A DNA stretch of 62,921 bases, the filler included, from Reticulomyxa filosa (taxonomy: Eukaryota > Protista > Foraminifera), in assembly GCA_000512085.1 (NCBI GenBank). It is 17 parts of 17 records of this genome, joined end to end, with 100 filler letters (N's around TTAATTAATTAA, not from the genome) between each part and the next. Parts side by side here need not be neighbours in the genome. Positions count along the whole stretch, not along the records: positions 34,452 to 39,264 come from ASPP01029303.1; 16 more parts are not named here. The stretch is one strand, 5' to 3'. The translations under genes and the position numbers were made by a program. Every line of letters begins with the position of its first letter. The first letter of the stretch is position 1. A model generated the notes under the pieces. That model was not told the DNA's origin, did no database searches, and saw only the letters and a program-made list of their open reading frames with translations. This document shows positions 1 through 62,921 of this stretch, piece by piece.

Positions 1-189
1 ACACACACACACACACGTCTTTTGGTTCGATTCACCAACGCACACAATCAAATCAAATGAAACGAACAGAATACACACGAAGTTGAGTTTGTCCCTCTCC
101 TTTCCCCCCCCCCTTTCTATCAAAAAGTCCAAAACGATTCGTCAATTAATACCTTTTTTTTTTTTTTTTTTTTTTGGAAAAAAAAAAAG

Positions 190-395
190 GAAACTTATTT
201 GTTATGTCATTCGGTGGTATTGTCCATAGTAAATGACGCAGTGATGAATAGACTCAATCGAAGCAATGTCCACAGTGGTGACAATGGCAAAAAAGAAAAC
301 AGTGAGAAATCTTTGCCACTTGAGGATTCAAAAGAGGAAAAGAGTTTTGTGTGCATGTGCGTGCATATGTTGGAGGGTGTTGTGACAAAGAGGGA

Positions 396-427
<32 letters not shown>

Positions 428-703
428 CGCAAAAAAAAAAAAAAAGTGAATAAAGATCAAACACATATGTGAATGGCAAACAGAAACAGAAATAGAAACA
501 GAAACAGAAACAGAAACAAAAACAGAAGAAAAGGAAAAAGAAAAGGAAGATGTGGAAGAACAAGAATTTGGAATGCTACCAATTGACAACAGCAAACATA
601 CGACGGAAACAAACAACAACACGGAGTGGAGACCAGGGAAATTCGGATGGTGTGTTGTTTGTGGGGCAGCTGCAAGTCATTATTGCATTCAAGTTTCGAC
701 TAT

Positions 704-735
<32 letters not shown>

Positions 736-1602
736 TGTATATATGTGTATTTATTTATTTATTTGTTTTGTCTGAATAATCATTTGTACACAAAAAAAAA
801 AAAAAAGACAACAGATCCTGTTTGCTCATTAGAGTGCAAAGTGAAGAATTTGGAGTTGGTGTTGGAATGGCTGAAAAAACGATTTGGGAAGAATGCGACG
901 ACACAAAGACTGGAGGCGGCATACAAAGCGACGCTGCTCATCAACGATGGACATTTGCTCTTCCGCTCCTTATGCAGTCAGTCTTTGCAAACCTTGCCCG
1001 CAGATTCACCGCATCATAGCAACGCTTGGTTTGATTGGAAAATACCCCGTTTACTCGTTGACTCACTCTCGCAGTCCAAAGTTGCTGTCCTTTGTATAAA
1101 AATATATATATACATATATATATATATATATGTATATGTATATGTATATATTCAAATATATGTTGATATTATAATTAATAGCCAGGAGTATTGAGAAGCA
1201 AAACATTATCATTGGAATTGCTGCGTTTAGTATTTGGCAACGCAGGACGTGCATTTCGATCTTCGCATCGTTTTTTGGATTCCATTCGCGAAAGTTTCAT
1301 TCCAGTTGTCGCAGAAAATGCTGCCTCCACTGTTGAAGGAATTTTTCAGTTTGCTTAATATTTGCTTTTTTTTTTTTGTTGTTTTGTTTTCATTTTTGCA
1401 ATTGGAGGGTACATATATGTATGTGTCTGTATGTAATGCCTAATAAGACTCGCAGTGTCAATGTTCTCAATGCTTGTGGAACAATATCGCAAATATTTGA
1501 AAAACGAACTCGGAGTATTGTTGGACCACGTGTTTTTGCAGGTTGGCGAAAGCCCGCACTCGTCGTTCAAACAGAAATGATGGTTTTGAGCGTGTGTGGC
1601 AA
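190..1602 (+). CDS. Large Sec7-family Arf-GEF (BIG1/BIG2/Sec7-like), internal fragment covering the DCB-HUS region; multi-exon, partial at both ends
   Basis: Spliced exons (~190-350, ~456-692, 808-~1090, ~1182-1349, ~1448-1602) read NDGHLLFRSLC, LRSKTLSLELLRLVFGNAGRAFRSSHRFLDSIRESF and YRKYLKNELGVLLDHVFLQVGESPHSSFKQK-MMVL. These match BIG1 motifs DAFLVFRSLCKLS, RSKILSLQLL and SSFDHKWMVI. One apparent 1-nt frameshift near 1576. Confidence 0.88.
479..548 (+). repeat. Coding hexamer microsatellite (ACAGAA)n/(AAGGAA)n encoding TE/KE repeats
   Basis: Direct tandem repeats inside an exon of the Arf-GEF. Confidence 0.8.
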
Positions 1603-1702
1603 NNNNNNNNNNNNNNNNNNNNNNNNNNNNNNNNNNNNNNNNNNNNTTAATTAATTAANNNNNNNNNNNNNNNNNNNNNNNNNNNNNNNNNNNNNNNNNN
1701 NN
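1603..1702. other. Artificial contig spacer N44-TTAATTAATTAA-N44 (first of 16)
   Basis: Identical 100-bp spacers with stops in all six frames at 1603-1702, 2748-2847, 6300-6399, 10113-10212, 24487-24586, 25763-25862, 29299-29398, 30458-30557, 34352-34451, 39265-39364, 45513-45612, 48076-48175, 49599-49698, 50928-51027, 56741-56840 and 59597-59696. Confidence 0.99.
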
Positions 1703-1739
1703 GAAAATGATTATGAAGGTTAGCTTAAAAGTTTTTTTT

Positions 1740-2230
1740 TTTTTCCTGGAAATGATAAAGTGGATCTTGTTGCAAATAATGCTCGCAAGAAAGTTCAGCA
1801 ATTGCAACCAGATTTGATTCAATAACATAGATCAGTGGCATTCCTGAATAATCATGGATTGAGTCTCTTCTTTACATAGAAATGGAATAGACATTGGATT
1901 TGCGAAGAGATTGATATTCCAAGACATTTAATGCCAAGATCTTTCTTATCTAATCTGATGGATGCTCAATCATTTGAAAAGATTGTATTACATTCATTTA
2001 CATTTAGTGAACACAAGATCATTTGTCGATTGATTACTGGCAAAATTGGATTGAATGATTGTTTGCATAATATACAAAGATCAAATTCTCCTTATTGTAT
2101 TTGGTGTGAGGAAGAAGATACTGTCGAGAACTTCCTGATTGAATATTTGCGGTACAGTGAATTACGTCGCAGTTAGTGGACAAATGTCCAAGAATTGCTT
2201 CCAGATATCAATGTATTGTCCCTTGTAAGA
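1740..2230 (+). mobile_element. Degenerate non-LTR retrotransposon 3' fragment (end of RNase H plus C-terminal zinc-knuckle region)
   Basis: PGNDKVDLVANNARK resembles the RNase H GNExADxLAK motif. RLITGKIGLNDCLHNIQRSNSPYCIWCEEEDTVENFLIEYLRYSELR resembles RLRTGH..LN..L.....SP.C..C...ET..H....C..Y...R with the H/C ligands lost. In-frame stops present. Confidence 0.75.
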
Positions 2231-2847
2231 TTTTGTTTGTCTTTCTTTGATTTTATGTTTCTTTTTTTGAGTACTATGTTCTATTTCTTAGAACGAGGTG
2301 TTCTTTTAACTAGAAAGACCTGAGTTTGTGCAGGTAGATAGGACAAAAAGCATTGTGAGTTAAGGATGAAGCGAAAGAGTAGGCCAACACTTGATACGCC
2401 CCCACTGCAACCCATCTAAAAAAACATGAATTGATTTTACATCAACTAAAAGCCCAACTGCTGGAGCAGAACTTCCACCACATATATTTGTCTCCTTCAG
2501 GAATGTTTCAGGTCGAATAAGAAGAAAAAAATACTGCAAAAGTTGCTTTTTTGAAGGAATTTATGCACGAAAAGTCAAGATACTTCAAAATCTTTCAGGA
2601 TTTGATGTTCATTTGGGATATCAGTATTCGGTTTTATTGGAGAATTATTGGTACAAATTAATTTGAAGATGGTCTTCGGAAATCCAAAAGAAAAACACAA
2701 ATTTGTTACAGTAGGTTGCAAAGAAAACTGAACGCCTAAAACGATATNNNNNNNNNNNNNNNNNNNNNNNNNNNNNNNNNNNNNNNNNNNNTTAATTAAT
2801 TAANNNNNNNNNNNNNNNNNNNNNNNNNNNNNNNNNNNNNNNNNNNN

Positions 2848-3148
2848 TCAATTCAGAACTTAGTAGTTCTGCAAACGCTTGCCGACCTTTGGTATGATGA
2901 ACATACGGATTGGCACTATCAGACCTATCAGAGTAATACTATCAATGGAGCAGGACATTTCACACAGTTGGTGTGGGCCAAAACCCGTTACATTGGCTGT
3001 GGATACGCAATTTGTGATGGTCCTTTTTTTTTTTTTTTTTGGGGGGAAAAAGTATATTAGCACATCGGGTTGGCATTGTTTCACAGAAGGTAGCACGACA
3101 ATGTATTACTTGGTCTGTGATTATTATCCAGGTACTTTTATATATTAC

Positions 3149-3186
<38 letters not shown>

Positions 3187-3758
3187 GTGTGTAATGTGAA
3201 ACCTTAATGATTCAACGCTCTCTCGCCCTTTTTTTTAAAAAACGTACGCTCCAAAACATTAAATCTTGCGAGACAAGGTGGCAACTATATCGGAGAATAT
3301 GCGTATCTCTCCGGGAGCAATTATGCCCAGTGCGATCCCGACAGAACTTCAGACTCCAATGGATTATGTGCGGGCTGCATGTCGTCTGCTTACACTGTTG
3401 ACTCTTCCGCAACCACTGCAGATGACTGTTCGCAAGGGCCAAACGATAGCTCAGGTCCTTGTGTCTTTTTTTTTTTTTTTTTTGTTTGTTTTGTTTTTGA
3501 TAGTGTTTGTTATTTCGTGGTGTGACAGGCACAACAAGTACGAGTGTGGATACAACAACTTCCACAAGTTCCGGAACAACTTCTACAAGTTCTGAAACCA
3601 CTACGTCAACAACCACCACCACTACTCAGGTGGAGACAGGAGGTGATACTTCAAGCACGGCCGCAGAGATAACAGGCTCTGGAAATGGTGTCCCAAGCAC
3701 TATGGCATGGAGGGCACTAGTTGCTCTTTCGCTTGTTTTGAGAGTAGTGAATATGTAA
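2848..3758 (+). CDS. CAP/SCP/PR-1 superfamily protein with Cys-rich hinge, Ser/Thr-rich stalk and hydrophobic C-terminus; 5' partial
   Basis: Exon 2848-3019 reads LWYDE...GAGHFTQLVWAKTRYIGCG (CAP signature). Next exons read YYLVCDYYP|GGNYIGE. Last exon is Thr/Ser-rich and ends WRALVALSLVLRVVNM, stop at 3758. Three GT-AG introns. Confidence 0.92.
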
Positions 3759-3895
3759 ATATACATCTTTCAATTCGATTCTTTTTTTTTTTTTCTCCGT
3801 CTTTTTTTAAAAAAAAAATAAATTACAATACAAGTGAAATTGAAAGCATTCAAAAAGTCAGAAAGACTCTAGACACAGTAAAATAATTTCGAAAA

Positions 3896-5337
3896 TCATG
3901 TTTTAATGACAATTACTTTCCCATAAAGTGGGCTGTCGTTGGTGAGCACAACAACATCACAAACACCAGAACCTTGCTCGTCCACGCAAGGGGCAAAGGA
4001 AAGAAAAAATTTTGTGTAGTACACGTTTATGTATTGGTGTTTCTTTCGTGCGTGATCATAATGAGAATAGCTTTTTTGAAACGTGTTGAACCCACTCGCT
4101 CCAGCAAACTGTGTAAGTAGTTCGATAATAACTTCGGGTAACTCAACCCCACACGTGTACTTTTCAAAATTGCGCAGCACATTTTTTTTCCTCCTAGCTC
4201 CCAAGAGCACTGGTTGACGATGACATCGACAGTGTGGTAGTTGTCAATGTTTTTTCGTAAAACCAACAAAGCGTTGTTGTCAGAGTGACTCTCTTTCCAT
4301 TGAAGTTCGCCAAACAAATAGTCACCAAACAAACCAATACGACGGTCGCGTTGAGCTTCCAGCACGTTGGACAGCTCAGACGACGCCACTACCGTTTGTG
4401 CAGTCAAGTCGATGATCTGATAACTGGTTTGTCTCAGCGACTTTACCGCTAAAAACTTGCAATCGGGAGAAAAGTAAAAGTAGCTTTTTTCCAGTTCAAT
4501 TGTGCCATAGCTTTCCATTTGAAAAGAGTGCACTTCCACTTTGCTGCTATCTTTGCAATTAACTTTCATTACTATTTTTTTTTTGAATGTATACTTTGCA
4601 CTTTTGCTTAAGAAGAAATTTTAAAAAAAAATTATGTTTAATCGATCCATAAAAAATTTGGAAATATGATTTAAATTTAGAAAAATCACCAGTCAAAGTC
4701 GGGTTCTTGAACTTGGTCAGTTTGTCTTTGAGCACCAAGACGAACACGCACGGAACAGACACAAAGTAACAAGGTATTGCATATGCGACCAACACTTGGC
4801 CGAAATCGACGGAAAAGGTTGCGACTTTTTTCAAATTGGCTTTTTCGGCTGTCCACTTGTATTCAAACACCAAGTGTCCTGGCTCCTCCATTGCACTGTT
4901 TGTACATATCCCTATCACCTCTCTTCGTCCACAAACTTACGTTCCAATATGTCCCAAGAACTATCCAATCGCACTTGATTGCAAATTGATGTTTCCCACG
5001 CACTTACTGTCAACTCCCATCTCGATTTACTTACGCCGGTGCACACTATGTACGTTCCCTTTGGAGACAACATATAGCATGCACCTGCTATGTTCACTGT
5101 GGACGCATTCTTATGCACCAGCTCCAATTGGCTTATGCTTTCGTTCAATTTATATAGTCCTACAAACTTCGCACAATGAATTAGCACGAAACGCCCCGTC
5201 TTGCTTAGGTGAACACGTAACACTTTCATTACTTGGTCCTTGTCCAGCTCATATTCAAAATGTGGAGTATCTAAAGATGAAAAGATTTCACTTTTCGTTT
5301 CTTTGTTGCTTACAGACAAAGGGCCAAAACCGAGCAT
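3896..5337 (-). CDS. Hypothetical protein, possibly beta-propeller-like, with a C-terminal LPxxIIxLLxxF segment
   Basis: Four consecutive minus-strand ORFs (4915-5337, 4559-4918, 4027-4569, 3896-4210) join through one intron (~4570-4680) and two apparent 1-nt frameshifts (~4917, ~4185). Contains YFSPDCKFLAV and MLSPKGTYIV propeller-like segments. Confidence 0.55.
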
Positions 5338-5709
5338 TTTGTAGTTTTGTTAAAAATAAAAAAAGGGGGTGCCTTTTTAATATAAGCTACTTGCCGATGT
5401 TTCTTTATGTTGTCAATGAGCAAAGCATTAAATGCAAGATTGCCAATATATTTGCCTTTTACAAATTTTTGAAGAATAAAGCAGCTCTTCAGAAACAAGA
5501 CTAAAAAAAGAATTAGTCAACAAAGATAAACCTTTACTGAATTGAAAAGTTTTGAATAGTGTACATGCCAGTTTCAAAATAGTGAGAAATATATAAGGGG
5601 GAGGGAAAAAAAAAGAGAAAAAAATAGAACCGTAACAAAGACGGAACAAACGTTTTTTTTGCTCAATTTTTTTTTGTCCCTACAAGAAAGAAAAAAGTGA
5701 TAATCAATA

Positions 5710-6258
5710 ATGTCTTCCCTTCGTGTGGAAGAGTTAGCCAAGGAGTTGGACCATGCAATAAAAAATCATAAAAATGATCAAATCTTTCAAATTTTGGAAG
5801 CTCTTTCTTCAGAGACAATGACAGTCGGGCTGTTGCAAAAAACCCAACTAGGAAAAACTGTAAATAATCTAAAAAAATTGAAGAAAGACAAAACGGATAT
5901 TTTCAACAAAGCAACACAATTAGTGGAGCAATGGAAAGCTCAGGCATCGAAGCATATTTCCAGTAATGGGAACAGCAATAAGACAAAGGCGGTGCACAAT
6001 GACAGTGCATCTATATCCGCCTTATCTATCACTGGAGCATCGACAGTGACAGCAACAGCAATATCAACACCAACACCAACACCAACACCAACATCAACAT
6101 CAACATCAGTCACATCCATAGCCACAGCCGCAACTATAGCAGCAACATCAGCAGGAACAGCAACACCTGCAACCACCACAGCAATAGTAACCTCTGCGAC
6201 GAGCAATGCAAAAAGCAAAGAAATGACAAAGCAAATGTTGCCGGATATTGGAAAACGG
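5710..6258 (+). CDS. Transcription elongation factor TFIIS-like protein (N-terminal LW domain plus Thr/Ala-rich linker); 3' partial
   Basis: ILEALSSETMTVGLLQKTQLGKTVNNLKK...KATQLVEQWK is the TFIIS N-terminal domain. GT donor at 6259, then the contig ends. Confidence 0.85.
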
Positions 6259-6399
6259 GTATGTTTTAATTTTCTCTCTTTCTTTATGTTCCCTCCCCCN
6301 NNNNNNNNNNNNNNNNNNNNNNNNNNNNNNNNNNNNNNNNNNNTTAATTAATTAANNNNNNNNNNNNNNNNNNNNNNNNNNNNNNNNNNNNNNNNNNNN

Positions 6400-7851
6400 A
6401 TATATAATACCTCAGCGGAAGTGCCATCAGTGAATTCCACCCTGTTTTCGCCAGTGAAGGCCTTAAGACCACTGTGCGGTATGATTCGCTTCAAAGCCAA
6501 CTTGAGTAGCAAATCGGAGTTGACGGTCGGATGCGTGACAAAGGGCGGATGATCGGGGTTGGGGATACCGTATTTGCGATAGTCCCCAAAAGTGAACCAA
6601 ATGACCGTCCGAAGCAGCAGACGCTGCACCCAATAAGGTGCAGACCCCCACAGCAATTCCGTCAAAGGAATCCCCGCAAACGAACGAGGCATTATCCAAC
6701 GACCACGTCGAGCACTCAAATGCGACTCTTTTCCAAACCGAGACGCTTCCACCGCAATGTCACATCCAGAGTTGCCTTTTTATTATTATATGTACATATA
6801 TATATATTTATTTATTTATTTATTTATTTTATATACAAATACAACAAACCAATGCCTACGACAAGTACTCTTTGATCTTTCAATTGTGAAGAATGCTTGT
6901 AATCTTTGGAATGAATCATTTTGCCAGTGAACTTTTCGATTCCAGGGAGCTTGATAGCGTCGACACTGTGTTCTTGATTGCCCGGATATTTTTTGTCCCA
7001 ATGATGTCCATTGGCATAGATGACGGCATCGTAGAAGTGTTCCGTTGTTTTTTGCGTTTCCAGATTTTTCACGAACACGCGGTATACCCCTTGCTTGCTG
7101 TCTTTGATCAGGTCCACGCTCGCTACCTCGTGACGCAGATGCAAGCGTGTTTTAACGCTGTTAAAGACCTGCTTGTCCCGCGCAAATCCACGCAAGTACT
7201 GTATCATGTTTTCTTGTGATGGAAAGTCACCAAAGCTTTTTGGCATTGGGTAGTTTTTGAACTCGGTCGCTCTTGAGCTGCTAATTATGTTCACATTCTA
7301 AAATAAATACATATATATGTATATGTATAATACATACGTATAATATTCATTCGATAAATATAATCTACGGATTTTCGAACATCAATCCAAATTTGTGCAA
7401 AAAAAAAAAAAAAAAAAAAAACAAAAACGTAAACGTCATATACTCCGTTGTACCAATTGCCACCGATCGAGTTGTTTCGCTCGAAACAATCAAATTCAAT
7501 GCCGTTTTCTTTCAAGGCCCATGACATTGTCAATCCACATACTCCTCCGCCAATCACTGCCACTTTGGGCTTGCCGCTCAACATCTTGCCACTTTTGTTG
7601 CTCCAGTCCAGTGGCTCTTTGATCCAATCCAGAAATTCCATGTACCGAACTGGGTCTTCAAATGATAAACAATATGCAATTGATAGGGACAACGCCCAGT
7701 ACAAACTTACCGCTGCATAAAAGACGAGTTTATACAACCACACATACTCTTCACTCGCTTTCACGCGTAAATCACTAGCATAACGTTGCAACGCCACAAA
7801 AATTCCCAAGCTGAGACATAAAGAAACCTGTACATGGCGATTGAACCCCAT
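6400..7851 (-). CDS. Flavin-containing monooxygenase (class B FMO) with N-terminal transmembrane extension; 3' partial
   Basis: FAD motif VAVIGGGVCGL, FERNNSIGGNW, DAVIYANGHH, FMO fingerprint FTGKMIHSKDYK, NADP motif RVLVVGIG, HPTVNSDL. Three exons. ATG at 7851 preferred over the GTG at 7890. Confidence 0.93.
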
Positions 7852-10286
7852 TATTTCCCTTTTTCCTTGTGGGTCATTGTACCCAGTCACATTTTAAAAA
7901 CAGTACTATCAACTGTCGAAGCTCCAAAATATGGAACATCTATTTTATTTTATATAACATATTGAAATTAATGCAAATCTGGAAATTGTGCTTGTTATGC
8001 CATTTTAGATACTTTCCAGTGGTTGTACGATTTTCTTGTGATGTTTTGTTATAGAAAAATACTTTCATTCAATATATAAATGCATTCAATGGCAACAAGC
8101 TGTAGTATAAACCATCAGTATAGTCATAATTGACTATAAAGTTGCATTCGCGTTTTTCTGGTAACACTACAATTATTTTTATTTTGCTTCTTTGGCTTTC
8201 CTAGCACATTTGGCACTCACTGTTTAGACGATCGAGTCATTAAAAAAACTGTAGTCACTCTCTTGCCAAGACTTTCTCTCAGGATAATATGATATTGACC
8301 AAAAAAATGCTAACACATACTCAACAAATTACTAAAGTTTGGAAGCATTAGCAGTAAAAAAGAGTTGCATTTACAGACATACAGAGATTCTAATACTATT
8401 GATGAAGACATAGCGATTCACGAAATAACTTAAGATTTTCTTCGAGGTGCGACGATGTAACTGTTTTTAGAAACGAAAAACAAAATGTATAACCAAAAAA
8501 CAATACCGAATGTATATCGACGAAGTCAAAGAATAATCAAGCTGAGATTCATCAGCACACTAACGAAATCTACAGAAACAAACGAATGCGATAATGGAAC
8601 AGCTGCAAATATTAACAAATATGATAAATGATCAAAAAGTGCAATGTTCGATAGAACAAAAACATAGCTGTGTGTAGAATATACTACGACCAATGCCAAT
8701 ACAATTCAACAATTAAACATTCAACTGTCGATAGTGTGATCGAAAGAAGTTGTTTATATGACTATTAACGCATTAGCTTTAGGATCAGCAAACAGATTCT
8801 GACTTGTTTTTAACATCATAACGATCAAAATTACGTTAAAAAAATGTAAAATGGAAATGGACATCTTTAAATGATAAATCATTTAAAGATTGAAAGTCGT
8901 AATTGAAAATACTCAAGTATCGACATCCAAAACAAAATGAACTTTTATTGTACAATGTGTTAAACAAATATTGCTGTTGGAGAGACTATACTTCAAGTAC
9001 AAGAAGGAGTCCTAGTGACAATAGAATTTATTTAAAAAATTTGGTGTCAATATTTTCGTTACGAAATAAACAAAGGCAAATTATCAAGCTAGTCGTTGCA
9101 ATTAAGCGAATTTTTATTTGAAGCTAGATACTTTACAGGCACTACAAACGTTGTTGCTGATTATTTATCAAAACCAAGATTATTTGGCAAAATCTGAACA
9201 ATTATTAGTAGTCAATCGTTCACAAGCTTCAACACAACAACAAAGACATTATGATTTGAAAAAAGATATTGCAAATCAGGTAAAAAAAGCTTTTGAATTG
9301 AACTTGAATCAAAGACTAAAACTATCTTTCGAATTGAATAAATTTATGAAGCACAAGAAAATGATAAAATTTTGAAATATAAAAAATAATTTAAAATAAT
9401 CTTCAGTCACAATGAATAGCAATATTGAAAAGAAAAGAATTATTCATATACGAAAGAATTTACTACTACGTAACGGAAAGTCAGTAGTCCAGGATATAAT
9501 GATACAAAATTTACTATGATGTTCTAGAAATAATACCATCAGATAATGTATAACAGTTTATATACAAAATTTCAAGTCTTGTTGCAAAAATTTGAGAATG
9601 AAACAATTATTTAAATTTATTTACCGTCTGCAGCCAAATGGAATGTTAGAAAGATGATATAAGTATTTTAAAAAAATACTGGTAACATTAGTTATGGAAA
9701 AAGAATTGGACTTGCAAATGGTGACTCGTACTATATCTTCATAACAATTGTTACTTCATATAATACAGTAAGATAAAAAAGAAAGTTGACACCTAAAATG
9801 CCACCTTATAGAGATTATTATGTTGTCTAAGTATGATAAGATTTGTTTTTTAGAAATTAATTCAAGTTTACCAACGTGTTATATATCATTTAGCCTTTTT
9901 AACTTACTGTATTCTCTTTGGCATCGACTTTATTAAGGTTTCAAAAATGTTTGTTTACATTTTTTCCCATTCTGTTTCGAATTAGTTACAAAGTTTTTCA
10001 TTGCTTCCACTAAATTTTGCTATTCTTGTTATGGAACTTCAATCTAATAATTGTCAATCAATATTTTCGCAATAAAATAATCAAAATGACAAAAATCAAT
10101 ATCGAACACCTANNNNNNNNNNNNNNNNNNNNNNNNNNNNNNNNNNNNNNNNNNNNTTAATTAATTAANNNNNNNNNNNNNNNNNNNNNNNNNNNNNNNN
10201 NNNNNNNNNNNNCCCCCCCCCCCCCCCCCCCCCCTTTTTTTTTTTTTTTTTGCCAGTTGTTTATTTCTTTTGTTGTTGTTATTTAG

Positions 10287-10648
10287 ACCCAAATCGTAAT
10301 GGTAACAACAACAACCAAGGCAACAATAGTACGCAATGTGCATCCCACTTACAACAGTTGTTTTCAAATGAAAACATCGGAAATTTTTCCAACGAAGAGT
10401 TGGATGAATGCTTGTGCTTCGTAGCAATGATGCAAAATGCAATCATTCAAGAAAAATTACTTCGAAATTGTGTTGTCTGTTCCAATGACTGTCGATTCCG
10501 TAAAAAGGTTATTTTTATGCCTTGTTGCCATCAAACTGTTTGTATCGATTGTTATAACAATAGAGTCGCAGTTGGTCAAATGACTCACTGTCCGACTTGC
10601 CATTCTTCCATTCAACATACCATCGTGCCTTTATCCGATCATCCATAA
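10287..10648 (+). CDS. RING-HC (C3HC4, IAP/MDM2-type) zinc-finger protein, last exon
   Basis: CVVC...IFMPCCHQTVCIDC...CPTCHSSI at the C-terminus. AG acceptor ends at 10286. Confidence 0.85.
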
Positions 10649-13248
10649 TTGCACTTTTATCTTTTCACTCGACATCGCAAGGGGTAAATAGGTTACAAAA
10701 ACGATACAGACACAATACAGACGACATGATACTATTTGATTCGTTGTTTGTATTTGTGAAGCTCATTTTTTTTTCTCTTTTATTTTTATTTGAGTAGTTT
10801 ATTAGTATTTGATAGACATTGTGGACATTAATATGCTTTGATAACACTAACCGAACACAGCGAATGATGCGCAAATTCAATTTGCGACATCAATAATTTT
10901 GATATTTTTTTTCAATATTAACAGATTGGCTTTTTTTATTTTTTACATTTTATTTTTTCTTGTTTTTTTTCTCCATTGTTTTTTAACGGGTTTGCTTTGT
11001 GAGTTTTTTGTTGTCACTGTGGGTGCAAGGTGTTGTTTGCAACAAATTTCAAAATCTCTTGATAAAAAATGAACAGGTATTAATAGTTTTTTGGCTGTGT
11101 TTCTGCACTTTTTAACAACATAAAGAAATATCAAATCAAATGAAGATTTACTCGTGTTGCTCAATGTTCTTGTTATTATAGATTTACGAAAAAATAGTGT
11201 TTATTATTTTTTAGAATACTATCTACTAATTCGATTTTAAAAATTTCTTGCAACAAATAACTAATTTATGATTAGAACATGTGTAATTATTTAATATATG
11301 AATTAATTATTATAAAAGTATGTTAATGTATAATTCATCATAACAACTAATACAACAAGTCGAAATTGATTGTAAATTTAATGTTGGATTAAATAATACT
11401 ATATGCATATAAGCAAAGACTAGATCAGAAAGACTTATTTATCGTTTGAATGACTATAATATATATAGCCTTGACTAATTATGACTTAGCATACACTAAC
11501 ATACCATAATGTGCTAAGTCATAAAGTATACTATTGTACCTTGGCCTACATCGATTTAAGCGATACTGTATGTCACTTATGTATTCTCATATGACTAGTA
11601 GTCTACCATATATGACAAAGTTTGGCCTAGTGATCGGTATCATAATCACTAAAACTAAAATAATAAGTGATTACATTGTAAATAAAACAAACTGATTTCA
11701 AGAAAAATTCTCAATGTAGTTTGTAATAAACTGAATGCAAGAAAAATAATATATCTTTAACATGGAAACTAATACAAATAACATTGAAGACTGAAACAAA
11801 CGGAAATTAACAACAGCCAATTTAAAGTCATAATATGCTAGAAAAAAATTTTCAATTGTCGATACTTGCAACGCTTAGCTGCTGGTTAATAGAAGATGCT
11901 TAAAAAAAACTAATTTGCTCGTCTAACTCAAACTTAGTCAGTTGACATGTGGATATTTCAAAAGAAATTGTGAAATTAATCTACATTGACATGACAGTCA
12001 TTGATAAAGTTAGCAATACTGAAGTAAAATGACGTTCGACTTCAGAAAAAGAAGTTTTAAGTCAGAGCAAAAGTACAATATCAAGAAACAAAAAGAAAAT
12101 ATAAACGAAAAAGCGAAACAAGAAAGAAAAAAAAGTTTTAACTTTTTTATTATGTTTGTTTTTTTTATAGCAATAGTTATATTGTGATGAAAATTGAAGT
12201 GTTTAGTTTACTATTGTAATTTGATGAATATTTAACATTCAAGCATATGGCATCACCATTTGCTTCTGTCTTGAGAATATAATCGTAATCACAAATTGGT
12301 CCTTTGATTCACTATTACCAGGAATTTTTTATGTAAATAACTGCGTCGCATTTGTTAACAAATACGATGCAAGTAACATTATATGCTTTCTAAAATATTT
12401 GCTGATAAAAAACAATTGCATTGAAATTTATTTTGAAAAGATCTTCTTAAATCAAATAAGTTTTCTGATAATTACATTTTGTCTGTTTGTTTCACTTGAA
12501 TGTGTTACCTTTTTTTTAAATAATCGCATAATATTGCATTTATATTGATCTTTTAGGAAGAAATGAATGTATGAGATAGATGATGAATAAATCGTGGAAT
12601 AGTCATGGAAAACAAAAAGTAAATAAATAAAAAACAAAACGAAAATAAACAAATAAAAGCATACCAAAAACTTTTTTTTGTTTTTTTTAAATATCATCAT
12701 TTAATAATTAGTCGTCGTCCTATTCTTCTCCCTCAGGTAAAAAAAAAATATGCTTTCATCGCTGCTGCTTGAGTCACGTTTTTTGAGTCGGGTGTTGGAT
12801 TTCTTTTTATTTGTAATTTTATTTTCTTTGTTTTTAACTTACAGAACAAAAATTATTGACCTCTTTGATGTGTACGTATGTATCATGAATTAGTTTTAAA
12901 AAAGCTCCGCTTATCTTGATGCTTCTCAAAGGAAACTTTTTTAATAGATTTTTTCTCTTACTCTGTTTTTTGGAAAAAGATACAAGATAGGAGGCATATA
13001 TCTAAGAATATATTATAATAAATGGGCATTTCAAAAACGTCTTTATGGTACTAAAAATATGTTGCACTTTTCAAAATGATCTATCAATTATAATTATGTC
13101 ATTGTGCGACACAATCAATATTGTAATATTATGATAAGGAAATGACAATTTTTGTTTTCTTAGTCTTTGTTTTTTTTAAGGGAAATTATATGAAAAAAGC
13201 CATTCTTTAAAAAGCTAAAAAAAAGAAAGAAAGAAAGAAACAAACTAA

Positions 13249-14408
13249 TCACTCCATAAATGTGGAATCAGTAAAAACATGATTTTGATCATGAAGTGGT
13301 TTTTGTAAAGGTTGATTTTCCAACTCTTCATCATTGTCGTCTTCGTTATTTTGGTCGAGGGTCTTATCTTTGGTTGTATATTGTATCTTGCTTATAGTCA
13401 CAACGGGAGTAAAATTGCCACCGACAGGCTTATTTTTGTTCTCAGCGACGTTTAGTTGTTTTTGTTTGGCACTCCACAAGACAAATAAAATGCGCAGAAC
13501 ATAGATTTCGACCAATAAATTCGCGCCAATAAAGATTGGTGCCAAAATTTTCGTGTTTAATTGCATTTTGTGACTCTTCATCCCCGCCCAAAAAAAATTG
13601 CTGGCAAAACAAGAAATGTCCAAAATGAAATGAATCCCTGGATTATCAATCGACATTTTAATGCCATTGCTTTGTAATATATTGATTCACTTAAATGATA
13701 GATGACCATTCCTTAATTTATTTAAAAAAATTGTAAGTATACATTAACAAATTTATAAACATATTTAAAACAAGTGTATATGTATACCCGGCTGGTACAC
13801 ACAAAAAGCACTACCACCCAACGCGATCCACAATATACATTGAGTATACCACGGATCACCCCTTGATCTAGCCACCGGAGATTTTGGATCAAGCAGAGTT
13901 ATCGCAATGCCCACAATTGTTAAGTGATGTACCTGTTTTGTTTTTTTTTTCAATTAAAAAAAAGAAATTAATTAACTAAAAAAAAAAAAAAAGCGAACCC
14001 AAAAATCCCATGTCAATTCTGGAATTCGACAGAGCTCGAACAATGCACCTTGACAATAAATAATAAGTGTCAGTTGTAATGCCACAGCTGCCGACAATTG
14101 CTATGATCCACAACTAAGCCATGTTGAAATGATGAAAAACTCGCCACGTACAATAGAAAAATTAAACACAAAAAACGATAGATCATTGACGTTATGTACA
14201 TTACTACTTTTCTTTTGCGAATATTATCGATTGTTCGATATTGTGGAGATTTTTTACTTAAAACAAAGTCGAAAAAAGCTGAAGACACTAAAAAAAAGAA
14301 AAATGTTGTCATTATGCCCGCACTGGGGCTCACTTGGCAATGATACACATAGTTCAACGTGCTGTTGGATACACGATTTGAGCCCAGAACAATATTATGA
14401 TTCTCCAT
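13249..14408 (-). CDS. Multi-pass membrane protein, TLC (TRAM/LAG1/CLN8)-like
   Basis: Three hydrophobic exons. After a 1-nt frameshift near 14090 the reading continues IIYCQGALFELCRIPELTWDFW|VHHLTIVGIAI, a TLC-like FEL...W.HH motif. Acidic C-terminal tail. Confidence 0.6.
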
Positions 14409-14860
14409 GGATGAATATCTTTTTGCCAAATTAAGAAAAAAAGGGCCAAGAAAAAAACAAAAACAAACTAACGAATATATTTGCAAAAGATACCAAGTAA
14501 CTTACAAAAAAGCGAATATTTATTTCGTCTTGACTAAAAATTTTTAACATTGTGAAAAATTTGACACATGTTATTGCGACCGTGACGATAGTCAACATTT
14601 TCTACAAAAGTTAAAAAAACATTACAATCACACAGATTGACCTATGCGTTTATATAAATGTAATGGATATTAATTTGAAAAAAACAATCAAGGACGTTAT
14701 TGAACAAGCAATCGCTTATGATCAGCTAAAAAAACTGAGGAACTATCAAATAAAATTATCCACATTTGAGGACAGAGAAAGGTCGGAAAGTATTTTAACA
14801 TGATTGGAGTACACAACTAATCAGAAGGAACATATATGAATATATATTTTTTTAATTTTC

Positions 14861-17800
14861 CTATTCGCAATATTTGCGACAGAAATTTTCTCCCACAATC
14901 ATAGACTGAAAGACAAACATTACGTCGCTATCGGAATATTGCCCACATAAATGCTCGACACGTTGTGCCAAAAGTTCTGGACCCACAAAATACACTCCGA
15001 CATTGCAATATATCAAATCTGTATACATAATTTTTTTTTTTTGAGCTAACAAAAAAAAAAAGGACTCTAAATAATCATTTACCTGTAGAATTGTCTGTGG
15101 TTCGCGATCTGACTCCATTTTGAATATTATCAACATTCTCCAAAGCGATAACCGACGTCGGACAGGACTTGAGTAGAAACTCTCTTCGCGTTTCGACATA
15201 ATTGGTCATATCTTGACGCAATTTCTGAAAGATAGTTCGAAGATCGGGTGATGAAATTTGGATTTGGTTGGGCTCGACATTGGGAGGCAGACCCGAAAAC
15301 CTCGGCGATACGGAGTTGTTACTGACGCCATCATACGACGCATTTGAATTCCTCACAAGGCCGTTTTTGATTACTTTGGAAAAGCGATATCGATGTGGAG
15401 CCTTTATTTTTTCGTTCCCCCCAAAATGATCATGATACCCCTTCTCTTCCTTCAAAATAAATAAACAGATAGATAGATAACTGAGTATACATTGCGACAT
15501 GAAAATTGTGGGTCATTGGCCGAAATGTCGTGGTGAAGATGATGTGCTAAAGGCTGAGAAAATTCGCGCCGCAAAGGCAAGAAAAAATTTGGACCAGAAT
15601 CTCTTACAGTGGACGACTGTATTGTGGATGTGATAAAAATTTGCACATCGAATTTTTTGTGTTTCGCTTTGAGCTCTTTCAGCAATTTGTAAAACCAATG
15701 GGCAGTGTTGTTTGGAGAAATCATCCAACAAAAATAGATATGCAATAATGGCTGTGTTGAGTGTTCCAACAATGAGCAGCAATGCACTAGTAATGAAGCT
15801 ACCGCTACAATACCGTCTCCAGACACAACAATCAATAAGGAGTCATGTTTGTTATTCATTTGATTGTTTTCTGTAATTGCTGCACCTAATTAAAAAAAAA
15901 AAGAAAAACAGGTTGCATGTTTGAAATTCAAATTTTTGCCACGTCATCATTGTTTTTTTTTTAAAAAAAACAAAGCTTACCAAAAGGTCCAAATATTTTG
16001 AGGGCAGGACGTGGGTTATTTTTTTCCCTGTCAAAGCGTTCAACATTTTGTGACCCCATATCCCATCACAGAAAATGTGACATTGCAAATGAAGATCTTC
16101 AGGTGGACTTGTGATAAACAGGTAATGTCTGTCATGTTTAGAGAATTGAGGAACGCACAATTGCATGTACTGCCCACATTTGTGTTGGAAGTTTTTCGGC
16201 TTGACCAATGTCAAAACCAAACAGTTTGGTCTCTCTGTGGTCACAGATACAATCTCTGTCCATTCATACCTCACAAAGTGATTATAACAATAAAACGTAA
16301 GAATTACTACAATCACTATAAATGCCGTCACTCCAAAGAAACTCTCTTGCAGCAACAAATTCCAAGAGCTATCTCTTGAACTGAAAATATGAATTATTGT
16401 CATAGCGACAAATACAACTTGCAAAAATACAAAGATTGTTTTCTTTTTGTGATTTTGAGCAACACAGAAGGAAGGCAAGCGGGCCAATCTGTAATACATT
16501 ACCAAAAGGAGGAATAAAAACAACAGCACATATCCTGTGATTGCCTTGCTTTTAACAGAGGTGGTAATCAGAATTGCACTTGCGCAATGCGGTACTGCCA
16601 ACCAAATCAAGAGGACATGCAAGAAGTGAACAAACTTGATTGAAGTAAAATACAATAATGCATTCATCGCTATGGATCGCTCATTTAAAATCAAGTGTTT
16701 ACTCAAAATTGAATATAGTCGAGGAAATTGAGATGTTGTGATTACAACACTGAGCCCAACACCTATTTTATATTTTTTTTTTTAAAAAAGGGGGCACTGC
16801 ATAATGAATCATTCCATGAGCATTTGCGTTTTGCATTTGTTTGAGAGGTTAAGATTTGTAAACAAACCTGAGAGATAGCAAATCAATTGTAATACGACGG
16901 AAAGCTTACTAGTATCAAGATCGGAAGAAAAGACGTGAACAAAGACAAACCATCGTGTGAGCAGCACGATGGTAACGACCAACAACAAAATGGCAATGTA
17001 AGTTGTCTGTGCCCACACATGAAACGAGTGACTTAAAAGGCGTTCCGCAACGCCCTTAATCGATTTGCAATGTGTGGCAAAGCAGGACATTTTGATAGGA
17101 TTTGGATTGAATGCCTTGAGATGAATTTGCAAGGGCGGTTTGCGGCCATGATGAACCCCACTGAAACTGTCGTTAGGGAGACAAGCGCTGTTGTTTGCAG
17201 CATCCAACGGCGAACAGCTGCCTTTGTGGCGTTCAGTCGAATTGGAACTGCATTGACTTGTGGTGGTCGCAACCCCGACAAACTTGTCAACGTGATTGAA
17301 CGTAGTCACGGTCGCTTTTTTTTTTTTTCGGGGGGTGACGAGGGTACCAAATACGGTGTTTCGCGACATGTAGTCACTTTCTGATCCCGGTGTTTGGTCC
17401 TCGCTTTTTTCAGTTTCCACCAAGTTTAAGTTTGTTATTTTGCTATTTTTTAATCGGTTCACAATCATTGTGGCCACATTTTTTTTTATGCGCATTCCTT
17501 CCAAATCCACTACATTCAGTGTTTTCAGATCCTCTACACTGTCCACAAAGTGGTCGCGAAGCACATCTTGAATGTTGTCCACAAAGTCACTGCTCAGTTC
17601 CGTGGCTGTTTCTTCTAAAAATTGGTGCATCTGAGAAGTGAGAAGATAAACATTTTTAAACCTTTTTTTAATTTTTTTAAAAAAAAGTTTTGTCTGACTG
17701 AACTTGCACATCTTGTGAACTAATATGCCGCAATTTGGATTTTTCATTAGACAAAATATCTCTCAACCAATGTTTGTTGACAGTGAAAGCAGTCAGGAAT

Positions 17801-19393
17801 TCGCGGTTTTTGGTAATTTTAAAAAATGTGTTTTGATCAAATTTTTCCATTTTATATTCGTCTTTCAATTCTTGCATCAATCTTTTCACTTCGTCTTTGA
17901 ATCGGTCTCTTGGATTGCTCAAATGAAATTTATTCGCGCCTGTAGCCATTTTCACAAAGTTGCGTGAAATCTTTCGATTGCTACTTTTGTGATTACTGGT
18001 GTGGCTGGAGTTGTCTTCCGATTGATAATGTCTTGTACTCGGAGATGCTACTAGTCCCATTTTGTCCTCTTTCTTTTCGCCGTTGGACTTGCTTGTGTTG
18101 ATTTGATCATTAAAAAACGTCCATGAATCCATCATCACTTGCTCAATTTCTTCGATATTAACGAATCCATCTTCATTGATATCAAAGACGTGAAACGCCA
18201 AATTCGTGCGTTGTTCAATTGACGTACGTGTTGATAGACATACTGCCGTGGCCAAAAATGTTTCCAAATTCACTCTAATGCTTGACATTTGCCCTTGTTG
18301 AAGTGCAATCTTTATTTTCTTTTCGTCACAAAACATAGCTGCTTCCCCATCTTCTGCACTTGCTAGTTCACATTTGGCATTTCCATCTTCTAATGTCTCA
18401 TGTTGCCATACCTAAAAACAATCAGACATATTTTTTTAAAAAAATTTATTTAAAAATTACCCCCTTTTTTTTTTCTCAGCGTTAACGTGTACATGACACA
18501 AGATTCCTTCTGCTATTCTCCAACTAACTCCAAACGTTTCCGCAAATTTTTGCACAGATAAGTATTTATCTTGTACGTCACATCGGGAGTAAAATTGTTT
18601 AGCCAATAATTGTGTTTCAATATTATCGATTGGGAACTTTTCTAAAATCTGTCTCAAACGGGCCCCCCGTACCAAAACAGGCGGACTTACAATGTATTCT
18701 GCTTGCAGAGGAGGAGTTATTGGATTGACGGGCACACTAACGCTCATGGGAGATGGAAAACCATGATAACTATGACATTGTCTTGCTACATCCAAATAGT
18801 TGATGTTTTCATCCTGTTTTTTCGTTGCCAATGACTCGAGTCTTTGTTGAAATTTTTGAAATTTTATATTTTGTTCTTCGTTCACTTCTTCTGAGCTTAG
18901 ATTTTGTTCTTCAATTTTTGGTTCGTCAGCAATTAATTCGAATGTAAATGGCGGTGCTGAGTGTTAAAAATTAAATATAATGTGTAAAAAATTTTTTAAA
19001 ACATCTTGAAAATATAATTATACAGTAATTTTGTCTTTTCCCACAATTTGCTGTACTGTCAGCTGCTTGACTCTCCATTTCAGATTGTAGTGATATATTA
19101 CATTCAAGCACAGCTAATTCATCTATTCTTGGTTCTGTACCGTGTGGTCCTGTCGCTTCAGTTACAACATTGAGTTCGTCCAAGTTTTTAGTTGTTTTGG
19201 GACGTGGGGGCGTGGCAGGTGCTGTTGAACTAACACTTATTTTATTGGTTTCTGGTAATTGTATTTGCAAGGTATTTTCTTTATTCCATTCATGAGACAG
19301 TGAAAAGACGTCACTGCTACTTTGTGAGGCTTTTATGACCATCACAAGTTCTTTGTCCGTTTGTTGATTTGGGAAGGTTGTCTCGTTTGTCAT
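14861..19393 (-). CDS. NOX5/RBOH-like ferric reductase-domain protein: EF-hand + SAM-like + transmembrane + FAD-binding + NADPH-binding domains, catalytic motifs degenerate
   Basis: EF-hand AFHVFDINEDGFVNIEEI. TM region with VHFLHVLLIWLAVPH and ITGYVLL. FAD domain FQHKCGQYMQLCVPQFSKHDRHYLFITSPPED...HIFCDGIW. NAD domain IVVSGDGI and YFCWM. C-terminus VGVYFVGPELLAQRVEHLC...GENF. About 7-8 exons with GT-AG introns, e.g. 17662-17698. Confidence 0.85.
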
Positions 19394-20220
19394 ACTAATA
19401 AATATATGTTGAATAAATCAACAAACAAAATGTTTTAAATATATTGTATCATTAGTTGTTCATAATTTTGCCTGAGGATTCCATTTTGCAATTATTTCAT
19501 TTTTTCTTGTCATGAGTCCCTATGTAATGACTTGATCATTTTATCTTGTGAGCACTTTGTAAAAATGTAATTTTAATTTTGCTTGACTAAAAGCATTATT
19601 CGATTATTCACTTTGAAATTTGACTTTTTTGTAAATAATTATTAAAACAAGGATAGTAATTATTCTTTTTACCCTTATAGTATAAGGCATCAAACAGAAA
19701 AAAACTTTCAGTATTTCATAAAGGATGTTGGCAATTCATAAACAAAAACCAAATCGCAAAAGATGAACAAAAAAGTAAATAAGTAAACTAAAATAGTGAA
19801 TTTAACAACGCCACAATTTACTGAAAAAATATAAGTCTTTTAGAAGCAAGCCTTTTTCATTTTTAAAATTATAACATTTGCTTACAAATGTTGGGCCATT
19901 TTTGAGTTTGTGCTTCGATCATCTCATGAAGTTCCGAATGTTTCTGCCATTATTTTTAGTAAATAAATTTATTCAAAATTTTTTTCTTATTAAATAATTA
20001 TTTTATTGATAACAGGGTTACTGTCCTGAAAACGTCTAAGAAAACACAAAACAGTATGTGTCAGCCCCCAAAAAAGAACATTGAAATTTTCTTGTGATTT
20101 AAATGCATGCTTTAAAAAAAAAAACAGAAGCTGATATTGATGCAGAACGTATCAAGAGGAAAGGCTCAGTTTAGTAATTTTTGATTGCATATGATCGTCG
20201 TTTCTGTATAATACAAAAAA

Positions 20221-21158
20221 GGTCTTGTTTCACTTTTTCCCGGATTTTTTCATATCAACACATTATGAAGAAAGTAAAAATCTGGGGGTCATGATTTGAG
20301 GACAGGGCTGGGTTCCGGATAAAGAAGCTCCAGAATGCATGATTTGCCACACAAAATTTGGATTGATTGGCAAAAATCGACGAGTTTTTTTTTTTAATTG
20401 TTTTATTTTTATTGTATCCTCCTTTTCCTTGTTGCCTTTTAAAAAAAAATGAATTTCTAAAAGCAAACAAACAAACAAAAAAATTTAAGCATCACTGCCG
20501 CAAATGTGGACGTGTGGTATGTGGAAAATGTTCTCCACATGTGGTGACATTTCAAAAAGGGAAGAGCAAGAGCAAGAAGCGCGTATGTAATGAATGTTTC
20601 GGTGGTATTGGCCCAGCTCACATGCAATCCAATGCAAGTGAATCAAGTAAAAAAATGACTCTTGAAACAAATTCAAATTCTGATAATCCCGACAATGATA
20701 CCGACTCGGGTGGGTAGTTGTAGTATGTATGTTATGTGTATACATATACATATACATGTACATACATATTTATGTGTACATAAATATATAAAATGTGTGA
20801 TGCAACATAAAAATGGCACGTAGAAACGAACGACTTTCAAGCGAAAAAAAGCTCAGTGAAGCGAAACAGCAATTCGAAGTTGAAGACAAATTCCAATGTC
20901 AATGGCCAAGAAACAAACACAAACCATAGTCCCAATGCTCACGAAAAAAAGCGAAGTCTTTCACAACACAAATTCGCAATTGGTCACACTAACAAAGGCG
21001 AATCTTTTGGCATCGACAAACGACCCTTGTTGCTACACCCAGACGGAGACGATAATGAGCACGACAACGATGGTGATAATGATGATACCGATAATGAACA
21101 TTCTACTGTTTCACACCATCGCGATTCTAACTGTTGTCATAAATGCATTATTTTATAA
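20221..21158 (+). CDS. FYVE zinc-finger protein with C-terminal CaaX box
   Basis: WVPDKEAPECMICHTKFGLIGKNRR|HHCRKCGRVVCGKCS...KRVCNECF contains WxxD, RRHHCR and RVC (intron 20384-20489). Last exon 20824-21158 ends NCCHKCIIL*. The 5' end is uncertain because of an in-frame TGA or frameshift near 20297. Confidence 0.85.
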
Positions 21159-22200
21159 TATGAAAAAAATTATAATGGTGTTACAGACAAATTAAAGTTT
21201 TTCAGCTGAACGCCGTTTTCTTTTTTTTTTTTTGTAAATCAAAAAGTAATGGTAATAATAATATGGTTTATTTGTGAGTTTTTAAAAAGCACAAATGAAG
21301 TGAGACAGCAGTTACATTATTAATTAGCGCAAGGAACGGCTATCACTGAGTAAACATAACACTACCAAAAATCAAACCATTACTTGCTTTGATTTTACAC
21401 AAAAACATGATATTTTCTTTATTTTTATCGTTTCGTTTTTTTGTCACATATCAAGTGTTTAATTTTTGGACGGGCTGTGGCATGTTTGCCAATTCCAAAA
21501 ATTATAACATTTTATACTTTCTTTTAAAACAAAGTTTTTCGAGTCTTCACAATGCAAATTTCACAGCGGATGCAAACTCTATTGGCTTTTGTTGATAAAA
21601 TAAAATACTCATTATTGGTAACGAAAAAAACAATTACTGCTTTTTATTCACTGTTCAAACTGTATTGTTAATTTTTGTACTTTTTAAAAGACAAAATAAA
21701 GAATAAAGAAAATATTATATGCTGAATGAACCAATTAATTCTGCATAATGTCAGAAGCATTAATTTTCAAATGTTTTTACCTTACCTTAAAGTAAGTGTA
21801 AAATTTATTTGTCTTATTTGCTTATTTTTCTTTTTTGTTGAAATTTATGTAAAGTAGATATATTAAACTTGTGACTTTGATCCCATTTTACTTACACAAA
21901 ATATGTTATAATACTAAACATTTTTAATTTGGATTACCTAACTCGGTTCATCAATACACAAACAGTGGATATTATATTCAGAAAGAATTAAATAAAAACC
22001 TAAAGAATATCGAATTATTAAATAGTAAATTTGGTCATTGTTTATTACGAGCACTGCAGCTCAACATAGTCTTATCTCTACAGTGTTCTAAAAGACTCTA
22101 AGTTTTCGTGTTTAGTGAACTAACAGGCGTTCACCAAAACTGCTAAAAAACCCTTGATTCAGCAAGAAATAAAGGCCAACAGTTCTCCACAAACAGTATA

Positions 22201-23284
22201 ATGAACCCAGTAATCCAAGTAGGATTATGGATGATCCCTTTGGAAATTATTTCGTCAGGCATAGTCGCCGAGCTTGCACGACGTTCGAAGCTTGTTCATT
22301 GCATTGTGATGTTTGTGCTTCCGTCGTGTTTAGCACCGTATTGGTGGTTCTACACGATCGACAAAGGTGACCAGTTTATAATTGCGAAAGTATACAGCGT
22401 GACTTGTTTGGGTGGTATTTCAATATACTTGCACCGGTGGATATTAAACGTCGATTTGAAAAAGAAATGGACAAAGGAACGTTTTGGCTGGTGGCGCTGG
22501 GCAGAAGCGGCATTTGCATACATGTCCCTGTTTATGAATATTTCAGAAGCAGTGGTACGTGACTTTGTGCAGCGCCGATACGTAAATGCAATTACCGGAA
22601 TTTTCTTGCTCTTGGGTCAAACGTTTGACGATGACATGCTTCAACCGGCAAGTGAGGGACCAACCTACGATGCACTTTGGGATCTTACGTAAGTTTCTGT
22701 TTGTTCGTACTATCTTTTTTTTTTTTTTTGTTTCCACTTTGCAAACTACTTTTTTTTTTTTTTTTTATTATCTTACTTTCAAATGAACAGTTGTTTGTTT
22801 ATTTATTTTTTTTTTTTATGTGGGTGTCAGTGGCACCAATGATCCAGATGACAGTAGGTATGACCATATTTATCCAGTTGCATATACCTTGTGGAATCAC
22901 GTATTTTGCTATGGCAGTTATCATCACTTAGGGGTTTTTCACTTGGCATCGCCTTGTTTATTGAGCTGGTGGAATGGATGGAACATGTTTATGATGTACC
23001 GGGCTTATGCACTATCGTTTGCTTTGCAAATAATGCTGTCCCATAAAAATGGCTCGTCATGGTTCTTTTGGGATAAACAGACCTATTACAATTTGTATTA
23101 CAATGACACGTATTATTCGTACTTTCAATGGGTGGCCTTGGGCTATGTCATCTTTGGCTTGTTGCTTCACCAGTTTCAATTGTACCGTCAAGACACTGAA
23201 AAAGGTCATGAAAAACGAATTATGAGCCCCTTTCAATGGTTGTTGCGCGCCTTTCGAGTCCCGAGAAAAACAAAAAAAGACTAG
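22201..23284 (+). CDS. DUF5692-like multi-pass membrane protein
   Basis: Two exons, 22201-22688 and 22831-23284 (phase-2 GT-AG intron). Motifs ELARRSK, AKVYS, NISEAVVRDF, NAITGI, AYTLWN and RAYAL occur in the order I recall for DUF5692. Confidence 0.72.
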
Positions 23285-24095
23285 CCTACTTTTACTAAAT
23301 TCATCTCTTTTTTTTTAATCTCGTCTTGTTTTATTTATTTTTTTCCTATTTTACTCTTATCCTTACTACTCAATTTTTTTAATGCTTTTTTTTTTGCTAC
23401 TGAAAGTTGTTGCCAATGCAAAAGTTTTTCCTTCATTGTCTGCGCCTCTTCGCAGGTGGTTCGCTTTTTTTGGTGTGGAGAATGCATTTTTGTTTTATGC
23501 TTTTCACACTCTTTTAATAACTATTTAGTTTATGGGCAATAATTGAAAATTTCACGTTACTACTTTTCGCAGAGCAAATCGGAACATTCTAAATATTCTT
23601 TTTATTACCGAAGAAGAAATTAATAACAAACAGCCTATAATATATTAATATAACTTCCATTATTCTTTTTAGGATTGACAAGCATTATATTAATTGATGG
23701 TATGTTCGTCTTAGAAAATTTTTTATTTAATGTTTCTTTTGGTTTTAAAATTTTCAATGTACGTATCAAAATTATATATTTTTCAGAGTTTTTTGGGTTT
23801 TAATGCTGTCAATAAATAAAGCTGTAGAATGGGTACTCTTTTATATTTTTCTGAAAAATTAAGTGTACGTCTAGCTTTGAACACTTTGCTTTATTTCTGG
23901 CAATTTCTGTTTGAAACGGGATATGTATTTTAATCTCTTTTATAATTGATGTATAAATTTCCATAGTCAATCTGTCATTAATAATATTGAAGTATTTGTC
24001 TTTCATCTTGAGAGTACTCAACAATTAGTTGTGCTGATTTTGGATTTTTATTTTTATTTTATGACGGAAACACTCCGAACTGTCTAAAAATAAAA

Positions 24096-24437
24096 ATGGG
24101 AGTTCTGTGTAGTACAGGATGTATACAAAGCGATGGATTGAAGCTGCAATCCGATACTGATGCTGAAATTATCCAGCCAGAACTAAACCAAAAATTGCTA
24201 GATGACAATGAGGAAGTAAAAGAAGACGAAGACCAGTACGCAGGACGCGTGGTAGACGAAAGTCCGATCGAACAAGAGACCGAGACAATAGGAGAAGATA
24301 TAAAAGAAAAAGAAGAGCAAGAAAGCGCACATCGAGCAGGAATGGAGGACGATGGCGAAGACGAGCCAAAGAAGCAAACTCATTTGCCAAAGCCACCAAA
24401 GCGCACTCATAAGTCAAATTCAAACCATGTCTCAAAG
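24096..24437 (+). CDS. Acidic hypothetical protein with probable N-myristoylation/palmitoylation signal; 3' partial
   Basis: Starts MGVLCSTGC and is Glu/Asp-rich. Runs into an intron and the contig end. Confidence 0.6.
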
Positions 24438-25924
24438 TTGTGCTACTTAGAAGGGATGGGGAGAGGGGAGAGGGGGGAAGAAGGGGNNNNNNNNNNNNNN
24501 NNNNNNNNNNNNNNNNNNNNNNNNNNNNNNTTAATTAATTAANNNNNNNNNNNNNNNNNNNNNNNNNNNNNNNNNNNNNNNNNNNNACATTTGTTTTCTA
24601 AACCTTAATTAATTTATCAAAAATTAGCAATGTTTTATCAAAATATAGAAACATTTAACAGTTGACAAACCACAAATTTGAATATAAAGAAAAATTAGTT
24701 GTGAAGACATCACTTGGTAATTAGCAATAAATTGCTGCTATCGAACATAGTTTTAATTGAATAACACTTTATTATATGAGTATTTGTCTCTTTGTTAGTA
24801 TTTTTTATGATAAATTGATAATTGAATATGTTTTTATTTTCCCATTATTCTGTAACATGTAAAAAAGAACAAAAAACTGATCATCCTTATGAACATATAC
24901 ATTCAAAACATAATTCTTTAAAAATCTGTTTTCTTATTTTGAATAATATGCTATTAATTAAAGCAATGAATATAATTCACTCAGAATTAATTCAGATTCA
25001 AAGCGAAGCATATTCATGACACTTTTAATGATTTTTTTGTTCTTTGAATCAATTTTAAAAAGAAAGTTGTAAAATTGCATGGAAAAATAATGTTTTTAAA
25101 GATTTTGAAACTAGTCAAAGAAATGATTGCATTTACCTTATTCTAATATCAATATGGGCTGTCTCACTGAAGACAATAAAAGAAAAACAAGCAACTGAAA
25201 TTGCAATTAAAATTGTTTTCATAACTATAAACCACATTGCTGCATCGAAATCTGTATAATGCCAGTTACAGTTTTTCCTCAAAGCAATATATATAATCAT
25301 TTTACAATCTCTTTTGTATAGTTATTATAGTAATCTCACATTGTCCAGCTCAATCCTTGTAATGTATCTATCACCCGATTTATCAACTTTCTACTATTGT
25401 GCTTCGTTACACGTGTGCTACTTATTAACAATGTTTTTTGCATATATCTTACTTTAATTTTTATGAATTTTTTCATAACTGACGTTAATTTTTGAATAAC
25501 TATCAATTGGTAACTTTATAATCTTTTGATTTAATACAATTATCTTCATTAATTTTTCTTTGCATATGAACCATCTTTGAAAAAAGGGTATTTTAATGAG
25601 TATTCATTAGTTGTACATTATCCTGAAGTGAATAACCACGAAATTGGCCATATTATGGGAAAAAAAAAGGAAGTTTGATATGAAGTAATGTAAAGATAAA
25701 ATATTGATGCATAGTGACTGGTATTGTGTAGAAAGTCAAGACACCACTGATTATGACATCATNNNNNNNNNNNNNNNNNNNNNNNNNNNNNNNNNNNNNN
25801 NNNNNNTTAATTAATTAANNNNNNNNNNNNNNNNNNNNNNNNNNNNNNNNNNNNNNNNNNNNTTATATGTTAATGTATTTATAATTTTTTTTAAAAAAAA
25901 GGGGTCGTTGTGATTTTGTTAAAG

Positions 25925-26729
25925 ATCGGAGCTGAAAGATAGTGATAGTATTGCGAAATTAGTGGAACTACAACAAAGAGAATTGGAGGAAAAAAAACAA
26001 ATGTATGACCAAAATTGCCAGCTTTTGGAAATGACTGACAAAATATCAATGAGATGGGATGATATGTGGAAGACAATGAAATGGGAGAAATTGTATTGGG
26101 ATAAACGAAAGAGTGTATATCAAGTGACACAAATGTTTGGTGGGGATGATACATTTGCTGAAATGAGTAAACAGATCATTGACACGTGCTATCAGTATAG
26201 TGACATCACTGGAATTGAATGGATCGATTTTGGCTTGGATGAATTGAGACTGGAGTCGTTGATTGCATCATGGATTAAAAATGTATTTTTCCGTGATCAG
26301 TCCTTGAAACAAGCGTTGACTGATGCTGGCATCCTTGCTCCTGAAATAGATGTTGGCGCGACTGCAAATTTAAAAATTAAAGGCTTTGTGCTGCGAGAAC
26401 AGGCGGCTGATCAAAACCTGAACGATCTCAAAGCTTTTGTTTATCAAGCCAAAGGACTTGGGTTAAATGAAAATGGTGCTGTCACTACAGTTCATGCGGA
26501 TGGTAGTCATATCACTCTGGACTTGTGTCTTGGGGAATCCTTTGAAGGTGGATCTCTTTCCTTTTTTTCGCAAGATCGTTCAGAATATGATTCCACGTCT
26601 CTTCCTGTCTTCCAACTGCAACATCAAATTGGACATATGTCTGTTTTTTCTGGAGAGACTCTTCATTGTGTCGAACCCATTCGCTCTGGTGTTCGAATCA
26701 ACTTGGTTGTGTTTGTCACTTTTCCATGA
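25925..26729 (+). CDS. 2OG-Fe(II) dioxygenase (OGFOD2/PLOD C-terminal-like); 5' partial
   Basis: HxD...H...R set: VHADGSHITLDLCLGESFEGGSLSF ... LHCVEPIRSGVRINLVVF. Confidence 0.88.
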
Positions 26730-27887
26730 GCAATCAGTTGTTTTTCACAGGTATAATGTTTCCATCTTTTGCAAGGTTATATTTCTTTTGAAATAACATT
26801 AGCACATTGGTACTTTTTTTTTCCTTCATCTTTGGTCATTTTTTTTCAATTTAATTATTTCAAAAAAAAATTAACAACAAATTTGTCGTCTATTCTTATA
26901 ACTTTTCATTGGTGTAGTTATAAGAAACTTAACGAAAGCTGCATTCAAAGAGAAGTAATAAAAAAATATTTAATATTGGTTTATTTCTTTTAAATAAACA
27001 AATAAATACGATATACTCAAATGACTATCATTTAAAAAAATATGCAGGTTGGCAGACCCATGGAGAGTAAGTGACCACGAAATAAATATTGCAAGAATAA
27101 GAATCAGCTGCAGAAATGTAATTGCAACACATGCAAAATAGAATGAAAAGACAATGAGACCACAAGTCAGAAGGGATATCATATGTCTTGGACAAAATGT
27201 GTGGACCACTTTGATAGAGAAAATATGTGTAGAAAAAGAACAGTGCCGAGCAAGTGGCAATGAAATACAAGGTTCGTAAATGCAATACATTTAGACATAC
27301 GAATAAGCAAGCATTGAGAAGTGGCTAAGATTTGCATTGTGGAAGTGTATTCGAGAAAGCCAACCACAACTATGGGTGATATTGTTAGAGACACATTTGT
27401 TCAAGAATGAATGAATCACCAATAGGAATTAGCACATTTTTAAATCTAATTTTATTCTCAGAGAAAGACAATTTTAAAATAATGTCCAAGTAATAAACAT
27501 ATTTCTTACAACTTAAAAAATGATTTGAAAAAGAAAAAAAGTATAGTTTTTTCAAAAGAAATAGTTTTACTTATAAACAGATAGATAAATGGAGAACGAA
27601 ATTCCTTTAATGAACAAATACAATAAATTAATTAATATTTGAAGATTGAAATGATGATTATAAAGTAGAACATGCAATTATCATCATAAAGATTATTGTA
27701 TTCAATTTGGATAAATTTTAGGAAATAAATCGTGCTATTTTGTCAACAAATGATTATATATATAATCATTGTTTTTGATACTTAATTATTTACAAAATTA
27801 ATTTAATAAAGTGAATTCAAATGAAAGTTGACACAAAACCAAAATTTTAGTATCAAATTGTGATTATTTTTTCTGGTTTACTGTATA

Positions 27888-27975
27888 TACGTTTACACTT
27901 TTATAAGTAATTGTAAAAACAATAAACAAAAATTTATAAAAGTTTTTTGAAGAAAAAAATTTTCAAAAATGATTG
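27888..27975 (+). repeat. Left TIR of the Tc1 element
   Basis: Reverse complement of 29208-29295. Confidence 0.93.
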
Positions 27976-28129
27976 GAAGGTAGTAGTTTTCCTGTTGGAC
28001 TTGCTTTAGTTTCGTCAAAATTTTCAACAAGTTTTTTGTTTTTATTATTATTCTTTGGTTTATAGTCATGACTCAAAGCTGTCTGGAATACGACAATAAA
28101 TTTTATTTGAAAGAATAAGTATGTAAATG

Positions 28130-29059
28130 TCGTATCGTGATGATGTCTAGCAATTTGGGATACATCATGACAAAGCAAAAAAAGTTTACATCAGCATCAT
28201 CAACAGTGGAATGATTAAACGAAAAACAGGCTCTATATGCCTAAAACGTATACTGATAGAGACTCTATGCTTGCGATGCGCATAATTTACTCTGATATGC
28301 AAAAACAGCAGTAGATTTGCGACGACTACTCGTACGAACATACGAAAGAGCGTTTTCCTTGGTCACTTTGAAGAAAATTTTAAAATCACATGGCTTAAAT
28401 GGTCGCATACTTATCAAAAAGACTAAGTTAACTAAGCGCAATAAAGAGTTACGTTTAGAGTTCGCCAAAAAACATAAATCATGTACCAAAAGTTATTGTG
28501 ATTTTTTCCGATGAAACGAAAATAAATCGTTTCTGAAGTGACAGAAAATAATACATTTGACGAAAACCTAATGAAATGATTTCCGGTCGTACTGCTAAGC
28601 CTATTGTGAAAGGTGGTGGATGAAGCATAATGATTTGGTGAAGATGCCAAAATCACAGTAACTGTTAACTCTGAGTTGTATAAAGAGATTCTCGCTGGCG
28701 AAATGTGGAACTCTAGTCAATATTGTCTCGAAGAAAAGTATATGATGACTTTATCTTTCGACAAGACAATTCATCTTGTCACAAGTCAAATTCAACTATA
28801 GAATTTTTGGAGAATAATCGAATATCGATATTAGAACATATTACGCAGAGCCCAGACCTTAATCAAATCGAGAATATGTTGCGAATTATAAAGATGAAGA
28901 CCAACAAAACCATGATGTTAAATCTTTAGAGCAGCTTTGTGATGTGTTGAGAAAGAATATTAAGAAATTGACAAAGATATTTGTAGAACGTTAGTGGAAT
29001 CAATGTCTGATATGATAAAAGCTTTGATCAAAGCAATGGGTGGTCATACGAAATATTAA
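28130..29059 (+). pseudogene. Tc1 transposase pseudogene
   Basis: LKSHGLNGRILIKKTKLTKRNKELRLEFAKKH, VIFSDETKINRF, KGGG*SIMIW, FRQDNSSCH, QSPDLNQIEN (34 residues between the second D and E), IKAMGGHTKY*. Multiple stops and frameshifts. Confidence 0.92.
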
Positions 29060-29207
29060 GAATTTTTGTTGGTGTTTTTTGTTTGTTTTTATTTGTTTGT
29101 AACGATAGTTATTATATATACTGTGGAAGCATCTTCTTGTAAATAATTTTGTAAAAAGCAAATAAATTCTGCTACCTCAAGATGATGTGTATATGTTGTC
29201 TCAATTA

Positions 29208-29295
29208 CAATCATTTTTGAAAATTTTTTTCTTCAAAAAACTTTTATAAATTTTTGTTTATTGTTTTTACAATTACTTATAAAAGTGTAAACGTA
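29208..29295 (-). repeat. Right TIR of the Tc1 element
   Basis: Reverse complement of 27888-27975. Confidence 0.93.
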
Positions 29296-29398
29296 TATNN
29301 NNNNNNNNNNNNNNNNNNNNNNNNNNNNNNNNNNNNNNNNNNTTAATTAATTAANNNNNNNNNNNNNNNNNNNNNNNNNNNNNNNNNNNNNNNNNNNN

Positions 29399-29790
29399 TA
29401 ACGGACGTTCTTAGAGATTTTTGCATCCATTCGACAATATTTAGATGAGCAATCCAATGATGGAGGGCACTATTCGTATTTCCTTTTTCTTTGTTGATGA
29501 CGTATTTGTTCTTGACGTTCTCGAGTGCCATGGTTCAACGATTTTTGATATGCCAAAGTTCACTATGCGATTCACAATTTCGACTCGAATCCAAATCCAA
29601 AAAATACAAATTGGCGATTTGTATTTCATTTTTCTCCCAAGTGCTGGGATAATGCAACGAATACAAAGTATTGCGTGTACGTACGCGTATACGCAACTTT
29701 CGAGTTTCAATCGGAACTCCACCGCGATCTGCCGGCGGCGAATTTCTTTGGAGATGTTGTTGTTGTTCTTGTTCTTCTTCTTCTCTTCAT
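29399..29790 (-). CDS. Possible hypothetical protein fragment
   Basis: GC-richer stretch reading EEEEQEQQQHLQRNSPPADRGGVPIETRKLRIRVR...HIKNR*TMALENVK..., with one internal TGA and no recognisable family. Confidence 0.3.
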
Positions 29791-29829
29791 TTTTCTTCTT
29801 TTTATTCTTCATTTTACTCCCCTTCTCCT

Positions 29830-29960
29830 CTTTCTTTTTAATTTTTTCTCTTTTTCTTTTTAATTTTTTCTCTTTTTTCTTTTTAATTTTTTCTTCTTTT
29901 TTCTTTTTAATTTTTTTCTTCTTTTTTCTTTTTAATTTTTTCTTTCATTTTTAATTCTTT
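29830..29960. repeat. Imperfect ~22-24 bp pyrimidine-rich tandem repeat (TTTCTTTTTAATTTTTTCTC..)
   Basis: About five copies of the core tttctttttaatttttt. Confidence 0.65.
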
Positions 29961-30603
29961 TTTTTTCCCTTTTTTTTCACGTTTCATTTTTTTTTCATTT
30001 TTAGATGTTTTTTTCATTTTTTAATTTTCCATTCTTTTTAATTTTATCATTCTTTTCTTAAATAAAAATTTACGAACTTTTTTTTCCCAACCCTTTTTTT
30101 CCCTCTATTAAACCCCCAACCCTTTTTTTCCATCTATTAAACCCCCATCCCTCTCGAATAAAAAATAAAAATATAAAAATAAAAAAATATATATTTTTTA
30201 ATCTTGTCTTGATATCGGTTCCTATAAGCACATTCACAAAGTAAATATTTTTTTCATTTTTAAAAAACAAATAAAAACAAACTTTTGTATTGAGCTAAGA
30301 GCTCCCATTCCAATCATCTTTTTTTTTTTTTTCTTTTGCAACGGGGAGGAGGTAAGTAAAGTTTTTTTTTGATGGAGGTATGCCTATTCACAAACATACA
30401 AACGTTTGAAAAAAAATAACAAATAAAATAAATGAAATAAACAAACCATTTAATTTTNNNNNNNNNNNNNNNNNNNNNNNNNNNNNNNNNNNNNNNNNNN
30501 NTTAATTAATTAANNNNNNNNNNNNNNNNNNNNNNNNNNNNNNNNNNNNNNNNNNNNAAAAACACAAACCAATCAAACAAGCAAGACAAAAAAAAAAAAA
30601 AAG

Positions 30604-31750
30604 AAAATCCGCCACCGATCCAAAGATATCAAAACTTGGTGAACGCAGGGACATTACGAACAGATGCGAATCAGCATGAAGTGATGAAAGCATTGCAAAA
30701 GCTGTACGAAGAGGTAAGCGAATACAAATTGCCGGAGCTGCCGAGCGAGCCGACCGGGGACATTCCAATGGGGACATTTGAGTATCAAACGACAAAAGTG
30801 AGCGAAGACACATCGATGTGGAGCCGTTTATTCGGAGGAGATGGACAATCCAAGCAGGAAAGCGTATCTCAGAAAAGCGGCGAAGCGATGGAATATTTCA
30901 CCGAGGGATTGCGTCCACCAAAAGGATTGTATATATTCGGAGGAACCGGAACCGGCAAGACAATGCTAATGGATATTTTTTATGACAGTTTGTCTGAACA
31001 GTTTTGATGTATACATATACATATACATATACATATATGCAATATGCAATATGCATATTGCATATTGCATATTTTTTAAGCCAAATATAAACAATTGCCA
31101 AAAAAAAAAAAAAAAAAAAAACGAATTGAGCACAGCTTGCCATTGAAAAAGAAACGCGTACATTTCAATAAGTTCATGCTGGACATTCATGACTCGATCC
31201 ATCAACACCGCGAACGAATCAAGAAGCAAGGACTTTCTCCGAAAGAATCAATGGCGATCGACCCCTTGCCAAACGTGGCGCTGAACTTGTGCCGATCGGA
31301 ATGTAATGTGCTGTGCTTGGATGAATTCCAAGTCACCGATATCGTCGACGCCGTGCTGCTAAATCGGCTGTTCACTTGCTTGTATTATTATGGCTTAGTC
31401 TGCGTGTGCACCAGCAATCGCCATCCAAACGATTTGTACAAAAATGGTTTGCAGAGACAACAGGTGTTTGTTCCATTCTTGAAACTATTTGCCAAGAAAC
31501 AATTGTATATCGATTTGAACAGTATTGACTATCGCGACACTGGATTGCATTTGAAAAATATTTATTTTCATCCGATGCCGGATGACCCCACTCCTACCAC
31601 GGCAAAAGACAAATTCGAAAAGGCATGGAATCAAATCAAAGAAGGTTACAAAGTCCGAAAGGAAGCTGATAAGACTATTGTCGTTATGGCCGGAAGGCAG
31701 TTGTATTGTCCCCGAGTTATTGGAAGTTTGTTTCTTATTTTTGTGTGTGT

Positions 31751-31789
<39 letters not shown>

Positions 31790-32300
31790 AATATATGATG
31801 ATGACAATAATAAGCTCTCAGAAAAATCCCAAATCCCATTGCCAAAACTTTTGTCGTTGGATTTTTGAATAGACAGTCGTGGTGTTCGTTTTCACTTCAG
31901 TGACTTGTGCAGCAAGCCTTTAGGCACTGCGGACTTTCATGCCTTGGCTCATAACTTCAGCACTCTATTCATTGAAAATGTCCCCAAATTTAGCTTGGAA
32001 AACCGTAATGAAATGAAGCGGTTCATTTTGTTAATCGATGAATTGTACAACAATAAAAACCGATTGGTTTGCTTGGCTGCAGACAAAATTGATAACTTAT
32101 TGGAAATGCCAAGTCGTGATGGTTCCACTAACCCCTCACAAAAATCTGACTCGAGCCAAACCTCGAATTATACTCATGAGGAATTCTTTCAGTTTGATAG
32201 GTGCGTTTCCCGTTTGCATGAAATGCAATCCAAGGAATACTTAGATAACTTTCATAGATATTGGCGAAGTGATGAGTCTGAATTTTTGGGTGAAGAATAA
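30604..32300 (+). CDS. AFG1: AFG1/LACE1/ZapE-family mitochondrial ATPase; 5' partial
   Basis: PPKGLYIFGGTGTGKTMLMDIFY (Walker A), RVHFNKFM, LCLDEFQVTDI (Walker B), TSNRHPNDLYKNGLQR, LCSKPLGTADF, RFILLIDELY, FDRCVSRLHEMQS. Three exons. Confidence 0.95.
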
Positions 32301-33183
32301 ATTTATTTCACTTTTTTTTTTCCGTTTTTTGGAAAAGCAAATTGGAAGACGGTGTTTTGTTTTTTGGTTGGTTGTTGAGCAAACAACAAAAAAAGATATG
32401 CTTAGAGCATAATCTCTGGCCATGTTAACCTTTTTGAGAATTGATCCAATATTTCATTTTTTTTCGTTTTCCAAAAAATTGGTCGTAGTTTATTATTTCA
32501 AACCATCATAGAAAAATAGTCCTTTTTTTTTAGTGAAATTGTATACAATTTTGAAATAGTGACGCTGACAGTCTGGATAATTGACTGAGAAAAATCCTTT
32601 TTTCTTGTCAAAGAAATTAGTGACAGCCTCAAATTTACATCAGGATACAAACTACCACACCCCATTTTTATGAAATTTGTGTTGGAATTGACTCAAAAAA
32701 CTTTGGACGAGAAGAGGAAAAAAACCAAAACAAAAGAAAATGAACAACAACAAGAACAAGAACAACACACGACAACAACAAACATCAAATAATTATTCAA
32801 AGGCAACACGAACAACTTTTTTTTTGAAATTTTCCTTTTTTTTTTCTTCTAAAGAGACAATGCAACTCAAGAGGTAGTCTTTGGAGTGGAGGAAGAACGA
32901 CAAAGAAAAATGACACAGCAACAACAAAAATAACAAAAGTCAACCAATACACCTACAAACCAAATTAGTTTCTTTTGTAACCCTTGCGTTGTTGTGTCAT
33001 TAGGTCAGTCAATATCATGTTAAAAAAATACACATACACATTATCTTCTTGAGAGAATAAGTTAACCAGGAAAAAAGAAGAAGAAGAAAAAAAAAAATTA
33101 AGCGAATTTATTTGCCCAGTTGAAGGCATTTCGTCCAAGAGTTGAAGAAAAAGAAAAAAGAAAAAAAAACAAACAACCAAACA

Positions 33184-34248
33184 TTATTTTGGGCTATGAG
33201 GCGCCCACAAGCGAATATCATTGTCGTAACACGTGGTTGCAAACTGCTTTCCGTCATGGGCCAAAGAGATGCTTCCAAATCTGTCAGGATGTGTTAATTT
33301 TTCAGATTGTTGTTTTCCAGACAAGGTATTCCATAAAATGCATTGCTTTTGATTTTTGTATCCAACACAGATGAAGGCTCCAGTTTTGCTCACTGACAAA
33401 TCCTTGACTTCATAACGACTAGCGTTATTTTTGGAGAAGCTACCTCCATTCATTGGTGTCATGCGATGTGTGTGATGATTGTCAGTGAGATTAGTGTCAG
33501 TTGAGGAATACAATGGTCGTGCTTTGTCTATGTGTGTGTTTGAACAAAACAAAACAAAAAAAACAAACAAAAATATATACATATATACATATATATATGT
33601 ATATATGTATATATAAAAAATAATCCAACAAATTACCCAATTGTACGTATCCTCTTTATTATCATCGTCAATCGAAATGTAATTTTGAAGAGAGAAAGGA
33701 TAGTTGTGTGGATCAAACAAATTGACAACGGAATGGACTCTGGTATCATAAAGTCGAACAATGCCGTCATCAGATCCAGTGACAAAAGTGTGAGCAATAG
33801 GAAGCCATGAGACGACATTGAAATCAGAATTTCCGCAGTAGGTATGCACTGATTTGTTATCTCTAGAGTCCCAAATTTTGCATCGTTTGTCGACGGATCC
33901 AGACAAGAGTATATTGCGATGGCCAGCGGCGAATGACGACGAAGAGTCGGTGGCGCCCGTCGCAGAGGAAGACAAGCTGATCGAGCAAACGTCGGATTGA
34001 TGTTCCAGCAATTGGCACATGGGTTTTTGTTTGGTAATATCCCAGTAAATTATCGTGCTGTCGCCAGAGCACGTCACAATTTGAGAATCGTCCACAAACT
34101 CCAATCGAGGTATGTACCCATCATGTCCAGTCAGTTCCGCCACTGGTCGATAGGTGTCTTTCGGTTGCACTCCGTTTCGGAGGACACTTTTTCGAACATT
34201 CCATACGCTACAAGTGTTATCCAATCCTCCGGTTGCCAAAAAGTCACC
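33184..34248 (-). CDS. Heterotrimeric G-protein beta subunit-like WD40 protein; 5' partial
   Basis: ATGGLDNTCSVW, ELTGHDGYI...FVDDSQIVTCSGDSTIIYWDI and FVTGSDDGIVRLYD are G-beta hallmarks. An intron at ~33530-33644 is read through by the ORF track. Confidence 0.85.
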   Translation of the reverse strand, partial: GDFLATGGLDNTCSVWNVRKSVLRNGVQPKDTYRPVAELTGHDGYIPRLEFVDDSQIVTCSGDSTIIYWDITKQKPMCQLLEHQSDVCSISLSSSATGATDSSSSFAAGHRNILLSGSVDKRCKIWDSRDNKSVHTYCGNSDFNVVSWLPIAHTFVTGSDDGIVRLYDTRVHSVVNLFDPHNYPFSLQNYISIDDDNKEDTYNWVICWIIFYIYIYTYIYVYMYIFLFVFFVLFCSNTHIDKARPLYSSTDTNLTDNHHTHRMTPMNGGSFSKNNASRYEVKDLSVSKTGAFICVGYKNQKQCILWNTLSGKQQSEKLTHPDRFGSISLAHDGKQFATTCYDNDIRLWAPHSPK

Positions 34249-34312
34249 TTTTTTATTTTTTATTTTTTTTTTTTTAAAATATACAATTTGTTTCTATTTA
34301 TTCATTTACTTT

Positions 34313-34351
<39 letters not shown>

Positions 34352-35350
34352 NNNNNNNNNNNNNNNNNNNNNNNNNNNNNNNNNNNNNNNNNNNNTTAAT
34401 TAATTAANNNNNNNNNNNNNNNNNNNNNNNNNNNNNNNNNNNNNNNNNNNNGGGTTGTTTGAAATAAGAGGAGGAGGAGAAGACTGATTGATGCACGATC
34501 CACAAAAATTTGTAATAAGTACAAGATTTCGGCAAGAATTCCTTATCATTTTTTTTTCCTCCTTTGAACTACAAAACAATCTTTCTTTGGACTCAACAGA
34601 GCTTTTCATGCAAAAAAAAAAAAGATTATTTTATATACCTCTCAAAAGTGCATGTTTTGGCATTTTGTCTATCTCAATTAAGAATAAAAACTGATCTGTC
34701 GTTTTTAAACTTTTATTTACAGGCCAAAAACCTTGGATTTTGAGATATCGTGATAAAATTGTTTACTTGTATTTTTATCAAAAATTTTTTCTACTCTTTT
34801 GTAAAATAGTTAAAAAAAGTACTCTTTTTGACAAGCAACAAAACGACATTGTTTAGAACACATCCATATTTTTTTTTGTCCAGTGTCCCAAAAAGACGGG
34901 AAATTGTTTTAAAAAAAACTATCTAATTTTTTTTTAGTCTGATATAATAACTTTGTTTTTGATTGTGTACTTAGTTTGAAAGAGAATTCCACAATAGTTT
35001 GATGATTAATATGCAAGCTACTGATCAATCACAAGTATTGATTCTCCCAGGTGACTTTAAACTTAAAAGCGATGGGAAAAATTTTTTCAAATAAGTAAAT
35101 GTTCCCATTTTTCATTGGAAAAAAAATAGTGTTGAAAATGGCCACCTTTACTTTTGATGCAATTAACGATGAAAGTAAAAACAAGTATAACTTGGATTGT
35201 AAAAGAATTGGACTTTGTGGAGGGATGAACCACACAACAGAAAAAAAGGTGAAATCAGCCTCTGAACAAAGAATGGGAAATGATACACAAACGCCACACT
35301 TGGTAATAACATTATGAACTATTTAGTTGATATCACACGTTTACACACAC

Positions 35351-36574
35351 ATGGAAACAAGACAGCAAACACAACAAACAACAAAACAGACCGATGAAAT
35401 AATTGCAATTGTTTTGGAAAATTGGGTTCGAATAGCAGTAATTTATTTAGGATGGATTAGAGAATTTGATCAACTTATTGCAAAATATGTTGCGTTGTTT
35501 TGTTTTTTGTTTGTATGGGTGATATCAATATCAATGATGCATTGATTTATAAAAAAAAAAAAAAAAAAGGCCAAATATTTTCGACTATTAAAAATTTTTG
35601 ACGTTGATTCATATCGGGCCAATATTGTAAAATTTTCACCAGATGGCAAAACTTTTTTGTCCACAGAAAATCAAAAGATCCAAATATGGGATGTGGAATC
35701 AGGAAAAGAGTTGAAAAAAATGAAAGGACATGTAGACACGATAGCAGATATTCATTTTTCAGCAGATGGACAGAGAATTGTATCGAGTTCATATGACGGA
35801 ACGATTCGATTATGGAATGTAAGCACTGCCAAATTGTTGCAAAAGCTGAGTGGATATACGTCCGGTATAATGAATGTACGCTTTGCACCAGATGGCTCCT
35901 CCATTGTATTTCTCACAAGTGATGAAAAGCTCAGGATATGGGATTTGACACATGATGGACGTGTAATAAAATTTCAAGGCCATGCACACCTTATCGTAGC
36001 AGCTGTGTTTTCACCTGATGGTCGTAGCATTGCCTCCTGCTCTGCTGACAAAACAATTCGATTGTGGGATGTTAACTCAAAACAGTCAATCCATGTATTG
36101 AAAGGACACACTTCAGCTGTGAATGGAGTGCAATTTTCATCAGATGGTCAAACTCTTTTGTCTTGTTCAGAGGATAAAACAGTTCGGCTGTGGGATGTCA
36201 GATCAGGACAACTTGTACGGACATTACAAGGACATACCAATTATGTGACAGGAGCCAAATTTTCTCCAGATGATCGTCTCATTATGTCCTATTCGGATGA
36301 TCAAACTATTCGATTGTGGAATACTGCGTCAGGAACAGAATTACAAACTTTCACAGGCCATACAGATGCTATAATGGATGCGCATTTTTCACCTGATGGA
36401 TGTTATCTTTTGTCATGCTCTTATGATAATATCAGGTTGTGGGATATAACCACTGGACAGGAAGCCCAAAGATTGAGCGAACATTCTGGGTGTATCATAC
36501 TTATGTGCTATTCACCAGCTGGTGACTACTTTGTTTCATCTGCTAACGATGGAACAATTCGGTTGTGGGGATAA
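35351..36574 (+). CDS. WD40-repeat protein (8 repeats) with short N-terminal helical module
   Basis: Exon 1 35351-35488 ends ...IVLENWVRIAVIYLGWIREFDQLIAKY. Phase-0 intron 35489-35569. Exon 2 35570-36574 has eight GH...FSPDG...LWD repeats. Confidence 0.93.
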
Positions 36575-36990
36575 CAACTCATTTTTACAAAAAATAAAAC
36601 ACTTAATTCAATAAGCATATTGAAAAATTAAAAATTAAATCAATGCTATGTTATATTTTTTAATTTTTTTAAAAAGAAGACTGATTAATCTCAATATATA
36701 CTTATTTTTTTAGACATTATATCGACATTTATGGTCTATACATTAGCAAAAAAATTAAGCAAATTTTAATTGGTCAACATTCCAAAAAAAAATATTAAAA
36801 TTTTTTTTATTTTTATTTACAACGCACAAATATATTTCATCTTTTATGTTTTTAATCTTAGCACAAATCCAAATCGAATGTTGAAAAACGGTAAAATCAG
36901 TAGGTACAAAATTTGAAGTAAAAGTGCTCCTCCAAAATAACATAAATAACATAAATAACATAATCTCCAAGCAAAAATCTGTGTTATCTG

Positions 36991-38032
36991 ATGAAAGAAT
37001 TTGTAGGTTTCAATGCCATCAAACAAAGGAAGCAAGTAAAGCTTCCAATTACTATTGTGGGAGAGCGTAATGCCGGTAAAACGGCGCTGTTGTCGAGATA
37101 TGTCGACAACGAATATGAAAATGACTATGCTTCAACTTTTGTACAATTTGTTTTTGTTTTTTTGCAAACTTCAGACAAAGAAGTCTTTTTTCTTTTAAAG
37201 AAATTGTTGTAAAGTTTAAAACAACTTTGTTCTCAATAAAAAAAGAATAGTCAATAAATGTAATGGAAAAAAGGATCTTAAAGAAAAATGTAGAGATAGT
37301 ACTCGGGTTATGTGATGTCGGAGGAATTGATTATGAATCAAGGCCATCACTATTTACTACCGCGCTGGCGATAATATTTGTATTCGATTTGGTAAATGTT
37401 TCATCTTTGCCACCATTAAAAAAGTGGTACAAACAAGCAAGGAAGCTTAACAAAGTCCGTGCGTATATTATTTCACAAAAAAAAAAGTAGAGTCAGGGGG
37501 AAAAAAAAATTTGTTTGGGCTTGTTTATTTGTGGAATAGAAATTTGTTCCACTATTGGTTGGTGCGAAATATGATAAGTTTAAAGGCTCAAGTAACGAAT
37601 ACAAAATAATGATTACAAGAAAAGCGCGCAAAATGGCAAACCGAATGGATGGGCCTTTGATATATTGTTCTGCTGCTATGCCCAAAAACATATCGAAAAT
37701 TTTCCAACTTGCCATTCTTAAAATCTTCAATGTCGATCACATCATTAAAGAATACCACAATGAGTTAAAAGGGCCTGTTTTGGAATATGGACGCGTTTCG
37801 TAATTTTTTTTTTAAAAATTCAATTGCACGTGTAAGACACTTTTTTTTTTTTTGTGTGTGTGTTATAGCTGGCGAAATATCATATGGCATTAATCATCAG
37901 GCATTGGAGTCGATTGTGCGAGTTGAAAAAACCTGGGTACTTTAAAGAGATGGAAGATCTTGTTAAGATGTACGTGCGCATCGATTTTTTTTATTTTTTG
38001 GAGAAAAGATCGACATTATAAGGGGCAACTAA
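36991..38032 (+). CDS. Spg1/Tem1-family small GTPase (divergent) with a probable spliced C-terminal extension
   Basis: Exons 36991-37140, 37251-37454 and 37540-37794 read GERNAGKT, NVMEK, CDVGG, FVFDL, KKWYKQARKLNK, LVGAKYD, ITRKARKMA, LIYCSA, GPVLEY. Probable further exons 37869-37973 and 38009-38032. Unspliced, the ORF would stop at 37803. Confidence 0.88.
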
Positions 38033-38627
38033 AGTGAATTTTTTGTAGCTTTTGGAGGTTTCATGTATTTTTTTCGAAATTCAGTTGTGCTTTTATTTGT
38101 TTTTTCCTCACATGTTCGTTTTTGCAATAAAAAAAGAATGGTTTAATATGCACTGAGTGCAAACATTTTTTTTTGCATGCTTAATCAGCTGACTCGACAA
38201 ACGTTAGTATGTTTGCTTGTTTTTCACTTGTTCTCTTTTTTTAATTATTTTATCTTACTTCTTTCAATGTTTTTTTTTGTTGCTTTGATGCTATCACAAT
38301 GCGAATTTTATCAAAGTCACGATCTTTCGCGCCTTCCTTGTAACATTGTACAATGGGAAGAAAAAGACAAGAGAAAAATCAAATATTGTCCAAAGAAAGG
38401 CTTGTCCTTCTTATGCAATCATCGAAGTCCTATTTAATGTTGATTTGACTCACTTTTTTTACTTTTTTCCAATAATTATTACTCTTTTATCTCAAGTACC
38501 GAATTGAAAGGAATTCGCCAATCCTTTGTAGTTTAAAATTAGGAAGCAGTTGTATGATATTTCTTTGAAACTGCAGACGGGGTAAGAATGAAACTCAACA
38601 AAAACTTTAACCGCAACAAATTGGGAG

Positions 38628-39218
38628 ATGTTAACAGAAAATGGTAGCGATGAACAAAAATTTAACAAGAAAGAAATGACATATAATGGTATATGTAACT
38701 GTTCAGTTCTTACGAAGAGCTATGAAAAGCTTCAGCAGTCAAAGAACTGTTCACAGTTTTGGAATCTCTTTTTTAATTGGAAAAAGAAACTCCATTTTTT
38801 TTTTTTAATATTAAAAAAAAGATTGAACGCGCCATGGAATGGTACAAATAGTTTCAAATTCAGTGTCGCAATAGATTTTGGAACAGAAGGAACAGCAATG
38901 GCGATCACAAACAACAAAACGAGAGACACAACACGGATTTCGGATTGGAATAGCAGTGGAGTATCCGACAGCAAAGAATCGAATGGAAAAACAAGGACAG
39001 CATTGTTATTAGATCAAGATCGGCGAGTGATCGCTTTTGGCAATGAAGCTTACAACAAGTCTTTATTAATGAATTTCTTATTTTAAAATCGCAAATCAAA
39101 AAGATAGTAAATAGTTAAAATATAATTATATACAATACATTAAAACAGATATAAATCTCCAAATAATAAAGGCTCCAAAAATTGGTCACTATTCAATCGA
39201 TTTAAAATGCAGTTGTTT
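38628..39218 (+). CDS. HSPA12-like atypical Hsp70; 3' partial
   Basis: FSVAIDFGTEGTAMA, KTRTALLL, IAFGNEAY, WSLFNRFKMQLF. Exons ~38628-38688, 38822-39058, 39149-39218. Confidence 0.85.
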
Positions 39219-39230
39219 GGTTTGTTGTTT

Positions 39231-39264
<34 letters not shown>

Positions 39265-39816
39265 NNNNNNNNNNNNNNNNNNNNNNNNNNNNNNNNNNNN
39301 NNNNNNNNTTAATTAATTAANNNNNNNNNNNNNNNNNNNNNNNNNNNNNNNNNNNNNNNNNNNNCGTATTACATTTAGTACAGTTCTCCGTAGCTGACTC
39401 CCCACACATTCGTTAGTGGTATTCACAACAAAGCTATTCAATAAAAAATAAGTTTGCAAAATACTTAATAAATGAAAGCACTTTTTCTACGGTACAAATA
39501 TACATTTATAGATCAGCCAATTAAACGAATGTAGGTGAAGAGTATTATTAAATATATGTGCACAATGTTTGACTTTCAGTTCATGATAAAAATCAACCGA
39601 CTATAACAAGTAGTATTCAACATATGATGTTTGTATGCAATATTTAAAAAACTCGATCGTAATTGATCATATGAAATTGTACTAAACATAAATGTTATAT
39701 ATGCTTGAAATCTTGACAGCAAAGTTTTTAAAAGAAATTCTTTGTGTTTTAGTTGTTTTCGAAATTTGAAGGAACGCGTTGTCAAAAGCGCAGTAGGGTT
39801 TTTCTTCTGATTGACA

Positions 39817-41476
39817 ATGAAGCTCTCTCTCCGACACTTAGTCGTTGGTTTATTTGGATTAGTCTCTTGCAATGGAGGAGGAGAAGCAATTAGCAAAGAT
39901 TTTACTGCCTGTACTTTCACATTTATTGATAATAACCAAATTAACGTCTACTACAATCTGAGTGATTTCCGTTTAGATGACAAGGCGTACCAAGTCTACG
40001 ACTCTGAGCCAAATACTTTTAAATATTTGTTCAATTTTTGTAATACAATTCCTTCCAGTTGGTACAAAAACACATCACGAGTGCCAACAAGTTGTTATAC
40101 TGCGGCTGGCCCATGTCAAAACATCAACAGTCAAAACTCACATCAGTGTGACGACACTTTTTCAATTGAAAATAAACTTCGTTATTGTTTTTTTTTTTTT
40201 TTGAAGGGAATAAATAAATAAACAAGTGGGCGAAATAACGTATACACTCATTTTGAATTGTTCGTTTTATCGCAACAAATGGAATACAACAGCACTTGCA
40301 TTGCAATTGCAAGCAATGTCCAGTTATGAGGAGAATCCTAATGCGAAATGCTACTGGCTGGGAGCACAGATGAACAAGGACTCGATGCCCGATTACAATG
40401 TGTCCTTGCTGGACCCCAATGACGCAGGCCGAGGAATGTTGTTCGAATACATGAACGGCGCATGGTGTTCTTCCGCTGGAATTAATCGAAGACTGCGCGT
40501 GAAATTGCAATGTCCTGACTCCAACCGGGAATACTTTGACCCCGACATTGCTAATTCCTTGTCCGAAACTGTTCTTGTTAATAACTCAAAAAAAATAAAC
40601 ACACACATACATACGTACTTGATCTCACTGATACTCGTGTTGCACTTCTTTAAAACATTTTAGTACACTATTTGTATCGAAGATTTCATTTTTGTAATAA
40701 CCACACTTTTAAATACAAAGGAGAAAGAGGGGGGGGGGGAGGAGGAAACAAAAGGAAAATACAAGAATAATTTTTTCTTGCGCGAATTCGGAATTTTTTT
40801 TTTTTTATTTGCTTTGACGATGTAATAGGAAGACCCAGATTGTGTCTACACCTTAACTTATACTAGCTCTTTAGCTTGTCCGACTGCGTGCATTACACGA
40901 ACGGTGACGTCGAATGGTCAACCAGCCAGTGAGCACTTGTATGGCGTTTGTAACGGTAAAGGAATTTGTGCGTCAGATCCTATCACCAGTTGAGTCTTTT
41001 TTTTTTTTAGTAGAAAAAAAAAAAAAATAACGTTGACTGCGACGTGTAATGTCGATTTATATGCTTTGGGGATTTGCATTTGAATAGACTCAGTGCGGTG
41101 CTTGTGTGACGACGGCTGGACTGGAGACACTTGCGACCAACGCCATTCGGATGTTCAAAAAGTCGAGGAAAATCACACTGGAATTATAACGGCAATTGTC
41201 ATATGCATTATACTATTGGTTGTGGTATTGGGACTGAGTGCATGGATTTGCTACCAAATTCGATTGCATGAGGAAAAGGCAAAAATTCGTGATGGTGGAT
41301 TACTCTCTCCTATGCTTGTCTCGGAAAAAGAGAGCGCAACCACCACGTCAGAAGGACTGTCCATGGGACAAGTTAATCCTGACACTGCACCTCGAGGCTC
41401 TTTGATCCCTTCGGAGCCGGAGCACGATGATCCTGATGCTACCAAATCAACTGATCCTGTTGTCAGCATCAATTAA
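39817..41476 (+). CDS. Type I membrane protein: signal peptide + MRH (mannose-6-phosphate receptor homology) domain + EGF-like domain + TM
   Basis: Signal MKLSLRHLVVGLFGLVSC. MRH-like YNLSDF, YLFNFC, CYWLG, YMNGAWC, RRLRVKLQC, EDPDCVYTLTYTSSLACP. EGF-like CNGKGIC...CLCDDGWTGDTC. TM IITAIVICIILLVVVLGLSAWIC. Four exons. Confidence 0.8.
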
Positions 41477-42448
41477 TAAAAGAAAGCAATTGCGCCAATC
41501 AAATACCCACCAAAAAGAAAAATAAATAAATTTTTGCCTCCCTTTGTAATGAGGAATCCATAAAGAGAAATGCTGGTTTAAGTAGAGTTTGCGATTGTTT
41601 TTTTTTACCTTTTTTTTTCATTTCTAAGTCATTTCACTGTTCTCCAATAATTTCATTCAAAGTACTTGACGTTTTTCAACCCGCATCAACATTTTTTTTT
41701 AAATACCCGTCCATTTAAAACTCTACTTGTCATTACGCACCAATTTGCTCGTCAGTTTCAAATTAGATATCCGAAATTCTTACAAGAAAAAAAATTTAGT
41801 TTCTAACAAAAAATCGATAGTGTTCACACAATACATTTAATTACGGTTGTAGAAGAAGTAAAAATTGTCTCTGTAGTTCAGCAATTAAAGTAGTCCAGGT
41901 TTCGCTTCTTATGACAATCTTCCAAACAGATGGTAACACTATTCCCTTTTCTTTGGTTGACCTGACCCATTGTATCGGCGCTCTTTTTGCCAATAACAAG
42001 ATATTCATGGTCACAGAAGAAATGGAGGAGTATCCCGTTGCTAAATCTATGAATATTTATCAGCGCTTTTTTATGCTACTCATTATCCTCGCACATATAT
42101 GTCATTATTATAACTTCTTTTTGTATTTATTGTACTCGGTAAGTCATACGGATGCTGAAATGGAAAAACAATTTTTGAAACAAACTTATGCGTTTTCTAG
42201 ACTGTGAATGGTTTTATCGTGCGATTTTGTCTACGAATATAACATAATGGAAATTGCGCTATAACAAATAAACTTAAATAAAATTCATTTCTTGGGCATT
42301 TACGATGTTAACAAAACAAGTAAAAGTACTCTTCGCAAAATATCTAAATAAAAATTTACACACTTTCCTTATTCTAAAGTCAAATTTTCTTACGTTTACG
42401 GAGTTCGACAGTCGTTCAGCCGAACAAAAAAAAGGGGTACAAAACGAA

Positions 42449-44285
42449 ATGTCAAAAGCTAATGTTTCCAAAGCTAGTACATTCAACTCAAAGCAAGAGC
42501 CAGCGTTAGTTGACAAAGACTCAAACCCGAAGGTTGACTCGTTAACTGATCAAGACTATTTTGTGGAAGAACTACTGTCGTTGGAAGAGTCGATCGATAG
42601 AACATGGCAAGAGTTTGAAGATCAACGAGCGAGTATAAATGAAGGCTATCGAAAGCTCGAAAAAATTACAAAGGCGTCCAATTCATTTAAAAAGCAGTAC
42701 AAAATCTTGTTATCTTTTTATGAAAGTCATCTGAAAGGCCAGAACATAACAGATGAAAAGAACCAACCCACGGATCTTGCAGAGCTGCAAGAAAAGCAAA
42801 TTCAAGAGTGTGTGTTTTTTTCAAACAAACAAAAAAAAAAATAAAGGAGGGGGGGGGGGGGGGCGAGAAGGATAAAAAGCAAAAAAAAAAAAAATGTTCA
42901 GATAAATAATATTTTTTTTTATGTCACTTTTTTTTCACAAAAAAATCAGAGAGGCATGGCAAGAACGTTTGTTGAAAGTGAAAGAAGAAATTGAATCATT
43001 GCTCCAAATCCGAAAAAAAGTGGGTAGTTTATTTTTACGTTTAGTGGTAGGACGAATAAATATGCGTGTATGGAGCGAAAAGAGCGCATTTTACTGAAGC
43101 AAGAGTATGTGAAATTTAAATGGCGAACCAATGTGATATTTGTGCTGTTTCCAGTCCTGCAATTGTTGTGGCGCTATTACAATCGAGGCGGTGGTATCTT
43201 TAGCAGTCACTTTGATCCCAACACCAGTTATACTGTCGAATGGGTGGTTAAGTATTTTTATTTTCGGCCCTCAGGACCCTACATATATGGTCATATCTAT
43301 ATGCATATACATATATATATATATATATTTATTTATATATATACATATATAAATATATATGTATACGTACATATATACATACAATCACATATTAATTAAA
43401 ACAAACTAGCTATGCCAATGGCATCATGGCTGGCTATTGTATCTGTATTTGTCATTGGCGATTCGTGAGTATGTCTTACGATTGAACGGAAGTCGAATCT
43501 ACATATGGTGGATCTATCATCATCACATATCCAGCTTGATGTCATTTGTGAGCATACTGCTAATGCGGAGTGCGTATACTCGATTTAAGTTGATCTTCGA
43601 TTACGCGACGTGTTTGTTTTTGATAATCGGACTGATTCAAATGTGGCAAAATTACAACTCGAAGCGTCGCCACTACGCGAGGACGGCAATGGGGAGAGCA
43701 GGAACATTGGACATAAGCACTGGAGAAACGATCGTGGAATTGCCTTCCTCGGGCTGCGAATTCCAATGTTTGAAAGTGTGTTTATATCTATTGTATGGAC
43801 TGGAAATGTCTGTCGGGATCGCGACCATCTTCTATGTCTTTGCGCAAGGCTATGACTTGCCTCCGCAAAATCGGTTCGATTTGTTCCAATTCGAAGGCTA
43901 TTTGTTGGGTATATTGACCTTTTCAATTGGACTCGGAAACACATTTGCGCTTTACACACGTCCGAAAAAACAGCCCTCTTCGCACTCTCAATCCAATCTT
44001 CATGGACATGCTGATGCCTATGTCCACAGCCATTCCAACGGTCACAATCCCTTATCCTCTTCGCTGCCCAATTCGTGGAGTGAAAATGAGTTGGATGCTG
44101 CCTCCTTCAAAAGCGGCAAGATCTCCAATCGACTGATGAAAGGGGTCAAGTTGCATCGCTTCTCACAAGAAAGTAATTTGGCGTCGCTTCAGAAACAAGC
44201 TGTCACTCAAACTGATGATGAAAAACAACTGCAACAGCAACAGCAACAGCAACAGCAATCGCATCATGGAGACAAAGAAGACTAA
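42449..44285 (+). CDS. TMEM120: TMEM120/TMPIT (TACAN) family membrane protein
   Basis: N-terminal coiled coil, LKQEYVKFK, LYLYLSLAIREYVLRLNGSRIYIWWIYHHHIS (compare [27 protein letters not shown]), YARTAMGRAGTLDI. Four exons, poly-Q tail. Confidence 0.92.
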
Positions 44286-45076
44286 TTTTTAATTTTTTTT
44301 TTCTATGTTCGTTGCGTTCTTTTTTTTTTTTTTTAATACTTATATTACCTACACTTTTTGTTTGGTTTTTAGTTTTGCGCTGTGTGTGTGGGTCTTCATT
44401 TTGTTTGGTTGTTTAATTATTTGCTATTGATTGTTGTGAGGTTTGTGCTTGTCTTTTTTTCTTTTTTTACCTATCCATCTAATGAAAACATCTTTTTGTT
44501 GTCACTTTCCTTTCTTTTGTTCCTCTCATCTTACTCCATTCCTCACGTTAACCTCACACATTTTATGAAATGAGTGTTTGATGTTGGGTCCTCTTTTTTT
44601 GTTTTATTTTCTTTTGTTTTATTGACAGTTATGACGTCTTTTTTTTTAATAAGAAAATATGGAAAGGAAAAAAAAACAAACAAACCAAAAAGCTGTTTAA
44701 ATGATCCAGTGGTTATGCATGATTTACTTTTTTTATCTTGCTATCTTTCTATTGCCAATCCTTATTTATTATTTTGTTTAATGCTCGCTAACAATTTTCT
44801 TAGTTCATAATCAATCACTTCTGTTATATTTTCTTTGCGAATTAATTCACATATTTATTCTTACCATAAAAACGTTAACTAAGCACAATTTAAAAAGAAT
44901 AAAACTCTCCAGAAAATCTCTGGAGATTATTTTATCTTTAATATTGGACACAATAGAGTTACACATCATTTTAAAAACATTAGTTTGAACTCAAAAAAAA
45001 AATCGAAAGCAGGGGAAAGTAGGCTTATTTGATTTGCTTCATCGTTTGTTTAATTTATTTTTATTTAGATAGAAAC

Positions 45077-45369
45077 ATGGCAATAAAGTTAGGAGAACCC
45101 GTGGAGCGTTCTTATGCAGGAGAAGGAACTTCAATCAATGGTAGATACCTTCGGGTTAGAACAAAAAAGCAAAACACAAAAAAAAAATGAGTGTGGCAAT
45201 CTCTGAAGTAAAAATTGAGTATTGGAAAAAAAAAGAGTGAGTAAAAAATTAGTGGAACAAATTAAAAACGTTGTTGTAATAGTTCCAAGCAGAATTAGGA
45301 CGAGGAGCTTACAAGACAGTGTATTATGGATACGACACGATGAACTGTGTTGACGTGGCATGGAACTCA
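45077..45369 (+). CDS. WNK-family protein kinase, first two exons; 3' partial
   Basis: Not in the ORF track. 45077-45154 + 45283-45369 splice to MAIKLGEPVERSYAGEGTSINGRYLR|FQAELGRGAYKTVYYGYDTMNCVDVAWNS, carrying the WNK GRGxxKTVY lysine and the VAW motif. Confidence 0.85.
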
Positions 45370-45612
45370 GTAAAAAAAATATATGTATATGTTGATCGGT
45401 AATGTGTGTGTGTGTTGTTGGCTCATCGCTCAATTTCGAAAAAAGAGCCAAAGGATAAAAAACAACAAAAAAAAAAAAAAAAAAAAAAAAGGTACGATGT
45501 AAGAAAACATAGNNNNNNNNNNNNNNNNNNNNNNNNNNNNNNNNNNNNNNNNNNNNTTAATTAATTAANNNNNNNNNNNNNNNNNNNNNNNNNNNNNNNN
45601 NNNNNNNNNNNN

Positions 45613-46325
45613 AACATTGATAGCTGTTATCCATCACAGGTTTTGGATCACCACTTGCACAAATTGAATGTTCAGAATTGTAAAACATTGCTTTGACAAT
45701 TAAATTAACTGTTGTTTTTTTACAATCAGGACAGCTAAAAGATGTTTTATCTGATACAAACGTAGTATTATGAAATCCAATATTTACCCATACTGGTAAT
45801 TTTACTTTTGCTGCTAAACATATTTGGTTGATACAATATCCTTGCAAATTAATGCCTGGTTTTGTTTCTCCAATTTCCGTTTTTTCCATTTCCTTTTGTA
45901 CATTCTTGGTATTGTCATTGGTTTCATTCAATGCATTTTCTTGATCTTGTTTCTATTCCATTATTTCAAACAATAAAGTATTCATGAAACAAATCAAAAA
46001 ACTTTATCTATTAACTTGTTCCGTATTTTCCAATTCATTTGCTTTGCTTTCTGTTTCTTTACTCTTTTTTTTTTTTTTTTTTGTATATAAGGAATTGTAA
46101 TGGATATTAGAATAAAAAACAAGTTGCTATTACCTCTTTTTCAACAAATTGCTGAACAAGATCTTTAATCACCATTTCGATGTTCCCATTATAGTATATA
46201 ATTTTTTTTTGTAAATCTTCTTTTTGGATAGAATCTCCAAACAACCGAATTAGTATTTTTATTTCTTTTGCATATTTCCTGTCTTCTTCTTCCTTTGCAA
46301 CTTCATGGGTATTACTATCTTGCAT
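45613..46325 (-). CDS. Hypothetical protein: CUE/UBA-like helical region + Cys-rich (putative Zn-binding) domain; 3' partial
   Basis: LIRLFGDSIQKEDLQKKIIYYNGNIEMVIKDLVQ (CUE/UBA-like), acidic linker exons, then PGINLQGYCINQICLA...VWVNIGF...FSCPDC. Confidence 0.65.
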
Positions 46326-48175
46326 ACCTCCATTGCACTTTCCTTTACCTACTAAAATACAATTATACATACTTACACTGTCCATACAAGCGTATATATT
46401 ATTGTTGTTTAGATTTTAACTGTAATGCTGCAAATGTATATGCAATATTCCAATCAATTCGCCAATTGTTGTCTTTTTTTTATTACAAAAAAAAAAATGG
46501 AAACATAAATTCCCTTTTTTTTTTTGTTCAAAACTCAATTAAAAAAAGGGGTAATCCAAAAAATATAACTGACTTCAAACGGTTTTATCTCGATTCCTTT
46601 AGCATCATTATCCACTGTTTCTAAAAAAAAACAAGTAGGATTTCTTTGTAATAAAAAAGTCTTGGATAGACTGCTTTTTGTGAGACTAATAAAGCAATAA
46701 TTTTTGTTGTTAATAGCAAAGAGAATCCCTTTGCATACCTTGGGTATCTGTTACCAATACACATAAATCAACATAGTTTATTGTCTACAAAAAAAAAAAA
46801 AGGGAAAGTTTTTTAGCCTTTATTTTTGATAAAAAAACAAAAACCAAAGAACGAATTTCGTTTACCAAATTGCATCTTAAAAAATGGAGAAAATGTTTGA
46901 AAGCGAAAAGATTATTCAAGTTATGAAAAAAAATTCTGATTTTTTTTTTTGAACAAAAGGTTCCTTGAAGTAGTTCGTTTCCTTAAAAACCCATCATGTT
47001 GAGACAGTCGACAAGAATACACAAAGTTGTAAAACTAATTTATATTGAATCTATGTATTGTTTGCAAAGTTTAACTTATAATTACTATATTGTCGTCAAT
47101 ATCTTTTTTGTGTGAAAAAAAATCTCTTTTAAGTTTCTCGATTAAATAAATGTAAACCGTATATAATCAAAGGAGATCATAGAGGATATGATATATTGTC
47201 TCAAATTTTGCCACTGAAAGGAAAAGAGAGGAACAACAAAAGCCCAAAGATAATACTTTCGCTCCAATTTGTGTTATGGTCCTTGGACTGCCTCATTCGT
47301 GTTATGTTTTCAACAAGAAATGAAACTATTTTCCTTGAGCGATTGAATTGAAATAGTTTAATCAAAATAAAATTTTGATTTAAGTTTATTGTTAAGCACA
47401 AGCCCGAAACATATATATAAGTGTATATTTTTAAAAAAAAGCACTGTCAGCTTTTGGAGCGAGGTGATAACAATGTTGTGTGAATGACGGCATATTGATC
47501 ATAGTGGATTGTGTGCGCAAGCAAATAGAGATCTTGACATACACTGAGCGTGTTGCATTTAGAAGTGGATTTCATGGATGAGAATTTACGTTACGTGGTT
47601 TTTCTCGGTTGTATGCTTCGAAGTTTGGCTTGTTCATTAGAAAAATGCTGAGAAAGTTATATGGTGATCATTATCGAGACCTATTCACAAAAGAGTGGCC
47701 AATGAAAATCCTGGTACATGTATACTCTTTCGTTCAACGACAAAAAAAATGTAATTACAATAATTTACGTCATAACAGTCCAAAGCAAGATCACACGATT
47801 ATGCTTCTACCACCAATTTTTGATGTTTTTATGATTGAACGTCAGCTTCCATTTACGAACACATTCATGACTAACACGAAATTTTTTTGCAACTTTGAGC
47901 AAACTCCAGTACTAATGCAACAGTTCAACAGCACGTCTTTTGCTAAAATTCTTAATTCTTTAGCAATTTTCAAAAAAAATTAAAAGCTCAAATATCGAAC
48001 TACATTGAGCTAAAAAAAAAAGAAAATAAAAGATAAAATATTGAAATAATTAGAAAAAATGTAATAAAAAACCAANNNNNNNNNNNNNNNNNNNNNNNNN
48101 NNNNNNNNNNNNNNNNNNNTTAATTAATTAANNNNNNNNNNNNNNNNNNNNNNNNNNNNNNNNNNNNNNNNNNNN

Positions 48176-48222
48176 GGAAGAGGAAGAGGAAGAGGAAGAG
48201 GAAGAGGAAGAAGAAGAAAATG
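48176..48222 (+). repeat. (GAAGAG)n microsatellite, probably poly-Glu coding
   Basis: Direct hexamer repeats at the contig start. Confidence 0.75.
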
Positions 48223-48510
48223 AAGAAAAAAAAGTGAGTGGTAATAAAGCAAAAAAATCATTTAAAAAAAAGCATTTACAAGTTAAGTATTGAATATTAT
48301 TTGTAGTGATATGATATCTTTGTTTCCATATTTTGATTCAAGAGGAGTATATAAAAAACCTTTTTTTTTTTTTAAATAAAAAATTGTAAAGGAAGACAAT
48401 GGTGGACAAAAAAGGAAGATTGAAAATGTTGAGCTGCGTTTTTTACTTTATATTTTCTTGCTTGCATTTGATATATATATGTGTATATATATAAATCAAA
48501 CAAAATCCAG

Positions 48511-49598
48511 GAAAAATATAGCAAATTGATGAGATGGTGGAAAGAAAGAGAAGAAAAAGATAAAACAAAGGTAATTGAAAAATGTAAGACATTGTCAAAT
48601 GAACAATTTAAACAATGGTTATTGAATGAAAGCAAATGGAAAAATGAGATTACAAAAGATGATATTGACTCTATTCTTTTTTCGATTGACGTTCACCTTG
48701 CCTTGACTCCGGTCAGTCAAGACAGTAAAGAAGAGGAGAAAGTTAATGAGTTGTGAATTTCTTTTACTCTTGATTTTTTCATCTCTATTGCAATAACAAA
48801 ATATAAAAAAAATAGCTGACAGCATATGTGATAGTGGATGAAAGAAAAAAATTGATAAAAATGAAAGAACTGACATTTGAAGAACTTCTTCGTCAAAGTT
48901 ATAATTGTTTGGAATGGAAAGACATTCAAAAAATGAGAAATGAATATTTAAAGCTTGAATTGATCAATAAGAAAGATGACATTATTGATTCGGACGAAGA
49001 TGTAAAAAGAGAATTTAAAAAGAGCCAGCCTTCATTTAAAATAATTTGGAGTCCATTCCAATCAATGATAACTGAAAAAACGAAAACAATTAAAAATGCA
49101 TTGGTGGTAATGATTGCAATTAGTGAATATAATGATAACACAAAATGGAATAATCTTCCAAATGTGAAAGAAAAAGATGTAAAAAATTTTGAACAATTAT
49201 TTCAAAAAGAATTGAATTATGAATTTGAATGCAATCAATCTCCAAAAATGACAAAAGCAGATTTGCGATCATTTTTATCTGAATCAATTATAAATCATAA
49301 ACTTCACAAAAATATTAAAAAATATGATGGATTGATAATCATAATTTGTGGATATGGAGAGAAAGGAAATATGTTAATGACAAGCGATGGAAAACTTATA
49401 TCAATTGACGAAATACGCAAAATATTTAATTGCCATGAAATGGACTCTTTCAAAGATTTTCCAAAGATATTTATTGTTGATATTTGTCGTGGCGAAAAAA
49501 TTCCAAAGGCTTATAGATTAACAATGAAAGGAATAAATATGAACAAAGATACGCCATTATATGGACATAGTGATGATGGATTTTTGACCATTTGGTCA
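48511..49598 (+). CDS. Caspase-like (peptidase C14) protein preceded by a PB1-like domain; partial at both ends
   Basis: Exons ~48511-48744 and ~48816-49598. KNALVVMIAISEY, NLPNVKEKDVKNFEQLF, YDGLIIIICGYG, FPKIFIVDICRG, DGFLTIWS. Confidence 0.85.
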
Positions 49599-49719
49599 NN
49601 NNNNNNNNNNNNNNNNNNNNNNNNNNNNNNNNNNNNNNNNNNTTAATTAATTAANNNNNNNNNNNNNNNNNNNNNNNNNNNNNNNNNNNNNNNNNNNNAG
49701 AGAGAGAGAGAAAAAAAGT

Positions 49720-50845
49720 CTTAACTTGCTTAAATAATTGAGGGGAAATATCATGGGTGGAAACAGAAATAACAATATCAATCAATCTCAAAATGCCATT
49801 GTGCCATTGAGGCGAGCCATACTCCAAAAATTGACACAAAGTTTGAGTAACCAGAGTGAATCGATCTTCACTCCCAAACACTCGAAAGTATTCTCGAAAC
49901 AATGCAACAAAAAAATCATCTGAAGTGGTATGCTGCGCGACTACTTGACATACACGAATCATCGGTTGACATTTGTCTTCATAGCTTTTCAATATTGCCA
50001 CTAAATGTTGGCAGTTCATTGCTTTCCTAGGACTTGGAGGATAGAAAAGATAGAGAGAATCATAGCAGAGCAGTGTCAACAAAAGTGACGGACACATAAA
50101 AACAATGTTAGACTTCCGTTATTGAACATAAAGAAGAAAAAAATATATATTAAACTGTGCCAACGCTCTCAATTGCAATTTAATAAAATGAGCCAAAACT
50201 GTTAGATGAAACATTTCATTTTCATGAGGATTCAAACCTTTAGCTAAGATGGCAGTCATGCGATCTAAAAACTGTCCTGTTGCCTGAATGACGGAGATTT
50301 ATTATTATTATTATTATTATTATTATAAAAAATACAAAATAAAAATACATACATATATGTATACATATACATTTTTTGATAATTAAAAAAAGCATGCACA
50401 AACATGCATATACAATACTACGTATACACATACGTCAAACAACTCTTCTCGAACGAGTGAATTTTTTAGAGTCTCGGCAATTCCAATTCCGGCAGTTTGG
50501 AACTCGAATTGGAGAGTGGGGATCATTTCTTGGATAACTTGTTCCGTGTTAAAATTGCACTTGAGTTGCACAAATTTGTTTAAAAAATTTAGCGACGATT
50601 TGTGAATGAGTCCGTGCGGTAATGTTAGCAAAATGTATGCCAAGCTAAATGTAATTCGATATTCCATTTTGTCCCATTCGTGATTTTCATTCGCGCAAGA
50701 CTCCAAAATCGTCAATGCCATTTCAAACACTGCAAACGGATAATTTTTTTGGAGTCCGACGAACAATATCAAAGAGAGCTGAATAAATAACGAACAATTG
50801 ATCGTATAACATTTCAGACTTTGAAATACATCCAATGACCTATTG
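49720..50845 (-). CDS. Furry/MOR2/TAO3-like scaffold, C-terminal region fragment; multi-exon, partial
   Basis: LFIQLSLILFVGL...VFEMALTILE and HLVAILKSY...FFVALFREYFRVF...TLCQFLEYGSPQWHNGILRLIDIVI resemble the MOR2-PAG1_C pattern. Similarity judged by eye only. Confidence 0.5.
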
Positions 50846-50891
50846 ATACCAATTCATTTGATATAAAAAAAAAAAAAATGAATTTTACTAT

Positions 50892-50927
<36 letters not shown>

Positions 50928-51029
50928 NNNNNNNNNNNNNNNNNNNNNNNNNNNNNNNNNNNNNNNNNNNNTTAATTAATTAANNNNNNNNNNNNNNNNN
51001 NNNNNNNNNNNNNNNNNNNNNNNNNNNCG

Positions 51030-51800
51030 CTCAATAGTCACAAGATTGCTGATTCTCTCTTTGAGTCCGTGAACGAGGATGTGAAATGCGACAAGCGCTG
51101 GGGGTCAATAGATATTGAATATCCTGTCAACGAAGACGAGGAGACCAAAAAAGATGGACCAAAGTCAGTTCAAATATATAAATAGTAAAGTATATTGAAA
51201 AGACCGAGTTTACACAAGCAGAGCCAATCTCATGACAGGTCACTAAATGGAATGCAATACTTTAAAAAAAAGGCTATTTTATTCGTATATGTCTTTGAAA
51301 GACATAATCGGTGATAGTGACGTGGCCATATTTGGACGCGCGTTTTGAAGAGGACTACAAGTGATAGACACAAAGGAAAAGTAATATTTATTGGCAAAGT
51401 CAATTTTTCGCCTGAAGAAATGGCAGGTGGGATCCAAATGGACATAACAGCAACATGTGTGTGTGTGTGTGTGGAAAAAAATACTTTGACACTCCGGAAG
51501 GATATGACTGCTTTGTCTCGATCGATAAAATCAGTCCTGAAGTCGAAACTGAAAAGATTGTGACCACCCAAGAAGCAAAAAGTCCAAAAATAAAAGTCAC
51601 ATCAATGCGCGGATTGATCCACTTGTTATCCAAAAAATTGGCATTACAATAACCACGACGGCACTGTGAATAACAAGAGATACTTTGTCACCAGTAAAGG
51701 TCGCAGATTCTGTATTCGACCAGAAAGCATAAAGATGACAAGGGCGTAGTTCAAATGTAACGTAATATCAACAATGTCAAGAGAATACTTTGCCAAATTG
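51030..51800 (+). pseudogene. Degenerate CAP-Gly domain gene
   Basis: KGKVIFIGKVNFSPEEMAGGIQMD...GKKYFDTPEGYDCFV and a second NHDGTVNNKRYFVTSKGRRF. Frameshifts and stops. Confidence 0.7.
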
Positions 51801-52279
51801 AAATATTCGAAATGCATTCCAAAAGAGACAACAGCTGCAATAATTGGAAATAAAGGAGTTGGATGCCGAAATTCACAATAAACAGAAGGAAAAAGAAAAC
51901 CACTAAGAAACATGACCGATCAATTGCAAATTATTTGCAACATCTCTTACGATATGCTTGTGAAAAGATTTACAGCAACGAGTTGCTCAATCAACACTTT
52001 CTCAAAAATATAGCAATCTTTGCTATATTGTCAGCAGCGCATACATCTTTTGCTTTGCTTGGGAATGGCTAAGATGTGAAAGAGACTGCACAATTGGATA
52101 AGTGAATATTATTTCTATTTGAATACACATATCACATCTCAAAGTTCGAGTATCAGATCATATCGTTACGAATTGAAATATAGTTTGATACCTACATTTT
52201 AATGTAATTTGATCACGATACAACTTTTATCATGCTTTTTGATTCTTTTTTTCTTAAAATAGAATATTTTAAAATATCT

Positions 52280-52690
52280 TTTCATCACATGCATTCCTTC
52301 TTATGTGAACATTATTCTTACCAATGTTCACACAATAATTTAGATATTTTGATGTCTCATAAACAAACACTATTGTTATGTGAGGCGGACATAAATATTG
52401 GTCATTATTAAATGTTAATAATTTAATTCCAACAATACTACTAGTATTAATTAAGTTGATATTTGTGGTACTTTCAATATTCCAAACACAAATGACTTTA
52501 TTATCACGACTGTCACTGTTATCATTGCTGGCCTCTCTTCCTCAGTTTCTTTTTTTTCACTGTTTCTTATTTCTATACTTTTTAGTTCATTTTTGCTTTC
52601 TTTTTCCTTGTCTTATTTACCATCTATTTTCTCATTGGCTTCAGACTCTACTTCTTTTTCCTCTTTTTCTTTATCATTTTCTTGATACTA
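52280..52690 (-). pseudogene. Possible decayed WD40 gene fragment
   Basis: Minus strand reads SRDNKVICVWNIESTT...NDQYLC...VCL*DIKISKLL with stops. Confidence 0.35.
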
Positions 52691-53599
52691 ACTCTAAACA
52701 GTAAAAGAGGGCAAAATCAGTCTATTGCATATTACCACTTGCAATTAATTCCAGTTATCAGTTTTTTCAAAGACGCAAGTGAAAACTAGACGAACCAAAT
52801 CAATCTATTTACATATTTTCGACTTTTTTTCAAATATTAAATTAAACTTTTTGCGAGAAATTTAATTAGATTAAAGAACTGGAGATTGGAAGTTGAAATT
52901 ATTATTCCAAAAAAATGCACACAAAAAGAAATTTTTTACTTGCGATAAATATCACACCAACTTGACGCTGTTCGAATTTCACTTCACTCTTGCTAGAACC
53001 GCAACCACTACAACAACTTTTCAATTGCTCGATAGACAGGTATCTTTGGAGGTCTATGTTATATACGTATGTAATTGACCATACATATTTCAATCACATT
53101 ATAAGAAAACATTATAACTTGGAATATATGTTGCGCACATGACATGATAATAATCAGCTCACCACTTTCAAATTGTTCGATTTCCTTTCAATATATCATG
53201 CATGCACCATATTACATGATATGGACCTTCAATTTTTTTTCAAATTCAATTCATACCGTCACTAAAATCGTATGTGTTCAATGACAGGCACACATGTTGT
53301 AATGTGGCTCCATGATTCGTTATATTGAATTTCCATCAGCAACAACTTGACAATGGTTTGCCACTTTGTTTACTTTCATGTCTGCAATCATCGATACCTA
53401 TTGCAACCGTTGTTGTTGCTATTATTGCTGGGAACGCACTGCAGTATTAATGGAAATATGAACAGCGACAAATGTCCATTTTCATTTGTACACTTTTAAA
53501 TATCTATTTAAAATTTCAAGCAATGGACCCAATCATGATCATAACGTCAGGTTACAGGAAAGAGGAACGCGCAACAGCAGAAAATCCTTGTGACGTGAT

Positions 53600-56500
53600 C
53601 AATTGAATTATTGTTGTTGTTACTTTTCGCTACAAATGGCACAGCATCACCAAAATATTTGCTCAACACAATATCAGTCCGATGTCTCGAAACAATTGTC
53701 ATACCAGTCAAGCAGCTTCCATTGGGAGTTTCAGAATACTCTTTTTTTTCTTTTTATCCACGATATTCTCTAACTACAAAGTCCATTCCGCTCTTGTCAT
53801 CGCCCTTGAGATGAGGGACATATCTTGGCCTTGTCGAATGGACGTATAGTCATGAACGCGAGAATTTCGAATAACGATCATTATCCAATGTTTGATTTGA
53901 TGATCCAATGAAGGAAGTCACCATTCTTGTTTTGTTTTTTTTTTCATTATTGAGCATATTCGTTGTTGTCGGTTTTTTTTTTTTGGTATGGGCTTCGTCT
54001 TTCTTGCTCTTTTGAGTGCCATGGCTCAACTTGCTTTTTGAGTGTGCCAAAGGTCCCTATGCATCTCTGCATTTCGATTGTTGTTCTGTGCCATAAAATT
54101 AGCGTCAATTTTCACAACGATCGGGTTTCTCTTGTTCGCTGGTGCCTTCGGATTTCCACTTGATATTGTCACCACCTGTTCAGCAGCTTCCATTGAATTC
54201 GATCATGCTTTTATAATATCGGATGAATGGTGACTGGAGGAATTAGCAGTTTTCTGTCGAATTGGTGCTTTGAATATTTCTTGGAATGTCGACATGTTTT
54301 AATACACGTCCTTGAGCTATAAATCAAAGTTGGAGTTTGTCTTTTTTTATTGGCATTTGTCTTTGCCTTTGTGTCATGATCAGTTCGGATATTGCATCGT
54401 CGATATCGAATTGCTCAAAAAATTCATTGTCCGTTCACCTAACGATACCGAGATCGAAGACTGTCGATTAGAATCGCAAAAAGAGGATATCCACAAAGTG
54501 TAATTTCAGCATGCAGCCCAAACACAAGTCGATTTGCTCACATTTTGGGATTGGAAAAACCAATCTCATTTGGGTTTGCTCCCATGACGATAGCAGTGAT
54601 CCACTCACCATGCTGACGCTTTTGTAAGCTCCAGTAGGGTTTTGTAACTTCACATTATGGAGGCTCGGATCACAGACAACCCATCGCTTTGGTGGACATG
54701 TAAAGTAATGTATTCCTTTGTACATGCATCCTTCACACCTGATCTTGCTCGTCTGTTGCGAAAATGCATGGTGGCCAATGAAACGGATTGTGGCCACCAT
54801 GCCATTGGTAAATTCCAGTCTCACCCAATCAAGAGACTTATCGTCGCTTTTTTCGTTGTTGTCTTAGTCCGAACTCGTTCAATGCTGAAGGGTGAACGAG
54901 TCATGCTATGTCAGTGATTCAAACTGAAGTGCATTGTTCGTTCGACATCGACGTTTATTGATTCTCCGATCCACACGTCGATCTTGATATAACATATATC
55001 TCTCTCTTTCGTTCGTATCTTCCATGTTTTTTTAAATATATCCATGACGTCCATATGTTCAATTTCAATGCTGTATTTTGGAATGTCGTCTTCGTCGATT
55101 GCCGTTTTGATTACGTGTTTTTGCACAAATATGTCGTCGTCCAGGTCTTTTTTTTTTTTTTAAAAAAAAGATATTGTATTTTTGTTTTGTTCATTTGTCC
55201 TCCTATCCCTTCTATCTCAATAACAAACCTGCATATGAAGCGTCTCATTACCTTTAGGTATTTTTCATCTAGCTCAATGTCGTATACGTTCTCTCCATTC
55301 GTATCGTATTTTCTATTTTTCCAAATTTCAAAGTTCAGCATTGCATATCGTTTAAAAAAAATAAAAATAGTCAGATTAACTCCTTTTTTTTTTCCTCGTG
55401 TCAATATGCACTCGTTGTCCAATGCTGTGTTTGCTTTCTTTCCTTTCGTCATCGTCACTGTGACCTGTCGCTATGGTTTCCACTTTTGGAATCGATTGAA
55501 TGGTGGCAATTGGACTTTGTTTGACGAAAATACCTCTCCCTTTGGGACACTGCATTTTACACTCGAATCAAATCATTCTCAATTGATACATGTCTTTTAA
55601 CTTCAACATTGGATGTACACGTCATCATGAGCACCAGGAATTCATACGTCTATAAAGAAAAGACAAAATATTATTCATTACACATAAAAAAAAAAAAAAT
55701 TGTTTCTAAAAAAACAAATCTAGTTCAATGCCAATAACTTCGCCATCGGAAAAAGGAGGATAACCAATGTATTTGATAACACCTATTGTCTCCATTGACG
55801 AAGATTGATGCGATCGTTGGAATTGGATGGTTTCAATTGGGGGATCGTATTTGAGATTTTCGGACCGTAATGGCGATTGCGGAGGTCGTTATCGTTATTG
55901 TCGTCAGTTTGCTTTCCTACATCAAAACAAAATCCAACAACAATCAAGTACTTATTTTATTTTATTTTTTTTTTCTAAAAACAAATAAATAAATCATACA
56001 ACTGTTCCTAGATTCTCCACAACGAAGTTATATCAGGAGCACACTAGAATGCAATAAGATGAAATTAAAACAAAACAAGAATAAATTGAAACTAACTTTG
56101 AAATAAGTCTTTCTTCGCAAAGTTCCGTTGATTTGTGTTAGGATGCCAACTATACAGCTCAATTCCACTTCTGCTTCTTCCTCGCTTTCTCGTTCTTTGT
56201 CTTCAATTACTTTTTTGATATCGTCTAAAGATATTTCGTCATTGCTTCCGTTCGCTGGTCGAATGTCTCGCAAAGTTGGAGAAGGGGATGCTTCCAAATG
56301 ATACAACTCTTATTTGAATTAGTCTCGATCTGGTCTTTATGGAATGATTCTTTGTTGCAAGCGTTTTTCTTACTTTCCTCTCACTATTATGTTTGCCACG
56401 TAACGTCGACGAGCAAGTATCCACTGTTTTCGGCACTATATTGAAACACGCACAAATATGATAATACAAGGTAAGTCGAGTCTCTTTTTGTCGTTGTTGT

Positions 56501-56740
56501 GGATTTGGAAATATTTTTTTCATCGTAGTCATTGATTCACCAATCATCGAGTTCGACTCCCAACATTTCTTTATCAAAACTAAAATCAGCACACATTGAC
56601 TTTTCCGTCACTGCCACCTCCCCCCCCCCCGTGTACATTGAGCAACACCAAAACGACCACTTCTTCACCTTTACTAATTTTAACGAATTTAACCTCGCTT
56701 CATTTTGCCACGAGCCCAATCTCAAGCAGTAAATCCCACA
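53600..56740 (-). pseudogene. Multi-CAP-Gly domain gene, frameshifted/degenerate
   Basis: At least four CAP-Gly remnants: DKEMLGVELDDW (~56560), VGILTQINGTLRRKTYFK (~56120), GVIKYIGYPPFSDGEVIGIEL (~55760), IRFIGHHAF...YKGIHYFTCPPKR (~54720). No continuous frame links them. Confidence 0.68.
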
Positions 56741-56840
56741 NNNNNNNNNNNNNNNNNNNNNNNNNNNNNNNNNNNNNNNNNNNNTTAATTAATTAANNNN
56801 NNNNNNNNNNNNNNNNNNNNNNNNNNNNNNNNNNNNNNNN

Positions 56841-56877
<37 letters not shown>

Positions 56878-56879
56878 GA

Positions 56880-57713
56880 AAACAGGCGAGGGCGTGCAAT
56901 AATTGAAAAAACAAAATCCACACGTCAAAAGGATGCATGGCAACGTTTTTAAAAATGTGAATGAGCTTGTCCATGGTTTGGAGGTGGACATGACTGTAAC
57001 GATGCTTGTCTTTGTATGAACTGCGCACGTGTTTGAAGAGGAATTTGGATGGCTTGTCACTGAATGTGTCTTTACAAACGCCTTCTGTTTTCTGCGCTTG
57101 ATGGTCCATCTGCTTCTTGATCTTGTCCACGCTCTCCAAGTTCATTTGCGAAATGTATTCCAAATGCTGCTGCAACGTCACTTCGAAATATGGAAATACA
57201 AAGTAACAGTGACGCTTGTACCATCCATGTCCCAATAGCTCAATCACAAATGGACACCTGATCTTTGGGTTCTCTTTTTCACCCAAGTTATTACTACTTA
57301 TCCGTTTCAACACTCGCAATTCACGGTTAATATATGTCTGTTCAAACAAATAAAAATAAGTGAATACATAAATTAAATAATAATAATAATAATAATAATA
57401 ATGATAACGATAACGTTTCTTTTTTAACTTCATCACCGTCTCTTTCCGGTAATTTTAATATTTTTATCGCTTTGTAATTCTTTTCTTCTGTGTCATAGGC
57501 GCAATACACTGATCCGTAACGACCCTTTCCGTGGTCGAGTTCCATCTCTTCGATCCCCTTTGGCTTCTCGAGCTTGTAACGCTTATCTATCACTAACTGG
57601 TCACTAAACTCCATAAAACCCTTTTCATTGCAGATATAAAGAGAATTATTCCAAGGCAGGTCTTGCCGCGACTTATAACTAAAGTCAGCTTCGACATGCT
57701 CTAGTTTCGCCAT
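56880..57713 (-). CDS. Ser/Thr protein kinase (CMGC-like), subdomains I-VIa; 3' partial
   Basis: HGKGRYGSVYCA, KAIKIL, |TYINRELRVLKRI, FVIELL, YFVFPY, ILFFQLLHALAC. Intron ~57339-57437. Confidence 0.88.
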
Positions 57714-59705
57714 GTATTCTGTAGCTTTTTTTTTTCTCCCGCTTATTTTTCTTTGTTTCCAAAAAACAGTCCAAAACGGAGCTTCGTGTTATTCAATCTA
57801 ATCTTAGATTAAATAAAAGAATGCGGGTATTGACACAAATATCGTTTTTTTGAACAACCACTCACTTGAGTTCAAATTACGAAATAATATTTTCATTCCA
57901 CTGAAATAATAGCAAATGATATTTATTTCATGTTGAAACAAATTCGAAGTTAAAATTGCACTAATTGAATAGGTTATAATCAAATAATTCATTTCTCAAA
58001 AATTTAAATTATTCAATGTTTTTTTTAATAAAGTGTGACATTGAGTTTAGATGCAAAAACTTTTTATTCTTGTATATTATTTTCCATCAGTTGTAATTTT
58101 TCATATTAAACAAAAAGAAAATAGTACAAATGTATTCTTTCTATCAACAAAACAAAGGTTAATTAGCTTTAGTTTTCTTTTTTGGTTTTTGCCAAGTTTT
58201 GGATAGCAGAACTTTGCCACTTGGCTATAAATATATCAACCAAGATCCAAAGACTTTATTGAGATATTGTACAAATTTCTTATATTGCAATATCAAACTA
58301 TCCATAGCTGAGGAAACGTTCTAAACTATTGAAAGAAAAACAGTTTTTACTTGTTCTTTCAGCTTGGTCTTTTGAAAGTTCTTTATCATTGCTTGTAAAA
58401 GTAGTGCAAGCATGGTACAGTTGCAGCCAGGTTTATTTTGTCTTTTCTTTGAACTGAAAGGAAGTTTGAAACAGTCTAGAAGATTTTAAAAAATTGCTTT
58501 CGCATTTATTCGAAAGAAGACAAAAAAGACAATGATTTTATTTTTAACGGCAAATGAATATCAATTTCTTTTCTCAGAGGAATTCGAAAATAAATTAGCT
58601 AATCAAACAACGCATTACTTTTCTTCAAAAAAAGTTTTAGAAAATTTGTAAGTGATATCTATCAAACGCAAAAGAATTTATAATATGTTTCATTCTAATT
58701 TTGAATAAATATTAATGTTATAAAAAGTGTTGTGCATGTAATGAAATTGGGGAGTATAATTAAAATTTAAATGTGTGTTTATTAGGCGAAAATACGCCCA
58801 ATTGTTGCCCAAGTCAAGGGCATCCTCTTGATGTATTTTTTTTTTTTTTTGTAATTATCATGATGATCCGGCTACAGAAAGATATCATTTATTTATACCC
58901 TATTTATTTAACATGAATAACACTTTTTTTTTAAAAAAATGCTTTGTTTTTTCACCTTTAAAAAAAATATTGATTTTTAGTTTGTGATAACATATTTTGC
59001 ATGACAGAATGATAATACAATAAAATAATGTGATTGTTAGACGAAAAAAGTTTAGCAAATTTACACTGTATTTTTCAACATTAGCACCAAGGTATATGAC
59101 CATGCCAATAAAATAATCGATGCATTTGTAATTTCTTTAATCGATAGCACATTATTTCAGTAGATGACCGTTTTGTATACTTGTGATGTGAATGTTAAAT
59201 GAAAATGATCGACAAAACGGACAAGTAATAGTTGATTGCTAATCAAAAATTATTTATTCATCAATGCAGAGCCAGTTATAAATATAAGGCATTTGAATGC
59301 CAGTATATCATTTGCAAGGCGTTCAACAAATTGTTTTTTCAAAATATGTCAAACACAAAGAGAGTTAATATTCGTCTGTTTTGTGTGGGCTGTCTGAACA
59401 AAAAAATTTATAAGATACATAAAACATTATAATTCTTTTGAATTTATCCAATTTGTATTGTTCATCTTGACAAAATGTTGTCAAAAAAAATTAAACTTTT
59501 TTGTGACAATTTATAGTTCAAACAACCACTGGAGGCATTGAATTATTGAGATATAAAAATGATGGAACAGCAAATGTGGGGTCGAATGAAATAACANNNN
59601 NNNNNNNNNNNNNNNNNNNNNNNNNNNNNNNNNNNNNNNNTTAATTAATTAANNNNNNNNNNNNNNNNNNNNNNNNNNNNNNNNNNNNNNNNNNNNAAAA
59701 AAAAA

Positions 59706-60018
59706 CTTGGATGATCTTTAGGGCATAAGTAAAATGAGTTCGCGGGTCGACAACTTTGTACACTGTTGCACTTGTACCGGTCCCCATTGGAATCAACAAT
59801 TGCAAAGACCCTATCCATTCGAAACTTTTCACTTGTTGGATGCTGTCCATTGAGTCTATTGGCCTTTTGTCAATCTCATTTTCTTTGTCGCTTTCGCTCG
59901 TTTCCTTGGCTGCTTGTCTCTTTGCTGTTTTTAAATATTTCTCTTTTCTGTCGCTTTTCTTTAGTAAGTCGGGCAGTTTTGTCGAAACTGAAAAACAAGA
60001 CGACAAGTGGTTGCCCAT
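59706..60018 (-). CDS. Protein kinase, N-terminal exon with probable myristoylation signal; 3' partial
   Basis: Starts MGNHLSSC. MGTGTSATVYKV...YALKII are subdomains I-II, followed by a GT donor. Confidence 0.8.
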
Positions 60019-60426
60019 CACTTCGATCAATGTATTGAGAAAATTTAATAGTTGATTGTGTATTTTCCTGATTTGTTCCCTTTTCTTTCCTTTGTCCAAG
60101 TAAACTTTAAAAATGTTCCTTCTTCCTTTTAAACACAACACGGCAAAACTGCCTTGAACTGTCAAAAAGGGTCGTTTATCTCTTGTGATCCAAGGCATAA
60201 TGATTTGTTGTGCTATTTAACTTTTGAATAAATCTAATTGGCAAAAATACCTTATCTTCCGTAGTGAGACATCACTGCTTTCAAACAGATTCAATGCATG
60301 TTAAATGCACTTACGATTATATTTTGCTACTTTGACACTTAAAACAAAATTTAAAAAATGATAAGGAAAACATTGAAATATTTTTTTTCAGTTTTGATTT
60401 GTTTCTTTGAATCAAAGTATTCCTCT

Positions 60427-61903
60427 CTACTTTAAAAAAATTTTCATTCCAGTGCCAACTTGTCTGCTAGAGTAACCACTACCGATAAACGCTCGTAATT
60501 CAAAGGTCCCTATGTTATTTTGTTAGATTTGTTACAGTAAAGTTGAGCAAGAAAGAGTATACGGAAAAAAAGTAAGAAGATCATCGTACACTCCAAAGTA
60601 TAGTACCTTTTTGCTTGCATGTCATTGTGGTGTTACCAACGATGTTAGACAAATTATGGCTGCAAAGAATTTCTGAGACAATTTTTTGTCCAGCACTCAC
60701 TGAAATTGGAACCAGCTGAATCGAACAGGAGTTCTTCGCCTGCGGCTGTGATGCAATCTCGCTCTGACTAAAATTGTACTGTATGTATTGCATTTATTTT
60801 GTTTGTCCATTTACAAAGATGTAACCAACATCTGGCCCTGTTCAAAACAAAACAAATGAGCAAACTTGGACATTAAAACTGGAAGTCCCTCCGACTTTGC
60901 GAATATCACCGATCTGGAAAAACAGATGAGGCCTGTTTGTGGACTTGAAATTTTTGACGTTGTGGGTATTAAGGCAATAGAATGCCAAAATGTCAATGGT
61001 ATCATCCTTGGACAAGACATTTGTGGGCAGGACATTGGCAACGAAAAACGCAGGTGTCATCAATGGAAACCTAATTTCAAAAATAAATGAGTGCATCTGT
61101 TGATAACAGCTATTGCTATTATTCTCCTCTTTCGATCTTTATGCACACAATATGTACAAACGGTATATTTTGCAAAAGGGATTTGGAAAGTGATAATAAT
61201 AGCAACAATAACAAAAAAAACCAAAACACAAAATAAAAGCACTTTTCAGCGTTTTCTTGGGCTTGACTCCATTTCACGCAAGCCGTCCATAACAGCTCCT
61301 CATTCACGTCGCAGCAGTTCTCAAGGAACAGCTTGACAGCCCCACTTTTCAATTGAGTAAATTCTTTCGATTCGATAAATCGCCCGAGCCATTGGTCTTG
61401 AAACAAAATATCTTTCCACAAACTGTCCAGTTGATACTCGTATAGTTCATTGAGAATATGCACAATTGATTCCATATTTGTGCGCGCTAAAATAAACTTT
61501 ACACATCTTTTCTTCAACCCCTTAATCAAATACTTGTTCGAAATGTACAGAACCTCGCTGACCATTTCTTCATCTAGTTTTGCTTTGACCCCATAACACA
61601 CATGCCGAATAAAATCAAAGCACTTTGGACTCATATCATTGATACGTACAACAGAGCCATGTGCAACTCTCTCTTCTAATGTCACGCCAAAAAATAATGT
61701 ACGAAATATCTCTGAATGTGCCGCTAGAGATTCTCTAGGATACACGGAAATTGGACAGATTCCCCTGTCTTTTGATCTATTATTTCAACTATAACATTAG
61801 ACAGGCTCTTCTCTGTAAACAGCTTTGAAACACTAGTATTAAAAGACGTTGGGTCCATGGTGACAAATACTTCTTTTAAGGCTTGAGCATTATCACTTGA
61901 CAT
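60427..61903 (-). CDS. BTB/POZ-BACK domain protein (BTBD1/2/3/6-like Cullin-3 adaptor)
   Basis: LSNVIVEI...FPCI/RESLAAHSEIFRTLFFG, VSEVLYISNKYLIKGLKKRC, NEELLWTACVKWS, IRFPLMTPAFFVANV. Frameshift near 61735, introns downstream, stop at 60427-60429. Confidence 0.85.
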
Positions 61904-62588
61904 CTTAATATAAAAGCGAGTCACCTAAAATGACTTTTAAAAAATATCTACAAATCTTGTAGTTTTTAAATATGAAATGGTTTCATAATGTTTTTTTTTG
62001 GGTTAGAAACGTCGCCTTTTCACACGCTTTTTGAAAATTTTGCGGGAATACATACAAACCAAATGTCTGTGAAACAAAATTTTGTGATAATGTTTTAAAA
62101 AATAAGTTCAAATGTTTGTTTTTCATGTGAAAATCGACCATCTTCATAAGGTGGCATTTTGTGTTTGCAGTTTTTTCTACACTATACTGTATAATGGAAA
62201 ATGTTCTAATATTCTTCTTTTCAGACAATAAAATTAATAACAATTAATGTACCATCTGTTCGTTGTTTCTTTCCTGATGAGAAGTTTTCAATAGATATGA
62301 CATCTCAATCTCTTAGTAATATTGTTTTTGTTTTCTTTCACTCTAATCATGTTAATTACCGTAGTCAGTTTAGCATTGAAATGAATAAATTTTGTGATAT
62401 TTTAAACTGAAAATTTTTGTTCAAAATCTTGATCATATAGACAAACGCTACACTATTTGTATTTCAAAAGTTTTTGTTTGAAAGTTGAAGTGTCAGGGTC
62501 GTTTACAGTTTATTTAGCTCAAATCGCTTTTGTATTCTTTTTTAATACTTTTCTGCTTTCTTTATTCATTCCGTATAATTTGTTAAAC

Positions 62589-62894
62589 ATGCGCGAAATT
62601 GTGCAAATTCAAGCAGGCAAGTTGATTGTCTTGTTTTTTTCTGGGGTTGCAAAGTGATACCTTAGAAACACCTCCTTTTGAATCACTTTTAAATACAGGT
62701 CAATGTGGCAACCAAATTGGAGCAAAATTTTGGGAAGTAATGTGTGATGAGCACGGATTGGATGCAACCGGCAAGTTTACTGGAACTGACCGATCATTGA
62801 TAGAACGAATCAATGTATATTTTAATACAGTGAGGGAAACACGCTTTGTTCCGAGATGCATTTTAGTGGACTTAGAACCTGGGGTGTTGGACAG
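62589..62894 (+). CDS. TUBB: Beta-tubulin (divergent); 3' partial
   Basis: 62589-62616 + 62699-62894 read [10 protein letters not shown]|[21 protein letters not shown]...ERINVYF...[13 protein letters not shown]. Confidence 0.96.
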
Positions 62895-62921
62895 GTAACT
62901 TTAAGCTTACTCATACAATTT

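What the first reader, a model, noticed from the sequence alone, without database searches (positions are those of the whole stretch)
35390..38032. Exon-shuffled ~35-aa module shared by a WD40 protein (N-terminus) and a Spg1-like GTPase (hidden C-terminal exon): candidate lineage-specific F-box/SOCS-box-like adaptor system
Seen: WD40 exon 1 ends EIIAIVLENWVRIAVIYL-GWIREFDQLIAKY| at a phase-0 intron (35489). Downstream of the apparent Spg1 stop is an unannotated 105-nt AG/GT-bounded exon (37869-37973) reading LAKYHMALIIRHWSRLCELKKPGYFKEMEDLVKMY|. It is in frame with a donor at 37795 and followed by a 35-nt intron and IDIIRGN* (38009-38032). The two peptides align (I/V-I/L-x-x-W-x-R...G-W/Y-I/F-x-E-F/M-x-x-L-I/V-x-x-Y) and end at the same phase-0 intron position; the GTPase copy is a symmetric 0-0 exon. 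Known: short helical boxes fused to WD40 propellers (F-box/WD, SOCS-box WSB proteins) or to small GTPases (Rab40) recruit cullin-RING ligases. Inference: a mobile, probably unnamed adaptor box linking diverse substrate-binding domains to a common partner such as Skp1 or ElonginC.
Basis: partly seen in the sequence, partly recalled or inferred. Interest (0 to 1): 0.8.

Follow-up and report, generated by a model that had tools for sequence, protein, structure and literature searches.

The report
Propeller-flanking helical exon module
A 33-residue helical segment encoded by its own in-phase exon sits beside the WD40 or Kelch propellers of over 200 Reticulomyxa filosa proteins, and a diverged stray copy lies just after a small-GTPase gene, but nothing shows that the GTPase uses it or that it recruits a ubiquitin ligase.

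Summary
The sequence facts are right. The piece comes from Reticulomyxa filosa or a close relative. It carries a WD40 gene, a divergent Ras-superfamily GTPase gene, and an AG/GT-bounded 105-nt ORF (37869-37973) 66 nt after the GTPase stop.

The WD40 "N-terminal" peptide belongs to a large unnamed family. A 7-sequence profile finds 213 representative proteins, and all 20 that I traced are R. filosa. No Pfam or PDB sequence match was found.

The module is normally a 99-nt exon with phase 0 at both ends. It sits directly before WD40 propellers, between Kelch and WD40, or as the last exon of Kelch proteins.

The hidden ORF is a true but strongly diverged copy. It scores 13 bits against a 148-sequence profile, and none of 20,000 shuffles reached that score. 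It has the family's exon borders and exon-like GC, but the near-invariant GWI..F core reads GYF..M.

None of the 150 listed family proteins has a P-loop, so no second GTPase fusion is known. RNA evidence could not be obtained, so splicing to the GTPase is unproven (about 45%).

No F-box, SOCS-box or LisH similarity was detected. AlphaFold2 predicts only helix. My best reading is a mobile helical docking or oligomerisation module of propeller proteins. The ligase-adaptor idea is untested speculation.

The parts
35099..35302 (+). Upstream ORF/exon of the WD40 gene. It ends ...LCGGMN...TQTPHL with a phase-0 GT donor at 35303. Its 5' limit is unknown.
   Evidence: Sequence. The LCGGM motif and the L| border match P0007, P0011 and the P0097 gene. 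No Pfam hit.
35303..35389 (+). Inferred intron (87 nt, GT..AG, phase 0) before the module exon.
   Evidence: An AG lies exactly 11 codons before the invariant W, as in 6 of 8 module copies examined.
35390..35488 (+). Module exon of the WD40 gene (99 nt, 33 codons, phase 0 at both ends).
   Evidence: Scores 56.6 bits against the 148-sequence profile (this copy is itself a member of that alignment).
35489..35569 (+). Phase-0 intron after the module's final Tyr.
   Evidence: Same position as in the P0097 gene, L001 4348-4416. GC 23.5%.
35570..36574 (+). WD40 propeller exon (334 aa plus stop, 7-8 repeats).
   Evidence: Pfam WD40 E 8e-78. Best relatives include R. filosa WD40 proteins.
36991..37140 (+). 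GTPase exon 1 (P-loop GERNAGKT).
   Evidence: Pfam Ras E 7e-6.
37251..37454 (+). GTPase exon 2 (G3 motif DVGG, with no Gln after it).
   Evidence: Pfam Ras E 0.0055. Weak PDB matches to Rab27, Rab28 and Rac.
37540..37803 (+). GTPase exon 3 (G4 motif GAKYD). Stop codon at 37801-37803.
   Evidence: Pfam Ras E 0.0027. Atlas look-alikes are Ras-family clusters.
37795..37868 (+). Candidate 74-nt intron. Its GT at 37795 is in phase 0, two codons before the GTPase stop, and its AG is at 37867-37868. Unverified.
   Evidence: Sequence. GC 23% over 37804-37868. A donor of type GTTTC. also occurs in an annotated R. filosa intron, but donors are too degenerate to discriminate.
37869..37973 (+). Solitary, diverged module exon (35 codons, AG/GT-bounded, phase 0 at both ends). 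The core reads GYF..M instead of GWI..F.
   Evidence: GC 39%, like exons. No DNA-level repeat with 35390-35488.
37974..38032 (+). Doubtful. Without this splice the frame runs on to a stop at 38019-38021.
   Evidence: Sequence only. Shorter than all introns seen.

Best explanation
The peptide is one member of a large, unnamed protein module family known so far only from Reticulomyxa filosa.

What it is (shown):
- About 33 residues, predicted to be all helix. The hydrophobic side chains follow a heptad pattern, with near-invariant W...GWI..F......Y.
- It is encoded by its own 99-nt exon with phase 0 at both ends.
- It always lies at the edge of a beta-propeller: directly before WD40 propellers, between a Kelch and a WD40 propeller, or as the last exon of Kelch proteins.
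- Its anatomy and this spread of architectures are what exon shuffling predicts.
- The ORF at 37869-37973 is a genuine but strongly diverged solitary copy of this exon. It lies 66 nt after the stop of a divergent Ras-type GTPase gene.

How it works (inferred): an amphipathic helix or helical hairpin that docks propeller proteins onto each other or onto a shared partner.

Open question: whether the GTPase transcript splices into the solitary copy (donor 37795, acceptor 37869). I put this at about 0.45. Otherwise the copy is an orphan exon.
For: Family:
- 6 of 7 R. filosa WD40 hits carry the module just before the propeller. None of the other 113 WD40 hits of that search (none carries an R. filosa label; many are unnamed) does.
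- A 7-sequence profile finds 213 representative proteins at E<=1e-3. All 20 checked are R. filosa.
- In 111 of the best 150, WD40 repeats follow the module. Of the 38 without detected WD40, 30 stop within 31 residues of the module, which marks cut gene models.
- Kelch domains lie N-terminal in several members.

Exon anatomy:
- In the P0097 gene the module is exon 4249-4347, phase 0 at both ends.
- An AG lies 11 codons before the W in 6 of 8 copies. A GT follows the last Tyr directly in 4 of 8.
- Kelch genes end with the module plus four codons and a stop in L002 (twice) and L015, with no WD40 downstream on that strand.
- L004 shows Kelch-module-WD40 in one reading direction.

Structure:
- With the propeller attached, AF2 gives two helices at low confidence (pLDDT 50-64) next to a confident propeller.
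- Alone, with 148 sequences, AF2 gives one 36-residue helix at pLDDT 92.

Hidden copy:
- 13 bits, with 0 of 20,000 shuffles reaching that score. Both halves are significant.
- Family-type borders and 39% GC against 23% in the stretch just upstream.
- No WD40 remnant downstream.
Against: - No RNA evidence was obtained, so the hidden copy may never be expressed as protein.
- The hidden copy replaces the Trp that is invariant in 148 of 148 members, and the near-invariant Ile and Phe. That fits loss of constraint.
- No P-loop occurs in any of the 150 listed members.
- Decayed module fragments exist elsewhere in R. filosa DNA (L002).
- The docking or oligomerisation function rests only on helix prediction and domain positions. 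No partner is known.
- Only 150 of the 213 hits could be inspected, and R. filosa gene models are poor.
Confidence: 0.55

Rival explanations
1. The hidden ORF is an orphan pseudo-exon. It would be a stray, decaying copy of the module exon left by rearrangement in a fragment-rich genome. It would sit in the GTPase 3' UTR or in intergenic DNA and never be translated. The module family then has no link to GTPases.
For: - The family's invariant Trp and the near-invariant Ile and Phe are replaced.
- No GTPase fusion occurs among the 150 listed members.
- The GTPase ORF has its own stop two codons after the proposed donor.
- Donors in this genome are so degenerate that an in-frame GT is weak evidence.
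- Decayed half-modules and lone WD repeats occur in R. filosa intergenic DNA.
- The copy has no short tail plus stop like the Kelch-type terminal exons. It needs a doubtful 35-nt intron or a 16-codon run-on.
Against: - The 35-codon frame is open in DNA whose flanks are 23-31% GC.
- Exon-like 39% GC.
- Both splice borders lie at family positions.
- The replacements at core positions are conservative: W to Y, I to F, F to M.
- No propeller remnant lies on either side.
- The copy lies on the same strand, at a typical intron distance (74 nt) from an in-frame donor.
Confidence: 0.4
2. The module would be an F-box/SOCS-box-like adaptor that ties propellers (and a GTPase) to a cullin-RING ligase through Skp1, ElonginC or a similar hub. 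The family of over 200 members would be a set of substrate receptors.
For: - A short conserved box joined to variable WD40 or Kelch propellers in a large lineage-specific expansion is the typical layout of ligase substrate receptors (established knowledge; family size).
- The box sits before WD40, as an F-box does, or at the C-terminus after Kelch, as a SOCS box does.
Against: - No F-box, F-box-like, SOCS-box, BTB or LisH hit for 148 members at E up to 10. Their profile hits no such PDB chain either.
- Only one or two helices are predicted, not the three of an F-box or SOCS box.
- There is no LPxE or BC-box pattern in the consensus.
- The module also sits between two propellers, which is unusual for such boxes.
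- No partner was tested.
Confidence: 0.12
3. The module is an intramolecular structural element of the adjoining propeller: a cap, or an extension next to the strand that closes the ring. It would have no independent binding role.
For: - It is always directly adjacent to a propeller.
- In WD40 members only about 4-10 residues separate it from the first predicted strand.
Against: - AF2 places it with low confidence (pLDDT 50-64) beside a propeller at over 90.
- The same module serves two unrelated propeller types, on opposite termini.
- It is a separate exon.
- The solitary copy has no propeller nearby.
Confidence: 0.2
4. The likeness between the two window peptides is chance in AT-rich DNA.
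For: The 7-sequence profile gave only 6.4 bits (E 0.075 in the piece).
Against: - The 148-sequence profile gives 13 bits, with 0 of 20,000 shuffles reaching it.
- Both halves score independently.
- The start and end coincide with the family's exon borders.
Confidence: 0.02

Closest known systems
F-box fused to WD40 or Kelch propellers (e.g. beta-TrCP, Fbw7; plant F-box-Kelch)
   Same: A short helical box of about 40 residues next to a variable propeller, in a large lineage-specific expansion.
   Different: No sequence match to Pfam F-box models. One or two helices are predicted rather than three. There is almost no linker to the propeller. The module also occurs C-terminal to Kelch and between two propellers. 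Skp1 binding is untested.
SOCS box (WSB1 after WD40; Rab40 after a GTPase)
   Same: A short helical box at the C-terminal end of a binding domain. The Kelch-module-stop genes and the proposed GTPase-module layout mimic this position.
   Different: No SOCS-box hit and no BC-box/Cul5-box pattern in the consensus. Most copies are N-terminal to WD40. The GTPase fusion is unproven.
LisH motif before WD40 propellers (LIS1, TBL1, Groucho/TPL-type proteins)
   Same: About 33 residues of amphipathic helix with conserved aromatic and Gly positions, N-terminal to WD40. LisH acts by dimerisation (from memory), which is one way this module could work.
   Different: No Pfam LisH hit. The spacing between the aromatic residue and the Gly is about 4 residues longer. 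Dimerisation is untested.
Helix-loop-helix / H-box of DCAF receptors (DDB2, CSA) that docks into DDB1
   Same: A helical segment immediately N-terminal to a seven-bladed WD40 propeller that anchors it to a hub protein (recalled from the literature, not tested here).
   Different: No sequence relation is known. The DCAF motif is not a separate shuffled exon family. Here the module also follows Kelch propellers.
N-terminal helix of G-protein beta subunits (coiled coil with G-gamma)
   Same: A single long amphipathic helix just before a WD40 propeller that pairs with a small helical partner. The isolated module is predicted as one 36-residue helix.
   Different: The R. filosa proteins are called 'G-protein beta' only because of generic WD40 similarity. 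No G-gamma-like partner is known.

Membership tests
F-box | Match to the Pfam F-box / F-box-like profiles | tested here: not met
   148 module copies scanned at E up to 10 gave no F-box family among the 14 families hit. The window copies gave 0 families.
F-box | Three-helix bundle of about 40-50 residues with an LPxE[IL]L start | tested here: not met
   AF2 gives two helices or one. The consensus has no LP motif.
F-box | Binds Skp1 | not testable with these tools
   No multimer prediction or experiment was available.
SOCS box | Match to the Pfam SOCS_box profile; BC box plus Cul5 box | tested here: not met
   No SOCS_box hit. The profile search of PDB sequences returned only two chance-level hits, yippee-like 5 and lacto-N-biosidase.
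SOCS box | C-terminal position after the substrate-binding domain | tested here: inconclusive
   True for the Kelch-module-stop genes. Most copies instead precede WD40.
LisH | Match to the Pfam LisH profile | tested here: not met
   No LisH hit among 148 members at E up to 10.
LisH | Two short helices that homodimerise into a four-helix bundle | not testable with these tools
   The helical prediction is compatible. Self-association was not tested.
R. filosa propeller-flanking module (this family) | W-x8/9-G-W-I-x2-F-x6-Y pattern scored by the family profile | tested here: met
   WD40-gene copy 35390-35488: 56.6 bits.
R. filosa propeller-flanking module (this family) | Same pattern in the hidden ORF 37869-37973 | tested here: inconclusive
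   13 bits, significant against shuffles. But the invariant second Trp and the near-invariant Ile and Phe are replaced by Y, F and M.
R. filosa propeller-flanking module (this family) | Own exon with phase-0 borders about 11 codons before the W and right after the final Tyr | tested here: met
   Both window copies and L001, L002, L003 and L004. The hidden ORF starts 12 codons before the W.
R. filosa propeller-flanking module (this family) | Adjacent WD40 or Kelch propeller | tested here: not met
   Applies to the hidden ORF only. There is no WD40 remnant downstream, and the upstream neighbour is a GTPase.
Spg1/Tem1-type GTPase | Ras-superfamily G domain with P-loop, DxxG and a G4 motif | tested here: met
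   Per-exon Pfam Ras hits. Motifs GERNAGKT, DVGG and GAKYD are read.
Spg1/Tem1-type GTPase | Specific orthology to Spg1/Tem1 (TKYD-type G4, DLGGQ) | not tested
   The joined protein was not searched, since exons had to be searched apart. The resemblance of GAKYD to TKYD is from memory. The Gln after DxxG is missing.

The most novel reading that the evidence does not exclude
The GTPase really splices into the solitary module exon, and the module is a foraminiferan-specific docking box. It would plug more than 200 WD40/Kelch propellers, and at least one small GTPase, into a common hub such as a cullin-type ligase or another scaffold. That would be an independently invented counterpart of the F-box and SOCS-box systems, spread by shuffling of one exon with phase 0 at both ends.
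Probability: 0.1. Interest if true: 0.75.

Novelty: new variant of a known kind. Interest (0 to 1): 0.4.

Why it matters
It defines a protein module that no domain library names, present in at least 213 representative proteins of the only well-annotated foraminiferan genome.

Its gene anatomy is unusually clean for a protist. One 99-nt exon, with phase 0 at both ends, is found in at least three domain architectures. That makes it a good case for studying exon shuffling outside animals.

The profile also repairs many R. filosa gene models. Kelch-module and WD40 halves are often called as separate genes.

If the module proves to be a docking box for a shared partner, it would explain the large WD40/Kelch expansion in this giant, fast-streaming cell. 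If the GTPase link is real, it would parallel Rab40.

As it stands the function is unknown and the GTPase link is unproven.

Tried and rejected
- **Word-index searches with the module alone.** These found nothing. The motif is too short and too varied for 5-residue words, so the blanks say nothing.
- **A decayed WD40 exon after the hidden ORF.** tblastn and a repeat profile gave a weak hint at 38396-38533 (E 0.7-1.8). A read-through test with a linker-plus-blade profile scored that strand no better than the opposite strand. Rejected.
- **DNA-level duplication between the two window modules.** None found.
- **Relatives in JGI metagenomes.** The GTPase exon found none. A degenerate DNA pattern for the GWI.DF.K core gave 9 loci, all matching only the pattern itself.
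- **Fold search with the propeller model.** It returned only WDR5-like propellers and says nothing about the module.
- **Atlas look-alikes.** None for the module. Ras-family clusters for GTPase exon 3.
- **Splice-site scoring.** Abandoned. Annotated R. filosa donors are little more than GT plus A/T-rich sequence, so the candidate donor cannot be judged.
- **Joined protein models.** The GTPase was therefore never classified as a whole, and its annotated protein could not be looked up.
Full report
**What is in the piece.**
Places 34452-39264 are AT-rich eukaryotic DNA with short GT..AG introns.

Reading by eye, checked by translation and Pfam, gives three features:
- A WD40 gene, whose propeller exon is 35570-36574 (WD40 E 8e-78).
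- A three-exon Ras-superfamily GTPase gene (36991-37140, 37251-37454, 37540-37803). Its motifs are GERNAGKT, DVGG and GAKYD.

The best WD40 relatives include seven Reticulomyxa filosa proteins at 36-44% identity. No near-identical protein appeared. The source is therefore R. filosa, or a close relative whose gene models are not in the database.

- The module ends ...LIAKY at 35488, with GT at 35489.
- The ORF 37869-37973 is bounded by TAG| and |GTGCGC.
- A phase-0 GT lies at 37795, two codons before the GTPase stop.
- A 35-nt GT..AG stretch precedes IDIIRGN*.

**The WD40 peptide belongs to a large family.**
- Six of the seven R. filosa WD40 hits carry the same motif just before the propeller. 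The seventh starts right after it. None of the other 113 WD40 hits of that search (none carries an R. filosa label; many are unnamed) has it.
- A profile of seven copies (A1) was searched against 1.84 billion representative proteins. It found 213 at E<=1e-3 and 20 at E<=1e-10.
- All twenty hits traced to source are R. filosa.
- Of the best 150, 111 have WD40 repeats after the module. Of the 38 with no WD40 detected, 30 stop within 31 residues of the module, which marks cut gene models. None of the 150 has a P-loop.
- The N-terminal partner, where recognisable, is a Kelch propeller. Once it is another WD40.
- Pfam has no model for the module. A 148-copy profile (A3) hits nothing meaningful among PDB sequences.

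**Gene anatomy.**
- In the P0097 gene (R. filosa contig ASPP01007193) the module is its own 99-nt exon. It has phase-0 introns on both sides...TPQL| before it and ...TKY| after it.
- I compared eight copies, in the window and in four R. filosa loci. An AG lies exactly 11 codons before the invariant Trp in six of them, and 12 codons before it in the hidden ORF.
- A GT follows the last Tyr directly in four copies, and two codons later in two. In the remaining two the frame stops after four more codons.
- Those two are Kelch genes in L002 that end with the module (tails SRIK* and SKMN*). No WD40 lies downstream on that strand. L015 shows the same layout (SRKK*).
- L004 shows Kelch, module and WD40 in a row, split into two genes by the annotation.
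- The window's own WD40 gene fits the pattern. An upstream ORF ends ...TQTPHL|GT at 35302, and an AG at 35388-35389 opens the module exon at 35390. The module is therefore internal, not N-terminal.

**The hidden ORF.**
- *Homology.* Against the seven-copy profile it scores only 6.4 bits. Against the 148-copy profile, built without it, it scores 12.6-13.0 bits. That is E 7e-4 within the piece, and no shuffle out of 20,000 reaches it. A column-score test shows signal in both halves (22/100,000 and 317/100,000 shuffles).
- *Exon-like features.* Its borders coincide with the family's exon borders. Its GC content (39%) is that of exons, while the stretch upstream has 23%.
- *Divergence.* It replaces the Trp that is invariant in all 148 copies, and the near-invariant Ile and Phe (GYF..M for GWI..F). 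It shares no DNA-level repeat with the other window copy.
- *Surroundings.* No propeller remnant follows it. Only the GTPase gene lies upstream.

**Does the GTPase use it?**
- *For:* same strand, an in-frame donor, a 74-nt intron of typical size, intact borders, an open frame, conservative core replacements, and the precedent of module-as-last-exon in Kelch genes.
- *Against:* the GTPase has its own stop. No other GTPase fusion was seen. Donors in this genome are too degenerate for the in-frame GT to count for much. Decayed module fragments exist elsewhere (L002 4637-4690). The proposed 35-nt second intron is shorter than any intron seen.
- The decisive check is spliced reads, and it could not be run. 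I put the fusion at about 0.45 and an orphan exon at about 0.40. The rest goes to other uses, such as the ATG-initiated 45-codon ORF 37884-38021.

**How the module may work.**
- With the propeller attached, AF2 gives two helices (residues 9-22 and 27-41 of the model) at pLDDT 50-64, beside a propeller at over 90.
- Alone, with 148 sequences, AF2 gives one 36-residue helix at pLDDT 92.
- The conserved hydrophobic positions follow a 3-4 spacing that is interrupted around the invariant Gly.
- This is what a docking or oligomerising helix or hairpin looks like. Its use on two propeller types, at either end and in between, argues against a mere structural cap.
- No sequence feature ties it to the F-box, SOCS box or LisH. 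The ligase-adaptor reading rests only on analogy: a short box plus variable propellers in a large expansion.

**Limits.**
- Only 150 of the 213 hits could be seen.
- R. filosa gene models are ab initio and often wrong.
- Spliced protein models were not submitted to any search.
- The metagenome scans were narrow.

**Verdict.**

Noticed in passing
window 35099-35302 (+): The ORF upstream of the module exon carries a '...CKRIGLCGGMN' motif about 25 residues before the module. The same LCGGM(N) motif occurs in only 6 of 90 family proteins with enough upstream sequence (P0007, P0011, P0124, P0129, P0156, P0218). That marks a small subfamily with an N-terminal region Pfam does not recognise.
   Followed up: partly
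window 37251-37454 and 37540-37803 (+): The GTPase has DVGGID, so no Gln follows DxxG. Its G4 motif is GAKYD instead of NKxD. It may be catalytically slow. The 'Spg1-like' label was not tested on the whole protein.
   Followed up: no
window 38835-39057 (+): An exon-like ORF (GC 41%) reads ...FKFSVAIDFGTEGTAMA... and gets no Pfam hit. From memory, it looks like the first phosphate-binding motif of an actin-like/Hsp70-type ATPase. The gene is cut by the end of the piece.
   Followed up: no
window 37994-38029, frame +2: 'GEKIDIIRGN*' resembles the start of a module ('GEKIDLILENW' in P0037), with a stop where the Trp would be. tblastn E is 1.6, so it is not significant. It could be a second decayed module fragment, or chance.
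   Followed up: partly
L002 4637-4690 (-) and 4823-4894 (-): A half-module (17 bits, with Trp replaced by Leu) and a single WD repeat lie in intergenic DNA between two Kelch-module genes. R. filosa therefore carries decayed fragments of this family.
   Followed up: no
L004 958-3273; L003 2648-3719: NCBI gene models split one Kelch-module-WD40 gene into two genes in L004. They omit the module of a WD40 gene in L003. Many 'module at the C-terminus' proteins in the database are such cut models, often running 'Y-V...' into the intron.
   Followed up: partly
L002 4169-4282 and 6466-6578; L015 922-1044: A Kelch subfamily ends with the module followed by a conserved four-residue tail (SRIK, SKMN, SRKK) and a stop. 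Database proteins P0160 and P0242 end the same way (SVMK, NRMK). This looks like a real C-terminal variant of the module.
   Followed up: partly
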